Below are positions 1-40,804 of a stretch of DNA of 40,804 bases, piece by piece. Origin of the DNA: a virus (taxonomy: Duplodnaviria > Caudoviricetes); the IMG/VR virus record IMGVR_UViG_3300009095_000030, positions 1 through 40,804 of that record; one strand, given 5' to 3'. A program made the translations under genes and the position numbers. A model generated the notes under the pieces. The model ran no database searches and was not told the DNA's origin. It saw only the letters and a program-made list of their open reading frames with translations. Every line of letters starts with the position of its first letter. The stretch's first letter is position 1.

Positions 1-337
1 GTCCAGGTACGGCAACATCACCAACGTCCAGCAGGCCAACGCCAACCGGCCCCCGGCCGGCTACGACAACGGCGGCTGGCTCCAACCGGGCTGGAACTAC
101 AACGGGCTCGGCGTGCCGGAGGCGGTCCTCACCCCGCAGCAGCTGCGGATCCTCGAAGGCGCCGCAGCCGTGGGCGTCGCGGCAACCGCCGGCGGCCTTC
201 GCTCTGGGGACCCGATCACCCTCGTGGTTCAGGACGGGCCCACCCTGCGCGCCTACGTGCAGGACGTGGCGGACAGCAGTGTGGCCGCATCCAACGCCCG
301 CATGGGCATGCAGATCGCGGCAGGAAGGAAGCAGTAG
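1..337 (+). CDS. Tail tape measure protein, C-terminal part (5'-truncated by window)
   Basis: Frame open from position 2: SRYGNITNVQQANANRPPAGYDNGGWLQPG...PEAVLT, a typical actinophage tape-measure C-terminus; followed directly by tail genes. Confidence 0.8.
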   Translation, partial: SRYGNITNVQQANANRPPAGYDNGGWLQPGWNYNGLGVPEAVLTPQQLRILEGAAAVGVAATAGGLRSGDPITLVVQDGPTLRAYVQDVADSSVAASNARMGMQIAAGRKQ

Positions 338-1201
338 GTGGGCATCGTCATCAATCCGAGCGCGCCACTGCCGACGCCTCCTGTGGAGTCGGTGTCGCCG
401 GACGGCCGTCTGACCGTCCGGCGCGACGACACCTGGGGCGGCGTCTACCTGATCGCCGACTACTCCACGGCCGTACCAGTGCCGCAGAAGGTGCGGCTGG
501 TGCGGATCGGCTCGGACGGGGTCGAGGCGCCGGTGCGCGGCGCTGACCTGGCGTGGGCGCCCGGCGGTATCGCGTTTGGCTACGACCACGAGGCGGAGCT
601 GGGCGTGTCGTCGTCCTGGTACGCCTACCCGGTCACCGCCGCGGGCGTGGTGGGCGCCCGCTCGCAGGGCGCGGGCATTGCGATGCCGGAGCCCGAACCG
701 CCGCGCGACGTGTGGCTGAAGGCCGTCAGCGCCCCGGGCCTGTCGCTGCGCGTCATCGTCACCTCGTGGCCACAGCTCGCCTACGACGACCGCCAGCAGC
801 GCTTCGATGTGCTGGGCGCGCCCGCGCCGGTGATGTCGGTGGACGAGTGGTCGCTGGCATCCGGGCAGATGACGCTGCTGACTGAGACGCTGGACGAGCG
901 CACCGCGCTGCTGGACCTGCTCACCTCCGGCAGCGTGCTCCTCTCCCAGACGTTGCAGGCCTACGGCCGGCCGGACGCCTACTGGGTGCCGGGGAAGATC
1001 ACCGAGGAGATGGTCGGCGTCGCCGGCGATCCGGGCCGCCGGTGGACCGTCGACATGACGCAGGTGGACCGGCCGCCGACGGTGGACACCCCGCTGCGAG
1101 TCCCGGGCCGCTCGTACAGCGACTCGGCTGCCTTGTGGCCGACCTACGCGGACCGGACCGCAACGGGTCAGACGTATCGGGATGTGACCGTCGGGGGGTG
1201 A
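338..1201 (+). CDS. Minor tail / distal tail-like protein
   Basis: 287 aa ORF abutting the tape measure stop; position in tail operon. Confidence 0.7.
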   Translation: MGIVINPSAPLPTPPVESVSPDGRLTVRRDDTWGGVYLIADYSTAVPVPQKVRLVRIGSDGVEAPVRGADLAWAPGGIAFGYDHEAELGVSSSWYAYPVTAAGVVGARSQGAGIAMPEPEPPRDVWLKAVSAPGLSLRVIVTSWPQLAYDDRQQRFDVLGAPAPVMSVDEWSLASGQMTLLTETLDERTALLDLLTSGSVLLSQTLQAYGRPDAYWVPGKITEEMVGVAGDPGRRWTVDMTQVDRPPTVDTPLRVPGRSYSDSAALWPTYADRTATGQTYRDVTVGG

Positions 1202-1205
1202 GCCG

Positions 1206-2300
1206 ATGTGGCCTGTCTCCGCCCGCTGGGATCCTGCCCTGCGGCACACCTACCGGCCCGCCTACCGGGCCACCGTCATCCCGCCGCAGGGCAGTCAGTT
1301 CGAGGCGCGCCTGCTGTCCTGGCAGGTGACCGCGGACCGCACCTCGAACACGAGACGGACACTGCAGGCCGTGCTGGCGCCGGAAACGGTCCGTGGCCTG
1401 ACGGGCGTGACCGTGAAGGGCGCGTACCTGCAGCTGGACGTCGGCATCGACTACGGCGACGGCTCGCAGGAACTCATCCCGCAGGGCCTGTTCAGAATCG
1501 ACAGCGAGGACACGCAGCGACCCGACGGCGGCATCAGCATCCAGGGCTACGGCCGGGAGAAGGTCGTCGCCGACGACCGCTTCCTCACGCCGAGGACCGA
1601 GCGGAACTCCAGCGCGCTCGACTTGATCGAGGCATTCCTCCTGGAGACGGTCCCGTCCACGGTGGTGGTGCGCCGCACGACCCGGGACGCCGCGGTGCCG
1701 TACACCACGTGGGAGCGGGAGCGCTGGGAGGCCATCGACGGCACCGACGCGTCACTCGCCCGCGCCGTCGGCGTCGAGGTGTGGGCCGACGGGCGAGGGC
1801 GGTTCATCATCTCCGACGTGCCGACCCTCGGCGACCGGCCGGTGTGGACAGTGGACGCAGGACCGGGCGGCGTGCTGGTGTCGGCGGCCTCGTCGACATC
1901 GACGGACGGCGTGTACAACGTGATCGTCGCCGCCGGCGACGCGAGCGACGGCACGGTGCCGATCGGCCCGGTCATCGTGCAGGACACCGACCCCACCTCG
2001 CCCACCCGCGTGTCCGGGCCGTTCGGCCGGCGGGTGCGGCACTACAGCTCCCCGCTCCTGCGCACCCCGGACCAGGCGACGACGGCCGCCTACTCGCTGC
2101 TCGCCAACAGCCTCGGCCTGTCGGCCGGCCTGTCTTTCACCGCGGTCCCGAACCCGGCGCTGGAGCCGGGGGACGTGGTGCTGGTGCGGCCGGACGACGG
2201 GCCGCCGGAGCTGCACATCATCGACAAGATCCAGCTCTCGTCGAGCGGCGCCATGTCCTGTGATACCCGCTCGACGAAGGCCAGCGACGAGGGAGCCTGA
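1206..2300 (+). CDS. Minor tail hub protein (DUF5047-like)
   Basis: MWPVSARW start, VYNVIVAAG, GPFGRRVRHYSSPLL and PNPALEPGDVV motifs typical of Streptomyces phage minor tail proteins. Confidence 0.75.
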   Translation: MWPVSARWDPALRHTYRPAYRATVIPPQGSQFEARLLSWQVTADRTSNTRRTLQAVLAPETVRGLTGVTVKGAYLQLDVGIDYGDGSQELIPQGLFRIDSEDTQRPDGGISIQGYGREKVVADDRFLTPRTERNSSALDLIEAFLLETVPSTVVVRRTTRDAAVPYTTWERERWEAIDGTDASLARAVGVEVWADGRGRFIISDVPTLGDRPVWTVDAGPGGVLVSAASSTSTDGVYNVIVAAGDASDGTVPIGPVIVQDTDPTSPTRVSGPFGRRVRHYSSPLLRTPDQATTAAYSLLANSLGLSAGLSFTAVPNPALEPGDVVLVRPDDGPPELHIIDKIQLSSSGAMSCDTRSTKASDEGA

Positions 2301-2301
2301 C

Positions 2302-2529
2302 ATGGCCGCACTCATCGACCAGATCATGCCGCGCGCCAGCAACCCCACCGCGGGATCGGCTGTCGTCGCGGCCGTCAACACCGACGGCACCGTCGACATC
2401 ACCATCGCCGGAGCCTCCGTCACCGCCGCCTGCCTGGAGGGCTACACCGACCGCGCGGAGGGTGACGTTGTGTTCGTCGTGCCCGTGCGCGGCGGCTACG
2501 TCGTGATCGACCGATTCACCACGGCCTGA
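2302..2529 (+). CDS. Small tail-associated protein
   Basis: ATG 1 nt after upstream stop, GGGAG RBS; beta-rich 75 aa. Confidence 0.6.
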   Translation: MAALIDQIMPRASNPTAGSAVVAAVNTDGTVDITIAGASVTAACLEGYTDRAEGDVVFVVPVRGGYVVIDRFTTA

Positions 2530-2539
2530 GGAGGACCCT

Positions 2540-3103
2540 TTGCCCACCACTGCTATCGGCGGTGCCCCGTACCCGGCGCCCGAGGACGCCGACAACGTCC
2601 CCGCGGACATGCAGGCCCTAGCCGAATGGGCGAGCACCCGCGGCGTCATGCGGTTCGCCGACGCCGCCGCCCGGGACGCGGCCATCACCAGCCCCGACGC
2701 GGGCATGGTCGCGTGGCTCGACACGCCAGGCTCGCTCACCGTCCGCACCGCCTCCGCATGGCGCACCCTGTGGTCCAGCCTTGCCTGGACCGACCTCACC
2801 CTCTCCTCCGGGTACGAGACCTATGGCAGCACGCCACGCGCCGCAGTCGAGGTCGGACAGTTCATTACCCTCCGGGGCGGCATCCAGCGGAACACCAGCG
2901 CCCAGATCGCCACCGGCTCCACGATCGCCACCATCCCCTCGGCACTCGGCACCCCCGTCTCCGGCGACTTCCCCATTGCAGTGCAGTGGTCTGGTGACGT
3001 GCCGACCGGGCGCCTCTACGTCGGAGCCGACCGCACCCTGCAGTACATCGGCGACTCCACCAACTGGATCGCGCTTAACGGCGTCCGTATCCCCCTCGCC
3101 TGA
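2540..3103 (+). CDS. Minor tail protein
   Basis: GAGGAGG RBS; FADAAARDAAITSPDAGMVAWL motif common in actinophage tail proteins. Confidence 0.7.
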   Translation: MPTTAIGGAPYPAPEDADNVPADMQALAEWASTRGVMRFADAAARDAAITSPDAGMVAWLDTPGSLTVRTASAWRTLWSSLAWTDLTLSSGYETYGSTPRAAVEVGQFITLRGGIQRNTSAQIATGSTIATIPSALGTPVSGDFPIAVQWSGDVPTGRLYVGADRTLQYIGDSTNWIALNGVRIPLA

Positions 3104-3113
3104 CAGGAGCAGC

Positions 3114-4958
3114 ATGCGCTACCAGTACGGCTCGGACGGCGGCAGCGTCGTCACCGACGCCGCGGGCAACGTGGTGTCCAGCCGGCCGGGCACGGTGTGG
3201 ACGGCCCGCACCGGCGGCTCCCAGGTCACCGACATCCTCACCCTCGCGGGCACGGCAACCGGCGGCACCGTCACCACCGACAGCAAGGGGCGAATCGCCT
3301 TCCAGGGGCCGGACGGGGCAACCGCCACCCTGTGGTGGGACGGCGGCGACGGCACCCGGTGGGCTGTCCTGCCCACCGAGACCGACCGCATCGCCCGCGC
3401 CCAGGTCGACACCTACGGCGTACCGTCCTCCGCGCTCGGCTCCGCCAGCGGCGTCGCCACACTCGACAGCGGCGGCAAAGTCCCGGCGGGCCAGCTGCCC
3501 GACCTGTCGGCGTCCTACGTGCCGTACCCGGCGGGCGGGCAGGCCGGCGACACGCTCATCCGCGGGGCGGGGAGCACGGTGTCGTGGGGGCGTCTCACCG
3601 CGGGCACCGTCGCACCCTGGTCCGGGCTGGACGCGCTGACCGCGCCGCGCTGGATCGCCCACCGCGGCGGCAGCCTCCTCGCGCCCGAGAACACGATCGA
3701 AGCGATGCGCACCGCGGTGGAGCTGGGCGCGGACGCGATCGAGCTGGACGTGTACAAGGTCGCCGACGGCGGCTTGTTCGTCATGCACGACTCGACCGTC
3801 GACCGCACGTCGAACATCAGCGGCACGACGTCGGCGCTCACCGTCCCGGCCGCGCTGCGCGGCCGCATCGACGCGGGCGTGTGGTTCGCGAACACGTGGC
3901 CGAGCGACCTGCGCATCCCGCTCTTCGCGGACGTGCTCGCCGACATCGGCAACCGCATCCCGATGATCGTGCACTGCAACAACGCGGGCAGCGGCGCCGC
4001 TGCGGTCGCCGAGATCCAGCGGCAGGAACTCGACCAGGCCGTGCTCATCATGGCGTGGACCGAGGCCGAACTCGTGGCCGCCCGCGCCGCGGGCATCCCC
4101 ACCTGCCTCCTCGACGCCGACGGCGTCCTGTCCGGGCAGACCTACGCCGGGCTCATCGCCGCAGGCACGACCTATCTCGGCGTCGACTATAGCCAGACCA
4201 CCAACACGACCATCAACAACGCCGCGGCGGCCGGGCTGCGCGTGCTCGTCTACACCGTGAACCGGCGCACCAACTACGCGGCCCTGCCCACCACCGGCAG
4301 CGTGTGGGGCGTCATCTCCGACGACCCCTGGTACCTGAAGGCGCCCGGGCAGATGCGCACCACGGACCTCTTCAGTGCGGGCACCTTCTACCACGGCATG
4401 CCCGGCATCACCGACGCCGCCGACTACAGGGGTTTTTTCCAGCTGGGGAGCCCGAACTGGTTCGGCCTCGACGCTTCCGGTACGAACCTGGCCTCGAACG
4501 GCGGCTACGCGTCCACGATGCAGGGCTACCTCGGCCCGCTGCCGAACACGTTCACCCTCGACTGCGACTTCGTCATCGACGCCTCGGACTACACGACCGC
4601 CTCGGCCCAGTGGACGTTCACGAAAGGCGACGTGCAGTACGACGACGACACCACCGGCACGACCGCGAAGAACGACGGCTACAACATCCTCGTGCGCGCG
4701 TCCGGCACGATCGACGTCTACAAGGTGGCGGGCGGCACCGCGACCAGCATCGGCACCGTGTCGACGGCGGCGATCACCGCGGGCACCACACAGCACCTGC
4801 GGATTCAGTTCACCGCGACGCAGATCATCGTCACCCGCACGAACATCGCGACCCCGAACTCGGTCACGGTCACCGACTCCACCTACCGGGGCGGGCTGTA
4901 CCCGCACCTGGCCGTCCGCGACACCAAGACGAGGTGGGCGAACGTCGCCCTCACCTGA
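3114..4958 (+). CDS. Tail fibre/spike-like protein with glycerophosphodiester phosphodiesterase (GDPD) domain
   Basis: AGGAG RBS before ATG 3114; IAHRGG..APENT, ELDV, MHD..VDRT, YTVN, GVISDDP motifs; GVATLDSGGKVP fibre linker; beta-rich C-terminus. Confidence 0.85.
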   Translation: MRYQYGSDGGSVVTDAAGNVVSSRPGTVWTARTGGSQVTDILTLAGTATGGTVTTDSKGRIAFQGPDGATATLWWDGGDGTRWAVLPTETDRIARAQVDTYGVPSSALGSASGVATLDSGGKVPAGQLPDLSASYVPYPAGGQAGDTLIRGAGSTVSWGRLTAGTVAPWSGLDALTAPRWIAHRGGSLLAPENTIEAMRTAVELGADAIELDVYKVADGGLFVMHDSTVDRTSNISGTTSALTVPAALRGRIDAGVWFANTWPSDLRIPLFADVLADIGNRIPMIVHCNNAGSGAAAVAEIQRQELDQAVLIMAWTEAELVAARAAGIPTCLLDADGVLSGQTYAGLIAAGTTYLGVDYSQTTNTTINNAAAAGLRVLVYTVNRRTNYAALPTTGSVWGVISDDPWYLKAPGQMRTTDLFSAGTFYHGMPGITDAADYRGFFQLGSPNWFGLDASGTNLASNGGYASTMQGYLGPLPNTFTLDCDFVIDASDYTTASAQWTFTKGDVQYDDDTTGTTAKNDGYNILVRASGTIDVYKVAGGTATSIGTVSTAAITAGTTQHLRIQFTATQIIVTRTNIATPNSVTVTDSTYRGGLYPHLAVRDTKTRWANVALT

Positions 4959-4976
4959 CCCACAGCCACACCGCCC

Positions 4977-5000
4977 GCCCCCGCCGCGCCGGGGGCTTTC
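4977..5000 (+). terminator. Possible intrinsic terminator/attenuator between tail and lysis genes
   Basis: GCCCCC...GGGGGC followed by TTTC. Confidence 0.4.
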
Positions 5001-5015
5001 CAGTTTGGAGGCCCC

Positions 5016-5960
5016 ATGGCCACACCGATGACCGCCTCCCAGTTCCTGACCGCCCTCAAAGCCGAGGGCGTCACCGTTGTCGAGGTGGGCGACTGGGAGC
5101 ACCACAACCGCGAGGGTCACGGCCCGTGGGGGCCCGTGAACGGCGTCATGATTCACCACACCGCCGGGAACAGCGGGATGGTCGACTACTGCTACAACGG
5201 CAGCTCAGCTCTGCCAGGGCCGCTGTGCCACGGCGTCATCGACAAGCAGGGCGTCGTGCACCTGGTCGGCTACGGCCGCGCCAACCACGCAGGCGGCGGA
5301 GACTCCCGCGTCCTGAACGCCGTCATAGCCGAGGAGTACGGCGACCGGCCGCCCGCCCCGCACCAGCACGAAGGAAGCGCGGGCGCCGTCGACGGCAACG
5401 CCCGCTTCTACGGCTTCGAGTGCATCAACCTCGGCGACGGCCACGACCCCTGGCCCGCCGCCCAGCTCGAGGCCATCGAGCGCGTCGCCGCAGCCATCTG
5501 CCGTCACCACGGCTGGGGTGCCAAGTCCGTCATCGGGCACCTGGAGTGGTCCGACTGGAAGAGCGACCCGCGCGGCTTCGACATGCACGACATGCGGAAC
5601 CGGGTCGCCGCCCGGCTCGGCAGCAAGCCGACCAGCCCGGCCCCGGCGAAGCCCCCGACCCCGGCCACCAAACCGAAGGTGAGCCTCGCGCACGTCGTCT
5701 ACCCAGCGAAGCACGACCCCGCATCAGCGCAGGGCCACACCGCCTACAAGTCCGAGGCTCTGATCGTCGAGAAGGAACTCAAGGCCGAAGGGCTCCTCGA
5801 CACCCAGTGGGTCGACGGCTCGTTCGGCACCAAGACGATCGGCGCCTACGCGGCCTGGCAGCGCCGCCTCGGCTACCGCGGCCGCGACGCCGACGGCATC
5901 CCCGGCCGCGACTCTCTCACCCGCCTCGGCCGCAAGTACGGCTTCGACGTGAAGGACTGA
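5016..5960 (+). CDS. Endolysin, N-acetylmuramoyl-L-alanine amidase (Amidase_2) with C-terminal peptidoglycan-binding domain
   Basis: GVMIHHTAG, GRANHAG, GFECIN, VIGHLEW, DP motifs; Pro-rich linker; DGSFGTKT...ADGIPG PG-binding motifs. Confidence 0.92.
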   Translation: MATPMTASQFLTALKAEGVTVVEVGDWEHHNREGHGPWGPVNGVMIHHTAGNSGMVDYCYNGSSALPGPLCHGVIDKQGVVHLVGYGRANHAGGGDSRVLNAVIAEEYGDRPPAPHQHEGSAGAVDGNARFYGFECINLGDGHDPWPAAQLEAIERVAAAICRHHGWGAKSVIGHLEWSDWKSDPRGFDMHDMRNRVAARLGSKPTSPAPAKPPTPATKPKVSLAHVVYPAKHDPASAQGHTAYKSEALIVEKELKAEGLLDTQWVDGSFGTKTIGAYAAWQRRLGYRGRDADGIPGRDSLTRLGRKYGFDVKD

Positions 5961-5963
5961 CCC

Positions 5964-6308
5964 ATGAACCTCTTCACATCGCTCATGCGCACGGTCGTGC
6001 CGATCGTCGTCGGCCTCGTCCTCGGCCTGGCGGCCCGGGTCGGCCTGGATCTGGACGACGCTACGGTCACGGCCTACGTCACGGCCGGGCTGACGGCCGG
6101 CTACTACGCGCTGTGGCGCGCCCTTGAGGAGCTGGCCGGCCGGATCGGCTGGGAGCCGCTGCGACTGCTGGCTGGTGTGCTGCTGGGCTGGACTCAGCCG
6201 CCGCACTATGACCAGCCCACCACTGTGCCGCTCCGGGTGAAGCTGGACTTCGATGCGGACGCCTTTGCCAAGGAGGTGGCGAGCGTCGCCGAGAAGCACG
6301 GGGGCTGA
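5964..6308 (+). CDS. Putative holin
   Basis: Hydrophobic segments; directly after endolysin. Confidence 0.65.
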   Translation: MNLFTSLMRTVVPIVVGLVLGLAARVGLDLDDATVTAYVTAGLTAGYYALWRALEELAGRIGWEPLRLLAGVLLGWTQPPHYDQPTTVPLRVKLDFDADAFAKEVASVAEKHGG

Positions 6309-6309
6309 G

Positions 6310-6576
6310 GTGACGCCCCCTGACTCGGGCGCCGGTGTCCTCATCAGCAGCGCTCAGATGTACCAGGAGCTGAGAGCACTGGCCGACGGCGTCACCCGGG
6401 TGGAAGCCAAGCTGGACGCGATCGGGCAGGGCTTGAGTGACCTCAGCAAAGACGTCGCCGACCACGAGACTCGCATTCGTGCCCTGGAGCGGGCCCGGTG
6501 GCCACTGCCCACGATCGGCGTCCTCGCTGGTGTGGCTGGCGCTGCCACCGGCGCCTTCAGCCTCTTCGCACGCTGA
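6310..6576 (+). CDS. Coiled-coil membrane protein of lysis cassette
   Basis: DHETRIRALERARW coiled coil plus C-terminal hydrophobic helix. Confidence 0.65.
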   Translation: MTPPDSGAGVLISSAQMYQELRALADGVTRVEAKLDAIGQGLSDLSKDVADHETRIRALERARWPLPTIGVLAGVAGAATGAFSLFAR

Positions 6577-6600
6577 CCACAACGCCCCCTGGAGTGTGAG

Positions 6601-6753
6601 ATGCCCGAGCCGATACCGGTCGCGCCGCGGCGTGACGACACCGCCGCCGACACCACCACCCTCGTCCGCCTCGGCCAAGCAGACCCACCCCCGACCCCCA
6701 AGCCCGTCTACCCCGACCTGCCCAACGGATACCAGCCCGACGAACCCGCGTGA
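6601..6753 (+). CDS. Small Pro-rich hypothetical protein
   Basis: 50 aa ORF MPEPIPVAPRRDD... with GGAG upstream; below ORF-track cutoff. Confidence 0.45.
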   Translation: MPEPIPVAPRRDDTAADTTTLVRLGQADPPPTPKPVYPDLPNGYQPDEPA

Positions 6754-6769
6754 CTGTGCCATCCTGAAG

Positions 6770-6846
6770 AAGCGGGTAGCTCACCGGGTACAGAGCAGCC
6801 GGGGTCACACCCGGCATGGACGTCGGTTCGACTCCGGCCCCGCCTC
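6770..6846 (+). tRNA. tRNA-like element with non-canonical anticodon loop (identity uncertain; possibly pseudo-tRNA)
   Basis: Cloverleaf: acceptor AAGCGGG/CCCGCCT (1 mismatch), TA, D stem GCTC/GAGC, anticodon stem GCCGG/CCGGC with 8-nt loop GGTCACAC, T arm GTCGG-TTCGACT-CCGGC; no encoded CCA. Confidence 0.7.
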
Positions 6847-6851
6847 GCGGC

Positions 6852-6890
6852 AGCGCCCCCTCCTTTGGGAGGGGGCGCTTCGCCTTTTCT
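6852..6890 (+). terminator. Intrinsic terminator after tRNA-like element
   Basis: 12-bp stem AGCGCCCCCTCC/GGAGGGGGCGCT followed by T-rich tract. Confidence 0.8.
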
Positions 6891-6913
6891 GCACACCGGA
6901 GTTGAGCCGCTCA

Positions 6914-6941
6914 GCTCTCGATAACATGCCATATCGCGGGC
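6914..6941. other. Putative dif/lox-like tyrosine recombinase site (11-6-11)
   Basis: GCTCTCGATAA-CATGCC-ATATCGCGGGC, imperfect inverted arms (8/11) just upstream of the operon encoding a second recombinase. Confidence 0.45.
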
Positions 6942-6962
6942 GAAAAAACGGTACAATTAGCT

Positions 6963-7349
6963 ATGGCTGACGACCTGACACTCGGAGAGATCCGCCGCGA
7001 ACTTCTGCGCCTCACGGCCATGGCTGGCAGCGCCGAGCGCCCCAAGCCGACCCGCATCAACGGACCCGATCACTCCATGCCCGGCCACGAGTGGGACCTG
7101 CGCGAGCAGCCTCACCCCTACGGCAGTCGTGAGTACGTCTGGGTCGTTCGTGCGATAGACGAGCAGGACACGGCGGACGGCATGGTCCACGTGTCTACCC
7201 CGGAGTCCATGTTCCCGGGCGAGGACTTCGTGCCGATGTACGTCTCCGACGCGCGGCGGCTCGCTATGGCGCTCCTCGCCGCGGCAGACCGCGCGGAGCA
7301 CCTGGCGCACGGAATTACTCGCCTTGAGGATCGACGGAAGGCGGTCTGA
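6963..7349 (+). CDS. Hypothetical protein (probably leaderless)
   Basis: 128 aa; TACAAT -10-like hexamer at 6952-6957; 2 nt from recombinase start. Confidence 0.7.
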   Translation: MADDLTLGEIRRELLRLTAMAGSAERPKPTRINGPDHSMPGHEWDLREQPHPYGSREYVWVVRAIDEQDTADGMVHVSTPESMFPGEDFVPMYVSDARRLAMALLAAADRAEHLAHGITRLEDRRKAV

Positions 7350-7351
7350 GC

Positions 7352-8371
7352 GTGACCGGCCTCGTCCCGCGCCAGCCGGACGCCACCCCCGCCGCCTACG
7401 ACGCTGCGACGCTCGCCGTCCTGGCCGCCATGGAAGAGGCAGCCGAGAAGCACCTCGAAGCCATCCGCCCCCACAACACGAAGCGCAGCTACGCCAACGA
7501 CTGGGCGCTGTGGGAGGAGTTCCACGACTGGCTTGCCGAACGCACCGGTAGCCGCCTGCCGTCGACCGCTGTCACGAAGGGTACGCTCGTCGGGTTCGTC
7601 GTCTGGCTCGACACCATCAAGCTCGCCGCACCCAACAGCATCGACCGCAGGATCACCGGCGTGACCGTCACCGCGCGGAACGAGCACGGCGTCGAAGTCC
7701 CCAAGGCGGCTACCGTCGCCGCACGCCAAGTCCTCAAGCCGCTGAAGAACGACCCCGAACGCATGGCGCGCGGACGTGGCAAGGCCGCAGCCGCCACCCC
7801 CGAACAGCTCCGACAGATGAACGCGTCCGTCGCCGACGGACTCACCGGGCTCCGCGACCGCGCCCTCTGGCTCATGGCCTTCGCCATCGCCGGACGCTCC
7901 GCCGAAGTCGCCGCCCTCCGCGCCGAGGCCATCGTCCACGTCAGCCAGGGCCTCGAAGTCCACGTGCCCGCAGTCAAAGGCCGCCCGCCCCGCGACGTCG
8001 TCGTCGGCTACGGCCGCAACCCCGACACCTGCCCGGTCCGCGCCTGGCTCACCTGGCGCGCCGCCGTGGGCATCACTACCGGCCCCGCCTTCCTGCCCAT
8101 CACCGTCCATGGCCGCCTCGGCGACCGTGCGCTCTCACCCGAAGCCGTCCGCGAGATCATCGCCCGCAACGCCCAACGCGCCGGTTTGTCCGTCCGCCTC
8201 ACTGGCCACAGCATGCGAGCCGGATTCATCACCACAAGCCGGCGAGCCGGGAAGCGCGAAGAGAAGATCCGCGCACAGTCCGGACACGCCGCCAACAGCC
8301 CCGCCTTCTGGGGCTACATCCGCGAAGCCGACAAGTGGACCGACGCCGCATCGGAGGACATCGGGCTGTAA
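7352..8371 (+). CDS. Second tyrosine recombinase, Cre-like resolvase type
   Basis: NTKRSYANDW SAM-like N-terminus; RDRAL...GRSAEV (catalytic R), CPVRA, GHSMRAG (HxxR), SGH and YIR (catalytic Y). Confidence 0.9.
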   Translation: MTGLVPRQPDATPAAYDAATLAVLAAMEEAAEKHLEAIRPHNTKRSYANDWALWEEFHDWLAERTGSRLPSTAVTKGTLVGFVVWLDTIKLAAPNSIDRRITGVTVTARNEHGVEVPKAATVAARQVLKPLKNDPERMARGRGKAAAATPEQLRQMNASVADGLTGLRDRALWLMAFAIAGRSAEVAALRAEAIVHVSQGLEVHVPAVKGRPPRDVVVGYGRNPDTCPVRAWLTWRAAVGITTGPAFLPITVHGRLGDRALSPEAVREIIARNAQRAGLSVRLTGHSMRAGFITTSRRAGKREEKIRAQSGHAANSPAFWGYIREADKWTDAASEDIGL

Positions 8372-8379
8372 ACAGAGGT

Positions 8380-8442
8380 GCGGCCTGCCGAGGGGTTACT
8401 CCCCACGCCCCCGAAGGGGTCGCTGCGAACGAGGCAGGCCGC
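8380..8442 (-). ncRNA. Putative small three-way-junction RNA
   Basis: 10-bp closing stem GCGGCCTGCC/GGCAGGCCGC enclosing two GGGG/CCCC hairpins; minus-strand TACCGT -10-like hexamer at 8454-8449. Confidence 0.35.
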
Positions 8443-8502
8443 CCGGTCACGGTAGACGGAAGGCGCCCGTCCTGTCAGCCCCTCGTGCCACACTGCCTCT
8501 GT

Positions 8503-8536
8503 GCCCGCCTCGCCCCCCGTCGAGGCGGGCCTTTCT
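8503..8536. terminator. Hairpin terminator
   Basis: GCCCGCCTCG/CGAGGCGGGC stem then CTTTCT; lies at the stop of a convergent gene. Confidence 0.6.
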
Positions 8537-8874
8537 CATCCCTCCAGGTATCCCAGCTCGGTGTCGGGCCGGCAGGCGCTGCACGCGCGGACGCCGTCGG
8601 CGAGGGCCCGCAGCGCGTCGTCCCGGGTCACGCCGCGGTGGCGCTTCCCCGAGTTCCAGCAGCCGCCGACGTGGACCTGGACGGGCGGCGAGTCCCGGTT
8701 GAGGCCTACCTCCAGCAGCCAGTCCGGGGCGGGCGGCCGGGCCTCGATGCCGCGCTGCCGCTCCGCTTCCCGCTGCTCGGCCGCCGCGATGGCCCGCCGC
8801 ACGTCGGCGAGGACGAGGGTCAGCCAGGTCTCCAGGGTGCGGAGTCGCAGCAGGTCGGGCGGCAGGTCGTGCAT
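8536..8874 (-). CDS. DUF6233-like Zn-binding protein
   Basis: MHDLPPDL start; VHVGGC and CSACRPDTELG motifs. Confidence 0.75.
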   Translation of the reverse strand: MHDLPPDLLRLRTLETWLTLVLADVRRAIAAAEQREAERQRGIEARPPAPDWLLEVGLNRDSPPVQVHVGGCWNSGKRHRGVTRDDALRALADGVRACSACRPDTELGYLEG

Positions 8875-8882
8875 GTGTTCGA
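8867..8882 (-). promoter_or_regulatory. Imperfect LexA (SOS) box over the start codon of the DUF6233-like gene
   Basis: TCGAAC-ACAT-GCACGA versus actinobacterial consensus TCGAAC-N4-GTTCGA; adjacent TAGAAT -10 (8887-8882). Confidence 0.6.
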
Positions 8883-8891
8883 TTCTAGAGC

Positions 8892-8913
8892 TGTCGGTGG
8901 CCTCTGCCATCCT
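8892..8913 (+). promoter_or_regulatory. RecA-NDp/PafBC-type DNA-damage promoter
   Basis: TGTCGGTG-N8-CATCCT. Confidence 0.55.
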
Positions 8914-8933
8914 TGGGTCAATCGGAGGAGTCG

Positions 8934-9212
8934 ATGATGAAGCTGGCCCGCGTGATCGAGACCTGCAGCGCCTGTCCGTCCCAGTGGAACGCGTGGACAG
9001 TCGACGGGCAGTACCTCTACCTGCGATACCGGTCCGGCATCGGCACCGTGGACGCCTTCCCCAGCCCCGATCCGGACACGTGGGGCCGGTTCGCTGAGGG
9101 GGATGTCGCCCGCTTCGACACCGGCGACCGCCTCGATGGCTGCATGGAGCTGGACGACTTCCTTGCGGCCGCGGGCCTGGAGCTGGCAGCCGACGCCCTG
9201 GTCTCCGAGTGA
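8934..9212 (+). CDS. Hypothetical protein
   Basis: GGAGGAG RBS; TCSACPSQW..W...GQYLYLRYR motif. Confidence 0.7.
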   Translation: MMKLARVIETCSACPSQWNAWTVDGQYLYLRYRSGIGTVDAFPSPDPDTWGRFAEGDVARFDTGDRLDGCMELDDFLAAAGLELAADALVSE

Positions 9213-9406
9213 CCAGCCTCGGCCGCTACCACCTGCTGCTCACCGTCGACGGCCGGCCAGCACAACACGGCTGGTGGGACAGTGAGCCCGTCGCCCGCGA
9301 CAAGCTGAAGCAGTGGATCGGCGCCTGGGGCAGGCCCGGCGCGCGCATCACCCTCACCGACGAGAAGGCCGGCCGCACGTTGACGACCTGGCCGAACGAG
9401 CGCTGA
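9209..9406 (+). CDS. Small hypothetical protein
   Basis: GTGA overlap with upstream gene; GWW...ARITLTDE...TTWP pattern. Confidence 0.65.
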   Translation: MTSLGRYHLLLTVDGRPAQHGWWDSEPVARDKLKQWIGAWGRPGARITLTDEKAGRTLTTWPNER

Positions 9407-9426
9407 GCGTCTGCCATCCTGGCGCG

Positions 9427-9561
9427 ATGGATCACGAGACGACCCCGGCAGACGGCGACCTCGGCGACGAGCTGGACGCGGCCGACTTCCCCAACGAGGA
9501 ACTGACCGCCGACACCTACGTGCTGTCGACGCGCCCCGGCACTGTCAGTGCCGAGGACTAG
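9427..9561 (+). CDS. Small acidic hypothetical protein
   Basis: MDHETTPADGDLGDELD...; CATCCT hexamer 6 nt upstream suggests a leaderless start. Confidence 0.45.
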   Translation: MDHETTPADGDLGDELDAADFPNEELTADTYVLSTRPGTVSAED

Positions 9562-9564
9562 CCT
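9543..9564 (+). promoter_or_regulatory. RecA-NDp/PafBC-type DNA-damage promoter
   Basis: TGTCAGTG-N8-TAGCCT, matching TGTCRGTG-N8-TAnnnT. Confidence 0.7.
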
Positions 9565-9650
9565 GGATCCATCAGCATTCGACTACCAAGTCGGGTCTGC
9601 TACTGGCCGCCCCGCTCCGGCGTGATGCACCGGCGCGGGGCGCTGCTGCG

Positions 9651-9816
9651 TCAGGAAGCCGCGGCCTCCGCGTGCCGGGCCTTCTTCTTCACGTCCATCT
9701 CGACGTCGTACCTGCCGAGTCCCTGCTCGCTCGCGTGCTCGGTGACCGCGGCCTGCACCTCGCCGGCCAGCTTCCGCCACTCCCGCCAGGCCGGGGGTGG
9801 GGCGGACGGTGATCAC
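9651..9816 (-). pseudogene. Probable frameshifted/truncated small gene
   Basis: Protein-like AWREWRKLAGEVQAAVTEHA...DVKKKARHAEAAAS* lacks an in-frame start; nearest GTG (9816) is out of frame. Confidence 0.4.
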
Positions 9817-9841
9817 TACGCTGGCGCGGGTGCGGCCGACT

Positions 9842-10015
9842 CTAAGCCGCGGTCGTCCAGCGCGTGGCGTGCACCCACTCGTCCCGCAGCTGCTCATAGC
9901 GCTCCCGGGTCGGCCCCCACAGCCAGCCGCCCGTCGCGACCAGCAGGGCACGAATTTCCGCATCCACGACCTCGGCAGGCCGCGCGCGGCCCTCAGCCGG
10001 GGGAGTGGTCGGCAT
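9842..10015 (-). CDS. Small hypothetical protein (leaderless)
   Basis: MPTTPPAEGRARPAEVVDAEIRALL...RERYEQLRDEW, 57 aa; promoter motif immediately upstream. Confidence 0.65.
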   Translation of the reverse strand: MPTTPPAEGRARPAEVVDAEIRALLVATGGWLWGPTRERYEQLRDEWVHATRWTTAA

Positions 10016-10022
10016 GCGGCCG

Positions 10023-10044
10023 ATCGTATCGGCCGGCTCTGACA
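10023..10044 (-). promoter_or_regulatory. RecA-NDp/PafBC-type DNA-damage promoter
   Basis: TGTCAGAG-N8-TACGAT, 7 nt before ATG 10015. Confidence 0.6.
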
Positions 10045-10048
10045 GCGG

Positions 10049-10291
10049 CTACGGCTTGCCCCGGTCCACGACGTAGATGCCCATGCCGGTCACAGTCTCG
10101 ACCAGGCCCTCGCCCTTGAGTACCTGTGTGGCCTTTCGGAGCGTGTCGCGGGCCACGCCGTACTCCTGCTCCATCTCGACCATGGACGGGATGCGCCGGC
10201 CGGGGGGAATCGTTCCGTCTTCGATCTTCCGCCGGAGGTCGTCGGCGATCTGCCGGTACGGGGGTACGGGCCCCTCCCTGTCGATGATCAC
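10049..10291 (-). CDS. GntR-family winged-HTH regulator (DNA-binding domain only)
   Basis: PPYRQIADDLR..I..G...PG.RIPS...EYGVARDTLRKA...L..EGLV....GMGIYV. Confidence 0.9.
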   Translation of the reverse strand: MIIDREGPVPPYRQIADDLRRKIEDGTIPPGRRIPSMVEMEQEYGVARDTLRKATQVLKGEGLVETVTGMGIYVVDRGKP

Positions 10292-10406
10292 GGCAGTGGA
10301 CCGTAGGTCACGCCCCCTGACGCGGCATAGCTACCCCTGGGGGTGGCAGGGGGTAGTACGGTGACGTTGTGAGTGACCCCCGCGGCCGTGCGACCGGCCC
10401 GGGGGC

Positions 10407-10652
10407 GTGGCCGACGATCGGAGCGTCGACATGGTCGAGGGTAGAGACGACGAGCCTCCGGCGGGAAGTGGCCGACCGGTCGTCGGAAGGGGCGACCTTC
10501 CCACCCCGAAGAAGGCGTGGGCGCGGCTCCTGCAGCACAGTCGTGGATGTGCCGACTGCCACGACATCGACCGCCACTGCACTGAGGCGGACCTGCTGTG
10601 GAAAGCGTGGCGGGAATGTGCTGCGTGGGGGTTCGAGGAGCTGCGCGGATAG
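10407..10652 (+). CDS. Small Cys/His hypothetical protein
   Basis: H...CADC......C motif; divergent from the GntR gene; start uncertain. Confidence 0.5.
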   Translation: MADDRSVDMVEGRDDEPPAGSGRPVVGRGDLPTPKKAWARLLQHSRGCADCHDIDRHCTEADLLWKAWRECAAWGFEELRG

Positions 10653-10782
10653 CCATGGCCAACGGGTCACCACAGGTCACGGTTTCACACGGCCCACACG
10701 AAGTCCGCACAGATATATGCACAGCGCACGCTTACCTGCCATGATGCCGGATACCTGACTGGGTGTCGCTGTGTGGCGACGG

Positions 10783-11019
10783 TCAGCGAAGGAGGTCGGT
10801 GACGTGTACCCCCAGCACCTGGGCGATGCGCAGGAGCGTGCTGATGCGGGCGTCAGCAGTGCCGGCTTCGACGGCTTGGTATGCGGATCGGCTCACCTCA
10901 GCGGCCAGGAAGACGGACTCCTGAGTGCGGTTCTGGCGGAGGCGTTCGATGCGAATGCGGTCGCCGATGGCGCGGCGCTCGCGGGCGAGCCACTCGTCGT
11001 CATCGGGCAGGGTCGGCAC
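10783..11019 (-). CDS. XRE-family HTH regulator
   Basis: IGDRIRIERLRQNRTQE...VSRSAYQAVEAG....ISTLLRIAQVLGV. Confidence 0.85.
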   Translation of the reverse strand: MPTLPDDDEWLARERRAIGDRIRIERLRQNRTQESVFLAAEVSRSAYQAVEAGTADARISTLLRIAQVLGVHVTDLLR

Positions 11020-11106
11020 GGGTGCAACGCTCTGCCGAAGATGATCATAAGTCAGCCCGGTTTGCCGGGCATTATTTGATCTTGGGTGTTTGCGTGCTGG
11101 GGTAGC

Positions 11107-11124
11107 GCCTGGCATATGCCAGGC
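11107..11124. promoter_or_regulatory. Perfect 18-bp palindrome, putative operator
   Basis: GCCTGGCATATGCCAGGC between the XRE gene and a TAGTGT -10-like hexamer (11134-11139). Confidence 0.55.
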
Positions 11125-11145
11125 ACTTGGGTGTAGTGTCCATGC

Positions 11146-11294
11146 GTCGAACGCGTGTTCGAGCTATGCGTGGTCGCCCGACAGGCCGGCGACCACGAAA
11201 GGCGTGTCGACGGGCTGCAATCGGTCGCCCCCCTTTGTGGCCGTCGACGCGAGCGCTCCCCCCGCCCTGCTCGGGAGGGGGGAGCATGCTTTTG
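11146..11294 (+). ncRNA. Putative SOS-inducible structured antisense RNA
   Basis: Three hairpins (11169-11197, 11203-11251, 11255-11285 plus TTTT); 15-nt identity with 13168-13182 and 8-nt identity with 13154-13161. Confidence 0.5.
11147..11162. promoter_or_regulatory. LexA (SOS) box
   Basis: TCGAAC-GCGT-GTTCGA, perfect actinobacterial consensus. Confidence 0.85.
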
Positions 11295-11420
11295 TGGGAG
11301 ATCCCTGGGAGATGATCATGCGGAAGCAACCCAAAGCAATCCAGAGGAACCCGGCGTAACCGGGTGGCTTTGCCCAGTGATTCCGGCAGCCCGGCTACAC
11401 CCCGCTGGTAGTACACCTAC

Positions 11421-11509
<89 letters not shown>

Positions 11510-11548
11510 GGCCTCACAGCAGCAAGACGCGCGTAGATTACCCGGTCG

Positions 11549-11585
11549 AAAGACGCCCCCTCCGGTCTCCGGAGGGGGCGTCTTC
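11549..11585. terminator. Bidirectional intrinsic terminator
   Basis: AAGACGCCCCCTCCGG-TCT-CCGGAGGGGGCGTCTT between the gene fragment stop and the integrase stop. Confidence 0.85.
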
Positions 11586-11601
11586 GGGTTCCCTGCTGCG
11601 G

Positions 11602-12891
11602 TCAGGCGCTGCCTGGGAGATTTCCGGGAGATCGTTTTCTCCTGGGGGTGAGTGGCGGATACGGGCCGAACTCGCGCCGGTCAACCACGACCCTCTGCGA
11701 GGCCTCCCACAGGCGCTGCAGCTGATCGGCGATGGCAAGCTCCATCTTCAGGGTGACATGCGAGTAGGTGCCTTCGACACCCTGCAGCACGTGCCCCATA
11801 CGCGCCTCGACCGCCACCCGCGGGTGGCCTCCCTCATCGAGCCACACCTTGTGACTGTGCCGCAGGCCGTGCGGCGTCAGGCCCTCCACCCCCAGTACGG
11901 GACGGAGGCCGGTCCGGGGAGTCACGTGCAGGGCGGATTCCCGCGGTGCACGCCCCCTGACCATCGGCTGCCAGACGGACGTGTACCAATCCCCGCCCCG
12001 GAGGAGCCGCCCCCCCCTCGGGGCCGTGAACACCCACTCGGTCTTCGGCCGGGAGTCGACGAGTTCCCGCAGCAATTCCGCCAGGAAGGGCGGCAGGATC
12101 AGCCCTCGCTCGGAGGCGTACTTGTTCTCGACCTCGCGGAACTTGCCCTCGATGTACTGGGACTGCTGCACGGTGTGCAGCCGGGCGCCGGTGCCGTTGT
12201 CGTCGAGGGTGAGGTGGTCTCTGTGCAGGCCGGCCAGCTCACCGATCCGCAGACCGGTGTAGGCGGACGTGAGGACGATCGCGAACTCATTGAGACCCCA
12301 GGCCTCAAGCCCGTGCCTCGCGATCAGCAGCACCTGGCGGGGTGTGGCGAAGGCCCGCTCGTCCCGAGGCTTGGGCTGATAGCGGCCCCGGCGTCCCGTC
12401 CTGCGCGGCGCCACCGGATTGTCGCTGCGGATCCGCTCAACGACCGCGTCGGCCAGCATGGTCCGGAACGTCCCGATGACGGCGTCGACGTAGTTCGCCG
12501 ACAGCCTGGACCGCAGCTCCTTCTCCCAGGAGGCGATCGCCGCAGGGGACAGATCACCGACGGCGACATCACCCCACTGGGGCAGGATCCTGTTCTTCAG
12601 CCGGGCCCTGTACTCCCTTTCGGTGAGGGGTCGCACGTCGATGGACGCCAGCCACTTCTCGGCCCACTCGGCGACGGTGATGCGGCCGTCGCGGGGGTCG
12701 ATGAACTGCTTGCGCCGCACGTCGACCTCGAGGCCGTGCGCGTACTGCTCCGCGGCCCGCTCGCTGTAGAAAGGCTGCCCGTGCTCGTCGCGGGATACCG
12801 ATCCCCAGTGGCCGTTGGGCAGCTTGTAGCGGCCCCGGTAGCGCCACTTGCGGGCCCGCTTGTCGTAGGTGCGCTTCTCCCCATACGCCAT
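11602..12891 (-). CDS. int: Tyrosine integrase
   Basis: N-terminal arm-binding region, SAM-like domain, AYTGLRIGEL, HGLRHSH, RMGH, TYSH catalytic motifs; adjacent to attP. Confidence 0.95.
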   Translation of the reverse strand: MAYGEKRTYDKRARKWRYRGRYKLPNGHWGSVSRDEHGQPFYSERAAEQYAHGLEVDVRRKQFIDPRDGRITVAEWAEKWLASIDVRPLTEREYRARLKNRILPQWGDVAVGDLSPAAIASWEKELRSRLSANYVDAVIGTFRTMLADAVVERIRSDNPVAPRRTGRRGRYQPKPRDERAFATPRQVLLIARHGLEAWGLNEFAIVLTSAYTGLRIGELAGLHRDHLTLDDNGTGARLHTVQQSQYIEGKFREVENKYASERGLILPPFLAELLRELVDSRPKTEWVFTAPRGGRLLRGGDWYTSVWQPMVRGRAPRESALHVTPRTGLRPVLGVEGLTPHGLRHSHKVWLDEGGHPRVAVEARMGHVLQGVEGTYSHVTLKMELAIADQLQRLWEASQRVVVDRREFGPYPPLTPRRKRSPGNLPGSA

Positions 12892-12915
12892 GTGTCACCT
12901 CGGCAGCCAGCTTGA

Positions 12916-13161
12916 TCAGCCTGTCACTGTCCGCAGTGTGGAGTACACCTCGTCTGCGTCGAGCCGGCGCCGCCCGGAGGTTGCGGCGTTGAACGCCTGC
13001 TCCAGGGCCTCGACGCCGGTGCTGGCGATCAGCCCGGCGTCGATGTACAGGGTGTGCTCACCGCTGTCGCGGCCCTCGATGATCCAGACCTGGACGCCGA
13101 ACGGCATCCCTACCACGGCATGTACGCGCACAGGCATGGGTCCCCCAACGACCGCGACCAC
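12916..13161 (-). CDS. Small hypothetical protein between repressor and integrase (alternative ATG start at 13137)
   Basis: AAAGGGGGG RBS 8 nt before in-frame GTG 13161; GGGGGA before ATG 13137. Confidence 0.6.
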   Translation of the reverse strand: MVAVVGGPMPVRVHAVVGMPFGVQVWIIEGRDSGEHTLYIDAGLIASTGVEALEQAFNAATSGRRRLDADEVYSTLRTVTG

Positions 13162-13247
13162 TGCAGGCGCCCCCCTTTGTGGTGCCGGTATCAGACCACA
13201 GTTCGCCGAGTTGCGGGAGGGTTTGTGTGCAAGTTGTGTGTATCTGA

Positions 13248-13784
13248 TTACGAGCCGTTGACTGCTGAGCGGTCCGGCTCCTCGGGCAGTCCATGCAGCC
13301 GGCTCTCGGCGCGACGCCAGGCGAGGAGCGCTTTCTGAATCTCTTCCGGGGTGGCGTCCGGCTGGCCGTGCACGACGACGGTCATGCGTACCCCCTCGGC
13401 GCCCGGGAGGTGGATGACGGCGGAGTCGAGCAGCGGGTCGTCGCTTTCCAGCTCGTCGACGATCCGTAGGGGCAGCTTGCCTCGCAGCCGGCTTTCCTCG
13501 CCGTGTCCTGCGGAGCCGGCGGGCGCGGCAGCCGGGGTGGCCTCGCCGCCGCGGAGTATGGCCAGCCCTGAGCCCCTGGCCCAGCCGAGGTGGGGCTCGA
13601 CCTTCGCGAGTGACGGGGGGACGCGGGACGGCCGGCGCGTCGGGTCTTCGAGGTTCTGGACGCTCCCCTCGCTGATGCCTGCGAGGTCCGCGAGGGCGAC
13701 CTGCGACAGGCCGCGCGCCTCGCGGGCCGCGCGGACAGCGGCGGCGAGCTTTGGCCAGAGCAGATTGGTCCGGTCCTCTGTCAT
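13248..13784 (-). CDS. Immunity repressor (XRE HTH)
   Basis: VRAAREARGLSQVALADLAGISEGSVQNLE; divergent from Cro-like gene. Confidence 0.85.
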   Translation of the reverse strand: MTEDRTNLLWPKLAAAVRAAREARGLSQVALADLAGISEGSVQNLEDPTRRPSRVPPSLAKVEPHLGWARGSGLAILRGGEATPAAAPAGSAGHGEESRLRGKLPLRIVDELESDDPLLDSAVIHLPGAEGVRMTVVVHGQPDATPEEIQKALLAWRRAESRLHGLPEEPDRSAVNGS

Positions 13785-13971
13785 GGGCCTCATCATGCCG
13801 CACTGCGAAGCAACACGCACCCAGAGGGTCACTCAATTGACCAGGATTGATCGGTCTCGTGGGGGCCCTTTTTGTTGCCTCAATGACCCCTCGTTGCGCT
13901 CGCGCGCCGTAAGCGCACCTGTGCGCGCCGTGCACCTCTGGGCATAGTTCACAGTTCAACGCCCCGCTGGA

Positions 13972-14030
13972 CACCCAAGGAATCCAGGGAAGCACCCAAC
14001 AAAGCCGAACGAGCACCCAAGGAAACCGAA
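13972..14030. repeat. CACCCAA direct repeats in the immunity intergenic region (putative operators)
   Basis: CACCCAA at 13973, 13993 and 14014, about two helical turns apart. Confidence 0.5.
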
Positions 14031-14075
14031 CTCTTCCGCTTGTCATTGCATGCCATTGGGTCTACGTTGTGTCTC

Positions 14076-14282
14076 GTGAAACCCAACGGGGACGCAATGA
14101 AGGCCATCCGCGAGGCACGAGGGATCAGCCTTCAGCAACTCGCCAAAGACATTGGCCGAGATGTCGGCTTCCTCTCCCGCGTCGAACGCAACCAGCAAGG
14201 CGCGGGGGACGAGACCCTGCACCGCTACGCCGCTCGTCTGAACGTGCCCATCGACGCCATAACGCACAAGGAGGCATCGTGA
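14076..14282 (+). CDS. Cro-like XRE HTH regulator
   Basis: AIREARGISLQQLAKDIGRDVGFLSRVER. Confidence 0.85.
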   Translation: MKPNGDAMKAIREARGISLQQLAKDIGRDVGFLSRVERNQQGAGDETLHRYAARLNVPIDAITHKEAS

Positions 14283-14614
14283 CCAGGACCAGCCTTGCCC
14301 CGCCGACCGGCAGCACCCGCACTGACCAGCCGGCCGCCGACGAGCACACACTCATCCTCCGGCTCACCGAGATCGTCGAACAGCTCGCCAGGCAGCAGAC
14401 CGCAGCCGTGCTGGAGCTGCGCTGCTTCACGCCCGCCCAGGCCGCCGACATCCTCGGCAAGAACGAGCACTGGGTCCTCGACGGGATCCGCGAGGGGCGC
14501 CTCCCCCACACCCGCGTCGGCAAGTCCCCGCGCCTGACCGCAGACCACATCCGGCAGATCCAGAAGCAGGGCGAGTACCGGCCCAACAAGTACGCCAAGC
14601 CCGCCGCCGCCTGA
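14279..14614 (+). CDS. xis: Excisionase-like HTH_17 protein
   Basis: FTPAQAADILG...WV...IREGRLPHTRVGKSPR; GTGA overlap with cro. Confidence 0.75.
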   Translation: MTRTSLAPPTGSTRTDQPAADEHTLILRLTEIVEQLARQQTAAVLELRCFTPAQAADILGKNEHWVLDGIREGRLPHTRVGKSPRLTADHIRQIQKQGEYRPNKYAKPAAA

Positions 14615-14706
14615 CGCGGCATGACAGAGGTCGACGCGTAACCGCCAAGCCCGCGCCAACCTCGCGATCCACACCACCCGAACCCTGAAGAACAGGAGCG
14701 TGGACC

Positions 14707-15015
14707 GTGTCCACATCTTCTCAGAACAAGCCCACCCGCCGCGACGATCTGATCGCGATGCTGCGTCACGGCGGCGCCCGCACCGACGAGACGGCGAACT
14801 ACGTCGTCGACGCCTTCCGCGCCGAGACCCTGCGCGAGGCGATCGAGGCCGCGCGCGGCGAGTACCTGACCGACGCTACCGGCGACGAGACCGACGACGC
14901 CTACAACCGCGGTGTCGCCGACGCCGTCGCCGCGATCGACGCGCTGATGCAGGGCGGTGCCCGATGCCCGCCCCGTCCCCGGCCCGCCTGTTCGCCGACC
15001 TGGCCGACGACCTGA
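14707..15015 (+). CDS. Hypothetical early protein
   Basis: AGGAG upstream; GC3-rich codon pattern; 3' end overlaps next gene. Confidence 0.55.
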   Translation: MSTSSQNKPTRRDDLIAMLRHGGARTDETANYVVDAFRAETLREAIEAARGEYLTDATGDETDDAYNRGVADAVAAIDALMQGGARCPPRPRPACSPTWPTT

Positions 15016-15116
15016 AGCCCGCCGCCCTGGACGCGCTGATCTACGGCTGGTGGGAGGCCGAGCAGGACCGCGCCGCCCGCGACACCCGCTTCCGCGAGAT
15101 GGGAGGCGCGCTGTGA
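14964..15116 (+). CDS. Small hypothetical early protein
   Basis: MPAPSPARLFADLADD...; coupled to next gene by GTGA. Confidence 0.5.
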   Translation: MPAPSPARLFADLADDLKPAALDALIYGWWEAEQDRAARDTRFREMGGAL

Positions 15117-15349
15117 GCATCGCCGACTTCCTGGCCGCCATGTCCGGCGGCGACCTGCCCGCCGACGCCGTTCGTGAGGAGCGCTGCCTGCTCCAGCCGA
15201 TCGGCTGCGGCCAGCCCCTCATCGCCTCCGACGGCACGACCCGCGTGTTCTGGGACGAGGCGGAGGCCGCCCGCTACCAGACCGAGTGGCGCATCACCGG
15301 CCTCTGCCCGGACTGCCAGGACCGCCTGCCCACGGACGAGGAGTCGTGA
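15113..15349 (+). CDS. Small Cys-containing early protein
   Basis: GGAGG RBS; C....IGCGQ and ITGLCPDCQD. Confidence 0.6.
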   Translation: MSIADFLAAMSGGDLPADAVREERCLLQPIGCGQPLIASDGTTRVFWDEAEAARYQTEWRITGLCPDCQDRLPTDEES

Positions 15350-15552
15350 TGGCCACCGCAACCGAGCCCCGCCCGCTGGCGGACCTGGAGCAGGACGCGC
15401 TCGCCCGCGTCGAGGAGGAGTTCGCGCGCCGCGCCCGCGGGGCGAAGCCGTGGACGCCCTCCGAGTACGTGGAGCGCATCGAACGGGTCCACGCCCACTA
15501 CGCCCGCCGCCGCGCCTGGCTGCGCCTCCACGAGCAGGACACGGCCTCATGA
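15349..15552 (+). CDS. Small hypothetical early protein
   Basis: TGATG coupling, GAGGAG RBS. Confidence 0.6.
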   Translation: MATATEPRPLADLEQDALARVEEEFARRARGAKPWTPSEYVERIERVHAHYARRRAWLRLHEQDTAS

Positions 15553-15734
15553 CCGCGTCGCTGGACCTGCCGCCCACCCCGGCCACCGCCGACCCGGTCA
15601 TCGTGCCCGGCCTGCTGTCCGGCCTCGGCCTGGTCCCGCGGCCCGTGCCCCGCTGGATCACCGACCCCGACCTCATCGCCTCCATCCAGGCCGGGCTCAT
15701 CGACATCGACGACGCATTCCTGGGGGACCAGTGA
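15549..15734 (+). CDS. Small hypothetical early protein
   Basis: ATGA coupling on both sides. Confidence 0.55.
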   Translation: MTASLDLPPTPATADPVIVPGLLSGLGLVPRPVPRWITDPDLIASIQAGLIDIDDAFLGDQ

Positions 15735-16081
15735 CCACCACCATCACCCGCACCGACCTCATCCAGGTACTGGAGAAGGCCGCCGCGATCATCGGCCGCA
15801 ACGGCCTGTGCAAGCGGTACCTGTACGACACCAAGCAGGCCGCCACCGGCATGCCCCTCGCCGACTGCCGGGTCGACGTCATCGGCGCCCTCAACACGGC
15901 GGCGCACGGCACGCCCCGCTACGCCGGCAGCCCCATGGTCGCCGCCGCCGAGGAGCTGCTGCTGCAGCACGTCGACGCGGCGTCGGTCGTCGTGTGGAAC
16001 GAGCAGCCCGGACGGGACAAGGACGACGCTGTCGTCCTCCTCGCCTCGGCCGCCGCCCAGCTGCGGGCGGAGGAGTCGTGA
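15731..16081 (+). CDS. Hypothetical protein (DUF6197-like)
   Basis: L.KAA..I.RNG, D.IGAL, WNEQPGR...V motifs. Confidence 0.6.
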   Translation: MTTTITRTDLIQVLEKAAAIIGRNGLCKRYLYDTKQAATGMPLADCRVDVIGALNTAAHGTPRYAGSPMVAAAEELLLQHVDAASVVVWNEQPGRDKDDAVVLLASAAAQLRAEES

Positions 16082-16560
16082 CCATCACCGACCTGATCCC
16101 CGCGCTGAAGGGCCGCGGCCGCCGTCGCGCAGTCGACGAGGTGGAGCGGCTGCGGGAGAACGAGATCGCCCTCCTCACGAACCTCCACGCCGCCGGAGAC
16201 GAGATCGCGCTCCTGGAGCAGGGCCTCATCGAGGCCCACGCGCGGCAGGCCGAGGCCGAGGAGGTCATCGTCGCTCAGCTCGCCAGCATCGAAGACCTCC
16301 GCGCCGAGAACGACGAACTTCGCGCCGAAGTCCTCCGCTTCCGCACCCGCTTCGGTCCGCAGCTCGCCGCCGAAGCCAACGCCAACGCGGTCACCGTGCC
16401 GTCGTGGGTCCGCGACACCAGCGACCCCGCCGACCAGGCCACCGGCCCCATCGACGTCCGCCCCCTGTGGGCGGCCCGCGACGCCGGACTCCTCGGCCCC
16501 GTCACCGACCCCGGCCGCATCGGACCCGACGACGACACCCAGCCCATCGAGGCCATCTGA
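16078..16560 (+). CDS. Coiled-coil hypothetical protein
   Basis: GGAGGAG RBS, GTGA coupling, heptad-rich centre. Confidence 0.65.
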   Translation: MTITDLIPALKGRGRRRAVDEVERLRENEIALLTNLHAAGDEIALLEQGLIEAHARQAEAEEVIVAQLASIEDLRAENDELRAEVLRFRTRFGPQLAAEANANAVTVPSWVRDTSDPADQATGPIDVRPLWAARDAGLLGPVTDPGRIGPDDDTQPIEAI

Positions 16561-16667
16561 CCCGCCGCCCGCGCTGGATGACACCGGCCGGCCGGGCGGC
16601 GCAGCAAGAACCCCCGGACGCTCGAACCGCCCGGGGGTCCGACACCAGCATCCCACGGAGGGACACC

Positions 16668-16997
16668 TTGTCCGTCACGACCCAGATCACCCACACCTTC
16701 CAGACCGACGTGCGCGAGTACACGGTGCCCGCGACCAGCCCGGTACCCGGCCTGTTCGTCTACCAGATCCCCGACGAGGTCGAGCCCCTCAGCCACCTCC
16801 GCTGGAGCGTCGGCCACCACTCCGGCCTGCTGATCGCCTCCGCCATGTACGAGGACGACGCGATCCGCTGCGCCCGCAAGATCGCCGACATGGCCGACTG
16901 GACGAAGGACGTCGCCGCCCTTCGCGACGAGATCGACCAGGACCAGCTGTACGAGCGGATCGCCTGGGCCGGCTGCGAGAACCCCGCCTACACCTGA
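16668..16997 (+). CDS. Hypothetical protein
   Basis: GGAGGG RBS before TTG; typical codon bias. Confidence 0.6.
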   Translation: MSVTTQITHTFQTDVREYTVPATSPVPGLFVYQIPDEVEPLSHLRWSVGHHSGLLIASAMYEDDAIRCARKIADMADWTKDVAALRDEIDQDQLYERIAWAGCENPAYT

Positions 16998-17127
16998 CCG
17001 CCTGATCCACAACCCCATACGGCCGCGTCGAGCGCCCCCACGCTCCGCGGCACCCGGGGCCAGCTCCCTGGCACCCCCCCCCGTCCGGGGAGCTGGCCCT
17101 CCCTCAGCACACCCTCAGGAGCCTCAC

Positions 17128-18078
17128 ATGAGCACCAGCAGCACCGAACACCACCCGTATGCCGCACCGGACGGCATCCTGATCGGCCACCTCACCCCGG
17201 GCACCGCCGCCTGGGAGGAGGCCCGCACCGGCCTCACCATCACCGCCACCGAGATTGCCGCCGTCGTCGGCCTCTCCCCGTGGATGTCCCGCTTCACCCT
17301 CTGGCACAAGAAGGCCGGCCTGCCCACCCCGCCGTTCGAGATGAACCCGGCAGTCGAGTGGGGCAACCGGCTGGAGGATGCAGTCGCCCAGAAGTGGGAG
17401 GACGAGCACCCCGGCCAGCTCGCCGCACCGGCCGGCACGTGGCGGCACCGCGAGCGGGAGTGGCAGAGGGCCACCCCGGACCGGCTCATCTACCCGCAGC
17501 CCGCGAACGAGTTCGAGATCCCCGACAAGGCGGACGCCCTGCTCGAGGTGAAGACGTCCCCATTCGGCGACGAGTGGGGCCCGTCCGGCAGCGACGAGGT
17601 CCCGGTCCACTACCGCTGCCAGGTCATGTGGCAGATGGACACCCTCGGCCTGCGCCGCACCTACTTCGCGGTCCTCATCTCCGGCCACGACTACCGCGAG
17701 TACGTCGTCGAGTACGACGCGGACGACGCGCGGATCCTCCGCGGGGCCGCCGAGCGGTTCCTCGACGACGTGCGCCGCGGGAACCGGCCGCCGATCGACG
17801 GGGCCACCGACACCTACCGCACGATCCGCGCCCAGGTCGACGGGCTCGAAGACCGCGACGTGGAGATCCCCGCCGAGCTGGCCGCCCGCTGGGACGCCGC
17901 CTACGCCGACGTGGCCCGCGCCTCCGCCGACCTCACCCAGGTCCGCGGCGAAGTCCTCGACTACATGGGCAACGCCAAGCGGGCCGTCTGCCAGGGCCGC
18001 CGCATCGCCTACCGCACCGTCCGCGACGGCGCCACCTACAGCCTCAACCCCTACACCAGCAAGGACGCAGCAGCATGA
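17128..18078 (+). CDS. YqaJ-like (RecE/lambda-exo type) exonuclease
   Basis: W...R...ITATEIAAVVGLSPW, WGNRLE, ATPDR, LEVKT, Y.CQV.WQM. Confidence 0.92.
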   Translation: MSTSSTEHHPYAAPDGILIGHLTPGTAAWEEARTGLTITATEIAAVVGLSPWMSRFTLWHKKAGLPTPPFEMNPAVEWGNRLEDAVAQKWEDEHPGQLAAPAGTWRHREREWQRATPDRLIYPQPANEFEIPDKADALLEVKTSPFGDEWGPSGSDEVPVHYRCQVMWQMDTLGLRRTYFAVLISGHDYREYVVEYDADDARILRGAAERFLDDVRRGNRPPIDGATDTYRTIRAQVDGLEDRDVEIPAELAARWDAAYADVARASADLTQVRGEVLDYMGNAKRAVCQGRRIAYRTVRDGATYSLNPYTSKDAAA

Positions 18079-18899
18079 GCCAGATCGGCAACGCCATCGA
18101 GAAGCGCGACCAGGGCCCGGCCGCCCAGATCGAGCAGTACCGCGACGAGTACGCCGCCTTGGTCCCCTCCCACGTCAACGCCGACCAGTGGATCCGGCTC
18201 GCCGTCGGCGCCATCCGCGGCAACAAAGACCTCGAGCGGGCCGCCCGCAACGACGTCGGCGTCTTCCTCCGCGAGCTCAAGACCGCGGCCCGCCTCGGCC
18301 TGGAGCCCGGCACCGAGCAGTTCTACCTCACCCCCCGCAAGAGCAAGGCCCACGGCTACAAACTGATCATCAAGGGGATCGTCGGCTACCAGGGCATCGT
18401 CGAACTCATCTACCGGGCCGGCGCCGTCTCCAGCGTCATCGTCGAAGTGGTCCGCGAGCGCGACACCTTCCGCTACGTGCCCGGCCGCGACGACCGGCCC
18501 GTCCACGAGATCGACTGGTTCGGCGGCGACCGTGGCCCCCTCGTCGGCGTGTACGCCTACGCCGTCATGAAGGACGGCGCCGTCTCCAAGGTCGTCGTCC
18601 TCAACCGCCAGCGGGTCATGGAGATCCGCGCCAAGTCCGACAGCAAGGACTCCGAGTACAGCCCGTGGCAGACCAGCGAGGAAGCCATGTGGCTCAAGTC
18701 GGCCGTCCGGCAGCTCGCCAAGTGGGTCCCCACCTCCGCCGAGTACATGCGCGAACAGCTCCGCGCACAGGCCGAAGTCGCCGGCGAGCTGGCCGCCCCG
18801 TCCATGGCTGGCGCCCCGCAGATGCCGCAGCCGTCCCCGCTGGACGACGCCGACCCCACCTACGACGAGGGCCCCATCGAGGGCGAGCTCGTCGACTGA
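18075..18899 (+). CDS. recT: RecT-family single-strand annealing protein
   Basis: LGLEPG, GYQGIVELIYRAG, SPW...EAMWLKSAVRQLAKWVP; follows exonuclease. Confidence 0.92.
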   Translation: MSQIGNAIEKRDQGPAAQIEQYRDEYAALVPSHVNADQWIRLAVGAIRGNKDLERAARNDVGVFLRELKTAARLGLEPGTEQFYLTPRKSKAHGYKLIIKGIVGYQGIVELIYRAGAVSSVIVEVVRERDTFRYVPGRDDRPVHEIDWFGGDRGPLVGVYAYAVMKDGAVSKVVVLNRQRVMEIRAKSDSKDSEYSPWQTSEEAMWLKSAVRQLAKWVPTSAEYMREQLRAQAEVAGELAAPSMAGAPQMPQPSPLDDADPTYDEGPIEGELVD

Positions 18900-18981
18900 C
18901 CGCCCACCTTCCGGCCTCCCGCCCGCCGCAATCAGGCGGGAGGCCGCCCCACCAGAACACCACACCCGCAAGGAGCCCACC

Positions 18982-19356
18982 ATGGCCCGACGCCTCACCC
19001 CCGCCGAACGCCTCGCCAACGCGGAGAAGGACTTCCTCCTCGAGACCATCGCCGACCAGTCCAGCTGGGACCAGTTCCTCGTCGAGCAGGCCGTCTTCCA
19101 CTTCGGCCAGCGCTTCACCGAGTTCTCGTGCAACGACCTCCGCGACGTCCTCCCCGAGCTGTCCCACGGCTACCTCGGCGCCGCCATCAACGCGCTCCGG
19201 GCCGGCGGGGTCATCGAGCACACCGGCCGCATGGTGCCCTCCACCCAGGCCAACACCCACGGGCACCGGATCAGCGTCTGGCAGCTCACCGCGAAGGGCC
19301 ACCGCATAGCCGTCCAGCGCGCCGCCCGGGCCGCCACCAGGAGGGCCGCCGCGTGA
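18982..19356 (+). CDS. Hypothetical protein (possible winged helix)
   Basis: AAGGAG RBS; 124 aa. Confidence 0.65.
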   Translation: MARRLTPAERLANAEKDFLLETIADQSSWDQFLVEQAVFHFGQRFTEFSCNDLRDVLPELSHGYLGAAINALRAGGVIEHTGRMVPSTQANTHGHRISVWQLTAKGHRIAVQRAARAATRRAAA

Positions 19357-19550
19357 CCGGCCTCGCCTGGATCCCCGTCGCCGTCCTCGCACCCGGCGCC
19401 GTCATGGCCGCCCGCACCCTCTGGCGCGAACGCCACCACCTCCCCGCCGCACCCGACAACCGCCCCGGCACCGACACCGACGCCCTCTGGACCTGCCGCC
19501 GCATCAGCGCCCTGCCCACCGCCAGCCGGAAGGAGAACCCGCAGCCGTGA
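19353..19550 (+). CDS. Small protein with hydrophobic N-terminus
   Basis: GTGA coupling at both ends. Confidence 0.5.
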   Translation: MTGLAWIPVAVLAPGAVMAARTLWRERHHLPAAPDNRPGTDTDALWTCRRISALPTASRKENPQP

Positions 19551-20386
19551 CCACCACCGACCACGTCGCCGACTACGCCTGCTACAGGCGTGGCTGCCGC
19601 CGCGAAGAGTGCCGCACCGCCGACCGCAACTACCGCAAGCGCTACGAACTCCAGCGGCTCCGCGGCATCCCCGCTGTCATCCCCGGCCGGACCGTCGCCG
19701 CCCACCTCCGCACCCTCATTGCCAGCGGGCGCACGGTCCGCGGCATCGCCACCATGACCGGGGTCTCCGAGCGCGCCATCGGCTACATCCTGCACGGCCA
19801 GGCCAGCGTCACCCGCAGCCGGGCCCTGGCTCTCCTCGCCGTCCAGCCGCTCGCCGAAGCCCCGCGCGTCGACCCGACCGGCACGATCCGCCGCATCCAG
19901 GCCCTCGCCCACATCGGCTGGCCCGTCGCCTTGACCGCCAAGAAGGCCGGATACACCCCCTCCTACCTGTTCAACATCATGGCCGGGCGCGTCCCCACCA
20001 TCCCAAGGGATGTCGCAAGCCGACTGGCCATCGTCTACCGGCAGCACAGCCACCAGCCGGGACCTTCCGAGTACACCCGCAGCATCGCCCGCCGCAACGG
20101 CTGGCACGGACCGCTCGCCTGGGACGACATCGACGACCCCGCTTGCCAGCCCGAGCAGGCCCCGCCCTACGAGCCGGCCACCAAGTACGAGCGCGACCCC
20201 GACAAGCGCGCCGAGATCGAGCACCTCTACCTCCTCGGCGAGTCAGTGCCGTCGATCGCCAAGCAGCTCGGCAACAACGAGAAGTACATCGCCGACCAGC
20301 TCGGCGCCATCCTCCGCGACCGCGCCCGCCGCGCACAGAAGACCCGCACCCGCCGCCTTCACACCGAACAGGAGCTCGCAGCCTGA
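19547..20386 (+). CDS. Multi-HTH DNA-binding protein with N-terminal Cys motif
   Basis: CYRRGCRREEC; GTIRRIQALAHIGW; PLAWDDIDDP; C-terminal IAKQLG HTH. Confidence 0.7.
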   Translation: MTTTDHVADYACYRRGCRREECRTADRNYRKRYELQRLRGIPAVIPGRTVAAHLRTLIASGRTVRGIATMTGVSERAIGYILHGQASVTRSRALALLAVQPLAEAPRVDPTGTIRRIQALAHIGWPVALTAKKAGYTPSYLFNIMAGRVPTIPRDVASRLAIVYRQHSHQPGPSEYTRSIARRNGWHGPLAWDDIDDPACQPEQAPPYEPATKYERDPDKRAEIEHLYLLGESVPSIAKQLGNNEKYIADQLGAILRDRARRAQKTRTRRLHTEQELAA

Positions 20387-22065
20387 TGTACCGCCACGAC
20401 AACGACGCGCTCACCGTCATGGACTGGTTCTGCGGGGCCGGCGGGTCCAGCCAGGGCATGCACTCCATCCCCGGCGTCCGCATGGAACGCGCCGCGAACC
20501 ACTGGGAGCGGGCCATCGAATCGCACGCCGCGAACTTCCCCGACGTCGACCACTACCGCGGCGACATCCGCGAGGCGCCCGTGGAGAAGTGGCCGGTGAC
20601 GGACATCTTCTGGGCGTCCCCGGAGTGCCCGCAGTGGTCGAACGCCCGCGGCAAGAAGCGCGACTTCGACCTGTCCCTGCAGGGCGACCTCTTTGACGGC
20701 TTCGGCCCGTCCGAGGAGGTCGAGCGCTCCCGCGCGCTGATGGAAGAGGTTCCCATGTACCTGCGCGGCGTCCAGGAGCGCGGCGACCTGGTCAAGGCGG
20801 GCGTCGTCGAGAACGTCGTCGACGTCCGCGCCTGGGACCAGTGGGACCGCTGGCTCGGCGAGATCCGCAAGCTCGGCTACCGCACCCGTGTCATCGCCCT
20901 GAACAGCATGCACGCCGACCCGCGCACCGTGCACAAGGCGCCGCAGTCCCGCGACCGGCTATACGTGGCGTACTGGCACGAGAGCCTGCGCCGCACCCCG
21001 GACTGGGACAAGTGGCTCCGGCCGCGCGCCTGGTGCACCGGCTGCGAGACGTGGGTGCGCGCCGTGCAGCGGTTCAAGGACCCCGGCCGCGACATGGGCC
21101 GCTACCGGCAGCAGTACGTCTACCGCTGCCCCAACCACAGCTGCCGCAACCAGATCGTCGAACCCGAGACCCTTCCCGCCGCCGTCGCGATCGACTGGAC
21201 CCTGCCCGGGCAGCGCATCGGCGACCGCACCAAGCCGCTCGCTGAGAAGACCCTGCGCCGCATCGAGGCCGGGCTGAAGAAGTTCGCTCAGCCTCTCGTC
21301 GTCCCGGCTGGTGGGACCTGGCGCAACGACGCCACCGCGATCGGCGAGCCCATCCCCACCCGCACCACCCGGGAGAACGACGGTCTCGCGGTGCCTCCCT
21401 TCATCACCGCGCTGCGCGGGGGCAGCAGCGTCCGTCAGGTCGTCGAGCCCCTCACCACGGTGGCGACGTCCGGTGGCCATCACGGTCTCGCCATCCCGCC
21501 GCTGCTGATCCCCGTCGAGGGCCGCGACGGCAAGGAGCCCGCCTCCGCCAACGCGCCGCTGCGCACCCAGACCGCCCGCAACGAGACGGGCCTCGCCTGG
21601 CTGCCGTTCATCGCCGAGCTCCGAGGCGGCGGCTCGGTCGCCCGGCCGGCCACCGAGTCCCTCGCCACGGTCACCGCCTCCGGCAACCACCACGGGCTCG
21701 TCACCCCCGAGAACGTCGACTGGCAGTCGCTGCTCGTCCCGTACTACGGCACCGGCACAGCGCGCACCGTCCGCGAGCCCGTCGGCACCCTGTCCACCCG
21801 CGACCGGTACGCCCTCGTGCAGGGCCAGGTCGACATCAACGACGTCCTCTTCCGGATGCTCGAACCCCACGAGATCGGGCGGGCCATGAGCTTCGCCGAC
21901 GAGTACATCGTCCTCGGCAACAAGCGCGAGCGCGTGCGGCAGTACGGCAACGCCGTCACCCCCAACTGCGCCGAGGTCATCGTCGCCGCCCTCGTCGAGG
22001 CCATCACCGGCGAGGACATCGACCGGCACGCCGACCCGCAGCCGCAGACGGCGCTCGCCGCGTGA
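20386..22065 (+). CDS. DNA (cytosine-5)-methyltransferase
   Basis: DWFCGAGG (I), ASPEC (IV), VENV (VI), PQSRDR (VIII), QYGNAV (X). Confidence 0.93.
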   Translation: MYRHDNDALTVMDWFCGAGGSSQGMHSIPGVRMERAANHWERAIESHAANFPDVDHYRGDIREAPVEKWPVTDIFWASPECPQWSNARGKKRDFDLSLQGDLFDGFGPSEEVERSRALMEEVPMYLRGVQERGDLVKAGVVENVVDVRAWDQWDRWLGEIRKLGYRTRVIALNSMHADPRTVHKAPQSRDRLYVAYWHESLRRTPDWDKWLRPRAWCTGCETWVRAVQRFKDPGRDMGRYRQQYVYRCPNHSCRNQIVEPETLPAAVAIDWTLPGQRIGDRTKPLAEKTLRRIEAGLKKFAQPLVVPAGGTWRNDATAIGEPIPTRTTRENDGLAVPPFITALRGGSSVRQVVEPLTTVATSGGHHGLAIPPLLIPVEGRDGKEPASANAPLRTQTARNETGLAWLPFIAELRGGGSVARPATESLATVTASGNHHGLVTPENVDWQSLLVPYYGTGTARTVREPVGTLSTRDRYALVQGQVDINDVLFRMLEPHEIGRAMSFADEYIVLGNKRERVRQYGNAVTPNCAEVIVAALVEAITGEDIDRHADPQPQTALAA

Positions 22066-22151
22066 CCGCGCCCGGCCGGTCGCGTGACCGGCCCTGACCA
22101 GCAGCACAGCTGCAGACCACCGATGAACCGCTCCAGCCGAAGGACAACGCC

Positions 22152-23051
22152 GTGACCTTGGACGCCATGCACTGGGTGTGGAACCACTCCCAGTCGAAGG
22201 GGAACGCACGGATCGCGCTGCTCTACGTGGCCGACCAGGTGCGCGACTCCGCGTGCGAGGTGCGCGCCGGTCAGCGGGAGTTCATGCGAGCCCTCAATAC
22301 GCCCTCCAAGAGCACCGTCGAGAAGGCCATCAAGGACGCGGTGGAGAGCGGCGAGCTGGAAGTGGCGGCGCCGGCAGCCGGACGGCGGCCCGCCCTGTAC
22401 CGGCTCCCGAAGGCGGTCGGCTACGTGCGCCCGGCTACCGCTTGTGCCCCGGAATCCGGGGCACAAAGCGACACCACGTCCAACCGTTGTGCCCCGGAAT
22501 CCAGGGCACAAGTTCCCGCTAGCTCCCCGGATTCCGGGGCACAAAGCTCCGAAGCCGAATCGGCTTGTGCCCCGGATTCCGGGGCACAAGAAACCCGTTG
22601 TGCCCCGGATTCCGGGGCACCTCCCCAACACTACGTAGTAGAAGAAGAGGGCCAGCGGCCACGCGATCCCTTCGCCATCTGCCAGCCGCTCATCAAGGCA
22701 CTCACCGAAGCGGGAATCACCGTCTCCTGGGGGATGCCCCCCGAAGACCTCAAGCGGGTAGCCGCCGCCGTCGAACGAGCCGGCATCCCCGCCATGGTCC
22801 GCTTCGCGCTCGACACCCAGCGCACCCGGCGCGACCGAATCCTCTACGCCCGCTACTTCGTCCGCGGCTGGACCGGACTACCCCCCGCAGCCAACGCCGG
22901 ACCCAGGAGCAGCGGCCCACTCCCGCACTGCGGACACCCCGACTGCGACCCCGTCACCCGCACCCGCGAAACCGAAGACGACCGCGGACTCCGCCGAGTC
23001 CACCCCTGCCCCGACTGCCACCCCGCCAGCCAGAAAGGACACGCCGCATGA
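22152..23051 (+). CDS. Replication initiator (lambda O-like) with internal iterons
   Basis: N-terminal wHTH (W..SQSKGNARIALL), internal CAPESGAQ repeats, directly upstream of DnaB. Confidence 0.75.
   Translation: MTLDAMHWVWNHSQSKGNARIALLYVADQVRDSACEVRAGQREFMRALNTPSKSTVEKAIKDAVESGELEVAAPAAGRRPALYRLPKAVGYVRPATACAPESGAQSDTTSNRCAPESRAQVPASSPDSGAQSSEAESACAPDSGAQETRCAPDSGAPPQHYVVEEEGQRPRDPFAICQPLIKALTEAGITVSWGMPPEDLKRVAAAVERAGIPAMVRFALDTQRTRRDRILYARYFVRGWTGLPPAANAGPRSSGPLPHCGHPDCDPVTRTRETEDDRGLRRVHPCPDCHPASQKGHAA
22442..22620. repeat. Five palindromic iterons, putative replication origin
   Basis: TTGTGCCCCGGAWTCCGGGGCACAA copies at 22442, 22487, ~22520 (partial), 22565, 22598. Confidence 0.85.
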
Positions 23052-24421
23052 CCGAGCCCCTGTGGGAGCCCGACGTCGCCGAAGACCACGGCATCGACAG
23101 GACCGTCCCCCACAACCTCGAAGCCGAGAAAGCCGCTCTCGGCTCCACGTTCTTCGACCTGGCCGCCATCGACGCCCTCGACCGCATCCTCGCCGGCCCC
23201 GAGGACTTCTACGAGGTACGCCACCAGACCATCTGGCGAACCATCACCGACATGTACTGCCGCGACCGCAAGCCGAAGATCGACCCGATCACCGTCGCGG
23301 CCGAACTCCTCGCCGCCGGTGAACTCGCCAAGGTCGGCGGCGCCGCCTACCTTCACGAGCTCGCCCAGTCCGTCCCGATCGTCGGCAACGCCACCGGCTA
23401 CGCCGAGATCATCCGCGAGCACGCCCAGCTGCGCGCAGTCCTCACCGCCACCCGCAAGGCCAGCCAGCGCGTCCTCACCGCGGCCAACACGGCCGCCGAA
23501 ATCCTCGAAGCGGCCATGGCCGACCTGCAGGCCGCCGCCAAGGGCGTCGCACCCGCCGACGAGAAGCTGTCCGTCGCCGACCGGTGGATGGGCTTCGTCG
23601 ACGAACTCGAAGCCGGCCACGACCCGCGGGCCCTCGACACCCCCTGGTACGACCTCAACGAGATCATCGAACTCAAGCCCGGCCAGCTCATCACCGTCGG
23701 CGCCGGCACCGGGCAGGGCAAGTCCCTGTTCGGCATGAACCTCGCCGCACACGTCGCCCTCACCCGCGGCAAGCCCGCCCTCGTCGCCTCCCTCGAAATG
23801 GGCGGCTCCGAGCTGATGGCCCGCCTCACCGCAGCCGAGGCTGGCGTCAACGTCGACCGGCTCGTCCGCCGCAAACTCGACGCCTCCGACTGGGAGAAAG
23901 TCTTCCGCGCCGCCCCTAAGCTGCAGAACGCCCACAACTTCATCCTCGACGACTCCCCGAACCTCACCCTCGGCAAGATCCGGGCCCGCGTGCGGTGGAT
24001 GGCCGCCGCCGGGCACCCCCCGGCGATCGTCGTCGCCGACTACCTGCAGCTGATGACGCCCGAGTCCAACGGCAAGAAGGACCGCACCCGCGCCAACGAG
24101 GTCGCCGAGATCTCCCGCGGCCTGAAGCTCCTCGCGATGGAGTTCGAGATCCCCGTCGTCGCCCTCGCCCAGTTCAACCGCAACGCCGTCGGCCGGCAGC
24201 CCATGGTGTCCGACTTCAAGGACTCCTCGTCCATCGAGCAGGACTCCAACGTGATCGTCCTAATGCACCGGCCGCTCGCCGAGGACGGATCTGACACCGG
24301 CCCCCGCTCCGGAGAGATCGACCTGATCGTCGCGAAGAACCGCAACGGCGCCTCCGGCCGCATCGTCGCCCTCACCTTCCAGGGCCACTACGCCCGCCTC
24401 CGCTCCATGGGAAGGGGCTGA
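23048..24421 (+). CDS. dnaB: DnaB-like replicative helicase
   Basis: PHNLEAE, GAGTGQGKS Walker A, SLEM, DYLQLM, ISRGLKLLA, SIEQD, AKNRNG. Confidence 0.95.
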   Translation: MTEPLWEPDVAEDHGIDRTVPHNLEAEKAALGSTFFDLAAIDALDRILAGPEDFYEVRHQTIWRTITDMYCRDRKPKIDPITVAAELLAAGELAKVGGAAYLHELAQSVPIVGNATGYAEIIREHAQLRAVLTATRKASQRVLTAANTAAEILEAAMADLQAAAKGVAPADEKLSVADRWMGFVDELEAGHDPRALDTPWYDLNEIIELKPGQLITVGAGTGQGKSLFGMNLAAHVALTRGKPALVASLEMGGSELMARLTAAEAGVNVDRLVRRKLDASDWEKVFRAAPKLQNAHNFILDDSPNLTLGKIRARVRWMAAAGHPPAIVVADYLQLMTPESNGKKDRTRANEVAEISRGLKLLAMEFEIPVVALAQFNRNAVGRQPMVSDFKDSSSIEQDSNVIVLMHRPLAEDGSDTGPRSGEIDLIVAKNRNGASGRIVALTFQGHYARLRSMGRG

Positions 24422-24423
24422 CG

Positions 24424-24576
24424 ATGACCGACACCTGCCCGGCCTGCTCCCGCCGCGACGTCCAGCCGCGCGCCGAGCGCACCGACGGCACCCAGATCCG
24501 CAGCGCCTACCGCTGCCCCGACTGCGGCCACGCCTGGATCACCAGCCGACTCCGCAGCGCCTACCCCGCCGCCTGA
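24424..24576 (+). CDS. Small Zn-ribbon protein
   Basis: CPAC...YRCPDCGHAW, 50 aa. Confidence 0.6.
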   Translation: MTDTCPACSRRDVQPRAERTDGTQIRSAYRCPDCGHAWITSRLRSAYPAA

Positions 24577-24602
24577 CGCGGCCCCACCCACCGGAGAACC
24601 CC

Positions 24603-25478
24603 ATGACCGACAACCCGCAGCAGCCGCCCGCCCACTGGCCGCAGGCCCTGAAGGACGCCTTCTGGACCGCGGTCAACGCACCCACCTACGACGAGTCCGC
24701 TACCGCCACGCTCACCTTCGCTCAACTGCTGACCGCAGCCGCCCCGGCATCGCCGCCCGCCGACCAGCCCAGCCTCGACGAGCGGGTGCGTGCCGCCGTC
24801 CACGACGCCGTCACCACCGCCGCGCAGAACCCGCACGCCGGCCGCGGCCTCGTTGTCTCGCTCATCACCAACGCCGTCCTCGCCGAGGTGCACCGGCAGA
24901 CGACCGACCGGGCCGCGCTCCGCGCCCGCATCGCCGAGGCGCTGATGCAGTGGGCCGAGAGCAACAACAGCCCCCAGTACGGGGCAATGCGCCGCCCTGC
25001 GACCGTCGTGCAGAACGCGTACAGCCGCGCCGACGCGGTGCTCGCGGTGCTGCCGTCATCCGGGTGCCTGACTCCTGAGTACACCGACGGCCCTTGCCAC
25101 TGCCCAGCCTGCGACCCTGCCGCCCACCGCACCGACCGGTCCGCCGTCCTCGCCGACGTGGAGCGCGCCATCCGCACCGCCACCGGCAGTTGCGGCTACA
25201 AGGCGGATGACGGCTGCGACTTCTGCAACGGCGTCGACGCCGCGCTCGACCAGGTGCGCCGCATGGCCGACGAGACGGCAACCCAGACGCCCGACGACCG
25301 CACGGCACCCGAGGCACAGCCCCTGTGCCACACGCCGCACTACCAGTACCCCGAGACCCTGTGCGCCGAGCCCGCAGGCCACTACGTCCGCGACCGCAAC
25401 CCCCACGCCGGACCCCTCATCATCAACGGCCGCGAGCGCGGGGGAGCCGCCTGGGACGAACCTGAGGAGACCCCGTGA
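24603..25478 (+). CDS. Hypothetical mosaic early protein
   Basis: GGAGA RBS; several Cys clusters. Confidence 0.65.
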   Translation: MTDNPQQPPAHWPQALKDAFWTAVNAPTYDESATATLTFAQLLTAAAPASPPADQPSLDERVRAAVHDAVTTAAQNPHAGRGLVVSLITNAVLAEVHRQTTDRAALRARIAEALMQWAESNNSPQYGAMRRPATVVQNAYSRADAVLAVLPSSGCLTPEYTDGPCHCPACDPAAHRTDRSAVLADVERAIRTATGSCGYKADDGCDFCNGVDAALDQVRRMADETATQTPDDRTAPEAQPLCHTPHYQYPETLCAEPAGHYVRDRNPHAGPLIINGRERGGAAWDEPEETP

Positions 25479-26320
25479 CCGACACCACCCCGCCCCCCGC
25501 CGCCGGCCAGATCTGGCAGGACAACGACCCGCGAGGCGACGGCCGCACGATCCGCATCGTCGAGATCGACGGCTCCTACGCGGTGGTGCAGAGTGTCCAC
25601 CCGCATCTGCACAGGCCCGGCCGGCGCACCCGTATCCGCCTGGACCGCCTCCGGCCGACGCGCAACGGCTACCGGTACGTCGGCCACCCCGAGGACACAG
25701 ACCCCTCGCCCCTGACCGAGCAGCAGCTCGCCGACATCGCCGATCACTACGCCGTCTACCAGCGCAGGCACGGCCCCACCGGCATCACCTGCTGCTCCGC
25801 GCACCCGGTGGCTGACGCTGTGCCGGAGCTGCTGGACGAGGTCCGGCGGCTGCGCACCGCGAACGAGCGGATGCGGCACGAACTGGAGGTGATGTACGGC
25901 GGAGCGTTCGACAAACTGCCTGAGCCTGCCGCTGTGTCTGCTGCCGTGGCCCCACCCACCAACCCCACCGCCGTCCGCCACGAGGCCGACTGGATCGTCG
26001 AGCACTGCCCCGACCACGGATGCGTCGAACCCTCAACCGAGGTCTGCCACTGCGAGATCGCCGACCGGCTGCGCCGCATGGCCGACGAGGCGCAGCCCGC
26101 CACCGAGGCGGAGGCGATCCGTCGCGAGCACGTCGACTACTTCCTCCAGTGCCGACAGCCCGACGGCACATGGGAGCAGGCGAGCAGCTACGAGACCGAC
26201 CCGGACCGGGCACAGGAGCGGCTGGCTCGGATCCGCGAACAGCGTCCCGGCTTCACGTGGCGGCTGGCGCGCCGCTCAACCACGGTCACCGTCGAAGTGC
26301 AGCAGCCCGCCGAGGCCTGA
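25475..26320 (+). CDS. Hypothetical mosaic early protein
   Basis: GTGA coupling; GQIWQDNDPR N-terminal module. Confidence 0.65.
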   Translation: MTDTTPPPAAGQIWQDNDPRGDGRTIRIVEIDGSYAVVQSVHPHLHRPGRRTRIRLDRLRPTRNGYRYVGHPEDTDPSPLTEQQLADIADHYAVYQRRHGPTGITCCSAHPVADAVPELLDEVRRLRTANERMRHELEVMYGGAFDKLPEPAAVSAAVAPPTNPTAVRHEADWIVEHCPDHGCVEPSTEVCHCEIADRLRRMADEAQPATEAEAIRREHVDYFLQCRQPDGTWEQASSYETDPDRAQERLARIREQRPGFTWRLARRSTTVTVEVQQPAEA

Positions 26321-26455
26321 CCCCAGCCCACCCCCGCGCGGGGCGTACACGGCCCTCTCCCGGCCGCACAGCACCCCGCGCGGGTCTCGCACCGCAACGC
26401 CAGCCCACAGCCCCACGCGCGGGCACACAGCCGCTCCACCGAAAGGCCCCCACCG

Positions 26456-26749
26456 ATGCGTGACCCCGAGACCGACCGACTCCTCACCAACGTCCGGCAA
26501 GCCGTGACCGCCGCCCGCGCAGGCGGCGTGACCGTCCGCGCCTGCATCTTCGACGCCACCGTCGCCGCCGTCGACGAGAGCGTCCGCGGCTGGCCCTCCG
26601 CCGAAGCCCGGAAAACCGCCGAGGACGCCTGCCGCGCCGTCGACCCGCCCACCGTCATGGCCGACCCGCAGCCGCGGTCCCAGCCGCCCGCCATCGCACG
26701 GCTGCTGTTCGCTCTGGCCGACCGGATCGCCGCAAGGAGCACCCGATGA
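26456..26749 (+). CDS. Hypothetical protein
   Basis: GAAAGG RBS; coupled to next gene. Confidence 0.55.
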   Translation: MRDPETDRLLTNVRQAVTAARAGGVTVRACIFDATVAAVDESVRGWPSAEARKTAEDACRAVDPPTVMADPQPRSQPPAIARLLFALADRIAARSTR

Positions 26750-26925
26750 CCCGCCCACCGGTCCGCTGGATCCCCGACGACGGATCCGCCGCCATCCTCG
26801 CCGCCTACACCCGACGCGGCGAACGCCCCGGCCACGTCCTCCGCCGCGCCCTGCTCCTCCTCGCCCGCGCCGACGGCATCCTCGACATCCGCGGACGCGT
26901 ACCCCGGCCCGGGAGGCGGCCGTGA
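26746..26925 (+). CDS. Small hypothetical protein
   Basis: AAGGAG RBS; ATGA and GTGA overlaps; MTRPPVRWIPDDGSAAILAAY... Confidence 0.55.
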   Translation: MTRPPVRWIPDDGSAAILAAYTRRGERPGHVLRRALLLLARADGILDIRGRVPRPGRRP

Positions 26926-27164
26926 AGCCGCTCAGCCGCCGACAGCGCCAGGTGATCGTCCTCGCAGCGAACGGCTACACCAACGCCGGGATCGCCCGGC
27001 ACCTCGGCATCCACCGCAACACCGTGGACCGGCACTTCGCCGAGGCCTACGCCAACCTCGGCGCCCGCGACCGGGCCAACGCCGTCGCCCTCGCTTACCG
27101 CCGCGGCGACATCGGCCCCGACGACATCGCAACCCCCAACCAGCAGCAGGAGGCAGCCGCATGA
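26922..27164 (+). CDS. LuxR/GerE-type HTH regulator
   Basis: LSRRQRQVIVLAANGYTNAGIARHLGIHRNTVDRH...LGARDRANAV. Confidence 0.88.
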   Translation: MKPLSRRQRQVIVLAANGYTNAGIARHLGIHRNTVDRHFAEAYANLGARDRANAVALAYRRGDIGPDDIATPNQQQEAAA

Positions 27165-27724
27165 CCGAGCAGACGCCGCTAGAGGGGCTGTACGCCCGCG
27201 AGAGCGCCCCGCAGGGGGAGGACGGGGAGTTGGAGGGGGCGGGCCGCGAAAGGCCGTCAGGCGGGCAGCAGGGGCCGCGAGGCTGGACCCAGCTCGAAGC
27301 GCGCGCCTTCAACGCCGTCCTCCCCGCCCTCCGTCAGGCCGGCGAATGGCTGCCCCTCTCCGCCCGTCGAGCCGTCGCCCAGGCCGTCCTCGCCGTCGTC
27401 GAACCCGAACTCCGCATCGCCGCCGCCCTCCACGAACTCGCCAGTGGCGTGCGAGACCTTGCCTCATCCGTCCGCCTGGAGAGCTCCGACCGGGCGCGCG
27501 GCGAAGTGTCGACCGACAGCGAACGCTGCTGCGGCTGCGGCAGTGGACCCGTTGTCTACCGCAACTTCGAGGACAACCCGTTCTGCGCGCACTGCGCGAA
27601 CTGCCCCTGCGGCCAGATCCCATGCGTGCGTCCCGAGCAGCAGCCCGCCCACAACGCCGGCCCGACCGTCGCCGAATGCGCCGCGGCCGACCGTCGCTGG
27701 CCGCTGGAGAAGCACGGCGAATAG
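27161..27724 (+). CDS. Hypothetical protein
   Basis: ATGA coupling; Cys cluster; AGPTVAECAAADRRWPLEKHGE terminus. Confidence 0.6.
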   Translation: MTEQTPLEGLYARESAPQGEDGELEGAGRERPSGGQQGPRGWTQLEARAFNAVLPALRQAGEWLPLSARRAVAQAVLAVVEPELRIAAALHELASGVRDLASSVRLESSDRARGEVSTDSERCCGCGSGPVVYRNFEDNPFCAHCANCPCGQIPCVRPEQQPAHNAGPTVAECAAADRRWPLEKHGE

Positions 27725-27770
27725 ACACACCGCCCCCAACCCGAACCGCCCCGCACCAAGGAGCACCGCC

Positions 27771-28379
27771 GTGATCGACGACGCCACCGACGCCACCCCC
27801 TGCGCCGTCTGCGACCGACCCGCCCGCGAACGCGTCCACCGCGGCTGCCGCGAACGCATCGACGCCAACCTGCGCGAACTCCCGCAGCTCTACCGGCAGC
27901 TCGGCACCGCCCTTCAGCCCGGCCGGCGCGGCGGCGACGGACGCACCGCCACCCGCACCGCGCCCCTGCCGTGCAACACCGACGCCCTCGACCTCCGCGC
28001 CCGCGGCGGAATCGAAGGCGTCGTCGGCGGCTGGGCACGCGACCTCTGCGAACGAGAGCAGTGGGACATTCCCGACTACCAGTCCGTCCAGGCCATCGTC
28101 GACTGGGGATGCCGGGTCCTCGCCGCCAACCTGACGATCATCTGCGACGAACACCCCGCCGTCCGGGAACTCGCCGACGAACTCCGGCAGATCACCGGCC
28201 AGGCCCGGCGCATCATCACCGGCGAGAAGCCGCCCCGCCGCATAGGCGTCCAGTGCTCCTGCGGGCACACCCTCCGCGTCACCCTCGACACCGCCGGCAT
28301 CCGCTGCCCCGCCTGCTCGACGCAGTACGGGCACAGCGAGGCACTCCGGCTGCCACTCGCCGAAAGGAGAGCCGCATGA
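27771..28379 (+). CDS. Zn-finger protein of the type found at the end of actinophage early regions
   Basis: AAGGAG RBS; CAVC...C, APLPC..DALDL, CSCG..L, CPAC. Confidence 0.7.
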   Translation: MIDDATDATPCAVCDRPARERVHRGCRERIDANLRELPQLYRQLGTALQPGRRGGDGRTATRTAPLPCNTDALDLRARGGIEGVVGGWARDLCEREQWDIPDYQSVQAIVDWGCRVLAANLTIICDEHPAVRELADELRQITGQARRIITGEKPPRRIGVQCSCGHTLRVTLDTAGIRCPACSTQYGHSEALRLPLAERRAA

Positions 28380-28465
28380 TCCTCTTCCTCTGCATCCTCG
28401 CCGCCCCTCTCGGCTACGCGCTCGGCGTCCTTATCGCCGACTTCCTCTGGCACATCACGCACTGA
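28376..28465 (+). CDS. Hydrophobic membrane peptide
   Basis: AAAGGAG RBS, ATGA coupling; MILFLCILAAPLGYALGVLIADFLWHITH. Confidence 0.5.
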   Translation: MILFLCILAAPLGYALGVLIADFLWHITH

Positions 28466-28469
28466 CCGA

Positions 28470-28516
28470 ACAGCGAAGGGCCCCGACCGCATCCAGCGGT
28501 CGGGGCCCTTCGCTGT
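28470..28516. terminator. Strong bidirectional hairpin terminator
   Basis: ACAGCGAAGGGCCCCGACCGC-ATCCA-GCGGTCGGGGCCCTTCGCTGT between convergent genes. Confidence 0.85.
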
Positions 28517-28518
28517 GC

Positions 28519-28815
28519 TCAGGCGTGCGACACCTCGAGCGGCGCCGGCACAGGCGGAGCCGTCAGTCCCAGACCCTCGGCCAGCAGCATTCGCGCCGCC
28601 GTGTCCCGCTCGAACTCCGGCCGGCCGACCGGCATCGACAGGACCCGGCTGCCATCCCGGCGCTCGACCAGGGCGCCGAAGAACGTGGCGTCGGTGATCG
28701 GCGAGTCCGTCAGCTCCACTTCCAGCTCGGCGAGCAGCTGGGGGAGAGGAGTGTCGAGGAGACGCTCTGTCGACAAAGCGCCGCGCGCTAACGCGGGCGT
28801 GCCGCTACTCTGCAT
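28519..28815 (-). CDS. Hypothetical protein
   Basis: GGAG RBS; LLDTPLPQLL...FFGA...MPVGR..ERDTAARMLL. Confidence 0.65.
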   Translation of the reverse strand: MQSSGTPALARGALSTERLLDTPLPQLLAELEVELTDSPITDATFFGALVERRDGSRVLSMPVGRPEFERDTAARMLLAEGLGLTAPPVPAPLEVSHA

Positions 28816-28978
28816 GGGTAACTCCAATCCGGACAGGTTGGGTTGCTGATCGACGAGTCGCCACTCGTCGGTCGAACAGGCCGGGCGGTCGCCACCGCCC
28901 GGCCGTTCGCGTTTCAGGACGCTAGCCGGGTTTCCAGGAACTGCGTGCCTGGGGTCTGCAATTCGCACGACCCTGCCG

Positions 28979-29392
28979 TCAGCGCGGCAAGACCTCGTCG
29001 AGGTACTCCTGCACCGGCCCGAACAGGCCGTAGGGCACGTACTCGGCGATCTCCCCGTGGGACACCCAGGCGACCGCGTCCAGCTCCTCGTTATCCGCGA
29101 CCCGGGCCTCGCCCTCGACGACCTCGCACGCCGTGTACGACATCGCCCGGCCCGTCTTCGGGTGCACGCGCTCGCCGAGCAGTCGGACCGCCTTCACCGT
29201 CAGCCCCGTCTCCTCGCCGGCCTCCCGCACGGCCGCCTCCTCGGCGCCCTCGCCGGGCTCGATCGCACCTGCGGGGAACTGCCACATCAGCTCGCCCTCG
29301 GAGACGCGGCGTCGCACCATCAGCACCTTCCCGTCGGCCACGATGATCGCGGCGCTGATGCCCGGCTTCTCGGTGGTCGTCTCGGTCGTCAT
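28979..29392 (-). CDS. Nudix hydrolase
   Basis: Canonical Nudix box GAIEPGEGAEEAAVREAGEETGL. Confidence 0.92.
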   Translation of the reverse strand: MTTETTTEKPGISAAIIVADGKVLMVRRRVSEGELMWQFPAGAIEPGEGAEEAAVREAGEETGLTVKAVRLLGERVHPKTGRAMSYTACEVVEGEARVADNEELDAVAWVSHGEIAEYVPYGLFGPVQEYLDEVLPR

Positions 29393-30027
29393 GCAATCGC
29401 CTCCAGGGCGGTCAGGATGGGCGGGAAGATCTGGTCCTGCGGGATGAAGCGGGTCAGCGCGGCGCGCGGCACGAAGGCGACGTCGACGTTCTCCAGCGGG
29501 TCACGGTTCGCCGGTTCGCCGGCGAGATGGTCGGCGAGGAAGTAGGCGGCCACCACCCCGGTCACTGGGTGGACGCGCTCGCCCAGCGGCTCGCGGATCG
29601 TGCAGTGCACTCCGGTCTCGCCGTGGGTCTCCTGCACGGCCACCGTGGCCGGGTCAGCGCCGGGCTTGACCATGCCGGCCGGGAACTGCCAGCGCAGCTC
29701 GCCGTCACCACGCCTGCACACCAGCAGTACGTCGTTACCTCGCAGCACGACCGCTATCGCTACCCGCAGGGCCTGGGCTTCCATGCGCGGGGCAGGCGGG
29801 CGCAACAGGAGCGCGAACCGTCGCTGCACTTCCTCACCCGCCTCCCTGTGTGCGATGTCCAGGATCTGCTGCACCTCGGTCCGGTGGACCATCTCGGGTG
29901 CGGCATGCCATCGGCTGACGGTGCGCTCCGAGATTCCGAGGCGTTCGGCGAACGCCTCGTTCGTCATCCGCATCGCCTGCTGGAGAAGGCAGGCGGTGCG
30001 GCCGGTCCACGTGTCTACGACGTCCAC
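29389..30027 (-). CDS. XRE-HTH-Nudix fusion with degenerate Nudix box
   Basis: FAERLGISERTVSRW HTH; GMVKPGADPATVAVQETHGETGV. Confidence 0.88.
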   Translation of the reverse strand: MDVVDTWTGRTACLLQQAMRMTNEAFAERLGISERTVSRWHAAPEMVHRTEVQQILDIAHREAGEEVQRRFALLLRPPAPRMEAQALRVAIAVVLRGNDVLLVCRRGDGELRWQFPAGMVKPGADPATVAVQETHGETGVHCTIREPLGERVHPVTGVVAAYFLADHLAGEPANRDPLENVDVAFVPRAALTRFIPQDQIFPPILTALEAIA

Positions 30028-30108
30028 AATGGGGCTCCCGTGCTCGTTGCGCTCGGGTCTGGCGGGCTGGCGGCGGGGCGGTGTCGCCGCGGTGTCGGGT
30101 TGTGCTCG

Positions 30109-30441
30109 CTATGGCGTTGTCGTGTCGGGGGAGCGTCCTTCCTCCGCGCGCATGGAAGGCGTTGGCTGGGTGGCATGACCACGCTTCCGCTTGGCGCTCC
30201 GCCCCCGCGCGAGCGCCTCCGCCCACGAGCTAGTGCGGTTGAACAGACGGCCGACTTCCGCCCAGCTGCGTTCCTGGTGCAGTTCCTGCACGGCCTCCCT
30301 CTGGATGGCGTAGAGGCTCCGGTCGGCCGCCGCGATCTGATCGCGGACCTCGCGGGCTACGGTGCCGCGCTGAACGGGGTCTTCGATGGCTGCTACTTCG
30401 GCGACTCTCGCCTCCAGTGCCTTCGTGAACTCGTCTGTCAT
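30109..30441 (-). CDS. Putative HTH repressor of the transfer operon (Kor-like position)
   Basis: R.AVQELH..RSWAEVGRLF HTH-like; divergent from transfer operon. Confidence 0.6.
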   Translation of the reverse strand: MTDEFTKALEARVAEVAAIEDPVQRGTVAREVRDQIAAADRSLYAIQREAVQELHQERSWAEVGRLFNRTSSWAEALARGRSAKRKRGHATQPTPSMRAEEGRSPDTTTP

Positions 30442-30472
30442 GGCCTCAGCGTAGGTGGCAACACGCCAGTTC

Positions 30473-30520
30473 TCAATACGGTGTTGACACCTCGTCGGGT
30501 CGCCTTCAAGATGGTGTTGA
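30473..30520 (+). promoter_or_regulatory. Promoter with two overlapping operator repeats
   Basis: TTGACA(30484)-N17-CAAGAT(30507); TCAAnAnGGTGTTGA at 30473 and 30506. Confidence 0.7.
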
Positions 30521-30649
30521 AGCCGACGGCGCTCCACCGCCCGAAGCGTCACGCACTGCTCCACCGGTGCTCACAAACGAAGACGGGCCGGACACCGCGA
30601 CTCCACTCGCAGGCCGGCCCTAACCACCAGGTTCTGTAGAGGAGACCCT

Positions 30650-30946
30650 GTGGCTACCCAGATCGTACCGGCGCCCGTCCGCGCCGAGGACCAGGGGCTG
30701 ACCCTGGCCGACCGCCTCGCCCACGAGGCCGCTTCCCACGTGACCGAGGCCGCCCTCGCGGCCGGCTATCTCCGCAACCACGCCCGGCACGGCGAGCACG
30801 ACGCCTGGCTCACCCACGGCCGCCCGCTCGCCGCTCGCCTCGGACTGGACGGCGACGCCTGGTCGCAGCGTCAGCAGCTGCCGTCGATGGCCCGGACCGT
30901 TCTGGCCGCCGCCGGCCAGCTGCACCTGATCGAGGCGGGGTCGTGA
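30650..30946 (+). CDS. Hypothetical protein, first gene of transfer operon
   Basis: GAGGAG RBS before GTG. Confidence 0.65.
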   Translation: MATQIVPAPVRAEDQGLTLADRLAHEAASHVTEAALAAGYLRNHARHGEHDAWLTHGRPLAARLGLDGDAWSQRQQLPSMARTVLAAAGQLHLIEAGS

Positions 30947-31052
30947 TGGCCGCCGACGGCAAGCCGGTTCCGCCGCCGTCGGAGCCGACGCGGGACCTGC
31001 CGCCGCTGCCCCGTGAGACCGCGGCCCGCCGCCGGGTGCTGGCGACGAGGCG

Positions 31053-31253
31053 GTGGTGATGGTGTCGCGTATCGAGCTGGACAACGGCGACCGCCAGGCC
31101 GTGGAGCACGCCCGCCGCCTGCTCCGGGAGAACGAGCCGGAAGCTCGCCCGGCTGACGAGGACGACGCCAAGGCGTGGCAGGTGGACCGGATCGGCAAGC
31201 TGTGTGCAGCCGTCGACATCCTGCTGCGGGTCATCGACGGAGGCAAGTCATGA
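31053..31253 (+). CDS. Small hypothetical protein
   Basis: GAGGCGG upstream; 66 aa, start uncertain. Confidence 0.5.
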   Translation: MVMVSRIELDNGDRQAVEHARRLLRENEPEARPADEDDAKAWQVDRIGKLCAAVDILLRVIDGGKS

Positions 31254-31424
31254 CCGACGCCGAGCGTGCAGAGCTGTCGCGCAAGGTCGCCGAGGCCAAC
31301 CGGCAGTCGACCAACCGCCCCAAGTAGGGCCCCTCTATCGCCGCGGGCGGTGTCCGTCCCCCCGTCTGCCGTCCGCGGCTCCCCCCTCTTCCACACCCCT
31401 TCGACCTGAGAGGTCTATCCCGTC

Positions 31425-31628
31425 ATGCCCACGCTCACCCTGATCGCGTCCGCGCCGTCGTCGGACTCCGAGTACCGCACCGGTCTGATCCGCCGCTACC
31501 TGTCCGCCGCCGACTGGGCGGAGGAGGTGCGGCTGCTGGCCGAGGCCGCCGACTACGACCGGTCCAACCCGGGCGCGCCGTCCCTCGTCGACGAGCTCCT
31601 CGGCGCCGGCCTTCCCGCCGCGGCCTGA
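31425..31628 (+). CDS. Small hypothetical protein
   Basis: GAGAGG RBS; 67 aa. Confidence 0.6.
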   Translation: MPTLTLIASAPSSDSEYRTGLIRRYLSAADWAEEVRLLAEAADYDRSNPGAPSLVDELLGAGLPAAA

Positions 31629-31699
31629 CCCCCTGATCCCCCGGGCCCAGTACATCCCCCAGCTGGGCCCGGCACCCAACCACCCGGAGAGGAAGCACC

Positions 31700-32119
31700 A
31701 TGACCGAGTCCCTTGAGGCCATCCGCTACACCGCCGACGTCGTCGTCACCACGACCGACGGCCACGTGCTGCTGATCGAGCGGGGCTGGGAGCCGTTCAA
31801 GGGCCAGTGGGCGCTGCCCGGTGGCTACGTCGACCCCGGCGAGACCAGCCGCGCCGCCGCCGCCCGCGAGCTGGCCGAGGAGGCCAGCGTGTACGCGGCC
31901 CCCGAGGAGCTGACGCAGGTCGGCGTCTTTGACCAGCCCCACCGCGACCCCCGCGGCCGGTTCGTCACCGTCGCCTACCAGCTGACCGTGATCTCCGGGC
32001 TGCCCATCAAGGCCGGTGACGACGCCACCCGCGCCGAGTGGTGGCCGCTGAGCGACCTGCCGCCGCTCGCGTTCGACCACGCCGACATCATCCGCGCCGC
32101 CGTGGCGGCCAGCCACTGA
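31700..32119 (+). CDS. Nudix hydrolase (AICE-type, Pif/NrtR-like)
   Basis: WALPGGYVDPGETSRAAAARELAEE, RDPRGR, AGDDA, LAFDH. Confidence 0.92.
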   Translation: MTESLEAIRYTADVVVTTTDGHVLLIERGWEPFKGQWALPGGYVDPGETSRAAAARELAEEASVYAAPEELTQVGVFDQPHRDPRGRFVTVAYQLTVISGLPIKAGDDATRAEWWPLSDLPPLAFDHADIIRAAVAASH

Positions 32120-32219
32120 CCCACCCAGCCCCGGTCCCGGCGTGATGCTGCCGGATCGGATCCGGCCCGGGGCGCCACACCGACTCCACCCATCCGTTCC
32201 GACCCTCAGTGAGGTCGTC

Positions 32220-32420
32220 ATGCTCCGCATCGTCCTGTGGCTGCTCCTTGCCGCCTACCTGATCACCGTCGGCCTGTGGTCGTCGGCCGCCGCCCCGGTC
32301 ATGTGGGCGCTCGCCGGCGCAGGCACGCTCCTCGCCGCGATCCCGGGCCCGGTGCTCGCGCTCGGCGGGGTCATCGCCTGGCTGAAGCACCGGCCCGCCG
32401 CTCCGGTGGTGAGCGACTGA
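32220..32420 (+). CDS. Small membrane protein (Spd-like)
   Basis: GAGG RBS; almost entirely hydrophobic 66 aa. Confidence 0.65.
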   Translation: MLRIVLWLLLAAYLITVGLWSSAAAPVMWALAGAGTLLAAIPGPVLALGGVIAWLKHRPAAPVVSD

Positions 32421-32608
32421 TGGCCTGGCACAACGAGGTCGAAGGCGGCTCGGCCCGCACCGACGACAGCCGCGGGCCCAAGCCGGTCCGATCCTGGCAG
32501 CCGACCAGCCCCGGCGAGAACCACTTCGGCGGGATCGCCCCCGTCCTGTCGCCCCGCGAGGGCGAATCCACCCGCCTGTACCGACGCGCCCGCGTCACCG
32601 CGAGCTGA
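32420..32608 (+). CDS. Small hypothetical protein
   Basis: TGATG coupling; MAWHNEVEGG... Confidence 0.5.
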   Translation: MAWHNEVEGGSARTDDSRGPKPVRSWQPTSPGENHFGGIAPVLSPREGESTRLYRRARVTAS

Positions 32609-32628
32609 ACCCGAGAGGACTGATCACC

Positions 32629-33912
32629 GTGACCGCCACGTCGATCGAAAAGGCCAACGGCCACGCCGTGGCCGAGCGCGGCTTCGACGCCGTCGCGCTG
32701 GCCAAGGCGGAGGCGATCCGAACCGAAGCCGCCGCCAAGGCCGAAGCCCTCCGTATCAAGGCGCAGGGTGAAGCCGAGGCCGAGAAGATCCTCGCCGCCG
32801 AGAAGGCCGAGAAGGAGCGCATCGCCAACGAGCGCGCCGCCATGCGCCTGGAGAAGGAGCGCGCCGACCACGTCGCGCACCTCGCCAAGAAGGAAGCCGA
32901 GGCGGCCAAGGCGCTCGCCGAGAAGCAGAAGACCGAGCAGGCCACCGCCGACGAGGCGGAGCGGCAGGCGCAGCAGCTGGCAGAGCAGGAGCGCAGCGAG
33001 AACCTGTGGAAGTGGGGCGCCCGCGGCATCTACCTCGTCGGCCTGATCATCGCCGCCCCGGTGCAGTTCATGCACTTCTGGGACCGCGAGCGGCCCTTCC
33101 TCGTCGCTGCCCCCGCCCTGCTCGAAGGGCTCGCCCTCGTCCTCGCGGCCGGCGCTGCCTGGGCAGTCGCCCACCGACGGGACGTCCTGCCCTACCGGAT
33201 CGGCATCATGCTCAGCGCGATCATCGCTGCCGCGATCAACATGTACGGCGGCATGACCGACGACCGGATCGGCTTCAACGCCGGTCTGATCGGCGCCATC
33301 GCCTCCCTGGGCGGGCCCATCGTGCTCATGGCCTACGAGCACGGCATCGCGCAGAAGGCCGACGGCATCCCGTCCTGGCGGGAGCGCCGGGCCGCTGAGC
33401 GGAAGGCGGCTGAGGAGAAGAAGGCGCGCGAGAAGGCCCGCCGCGAGAAGGCGGACGCCGAGGCGGCTGCCGAGGCAGCCAAGGCGCTCGCCGAGGCCCG
33501 TGCGCTGGAGGAGCAGAAGCGCAAGGACACGGACCGGCAACAGCACCACCCCGAGGTGTGGAAGGTCGCCGAGGCGATGCGCTCGGCCCGCGGCTCCCAG
33601 TACGTCACCGAGCAGATCTGGGCCGACGCCTGGTACCGCGTCACCGGCTCCAAGACAGTCGGCATCACCCCCGAGATCGAGGAGCTGACGCAGGCCGCGC
33701 AGTTCCGGATGCGGGCCGTCACCGAGGCCCCCATAAGGGGTGACTTCTCGCTGGTCGAATCCCAAAAGGTCACCCACTCGAAGAAGGACCCCGACGCCCC
33801 CGACGGACGCCGCAACAACGGCGGCACCCCGCCCGTCCGTAGGCCCGGCCAGACCGCCCCGCTCCACCCCATCGCCCGCAAGCAGGCCGCCCTCGAACAG
33901 AAGAAGGACTGA
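32629..33912 (+). CDS. Coiled-coil, four-TM membrane protein (SpdB2-like architecture)
   Basis: A/E/K-rich coiled coils flanking about four hydrophobic helices; directly upstream of TraB-like gene. Confidence 0.7.
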   Translation: MTATSIEKANGHAVAERGFDAVALAKAEAIRTEAAAKAEALRIKAQGEAEAEKILAAEKAEKERIANERAAMRLEKERADHVAHLAKKEAEAAKALAEKQKTEQATADEAERQAQQLAEQERSENLWKWGARGIYLVGLIIAAPVQFMHFWDRERPFLVAAPALLEGLALVLAAGAAWAVAHRRDVLPYRIGIMLSAIIAAAINMYGGMTDDRIGFNAGLIGAIASLGGPIVLMAYEHGIAQKADGIPSWRERRAAERKAAEEKKAREKARREKADAEAAAEAAKALAEARALEEQKRKDTDRQQHHPEVWKVAEAMRSARGSQYVTEQIWADAWYRVTGSKTVGITPEIEELTQAAQFRMRAVTEAPIRGDFSLVESQKVTHSKKDPDAPDGRRNNGGTPPVRRPGQTAPLHPIARKQAALEQKKD

Positions 33913-33918
33913 CCCGCC

Positions 33919-35967
33919 ATGGCCACCCCCACCACCGACCGCAAGACCGTGGCGGTCCCCACCCAGCCGACCGTGGTCGGCCCCGTCGAGCAGGTCGTCG
34001 ACAAGCGGCCCGCGGTCCCGCAGCGGCAGCTGCCCGCATGGATCCACTCCAAGGCCGCCCTCGCCCGCCGTACCGCCCGCGCGGTCGGCCACCACCCGTC
34101 CGTCATCTGGATCGGCTGGTCCGCGCGCGGCTGGTGGCACATCGCCCGCATCGAGCGCGACAAGATGGTCGGCGACTACCCGCAGATGATCCGCACCGCC
34201 CGCGCCCAGCTGAAGGCCGTCAAGGGCGACGTGGCCAAGGAGAGCCAGTTCGAGGCCGTCGTCAACCGGCGCACCCAGCAGCTGAAGGACCGCCGCACCC
34301 GCTACCTCATCACCCGCGGCGCCGCGCTCGCCCCGCTGGCCGGTGCCGCCGGCTACGGGATGGTCGAGTGCGGCACGTGGATCAGCGTCCTGTACGCGAT
34401 GGCCGCCGTCGCGGCCGGCGTGTGGAAGGGGCGCCCCAAGGGTGTCGACCCGGGCAAGGTGGAGATCGCTGCCGAGGACGGGGATCCGTTCCCGATCGCT
34501 GACGCCCGCACCCGCACCGAAGCCGCCGAGTGTGTGCGCCGCGCCCTCGTCTCCGAGGGCATCCACGTGAAGGAGGTGGAGGCCAACCGGCGCTACGACT
34601 GGGGCTGGGAGGTCACCGTCCACCTGGCCAAGGGCAAGCCGGCCGACATCGTCTCCAAAGCGCCCGACCTGGAGACTCCGCTCGACCTGCCGCAGGACGG
34701 GCTGCTGTGCCAGCCGATGCGCTCCTCACGCGGGCGCGTGCTGCTGCGGCTCGTGCAGAACGACCCGTTCGCGAAGATGCCGCCGGCGCCTGAGCGGGGG
34801 CCCAACAGCCGTCGCATGCGGGACAGGCAGGTCGTCGCATACCGCATGGACGGGCAGCCGTTCGCGGTGAGCCTCCTCGGCGTCCACGCCCTCGTGATCG
34901 CCTCCTCGGGCGGTGGAAAGTCCGTCACCCTGCGCACCCTCGGCGACATCCTCACCGCCTGCTCCGACGTTCTCGTCGGCGACCTCGACCCGGGTGGCAA
35001 CGGGCTCGCCCCGCTCGCCGAGGCCCTCGGCGTCCGGGCGATCGGCGACGACAACATGGGCCAGATCGAGGCGATCCTGGAGAAGGCGTTGAAGATCGCG
35101 AAGGCGCGGCCGAGCCTGTTCGCCGAACTCGGCATGGACGACAATTGGGAGCCCACCCCCGAGGACCCGGCGATCGTCCTCGTCATCGACGAGTTCCCGC
35201 AGCTGTCCGACCGGGCGAAGGAACTCGCGGTGAAGATCCTCCGGGCGGGCCGCAAGTCCCGCGTGCAGCTCATCATGGCCGCGCAGGAAGCCACCGTCGA
35301 CTCCCTCGGTGACGCCATCGCCGACTCGATCGCCCTGAAGATCGTCGGCCCGTCCCGGCACCAGGACATCAAGCAGGTCTTCGGCACCGGCGCGGGCGCC
35401 GACGGATGGCGGCCCGACCGCCTCCACCCCGCCCAGGGCGAGGACCCGGCCGACGCCGGCAAGGCCTACATCATGGGCTGCGGCTCCACCGAGCCGATGA
35501 TCTACAAGTTTCTGATGCTCGACGTGAAGGAAGCCACCCGTCGCGGCAAGGAGCGCGCCGCGGCAGGCCGCCCCACCGTCGGCCGGCGCTCCCTCGACGC
35601 CGCGGGCCTGGACCACTTCGGCGTCACCGAGGCGGACCGGCTCCGCTCCGACCTGCCGAAGATCGTGATGATGGTGCGGGGCGCGTTCGCAGCCGACGAC
35701 GACCCGCGCTTCCTGTCGACGTCGGCGATCTGGGAGTACCTCGCGGCCCACGACCCCGACACCTGGGCGCTGTCCCTGTTCGGCGACGACGAGGTCAAGG
35801 CCCGGCGCACGGCCGCGCAGAAGGTCACCGCCGAGCTGAAGCGGGCCGTGGACGCGATGGGTCTCGACATCGACATGACGACCACCCAGATCACCGGCGG
35901 GGCGCGTGGCTACCGCCTGGAGACGATCAAGCAGATTACCGGCGAGAGCGTCGCTGAGGCCGCCTGA
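33919..35967 (+). CDS. traB: TraB-like FtsK/SpoIIIE DNA translocase (Streptomyces plasmid/AICE transfer protein)
   Basis: Two N-terminal TM segments; HALVIASSGGGKS Walker A; IVLVIDE Walker B; GRK.RV.LI.AAQ; wHTH-like C-terminus ending ARGYRLETI. Confidence 0.82.
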   Translation: MATPTTDRKTVAVPTQPTVVGPVEQVVDKRPAVPQRQLPAWIHSKAALARRTARAVGHHPSVIWIGWSARGWWHIARIERDKMVGDYPQMIRTARAQLKAVKGDVAKESQFEAVVNRRTQQLKDRRTRYLITRGAALAPLAGAAGYGMVECGTWISVLYAMAAVAAGVWKGRPKGVDPGKVEIAAEDGDPFPIADARTRTEAAECVRRALVSEGIHVKEVEANRRYDWGWEVTVHLAKGKPADIVSKAPDLETPLDLPQDGLLCQPMRSSRGRVLLRLVQNDPFAKMPPAPERGPNSRRMRDRQVVAYRMDGQPFAVSLLGVHALVIASSGGGKSVTLRTLGDILTACSDVLVGDLDPGGNGLAPLAEALGVRAIGDDNMGQIEAILEKALKIAKARPSLFAELGMDDNWEPTPEDPAIVLVIDEFPQLSDRAKELAVKILRAGRKSRVQLIMAAQEATVDSLGDAIADSIALKIVGPSRHQDIKQVFGTGAGADGWRPDRLHPAQGEDPADAGKAYIMGCGSTEPMIYKFLMLDVKEATRRGKERAAAGRPTVGRRSLDAAGLDHFGVTEADRLRSDLPKIVMMVRGAFAADDDPRFLSTSAIWEYLAAHDPDTWALSLFGDDEVKARRTAAQKVTAELKRAVDAMGLDIDMTTTQITGGARGYRLETIKQITGESVAEAA

Positions 35968-35970
35968 GAG

Positions 35971-36131
35971 GCCGTGACGGGGTTGTGACGCCGCAGGTCA
36001 CAGCCGTGACGGCAGTCGTGACGGGGTCGTGATTCTCCGCCTGGGGTCGTGACGCCGTCACAGCTCATCACGACCCCCATCACGGCCCTGACCTGCACTG
36101 TCACGACCCATCACGACCACCGTAACGACCC
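35971..36131. repeat. clt-like repeat array (putative TraB recognition locus)
   Basis: GTGACG-type repeats at 35974, 35985, 36006, 36018, 36029 (variant), 36049, then inverted TCAC(G) copies near 36058, 36068, 36080, 36101, 36111. Confidence 0.7.
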
Positions 36132-36153
36132 GGAAAGCGAAGGAGATCCCGAA

Positions 36154-36780
36154 ATGGCTATCGAGCTGAAGATCCAGGTGATGACCCTCGACGGGATCCC
36201 CCTCGGCTGCCCTGACTGCGGCACCAACGCGTTCTCGCTCGACGGCCGCGGCCCCATCGACGCGCTCGCCACCGTGTGGGCCACCTGCGCCAACTACCAC
36301 AGCTGGGAGCACCCCATGCTGACCGTCGCCGACCTCAGGGCCATCGACGAGGTGCGCACCGGCCGCCAGTCGGCCGAGGACATCGACACCTTCGAGATCG
36401 TGATCGGCGGTGCGGTCCTCGCCGGGGTGCTGCAGCCCGAGGTGACCATCGACGACCTCAAGCGCGTCGCCCGCGACGTGTACTGGCAGCGGATCATCAA
36501 GCCCGCCATGCGGCGCCGCAAGAACGCCGCCAAGCGGGCCCTCGTCCGGCCCATCAAGAACGCCGGCCGCAACGCCGTCGCCGCGGCCAAGGCCACCGCG
36601 CTGGAGACGGCCTGGACCGCCCAGGCCGGCGGCTACGAGCCCGACCCCGACTACACGCCCGAACCCGTCACCCCCTGCCCCGCGTGCGGCGGGAAGGGCG
36701 AGCACCGCCTCAAGACCCGCCTGCACGACACCACCCGCGTCCGCTGCTCCGTGTGCCACGGCACCGGCGAAATCGACTAG
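36154..36780 (+). CDS. Zn-finger protein with C-terminal CxxCxGxG repeats
   Basis: AAGGAG RBS; CPDCG; CPACGGKG...CSVCHGTG. Confidence 0.75.
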   Translation: MAIELKIQVMTLDGIPLGCPDCGTNAFSLDGRGPIDALATVWATCANYHSWEHPMLTVADLRAIDEVRTGRQSAEDIDTFEIVIGGAVLAGVLQPEVTIDDLKRVARDVYWQRIIKPAMRRRKNAAKRALVRPIKNAGRNAVAAAKATALETAWTAQAGGYEPDPDYTPEPVTPCPACGGKGEHRLKTRLHDTTRVRCSVCHGTGEID

Positions 36781-36790
36781 GAGACCCACC

Positions 36791-37231
36791 ATGCCCGAGC
36801 CCGCCACCCCGATGAGCGAGGAGGCCGCCAAGGAAGCCGCCCGCCTCATCGAGACCGCGTTCCGCGACGACACCCCCATCCCCGCCGTCGGCCCGACCCC
36901 GCCCGTCCCTCAGCCTGGCCGGCCGCCCATGAGCCAGAAGGCCACCGACGCCAGCATGGTCATGCTCGCCGCCGGAGTCGCCTCCGTGCCGATCGGCGGC
37001 AGCGTGTCCCTCGTGCTGTACACGCTCGGCCACGTCGACCCCACCGCGCTCGCCATCGGCGCCGCCGCCCCCGTCGCCCTCATCCTCGCCATCGGCGGCC
37101 TGCTCCGCCGAGCCCGCGGTGTCCTGCCCGAGGAGCACCACCACCACTACACGGGGCCCGTCCACCAGGACCAGCGGACACAGACCAGCAACACCCGCGG
37201 GCTCATCGCCCGGACCAACAACCAGCAGTGA
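36791..37231 (+). CDS. SpdD-like (DUF6251-like) membrane protein
   Basis: Pro-rich PPVPQPGRPPMSQKATD, two TM helices, HHHHYTGPVHQ tail. Confidence 0.65.
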   Translation: MPEPATPMSEEAAKEAARLIETAFRDDTPIPAVGPTPPVPQPGRPPMSQKATDASMVMLAAGVASVPIGGSVSLVLYTLGHVDPTALAIGAAAPVALILAIGGLLRRARGVLPEEHHHHYTGPVHQDQRTQTSNTRGLIARTNNQQ

Positions 37232-37242
37232 GTCGACCGCCG

Positions 37243-37265
37243 TTGTCAGTGCCGCCTAGGAGAAT
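37243..37265 (+). promoter_or_regulatory. RecA-NDp/PafBC-type promoter (leaderless)
   Basis: TTGTCAGTG-N8-GAGAAT, 6 nt before ATG 37272. Confidence 0.55.
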
Positions 37266-37271
37266 CAGCAG

Positions 37272-37877
37272 ATGACGCATCCTCGTAGACCGCGTGCGAG
37301 TGTCCGGGACGCATACAGCACGAAGTACTCGCAGAACGTCGGCGACCGGATACCGCACTCCGACAAGGTCGACCCCGACGATCCGGCCCGCAGCCACATC
37401 CTCATCACCATCGCTCGCATGGAGCAGGCGGGCGTCACGATCGACGAGCGCGCGGTCGAGATCGCGACGGCACTCGGACGGTGGCACGTCGAGCAGGCGA
37501 TGCTTGAAGAGCCGGTAGCCGAAGGGGACGTCCCGAGGTGGAAGCGTCGGGGAGTCGAGCAGAACGTCGACCGCAAGGACTGGGTGTACTACGTGCGCTG
37601 CGGCCACCTCGTCAAGATCGGAACGACATGTGACCTCGCCGGGCGGTTCATCGCCATCCGCCCCAACGAGGTTCTCGCCCTGGAGCCGGGCGGGCCCGTC
37701 ATCGAGTTCGAGCGGCACCGAGAGTTCGCAGAACTCAGGGCGAGCGGGGAGTACTTCCATCCCGGACCGGCCCTGCAGCAGCAGATCCTCTCACTGCGTG
37801 AGGCGTTCGGACCGCCCAACTGGACGCGCTCCGTGGTCCCCGATGGACAGAACTGGTTCCCAGTGGACGGTATGTAG
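37272..37877 (+). CDS. GIY-YIG-like (T5orf172/MUG113-type) nuclease-domain protein
   Basis: VYYVRCGHLVKIGTT.DL..R, E...H.EF...R..GEYF. Confidence 0.75.
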   Translation: MTHPRRPRASVRDAYSTKYSQNVGDRIPHSDKVDPDDPARSHILITIARMEQAGVTIDERAVEIATALGRWHVEQAMLEEPVAEGDVPRWKRRGVEQNVDRKDWVYYVRCGHLVKIGTTCDLAGRFIAIRPNEVLALEPGGPVIEFERHREFAELRASGEYFHPGPALQQQILSLREAFGPPNWTRSVVPDGQNWFPVDGM

Positions 37878-37881
37878 TTAC

Positions 37882-37910
37882 TTGCCAGTGATCCACACGG
37901 ACTGTAATCT
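37882..37910 (+). promoter_or_regulatory. Sigma70-type promoter, candidate late promoter
   Basis: TTGCCA-N17-TAATCT. Confidence 0.55.
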
Positions 37911-37948
37911 CCGAAATTGATGGTGGAACACCCGTCGCAAGAGCACCC

Positions 37949-37983
37949 AGAACCCCCGCCGTGAACGCACCGGCGGGGGTTCT
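37949..37983 (+). terminator. Hairpin terminator/attenuator
   Basis: AGAACCCCCGCCG/CGGCGGGGGTTCT 13-bp stem. Confidence 0.7.
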
Positions 37984-38002
37984 CGCGTACCGGGGAGGTG
38001 GC

Positions 38003-38275
38003 ATGCCGGCCCACGCCAACCCGGACCTGTACGACCTGTACGAGCGCGACCTCGGCGACATCTGGGAAGCCGCACGAGTGGCCGGCGTCAAGCCTGGAAC
38101 GATCCGGGTCTGGGAGTCGCGAGGGAAGATACAGCGCGTCGACCTTCCCGGAGGCCAGCCGCTCTACCACCTGCCCACAGTCAAGGCCGCAGGTAAGGCT
38201 GGCGCCAAGCACCGACACGATGACCCGGCCGGCAACAGCCGCGGCCCGCACCGACGCACAGCCCGCGCCGCCTGA
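38003..38275 (+). CDS. MerR-like HTH DNA-binding protein
   Basis: GGGGAGG RBS; EAARVAGVKPGTIRVWESRGKI.......PLYHL. Confidence 0.75.
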   Translation: MPAHANPDLYDLYERDLGDIWEAARVAGVKPGTIRVWESRGKIQRVDLPGGQPLYHLPTVKAAGKAGAKHRHDDPAGNSRGPHRRTARAA

Positions 38276-38332
38276 TCGTCCCGCCGTCCGCTGCATTCCC
38301 CCCGCCCGGACGGCGGGGCTCGACCGCCGGAG

Positions 38333-39523
38333 GTGATGATGGCCTTCCCCTCCGGCACGCCGACCGTCACCCTCACCGGCACGCTCCCCGCTGCGGTCGC
38401 CGGCACCGGCTACGGCGGCCAGGTCGTCCTCACGCCGTCCGCGATCCTCACCGACTCGACGCGGCACGCGGTCTACCCCGGCGGTGGGAAGGTCGACATC
38501 GTCGACGGGGCGTTCAGCGTCCAGCTCATCCCCACCAACGCGGCTGGCATCAGCCCGGTGGGCTGGCGCTGGTACGTCGACGTCCAGCCTCTCCGCGGTC
38601 AGCGGCTCGCCTTCTGGGCGGCCATCGAGGGCGCCGACGGGGCGACGATTCAGCTCGACTCGCTGGTGCCGACGCAGGCGCCCGGCGGAGGGAGTGTCGG
38701 AGCGCCCGGGAAGAGCGCCTACGAGGTGGCTGTCGCCGAGGGGTTCACCGGGACGGTCACCGAGTGGCTGGCCTCCCTCGTCGGCCCTACGGGCCCGAAG
38801 GGCGATCCCGGGGACCCGGCGACCAACCTCGTCACCTCCGTCAACGGCCAGCAGGGCGTCGTAGCCCTGGACGCGGCAGACGTCGGCGCGGACGCGGCCG
38901 GCTCCGCCAGCGCGGCGCAGACCGCGGCAGCCGCCGACGCCAGCAGCAAGGTCAGCATCCACGCCAGCGCGGCCGACCCGCACGGCGACCGCGCCTGGGC
39001 CGACGCCAAGTTCGCCCTCGCCAGCACCGTGTCGGCGCTCAACATCTACGTCGACGACACCGTCAACCGGGTCGCGGCCATCGAGAACGGCACCGCATGG
39101 CTCGCCGGCCTGCACGTCGCCGGAGACGCGGAAGTATCCGGCGGCGACCTGACCGTTCACGACACGGCGAAGGGCTACCGGTTCCGCCGCGGCGGCAGCG
39201 CCCTGGACCTGGAAGCCACCGGCGCCGACCTCATCGTCTCCACCTGGTCCGGCACGGGCTTCAACGGCACGCAGTACGCGTTCGACCGCTACGCGTCCAA
39301 CGTGCTCGCCGCGCAACACGCCGGCCTACGCGAGTTCGTCTCCAGCCTCTACGGGACGGTCGTGCACACCATCGACCCGAACGGCAACCGGCTCGGCTTC
39401 CACGGCAAGCCCGCCATCACGCAGCAGGCCGTCGGCGGCTCGCGCTCGGATGGCACCGCGCTCGCGAGCCTGCTGACTGCGCTCGACACGCTCGGCCTCA
39501 TCGACGACCAGACCACCGCATAA
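38333..39523 (+). CDS. Fibre-like virion protein with short collagen-like segment
   Basis: GGAGG RBS; GKSAYEVAV..GFTGT..EWLASL, GPTGPKGDPGDP, VTSVNGQQGVV, HASAADPHG fibre motifs; exact start among 38333-38339. Confidence 0.7.
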   Translation: MMMAFPSGTPTVTLTGTLPAAVAGTGYGGQVVLTPSAILTDSTRHAVYPGGGKVDIVDGAFSVQLIPTNAAGISPVGWRWYVDVQPLRGQRLAFWAAIEGADGATIQLDSLVPTQAPGGGSVGAPGKSAYEVAVAEGFTGTVTEWLASLVGPTGPKGDPGDPATNLVTSVNGQQGVVALDAADVGADAAGSASAAQTAAAADASSKVSIHASAADPHGDRAWADAKFALASTVSALNIYVDDTVNRVAAIENGTAWLAGLHVAGDAEVSGGDLTVHDTAKGYRFRRGGSALDLEATGADLIVSTWSGTGFNGTQYAFDRYASNVLAAQHAGLREFVSSLYGTVVHTIDPNGNRLGFHGKPAITQQAVGGSRSDGTALASLLTALDTLGLIDDQTTA

Positions 39524-39534
39524 GGAGGCCCGCC

Positions 39535-39867
39535 GTGGCCCGCACCAGCATCGCCCCTGTCCAGGCCTCCCGCGCGGGCACGGTCCTCCCGGCCGCGACC
39601 GCGGGCGACGCCGTCAACGGCAACCAGATCGCCAACGATGGCCGCGTCATCCTCATCGTCAAGAACACCAACGGCGCCAGCACGGCACGCACGATCACGT
39701 TCCAGACCGCGCGGTCCGTCGACGGCCTCACCGCCCCGACCCGGCAGGAGTCCATCCCCGCGGGCGAGACGCAGGTGTTCGGGCCGTTCGACCCCAACGA
39801 CTACGGGACGACGCTGGCGTTCAACGTCGACAACGCCGAGCTCACCGTGCAGGCTATCCGCGTCTGA
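39535..39867 (+). CDS. Small beta-rich protein, possibly virion decoration
   Basis: AAGGAGG RBS; GD..NGN...NDGRV.L.VKN, IPAGET..FGPF. Confidence 0.65.
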   Translation: MARTSIAPVQASRAGTVLPAATAGDAVNGNQIANDGRVILIVKNTNGASTARTITFQTARSVDGLTAPTRQESIPAGETQVFGPFDPNDYGTTLAFNVDNAELTVQAIRV

Positions 39868-39963
39868 CGGGGAAGTCGCATCGTCACAGAACGGCCACAC
39901 CAGCCCCCTCGTGCTGCTGTTGTCCCTAAGCTCCTCGGGCCAACACCACGCAAGGGGGCCGAT

Positions 39964-40107
39964 ATGCCGAAGATCAAGACACGTCAGCGGATGGGGTGGA
40001 TCGCTATCACCTTCCACTGGACGATGATGGTGTGCACCGTCGGTCTGTGGACTCCGATCTACCTCGCGGCCCGACGCAAGAGGGTCACCGTCACCTACAT
40101 GCCCTAG
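39964..40107 (+). CDS. Small membrane protein
   Basis: AAGGGGG RBS; MPKIKTRQRMGWIAITFHWTMMVCTVGLWTPIYLAARRKR... Confidence 0.55.
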   Translation: MPKIKTRQRMGWIAITFHWTMMVCTVGLWTPIYLAARRKRVTVTYMP

Positions 40108-40162
40108 CCGTTTTCGACGGGCCCTTCCTCCCGTGCGGCATTCCCTGCGGGAGGAGGATCCG

Positions 40163-40516
40163 ATGCCCTCGCGTCTCGCTCCTCCGTGCTCCAGGCCCGG
40201 CTGTGACCAGAGCAAGCCCTGCCCGGTGCACGGCCGGGACACGCGGCGCCGCGGTGGAGCCAGCCAGCGCGGGTACGGCAAGCGGCACGAGGACCGGTTC
40301 AGGCGCGGCGTGCTGGACGCTCAGCCCGTGTGCGTGCTGTGCCGCCGCGCGCCGGCCACCGAGGCGGACCACTGGCCCAAGTCGAGGCAGCAGCTGGAGG
40401 CTGAGGGCCTGGACGCTGACGACCCGCAGTACGGCAGAGGACTGTGCAAGCCGTGCCACAGCCGGGAGACCGCGCGTCATCAGCCCGGAGGCTGGGCAGC
40501 CGAACAGCGGAGGTGA
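40163..40516 (+). CDS. HNH endonuclease (packaging-associated type)
   Basis: GGAGGAGG RBS; CSRPGC...CPVH, ASQRGYG, CVLC....ATEADH, GLCKPCHSRET. Confidence 0.88.
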   Translation: MPSRLAPPCSRPGCDQSKPCPVHGRDTRRRGGASQRGYGKRHEDRFRRGVLDAQPVCVLCRRAPATEADHWPKSRQQLEAEGLDADDPQYGRGLCKPCHSRETARHQPGGWAAEQRR

Positions 40517-40521
40517 TAGCC

Positions 40522-40707
40522 ATGCCGAAGGGCAAGGGAGGGCGCATCCGCGGCATCGTGGCCGGCCGACGGGATGTGTACGAGGCACTGAAGGGCCGCC
40601 TGGGCAAGACCTCGGCCGCCAGGATCGCCAACGCGGGGAAGACTCACTCGGACAGGTCGAGGATGGCCCGGAAGGCGGCCCGGACGCGGAAGCAGCGCGG
40701 CGGATGA
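40522..40707 (+). CDS. Small basic protein
   Basis: GGAGG RBS; YEALK..LGKTSAARIANA...KAARTRK. Confidence 0.65.
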   Translation: MPKGKGGRIRGIVAGRRDVYEALKGRLGKTSAARIANAGKTHSDRSRMARKAARTRKQRGG

Positions 40708-40804
40708 TCGCCGCCAAGATCGATCCGGAATGATCATCCCAAGATCCTCGCGCGCACGCGCACGCCCGGGTGGGGGCGCACCCGCCCGCGCGCGCACGGG
40801 AGAC

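What the first reader, a model, noticed from the sequence alone, without database searches (positions are those of the whole stretch)
11107..11294. LexA-boxed structured RNA complementary to the RBS and start codon of the gene upstream of int
Seen: an 18-bp palindrome, a TAGTGT -10-like hexamer and a perfect SOS box precede ~150 nt with three hairpins ending in a GC stem plus TTTT. This segment shares CGCCCCCCTTTGTGG (11226-11240 = 13168-13182) and GCGACCAC (11189-11196 = 13154-13161), in the same order and with CTGCA between them in both places. On the minus-strand repressor-orf-int transcript those positions read CCACAAAGGGGGGCG (Shine-Dalgarno-like) and GTGGTCGC (in-frame GTG start of 12916-13161). 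The C-rich part falls in the loop region of hairpin 2. Inference: a trans-acting, DNA-damage-induced antisense RNA that silences this gene (possibly a lysogeny maintenance or integration factor), conceptually like the P1/P7 C4 antisense RNA but wired to host LexA. After integration the RNA gene and its target would sit at opposite prophage ends, so it must act in trans.
Basis: partly seen in the sequence, partly recalled or inferred. Interest (0 to 1): 0.85.

Follow-up and report, generated by a model that had tools for sequence, protein, structure and literature searches.

The report
DNA-damage RNA switch in Streptomyces prophages
Streptomyces temperate phages carry a conserved, hairpin-rich non-coding segment behind a host DNA-damage (LexA) box whose loop stays complementary, changing in step, to the leader of a small gene at the other prophage end; it is likely a small RNA made on DNA damage that pairs with that leader and, on the best guess, would switch on a protein that wakes the prophage.

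Summary
The element is real and conserved. The window is a Streptomyces-type temperate phage fragment. The LexA box, -10 hexamer, C-rich hairpin and terminator recur in relatives (box in 25 of 28 copies). The C-rich loop co-varies with a G-rich hairpin in the leader of the 72-aa gene between repressor and integrase. In 25 pairs, 431 of 450 cells pair (413 Watson-Crick, 18 G-U). Six further RNA copies, found from the promoter pattern alone, match their own prophage's leader 53-80 kb away. Integrated copies lie at opposite prophage ends, so any pairing is in trans. The RNA pairs about 20-45 nt upstream of the start, not on the Shine-Dalgarno. The GCGACCAC match is window-specific. The sign of regulation is unresolved: folding is split. 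I favour activation of an antirepressor-like protein (0.45) over silencing of a lysogeny factor (0.35). No expression data were found and the protein's function is unknown. No Rfam family matches, and none of ten literature searches showed the system. Nearest known: LexA-controlled antirepressors, lambda OOP and P1 C4.

The parts
10783..11019 (-). Small XRE helix-turn-helix gene, divergent from the RNA; probable binder of the palindrome (inference)
   Evidence: Pfam HTH_3; present beside the RNA promoter in relatives
11107..11124 (.). 18-bp palindrome over a -35-like TGGCAT; its 10-bp core GGCATATGCC is conserved; probable operator (inference)
   Evidence: core in 20 of the 25 boxed copies
11134..11139 (+). 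-10-like hexamer TAGTGT, 7 nt before the box
   Evidence: TANNNT at that spacing in 17 of 25 boxed copies
11147..11162 (.). LexA (SOS) box at the predicted transcription start
   Evidence: consensus from PMC9380542 passages; 25 of 28 copies
11146..11293 (+). Predicted small RNA, about 148 nt (ends inferred); hairpin 1 at 11169-97 is window-specific
   Evidence: no conserved SD-led ORF in 14 copies checked
11203..11251 (+). Conserved antisense hairpin; pairing segment 11226-11240, extendable to about 11213
   Evidence: internal covariation, 11 of 30 pairs with two-sided changes, 0 of 500 shuffles as high; target covariation
11252..11293 (+). GC stem plus U-tail, terminator-like
   Evidence: helix 4: 6 of 12 pairs with two-sided changes; not called by the consensus terminator scan
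11420..11509 (+). att core region: 3' end of a host gene (acyl-CoA dehydrogenase by recalled motif, no call); lies between RNA and target
   Evidence: 31-98-bp direct repeat at both ends in 8 of 8 integrated prophages tested, 6 with this host gene end
11602..12891 (-). Tyrosine integrase
   Evidence: Pfam Phage_integrase, PHROG 1
12916..13137 (-). Target gene, 73 aa (family about 72 aa; tandem two-domain forms of 134-137 aa exist); function unknown
   Evidence: 113 homologues, 76 cluster representatives; no Pfam, PHROG or NCBIfam family; two-domain forms
13141..13146 (-). Shine-Dalgarno GGGGGA of the ATG 13137 start
   Evidence: conserved in the leader alignment
13157..13183 (-). Target hairpin ACCAC...G-tract...GTGGT; RNA-binding site 13168-13182
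   Evidence: stem fully paired in 29 of 32 leaders
13190..13221 (-). Conserved CCCTCC - about 15 nt - TGTGRTSTSAT, promoter-like; would start a transcript at the target hairpin (inference)
   Evidence: constant spacing with variable spacer in 33 leaders
13248..13784 (-). Phage repressor-like XRE protein; no peptidase S24 domain detected
   Evidence: Pfam HTH only

Best explanation
This is a conserved LexA-boxed non-coding element of Streptomyces temperate phages whose C-rich loop co-varies with the leader of the small gene between repressor and integrase; it is likely transcribed on DNA damage as a ~150-nt RNA that pairs with that leader in trans and would switch on translation of a predicted antirepressor-like protein. 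Shown by sequence: the box, the hairpins, the complementarity and its covariation, the opposite-end layout. Inferred, in order: (1) LexA sits on the start site and keeps the RNA off; SOS releases it. (2) The C-rich loop kisses the G-rich loop of the 5' hairpin and zips into a 17-25-bp duplex (10 bp in the weakest pair). (3) The duplex takes the GCCCG arm that, unbound, pairs with codons 3-5 and closes a stem around the Shine-Dalgarno and start codon; in two of the four two-domain leaders it strips off the arm whose partner overlaps the Shine-Dalgarno. (4) The small protein then disables the non-cleavable repressor, and the prophage is induced. Odds: steps 1-2 about 0.9; the activating sign about 0.5; the whole chain 0.45.
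For: Pairing: 25 pairs, 413 Watson-Crick + 18 G-U of 450 cells; cognate mean 17.2 paired vs 14.1 non-cognate; 0 of 100,000 permutations as high. At least six different kinds of two-sided change (GGAGGG, GCACCC, GGCCG, GGGCCAC, GGGAGGGG, CCGCGAG). Blind tests: RNAs found by the promoter pattern alone match their own leader in G005 (14-nt perfect) and G039 (11-nt perfect plus G-U), and are best or tied-best with their own leader in 4 of 4 further genomes. G-U departures outnumber A-C, 18 to 7, as expected for RNA pairing in this orientation. Box in 25 of 28 copies. One copy per positive genome with the RNA model. For activation: repressor shows only HTH families; no Peptidase_M78 gene in 0 of 5 records including three complete ones with the RNA; the RNA avoids the true Shine-Dalgarno; helix GCCCGCR:UGCGGGU is fully paired in 23 of 32 leaders; codons 4-5 are unusually fixed (CGG 25 of 27, GTT 29 of 34; other Arg and Val sites beyond codon 5: 36-59%); the same LexA cassette drives a small Cys protein instead of the RNA in L005, L096, L097 and L109. 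Precedent for LexA-controlled small antirepressors outside the immunity region: PMC3121763 (abstract).
Against: No transcript evidence of any kind. Folding does not favour activation. RBS opening cost rose in 16 and fell in 6 of 25 long leaders. In cofolds it was 14 up / 9 down for -12..+3 and 9 up / 15 down for -20..+15. It was 18 up / 12 down of 35 short leaders, with mean SD unpairing falling 0.52 to 0.42, and 2 up / 4 down of 10 divergent leaders, with SD unpairing again falling on average. The leader-CDS helix has no two-sided change, is broken in 9 of 32 leaders, and has two mismatches in the window itself. A rival helix (GACCU:RGGUU, full in 25 of 32) explains the fixed codons too. The protein's role is not shown: IrrE/ImmA likeness rests on non-significant fold rows (E 0.17-0.45) and an atlas lead for a look-alike protein (0.83), and it has no HEXXH. 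The permutation test ignores kinship, the 18 columns were anchored on the best register, and the tree leaves origins unresolved (7 of 21 branches open). Three copies lack the box (L070, L071, L084). No RNA was found in G174, G090, G131 or G392, which carry divergent homologues of the gene, and no target was found for the two RNA-like copies in G136.
Confidence: 0.45

Rival explanations
1. Same LexA-controlled trans-acting RNA, opposite sign: the duplex, extended through GUGGUC to about -12, blocks ribosome loading on the ATG 13137 gene, a co-repressor or lysogeny factor, perhaps with polar loss of int.
For: The same covariation. Duplexes often extend to GUGGUC next to the Shine-Dalgarno. RBS opening cost rises in more leaders than it falls. 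An upstream CCCUCC arm can cover the Shine-Dalgarno once the G-tract is taken. Known phage antisense RNAs mostly repress (PMC12197685 passages); lambda oop has a LexA site and its RNA cuts down CII (PMC5869508 passages).
Against: The RNA targets a separate G-run rather than the Shine-Dalgarno G-run. Stopping synthesis of a stable co-repressor is a slow way to induce (inference). No other SOS link was found for a repressor without a self-cleavage domain. OOP has at most a minor role after SOS induction (PMC2327240 passages).
Confidence: 0.35
2. The RNA pairs with the leader but acts on the transcript, not on initiation: duplex-directed cleavage or a termination switch changes the stability of repressor or integrase mRNA.
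For: The site lies about 100 nt behind the repressor stop on the same strand with no clear terminator between; duplexes of 17-25 bp; OOP works through RNase III.
Against: The promoter-like motif would put the site at the 5' end of its own transcript. One relative with repressor directly followed by int (L034/G416) has neither the small gene nor a detected RNA, which ties the RNA to the small gene.
Confidence: 0.12
3. The two copies are DNA sites for one protein (integrase arm, repressor or excisionase), kept alike by co-evolution with that protein or by gene conversion; no RNA pairing.
For: Both copies flank int and att on the circular phage; the motif holds a GGGCGCCC palindrome in many copies.
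Against: Both copies sit in hairpin loops with covarying stems. G-U-type departures exceed A-C-type 18 to 7. One copy lies between a boxed promoter and a terminator. The pair persists with other integrase subfamilies and att sites (L037, L039).
Confidence: 0.04
4. The RNA is a general C-rich anti-Shine-Dalgarno regulator of many phage or host mRNAs, and this leader is one target among several.
For: C-rich loop resembling the 16S anti-SD (sequence); other window sites give similar duplex energies.
Against: Flanking bases track each phage's own leader over 11-21 nt; the runner-up window site is not at a credible gene start.
Confidence: 0.04

Closest known systems
LexA-controlled small antirepressors of Salmonella Gifsy-1/-3 (GfoA, GfhA) (PMC3121763, abstract read)
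   Same: Repressor without a detected self-cleavage domain; SOS input through a LexA-controlled locus outside the immunity region acting in trans.
   Different: Here the boxed locus is non-coding; the candidate effector gene sits beside the repressor and would be controlled through its leader; binding to the repressor is untested.
Lambda OOP antisense RNA (PMC5869508 and PMC2327240, passages read)
   Same: Phage small antisense RNA with a LexA site at its promoter, bearing on lysis versus lysogeny.
   Different: OOP is cis-encoded over cII-O and works through RNase III; this RNA is encoded apart, pairs over 17-25 nt in a 5' leader, and may activate.
P1/P7 C4 antisense RNA (PMC12197685 and PMC8201110, passages read)
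   Same: Short-seed pairing to a leader; sequence variants matched between RNA and target could give phage specificity like P1/P7 heteroimmunity.
   Different: C4 blocks antirepressor synthesis to keep lysogeny; it is not described as LexA-controlled in the passages read; no Rfam match here.
ImmR-ImmA-Int modules (ICEBs1 type; recalled, plus search listing)
   Same: Gene order repressor - small gene - integrase; weak fold hints towards IrrE/ImmA N-terminal strands.
   Different: The small protein has no HEXXH and no Peptidase_M78 match; it would not be a protease.
Plasmid kissing-loop RNAs (CopA/CopT, Inc) and anti-antisense activators (DsrA/RprA on rpoS) (recalled, no call)
   Same: Mirror-image hairpins with complementary loops; possible release of a self-inhibiting leader.
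   Different: Here trans-encoded, phage-borne, behind a LexA box, in Actinobacteria.

Membership tests
LexA (SOS) regulon member | SOS box fitting tCGAAC-N4-GNNCGa at a promoter | tested here: met
   (25 of 28 copies; 7 nt behind a TANNNT in 17 of 25)
LexA (SOS) regulon member | LexA binds and DNA damage induces the transcript | not testable with these tools
   needs EMSA/ChIP and RNA-seq
Trans-acting base-pairing small RNA | Own promoter-terminator unit, conserved structure, no conserved ORF | tested here: met
Trans-acting base-pairing small RNA | Complementarity to a separately encoded mRNA kept by compensatory change | tested here: met
Trans-acting base-pairing small RNA | Transcript exists and alters target expression | not testable with these tools
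   no suitable RNA data laid
C4 antisense RNA family (Rfam) | Match to the covariance model | tested here: not met
   no Rfam match at gathering score in the window; only sub-threshold miRNA rows in five relatives
C4 antisense RNA family (Rfam) | Represses an antirepressor operon by pairing near a ribosome binding site | tested here: inconclusive
   site is upstream of the Shine-Dalgarno; sign split
Lambda OOP-type RNA | Cis-encoded, fully complementary to its target | tested here: not met
   RNA and target are 1.9 kb apart on the circle and 53-90 kb apart when integrated
Gifsy-type LexA-controlled antirepressor system | Repressor lacks a self-cleavage domain | tested here: met
   HTH families only
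Gifsy-type LexA-controlled antirepressor system | The LexA-controlled gene encodes the antirepressor protein | tested here: not met
   no conserved ORF behind the box in 14 copies checked; protein cargo occurs only in other prophages
Gifsy-type LexA-controlled antirepressor system | Small protein binds the repressor | not tested
   no complex prediction was obtained; the queue was full
ImmA/IrrE (Peptidase_M78) antirepressor | HEXXH motif and family match | tested here: not met
ImmA/IrrE (Peptidase_M78) antirepressor | Shared N-terminal fold | tested here: inconclusive

The most novel reading that the evidence does not exclude
An RNA relay between the host SOS response and prophage induction: a LexA-released small RNA from one prophage end unlocks a self-silenced leader at the other end to make a new family of small non-proteolytic antirepressors. 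The RNA is a swappable cargo of a LexA promoter cassette that other Streptomyces prophages fill with a small Cys protein, and its co-varying loop sequences form address codes that decide which co-resident prophages it can induce.
Probability: 0.4. Interest if true: 0.9.

Novelty: new variant of a known kind. Interest (0 to 1): 0.78.

Why it matters
How prophages with non-cleavable repressors sense DNA damage in Streptomyces is largely open; I found no account of it in the searches listed. This gives a concrete, testable circuit (one RNA, one 40-nt leader, one 72-aa protein) in named cultured strains (L027-L031, L033, L035-L039). It adds an RNA family absent from Rfam with unusually clear RNA-target covariation across tens of kilobases. 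Either sign is of interest: an activator would be a phage SOS-to-antirepressor RNA relay, a repressor a trans-encoded counterpart of lambda OOP. The natural RNA-leader pairs may also serve as orthogonal riboregulators for Streptomyces engineering.

Tried and rejected
No DNA relative among 50,697 annotated phage records; integrase relatives there were all under 60% identical. Single-protein locus searches with the small ORF found nothing. Rfam: nothing at gathering score, only sub-threshold miRNA rows. The GTG start and a conserved upstream ORF were rejected (frames 0/1/2/none = 2/7/22/1 of 32). A peptide encoded by the RNA was rejected. The 33110 repeat (sense, inside a CDS) and the 17015-17054 duplex site (opposite strand of lytic genes, no credible start) were set aside. 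Profile comparison with the L005 look-alike was weak (probability 3%). Four folding analyses did not settle the sign. Expression: no RNA holder listed for L067; four runs laid did not cover the RNA; this is no evidence either way. The complex prediction of small protein with repressor could not be run because the queue was full. RNA model R1 missed G004, G005, G011, G013, G415, G337, G416, G418; R2 found nothing in 10 genomes, including G004, G005, G142 and G039 where patterns later found the RNA, so model misses are weak evidence. A strict leader pattern found nothing in 5 genomes. The 2-mismatch hit in G337 (L092) was not inspected. A loose box score of 8 of 10 was uninformative (65 of 185 background windows). 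Samy (PMC11302927, passages) is a serine-integrase phage and not this system. Earlier scan findings: none. Literature searches, none showing this system; subscription papers are largely outside the library, and no supplements were read.

Full report
Setting. The window is a 40.8-kb, 70.8% GC virus record, about 55% complete. It has an amidase, YqaJ/RecT, a methylase and DnaB. All 13 genome relatives of its integrase are in Streptomyces. The lysogeny region reads, on the minus strand, repressor (13248-13784), a 73-aa ORF (12916-13137) and a tyrosine integrase (11602-12891). Then come the 3' end of a host gene (att region, about 11420-11509), the finding, and a small divergent XRE gene. The name acyl-CoA dehydrogenase for the host gene is recalled from its motif, not from a call.

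Observation. Everything listed is present. The box is unique in the window and fits the Streptomyces consensus tCGAAC-N4-GNNCGa (PMC9380542, passages). The segment folds with z -5.5. Taken alone the 15-mer is borderline: 99 of 2000 shuffles give one, a second 15-mer exists in sense orientation, and an unrelated site pairs almost as well in a duplex scan.

Relatives. Locus searches gave 63 loci; 51 of 64 sequences, the window included, carried the small ORF by a profile search. Duplicates of one contig, and L040 (the window itself), were dropped. A covariance model from 14 copies found one copy in each of 12 of 20 further genomes or records. In integrated prophages the RNA lies 115-153 nt inside one att repeat and int at the other; 8 of 8 tested had a 31-98-bp repeat at both ends. 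The RNA's own structure covaries: 11 of 30 pairs have two-sided changes, 0 of 500 shuffles reach this, and slid controls fall to 38-56% paired (the structure was derived from these sequences). The box is present in 25 of 28 copies, a TANNNT 7 nt before it in 17 of those 25, and the palindrome core in 20.

RNA-target covariation. For 25 pairs (20 distinct), 18 columns anchored on the G-tract gave 413 Watson-Crick, 18 G-U, 7 A-C and 12 other cells. Cognate pairs averaged 17.2 paired columns and non-cognate 14.1; 0 of 100,000 permutations reached the cognate total. The test ignores kinship and the register was chosen as the best one, and a repressor tree of 24 rows leaves many origins open. But the changes are of at least six different kinds, each made on both sides. 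Two more pairs were found with a pattern built from the target, so the match is by construction, though box and terminator came unasked. The strongest test was blind. A pattern for the box plus first hairpin hit 14 of 401 Streptomyces genomes and G005. In G005 the downstream loop is a 14-nt perfect complement of that prophage's own leader, and in G039 an 11-nt one extended by G-U pairs. In four of five further genomes a homologous repressor lay 53-77 kb away on the same contig. Each RNA loop paired best, or tied best, with the leader behind its own repressor, and these leaders precede tandem two-domain forms of the same small protein. G136 gave no repressor and no target. No RNA was found in G174, G090, G131 or G392, which have divergent homologues of the gene. 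L034/G416, where repressor is followed directly by int, has neither gene nor detected RNA.

Corrections. The conserved start is ATG 13137 with GGGGGA 4 nt before it; the GTG is in frame in 2 of 32 leaders and is better explained as the 3' arm of a hairpin, full in 29 of 32. The G-tract ends 25-33 nt before the ATG, so the RNA does not cover the Shine-Dalgarno. The window's hairpin 1, with GCGACCAC, is not shared by relatives; there the equivalent extension comes from GGCCAC in hairpin 2. A CCCTCC ... TGTGRTSTSAT motif with constant spacing looks like a promoter that would start a transcript at the target hairpin; this is inference.

The target protein. A family of about 72 aa with no library match. 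A homologue folds confidently as three strands and two helices (pLDDT 88), but fold searches are not significant; IrrE and metallopeptidase rows recur at E 0.17 or worse. It has no HEXXH, and no Peptidase_M78 gene was found in five records. None of 102 window ORFs scanned in Pfam matched an antirepressor or S24 family (102 of 255 listed ORFs, and the record is incomplete). Binding to the repressor remains untested.

Sign. Four folding analyses are split (counts in the Against line). For activation: a leader-CDS helix enclosing Shine-Dalgarno and start codon, whose 5' arm the RNA takes, is full in 23 of 32 leaders, and codons 4-5 are unusually fixed; in G275 and G197 the target hairpin's base overlaps the Shine-Dalgarno; the repressor has no detected self-cleavage domain; and the same LexA cassette carries a small protein instead of the RNA in four other prophages, as if either were the SOS output. 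Against: that helix has no two-sided change and is partly broken in the window; a second helix explains the same codons; and mean Shine-Dalgarno accessibility falls when the site is taken. I commit to activation of an antirepressor-like protein at 0.45 and give repression of a lysogeny factor 0.35.

Comparison. It works like the Gifsy scheme, a LexA-controlled locus outside the immunity region acting in trans (PMC3121763, abstract), but the boxed locus is non-coding, so it is not a member. Lambda oop has a LexA site (PMC5869508, passages) but is cis-encoded and of minor effect after SOS induction (PMC2327240, passages). C4 pairs by short seeds and keeps lysogeny (PMC12197685, PMC8201110, passages); there is no Rfam match. 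PMC13760530 and PMC11302927 (passages) had nothing on it. Ten searches (listings, with passages or abstract read for the eight papers named) showed no description of this system; subscription papers and supplements were not seen.

Verdict. Real, conserved and probably undescribed; a new variant of SOS-wired phage regulation. RNA-leader pairing is strongly supported by sequence. Expression, sign and the protein's role are untested. Interest 0.78.

Noticed in passing
L005:9511-9750 (-); also L096, L097, L109: The same palindrome, -10, LexA box and first hairpins lead to a small Cys-containing ORF (79 aa in L005) with a good Shine-Dalgarno instead of the antisense hairpin; no family match for the L005 protein. 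A candidate directly LexA-controlled antirepressor.
   Followed up: partly
L005:7323-7769 (+): The gene between repressor and integrase is a 148-aa look-alike of the small protein; atlas neighbours are Actinomycetota unknowns, nearest named lead IrrE N-terminal-like at 0.83; profile match to the family weak.
   Followed up: partly
L111-L114 (G275, G197, G040, G195), behind the repressor: 134-137-aa tandem two-domain members of the small-protein family, under leaders matched by their own RNA.
   Followed up: yes
window 7352-8371 (+): A second tyrosine-recombinase gene behind the lysis genes.
   Followed up: no
window 11297-11320 and 11608-11632: TGGGAGAT-type repeats on both sides of the att core, conserved behind the RNA in relatives; likely integrase arm sites.
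   Followed up: no
L070, L071, L084: RNA copies that keep complementarity but lack the LexA box pattern; the partner leaders of the first two (L033, L035) have also lost the leader-CDS helix.
   Followed up: partly
L022:9707-9760; L058:2483-2635: The small gene has an early stop (after 17 and 50 codons) while its leader is kept.
   Followed up: no
L037/L068 and L039/L067: These prophages use a different att site and an integrase 51-55% identical, yet keep RNA and target.
   Followed up: yes
L100, L110 (G136); L103 (G075): Two RNA-like copies in one genome with no repressor homologue found; a boxed copy in G075 with terminator but no clear C-rich loop.
   Followed up: partly
window 2781-4958 (+); 28979-29392 (-); 31700-32119 (+): A tail-region protein with a GDPD domain and two NUDIX genes on opposite strands.
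   Followed up: no
window 6769-6848 (+): ARAGORN calls a tRNA-like element with no valid anticodon.
   Followed up: no
window 33110-33124: Exact 15-mer shared with the RNA's terminator arm, sense strand inside a CDS; probably chance.
   Followed up: yes
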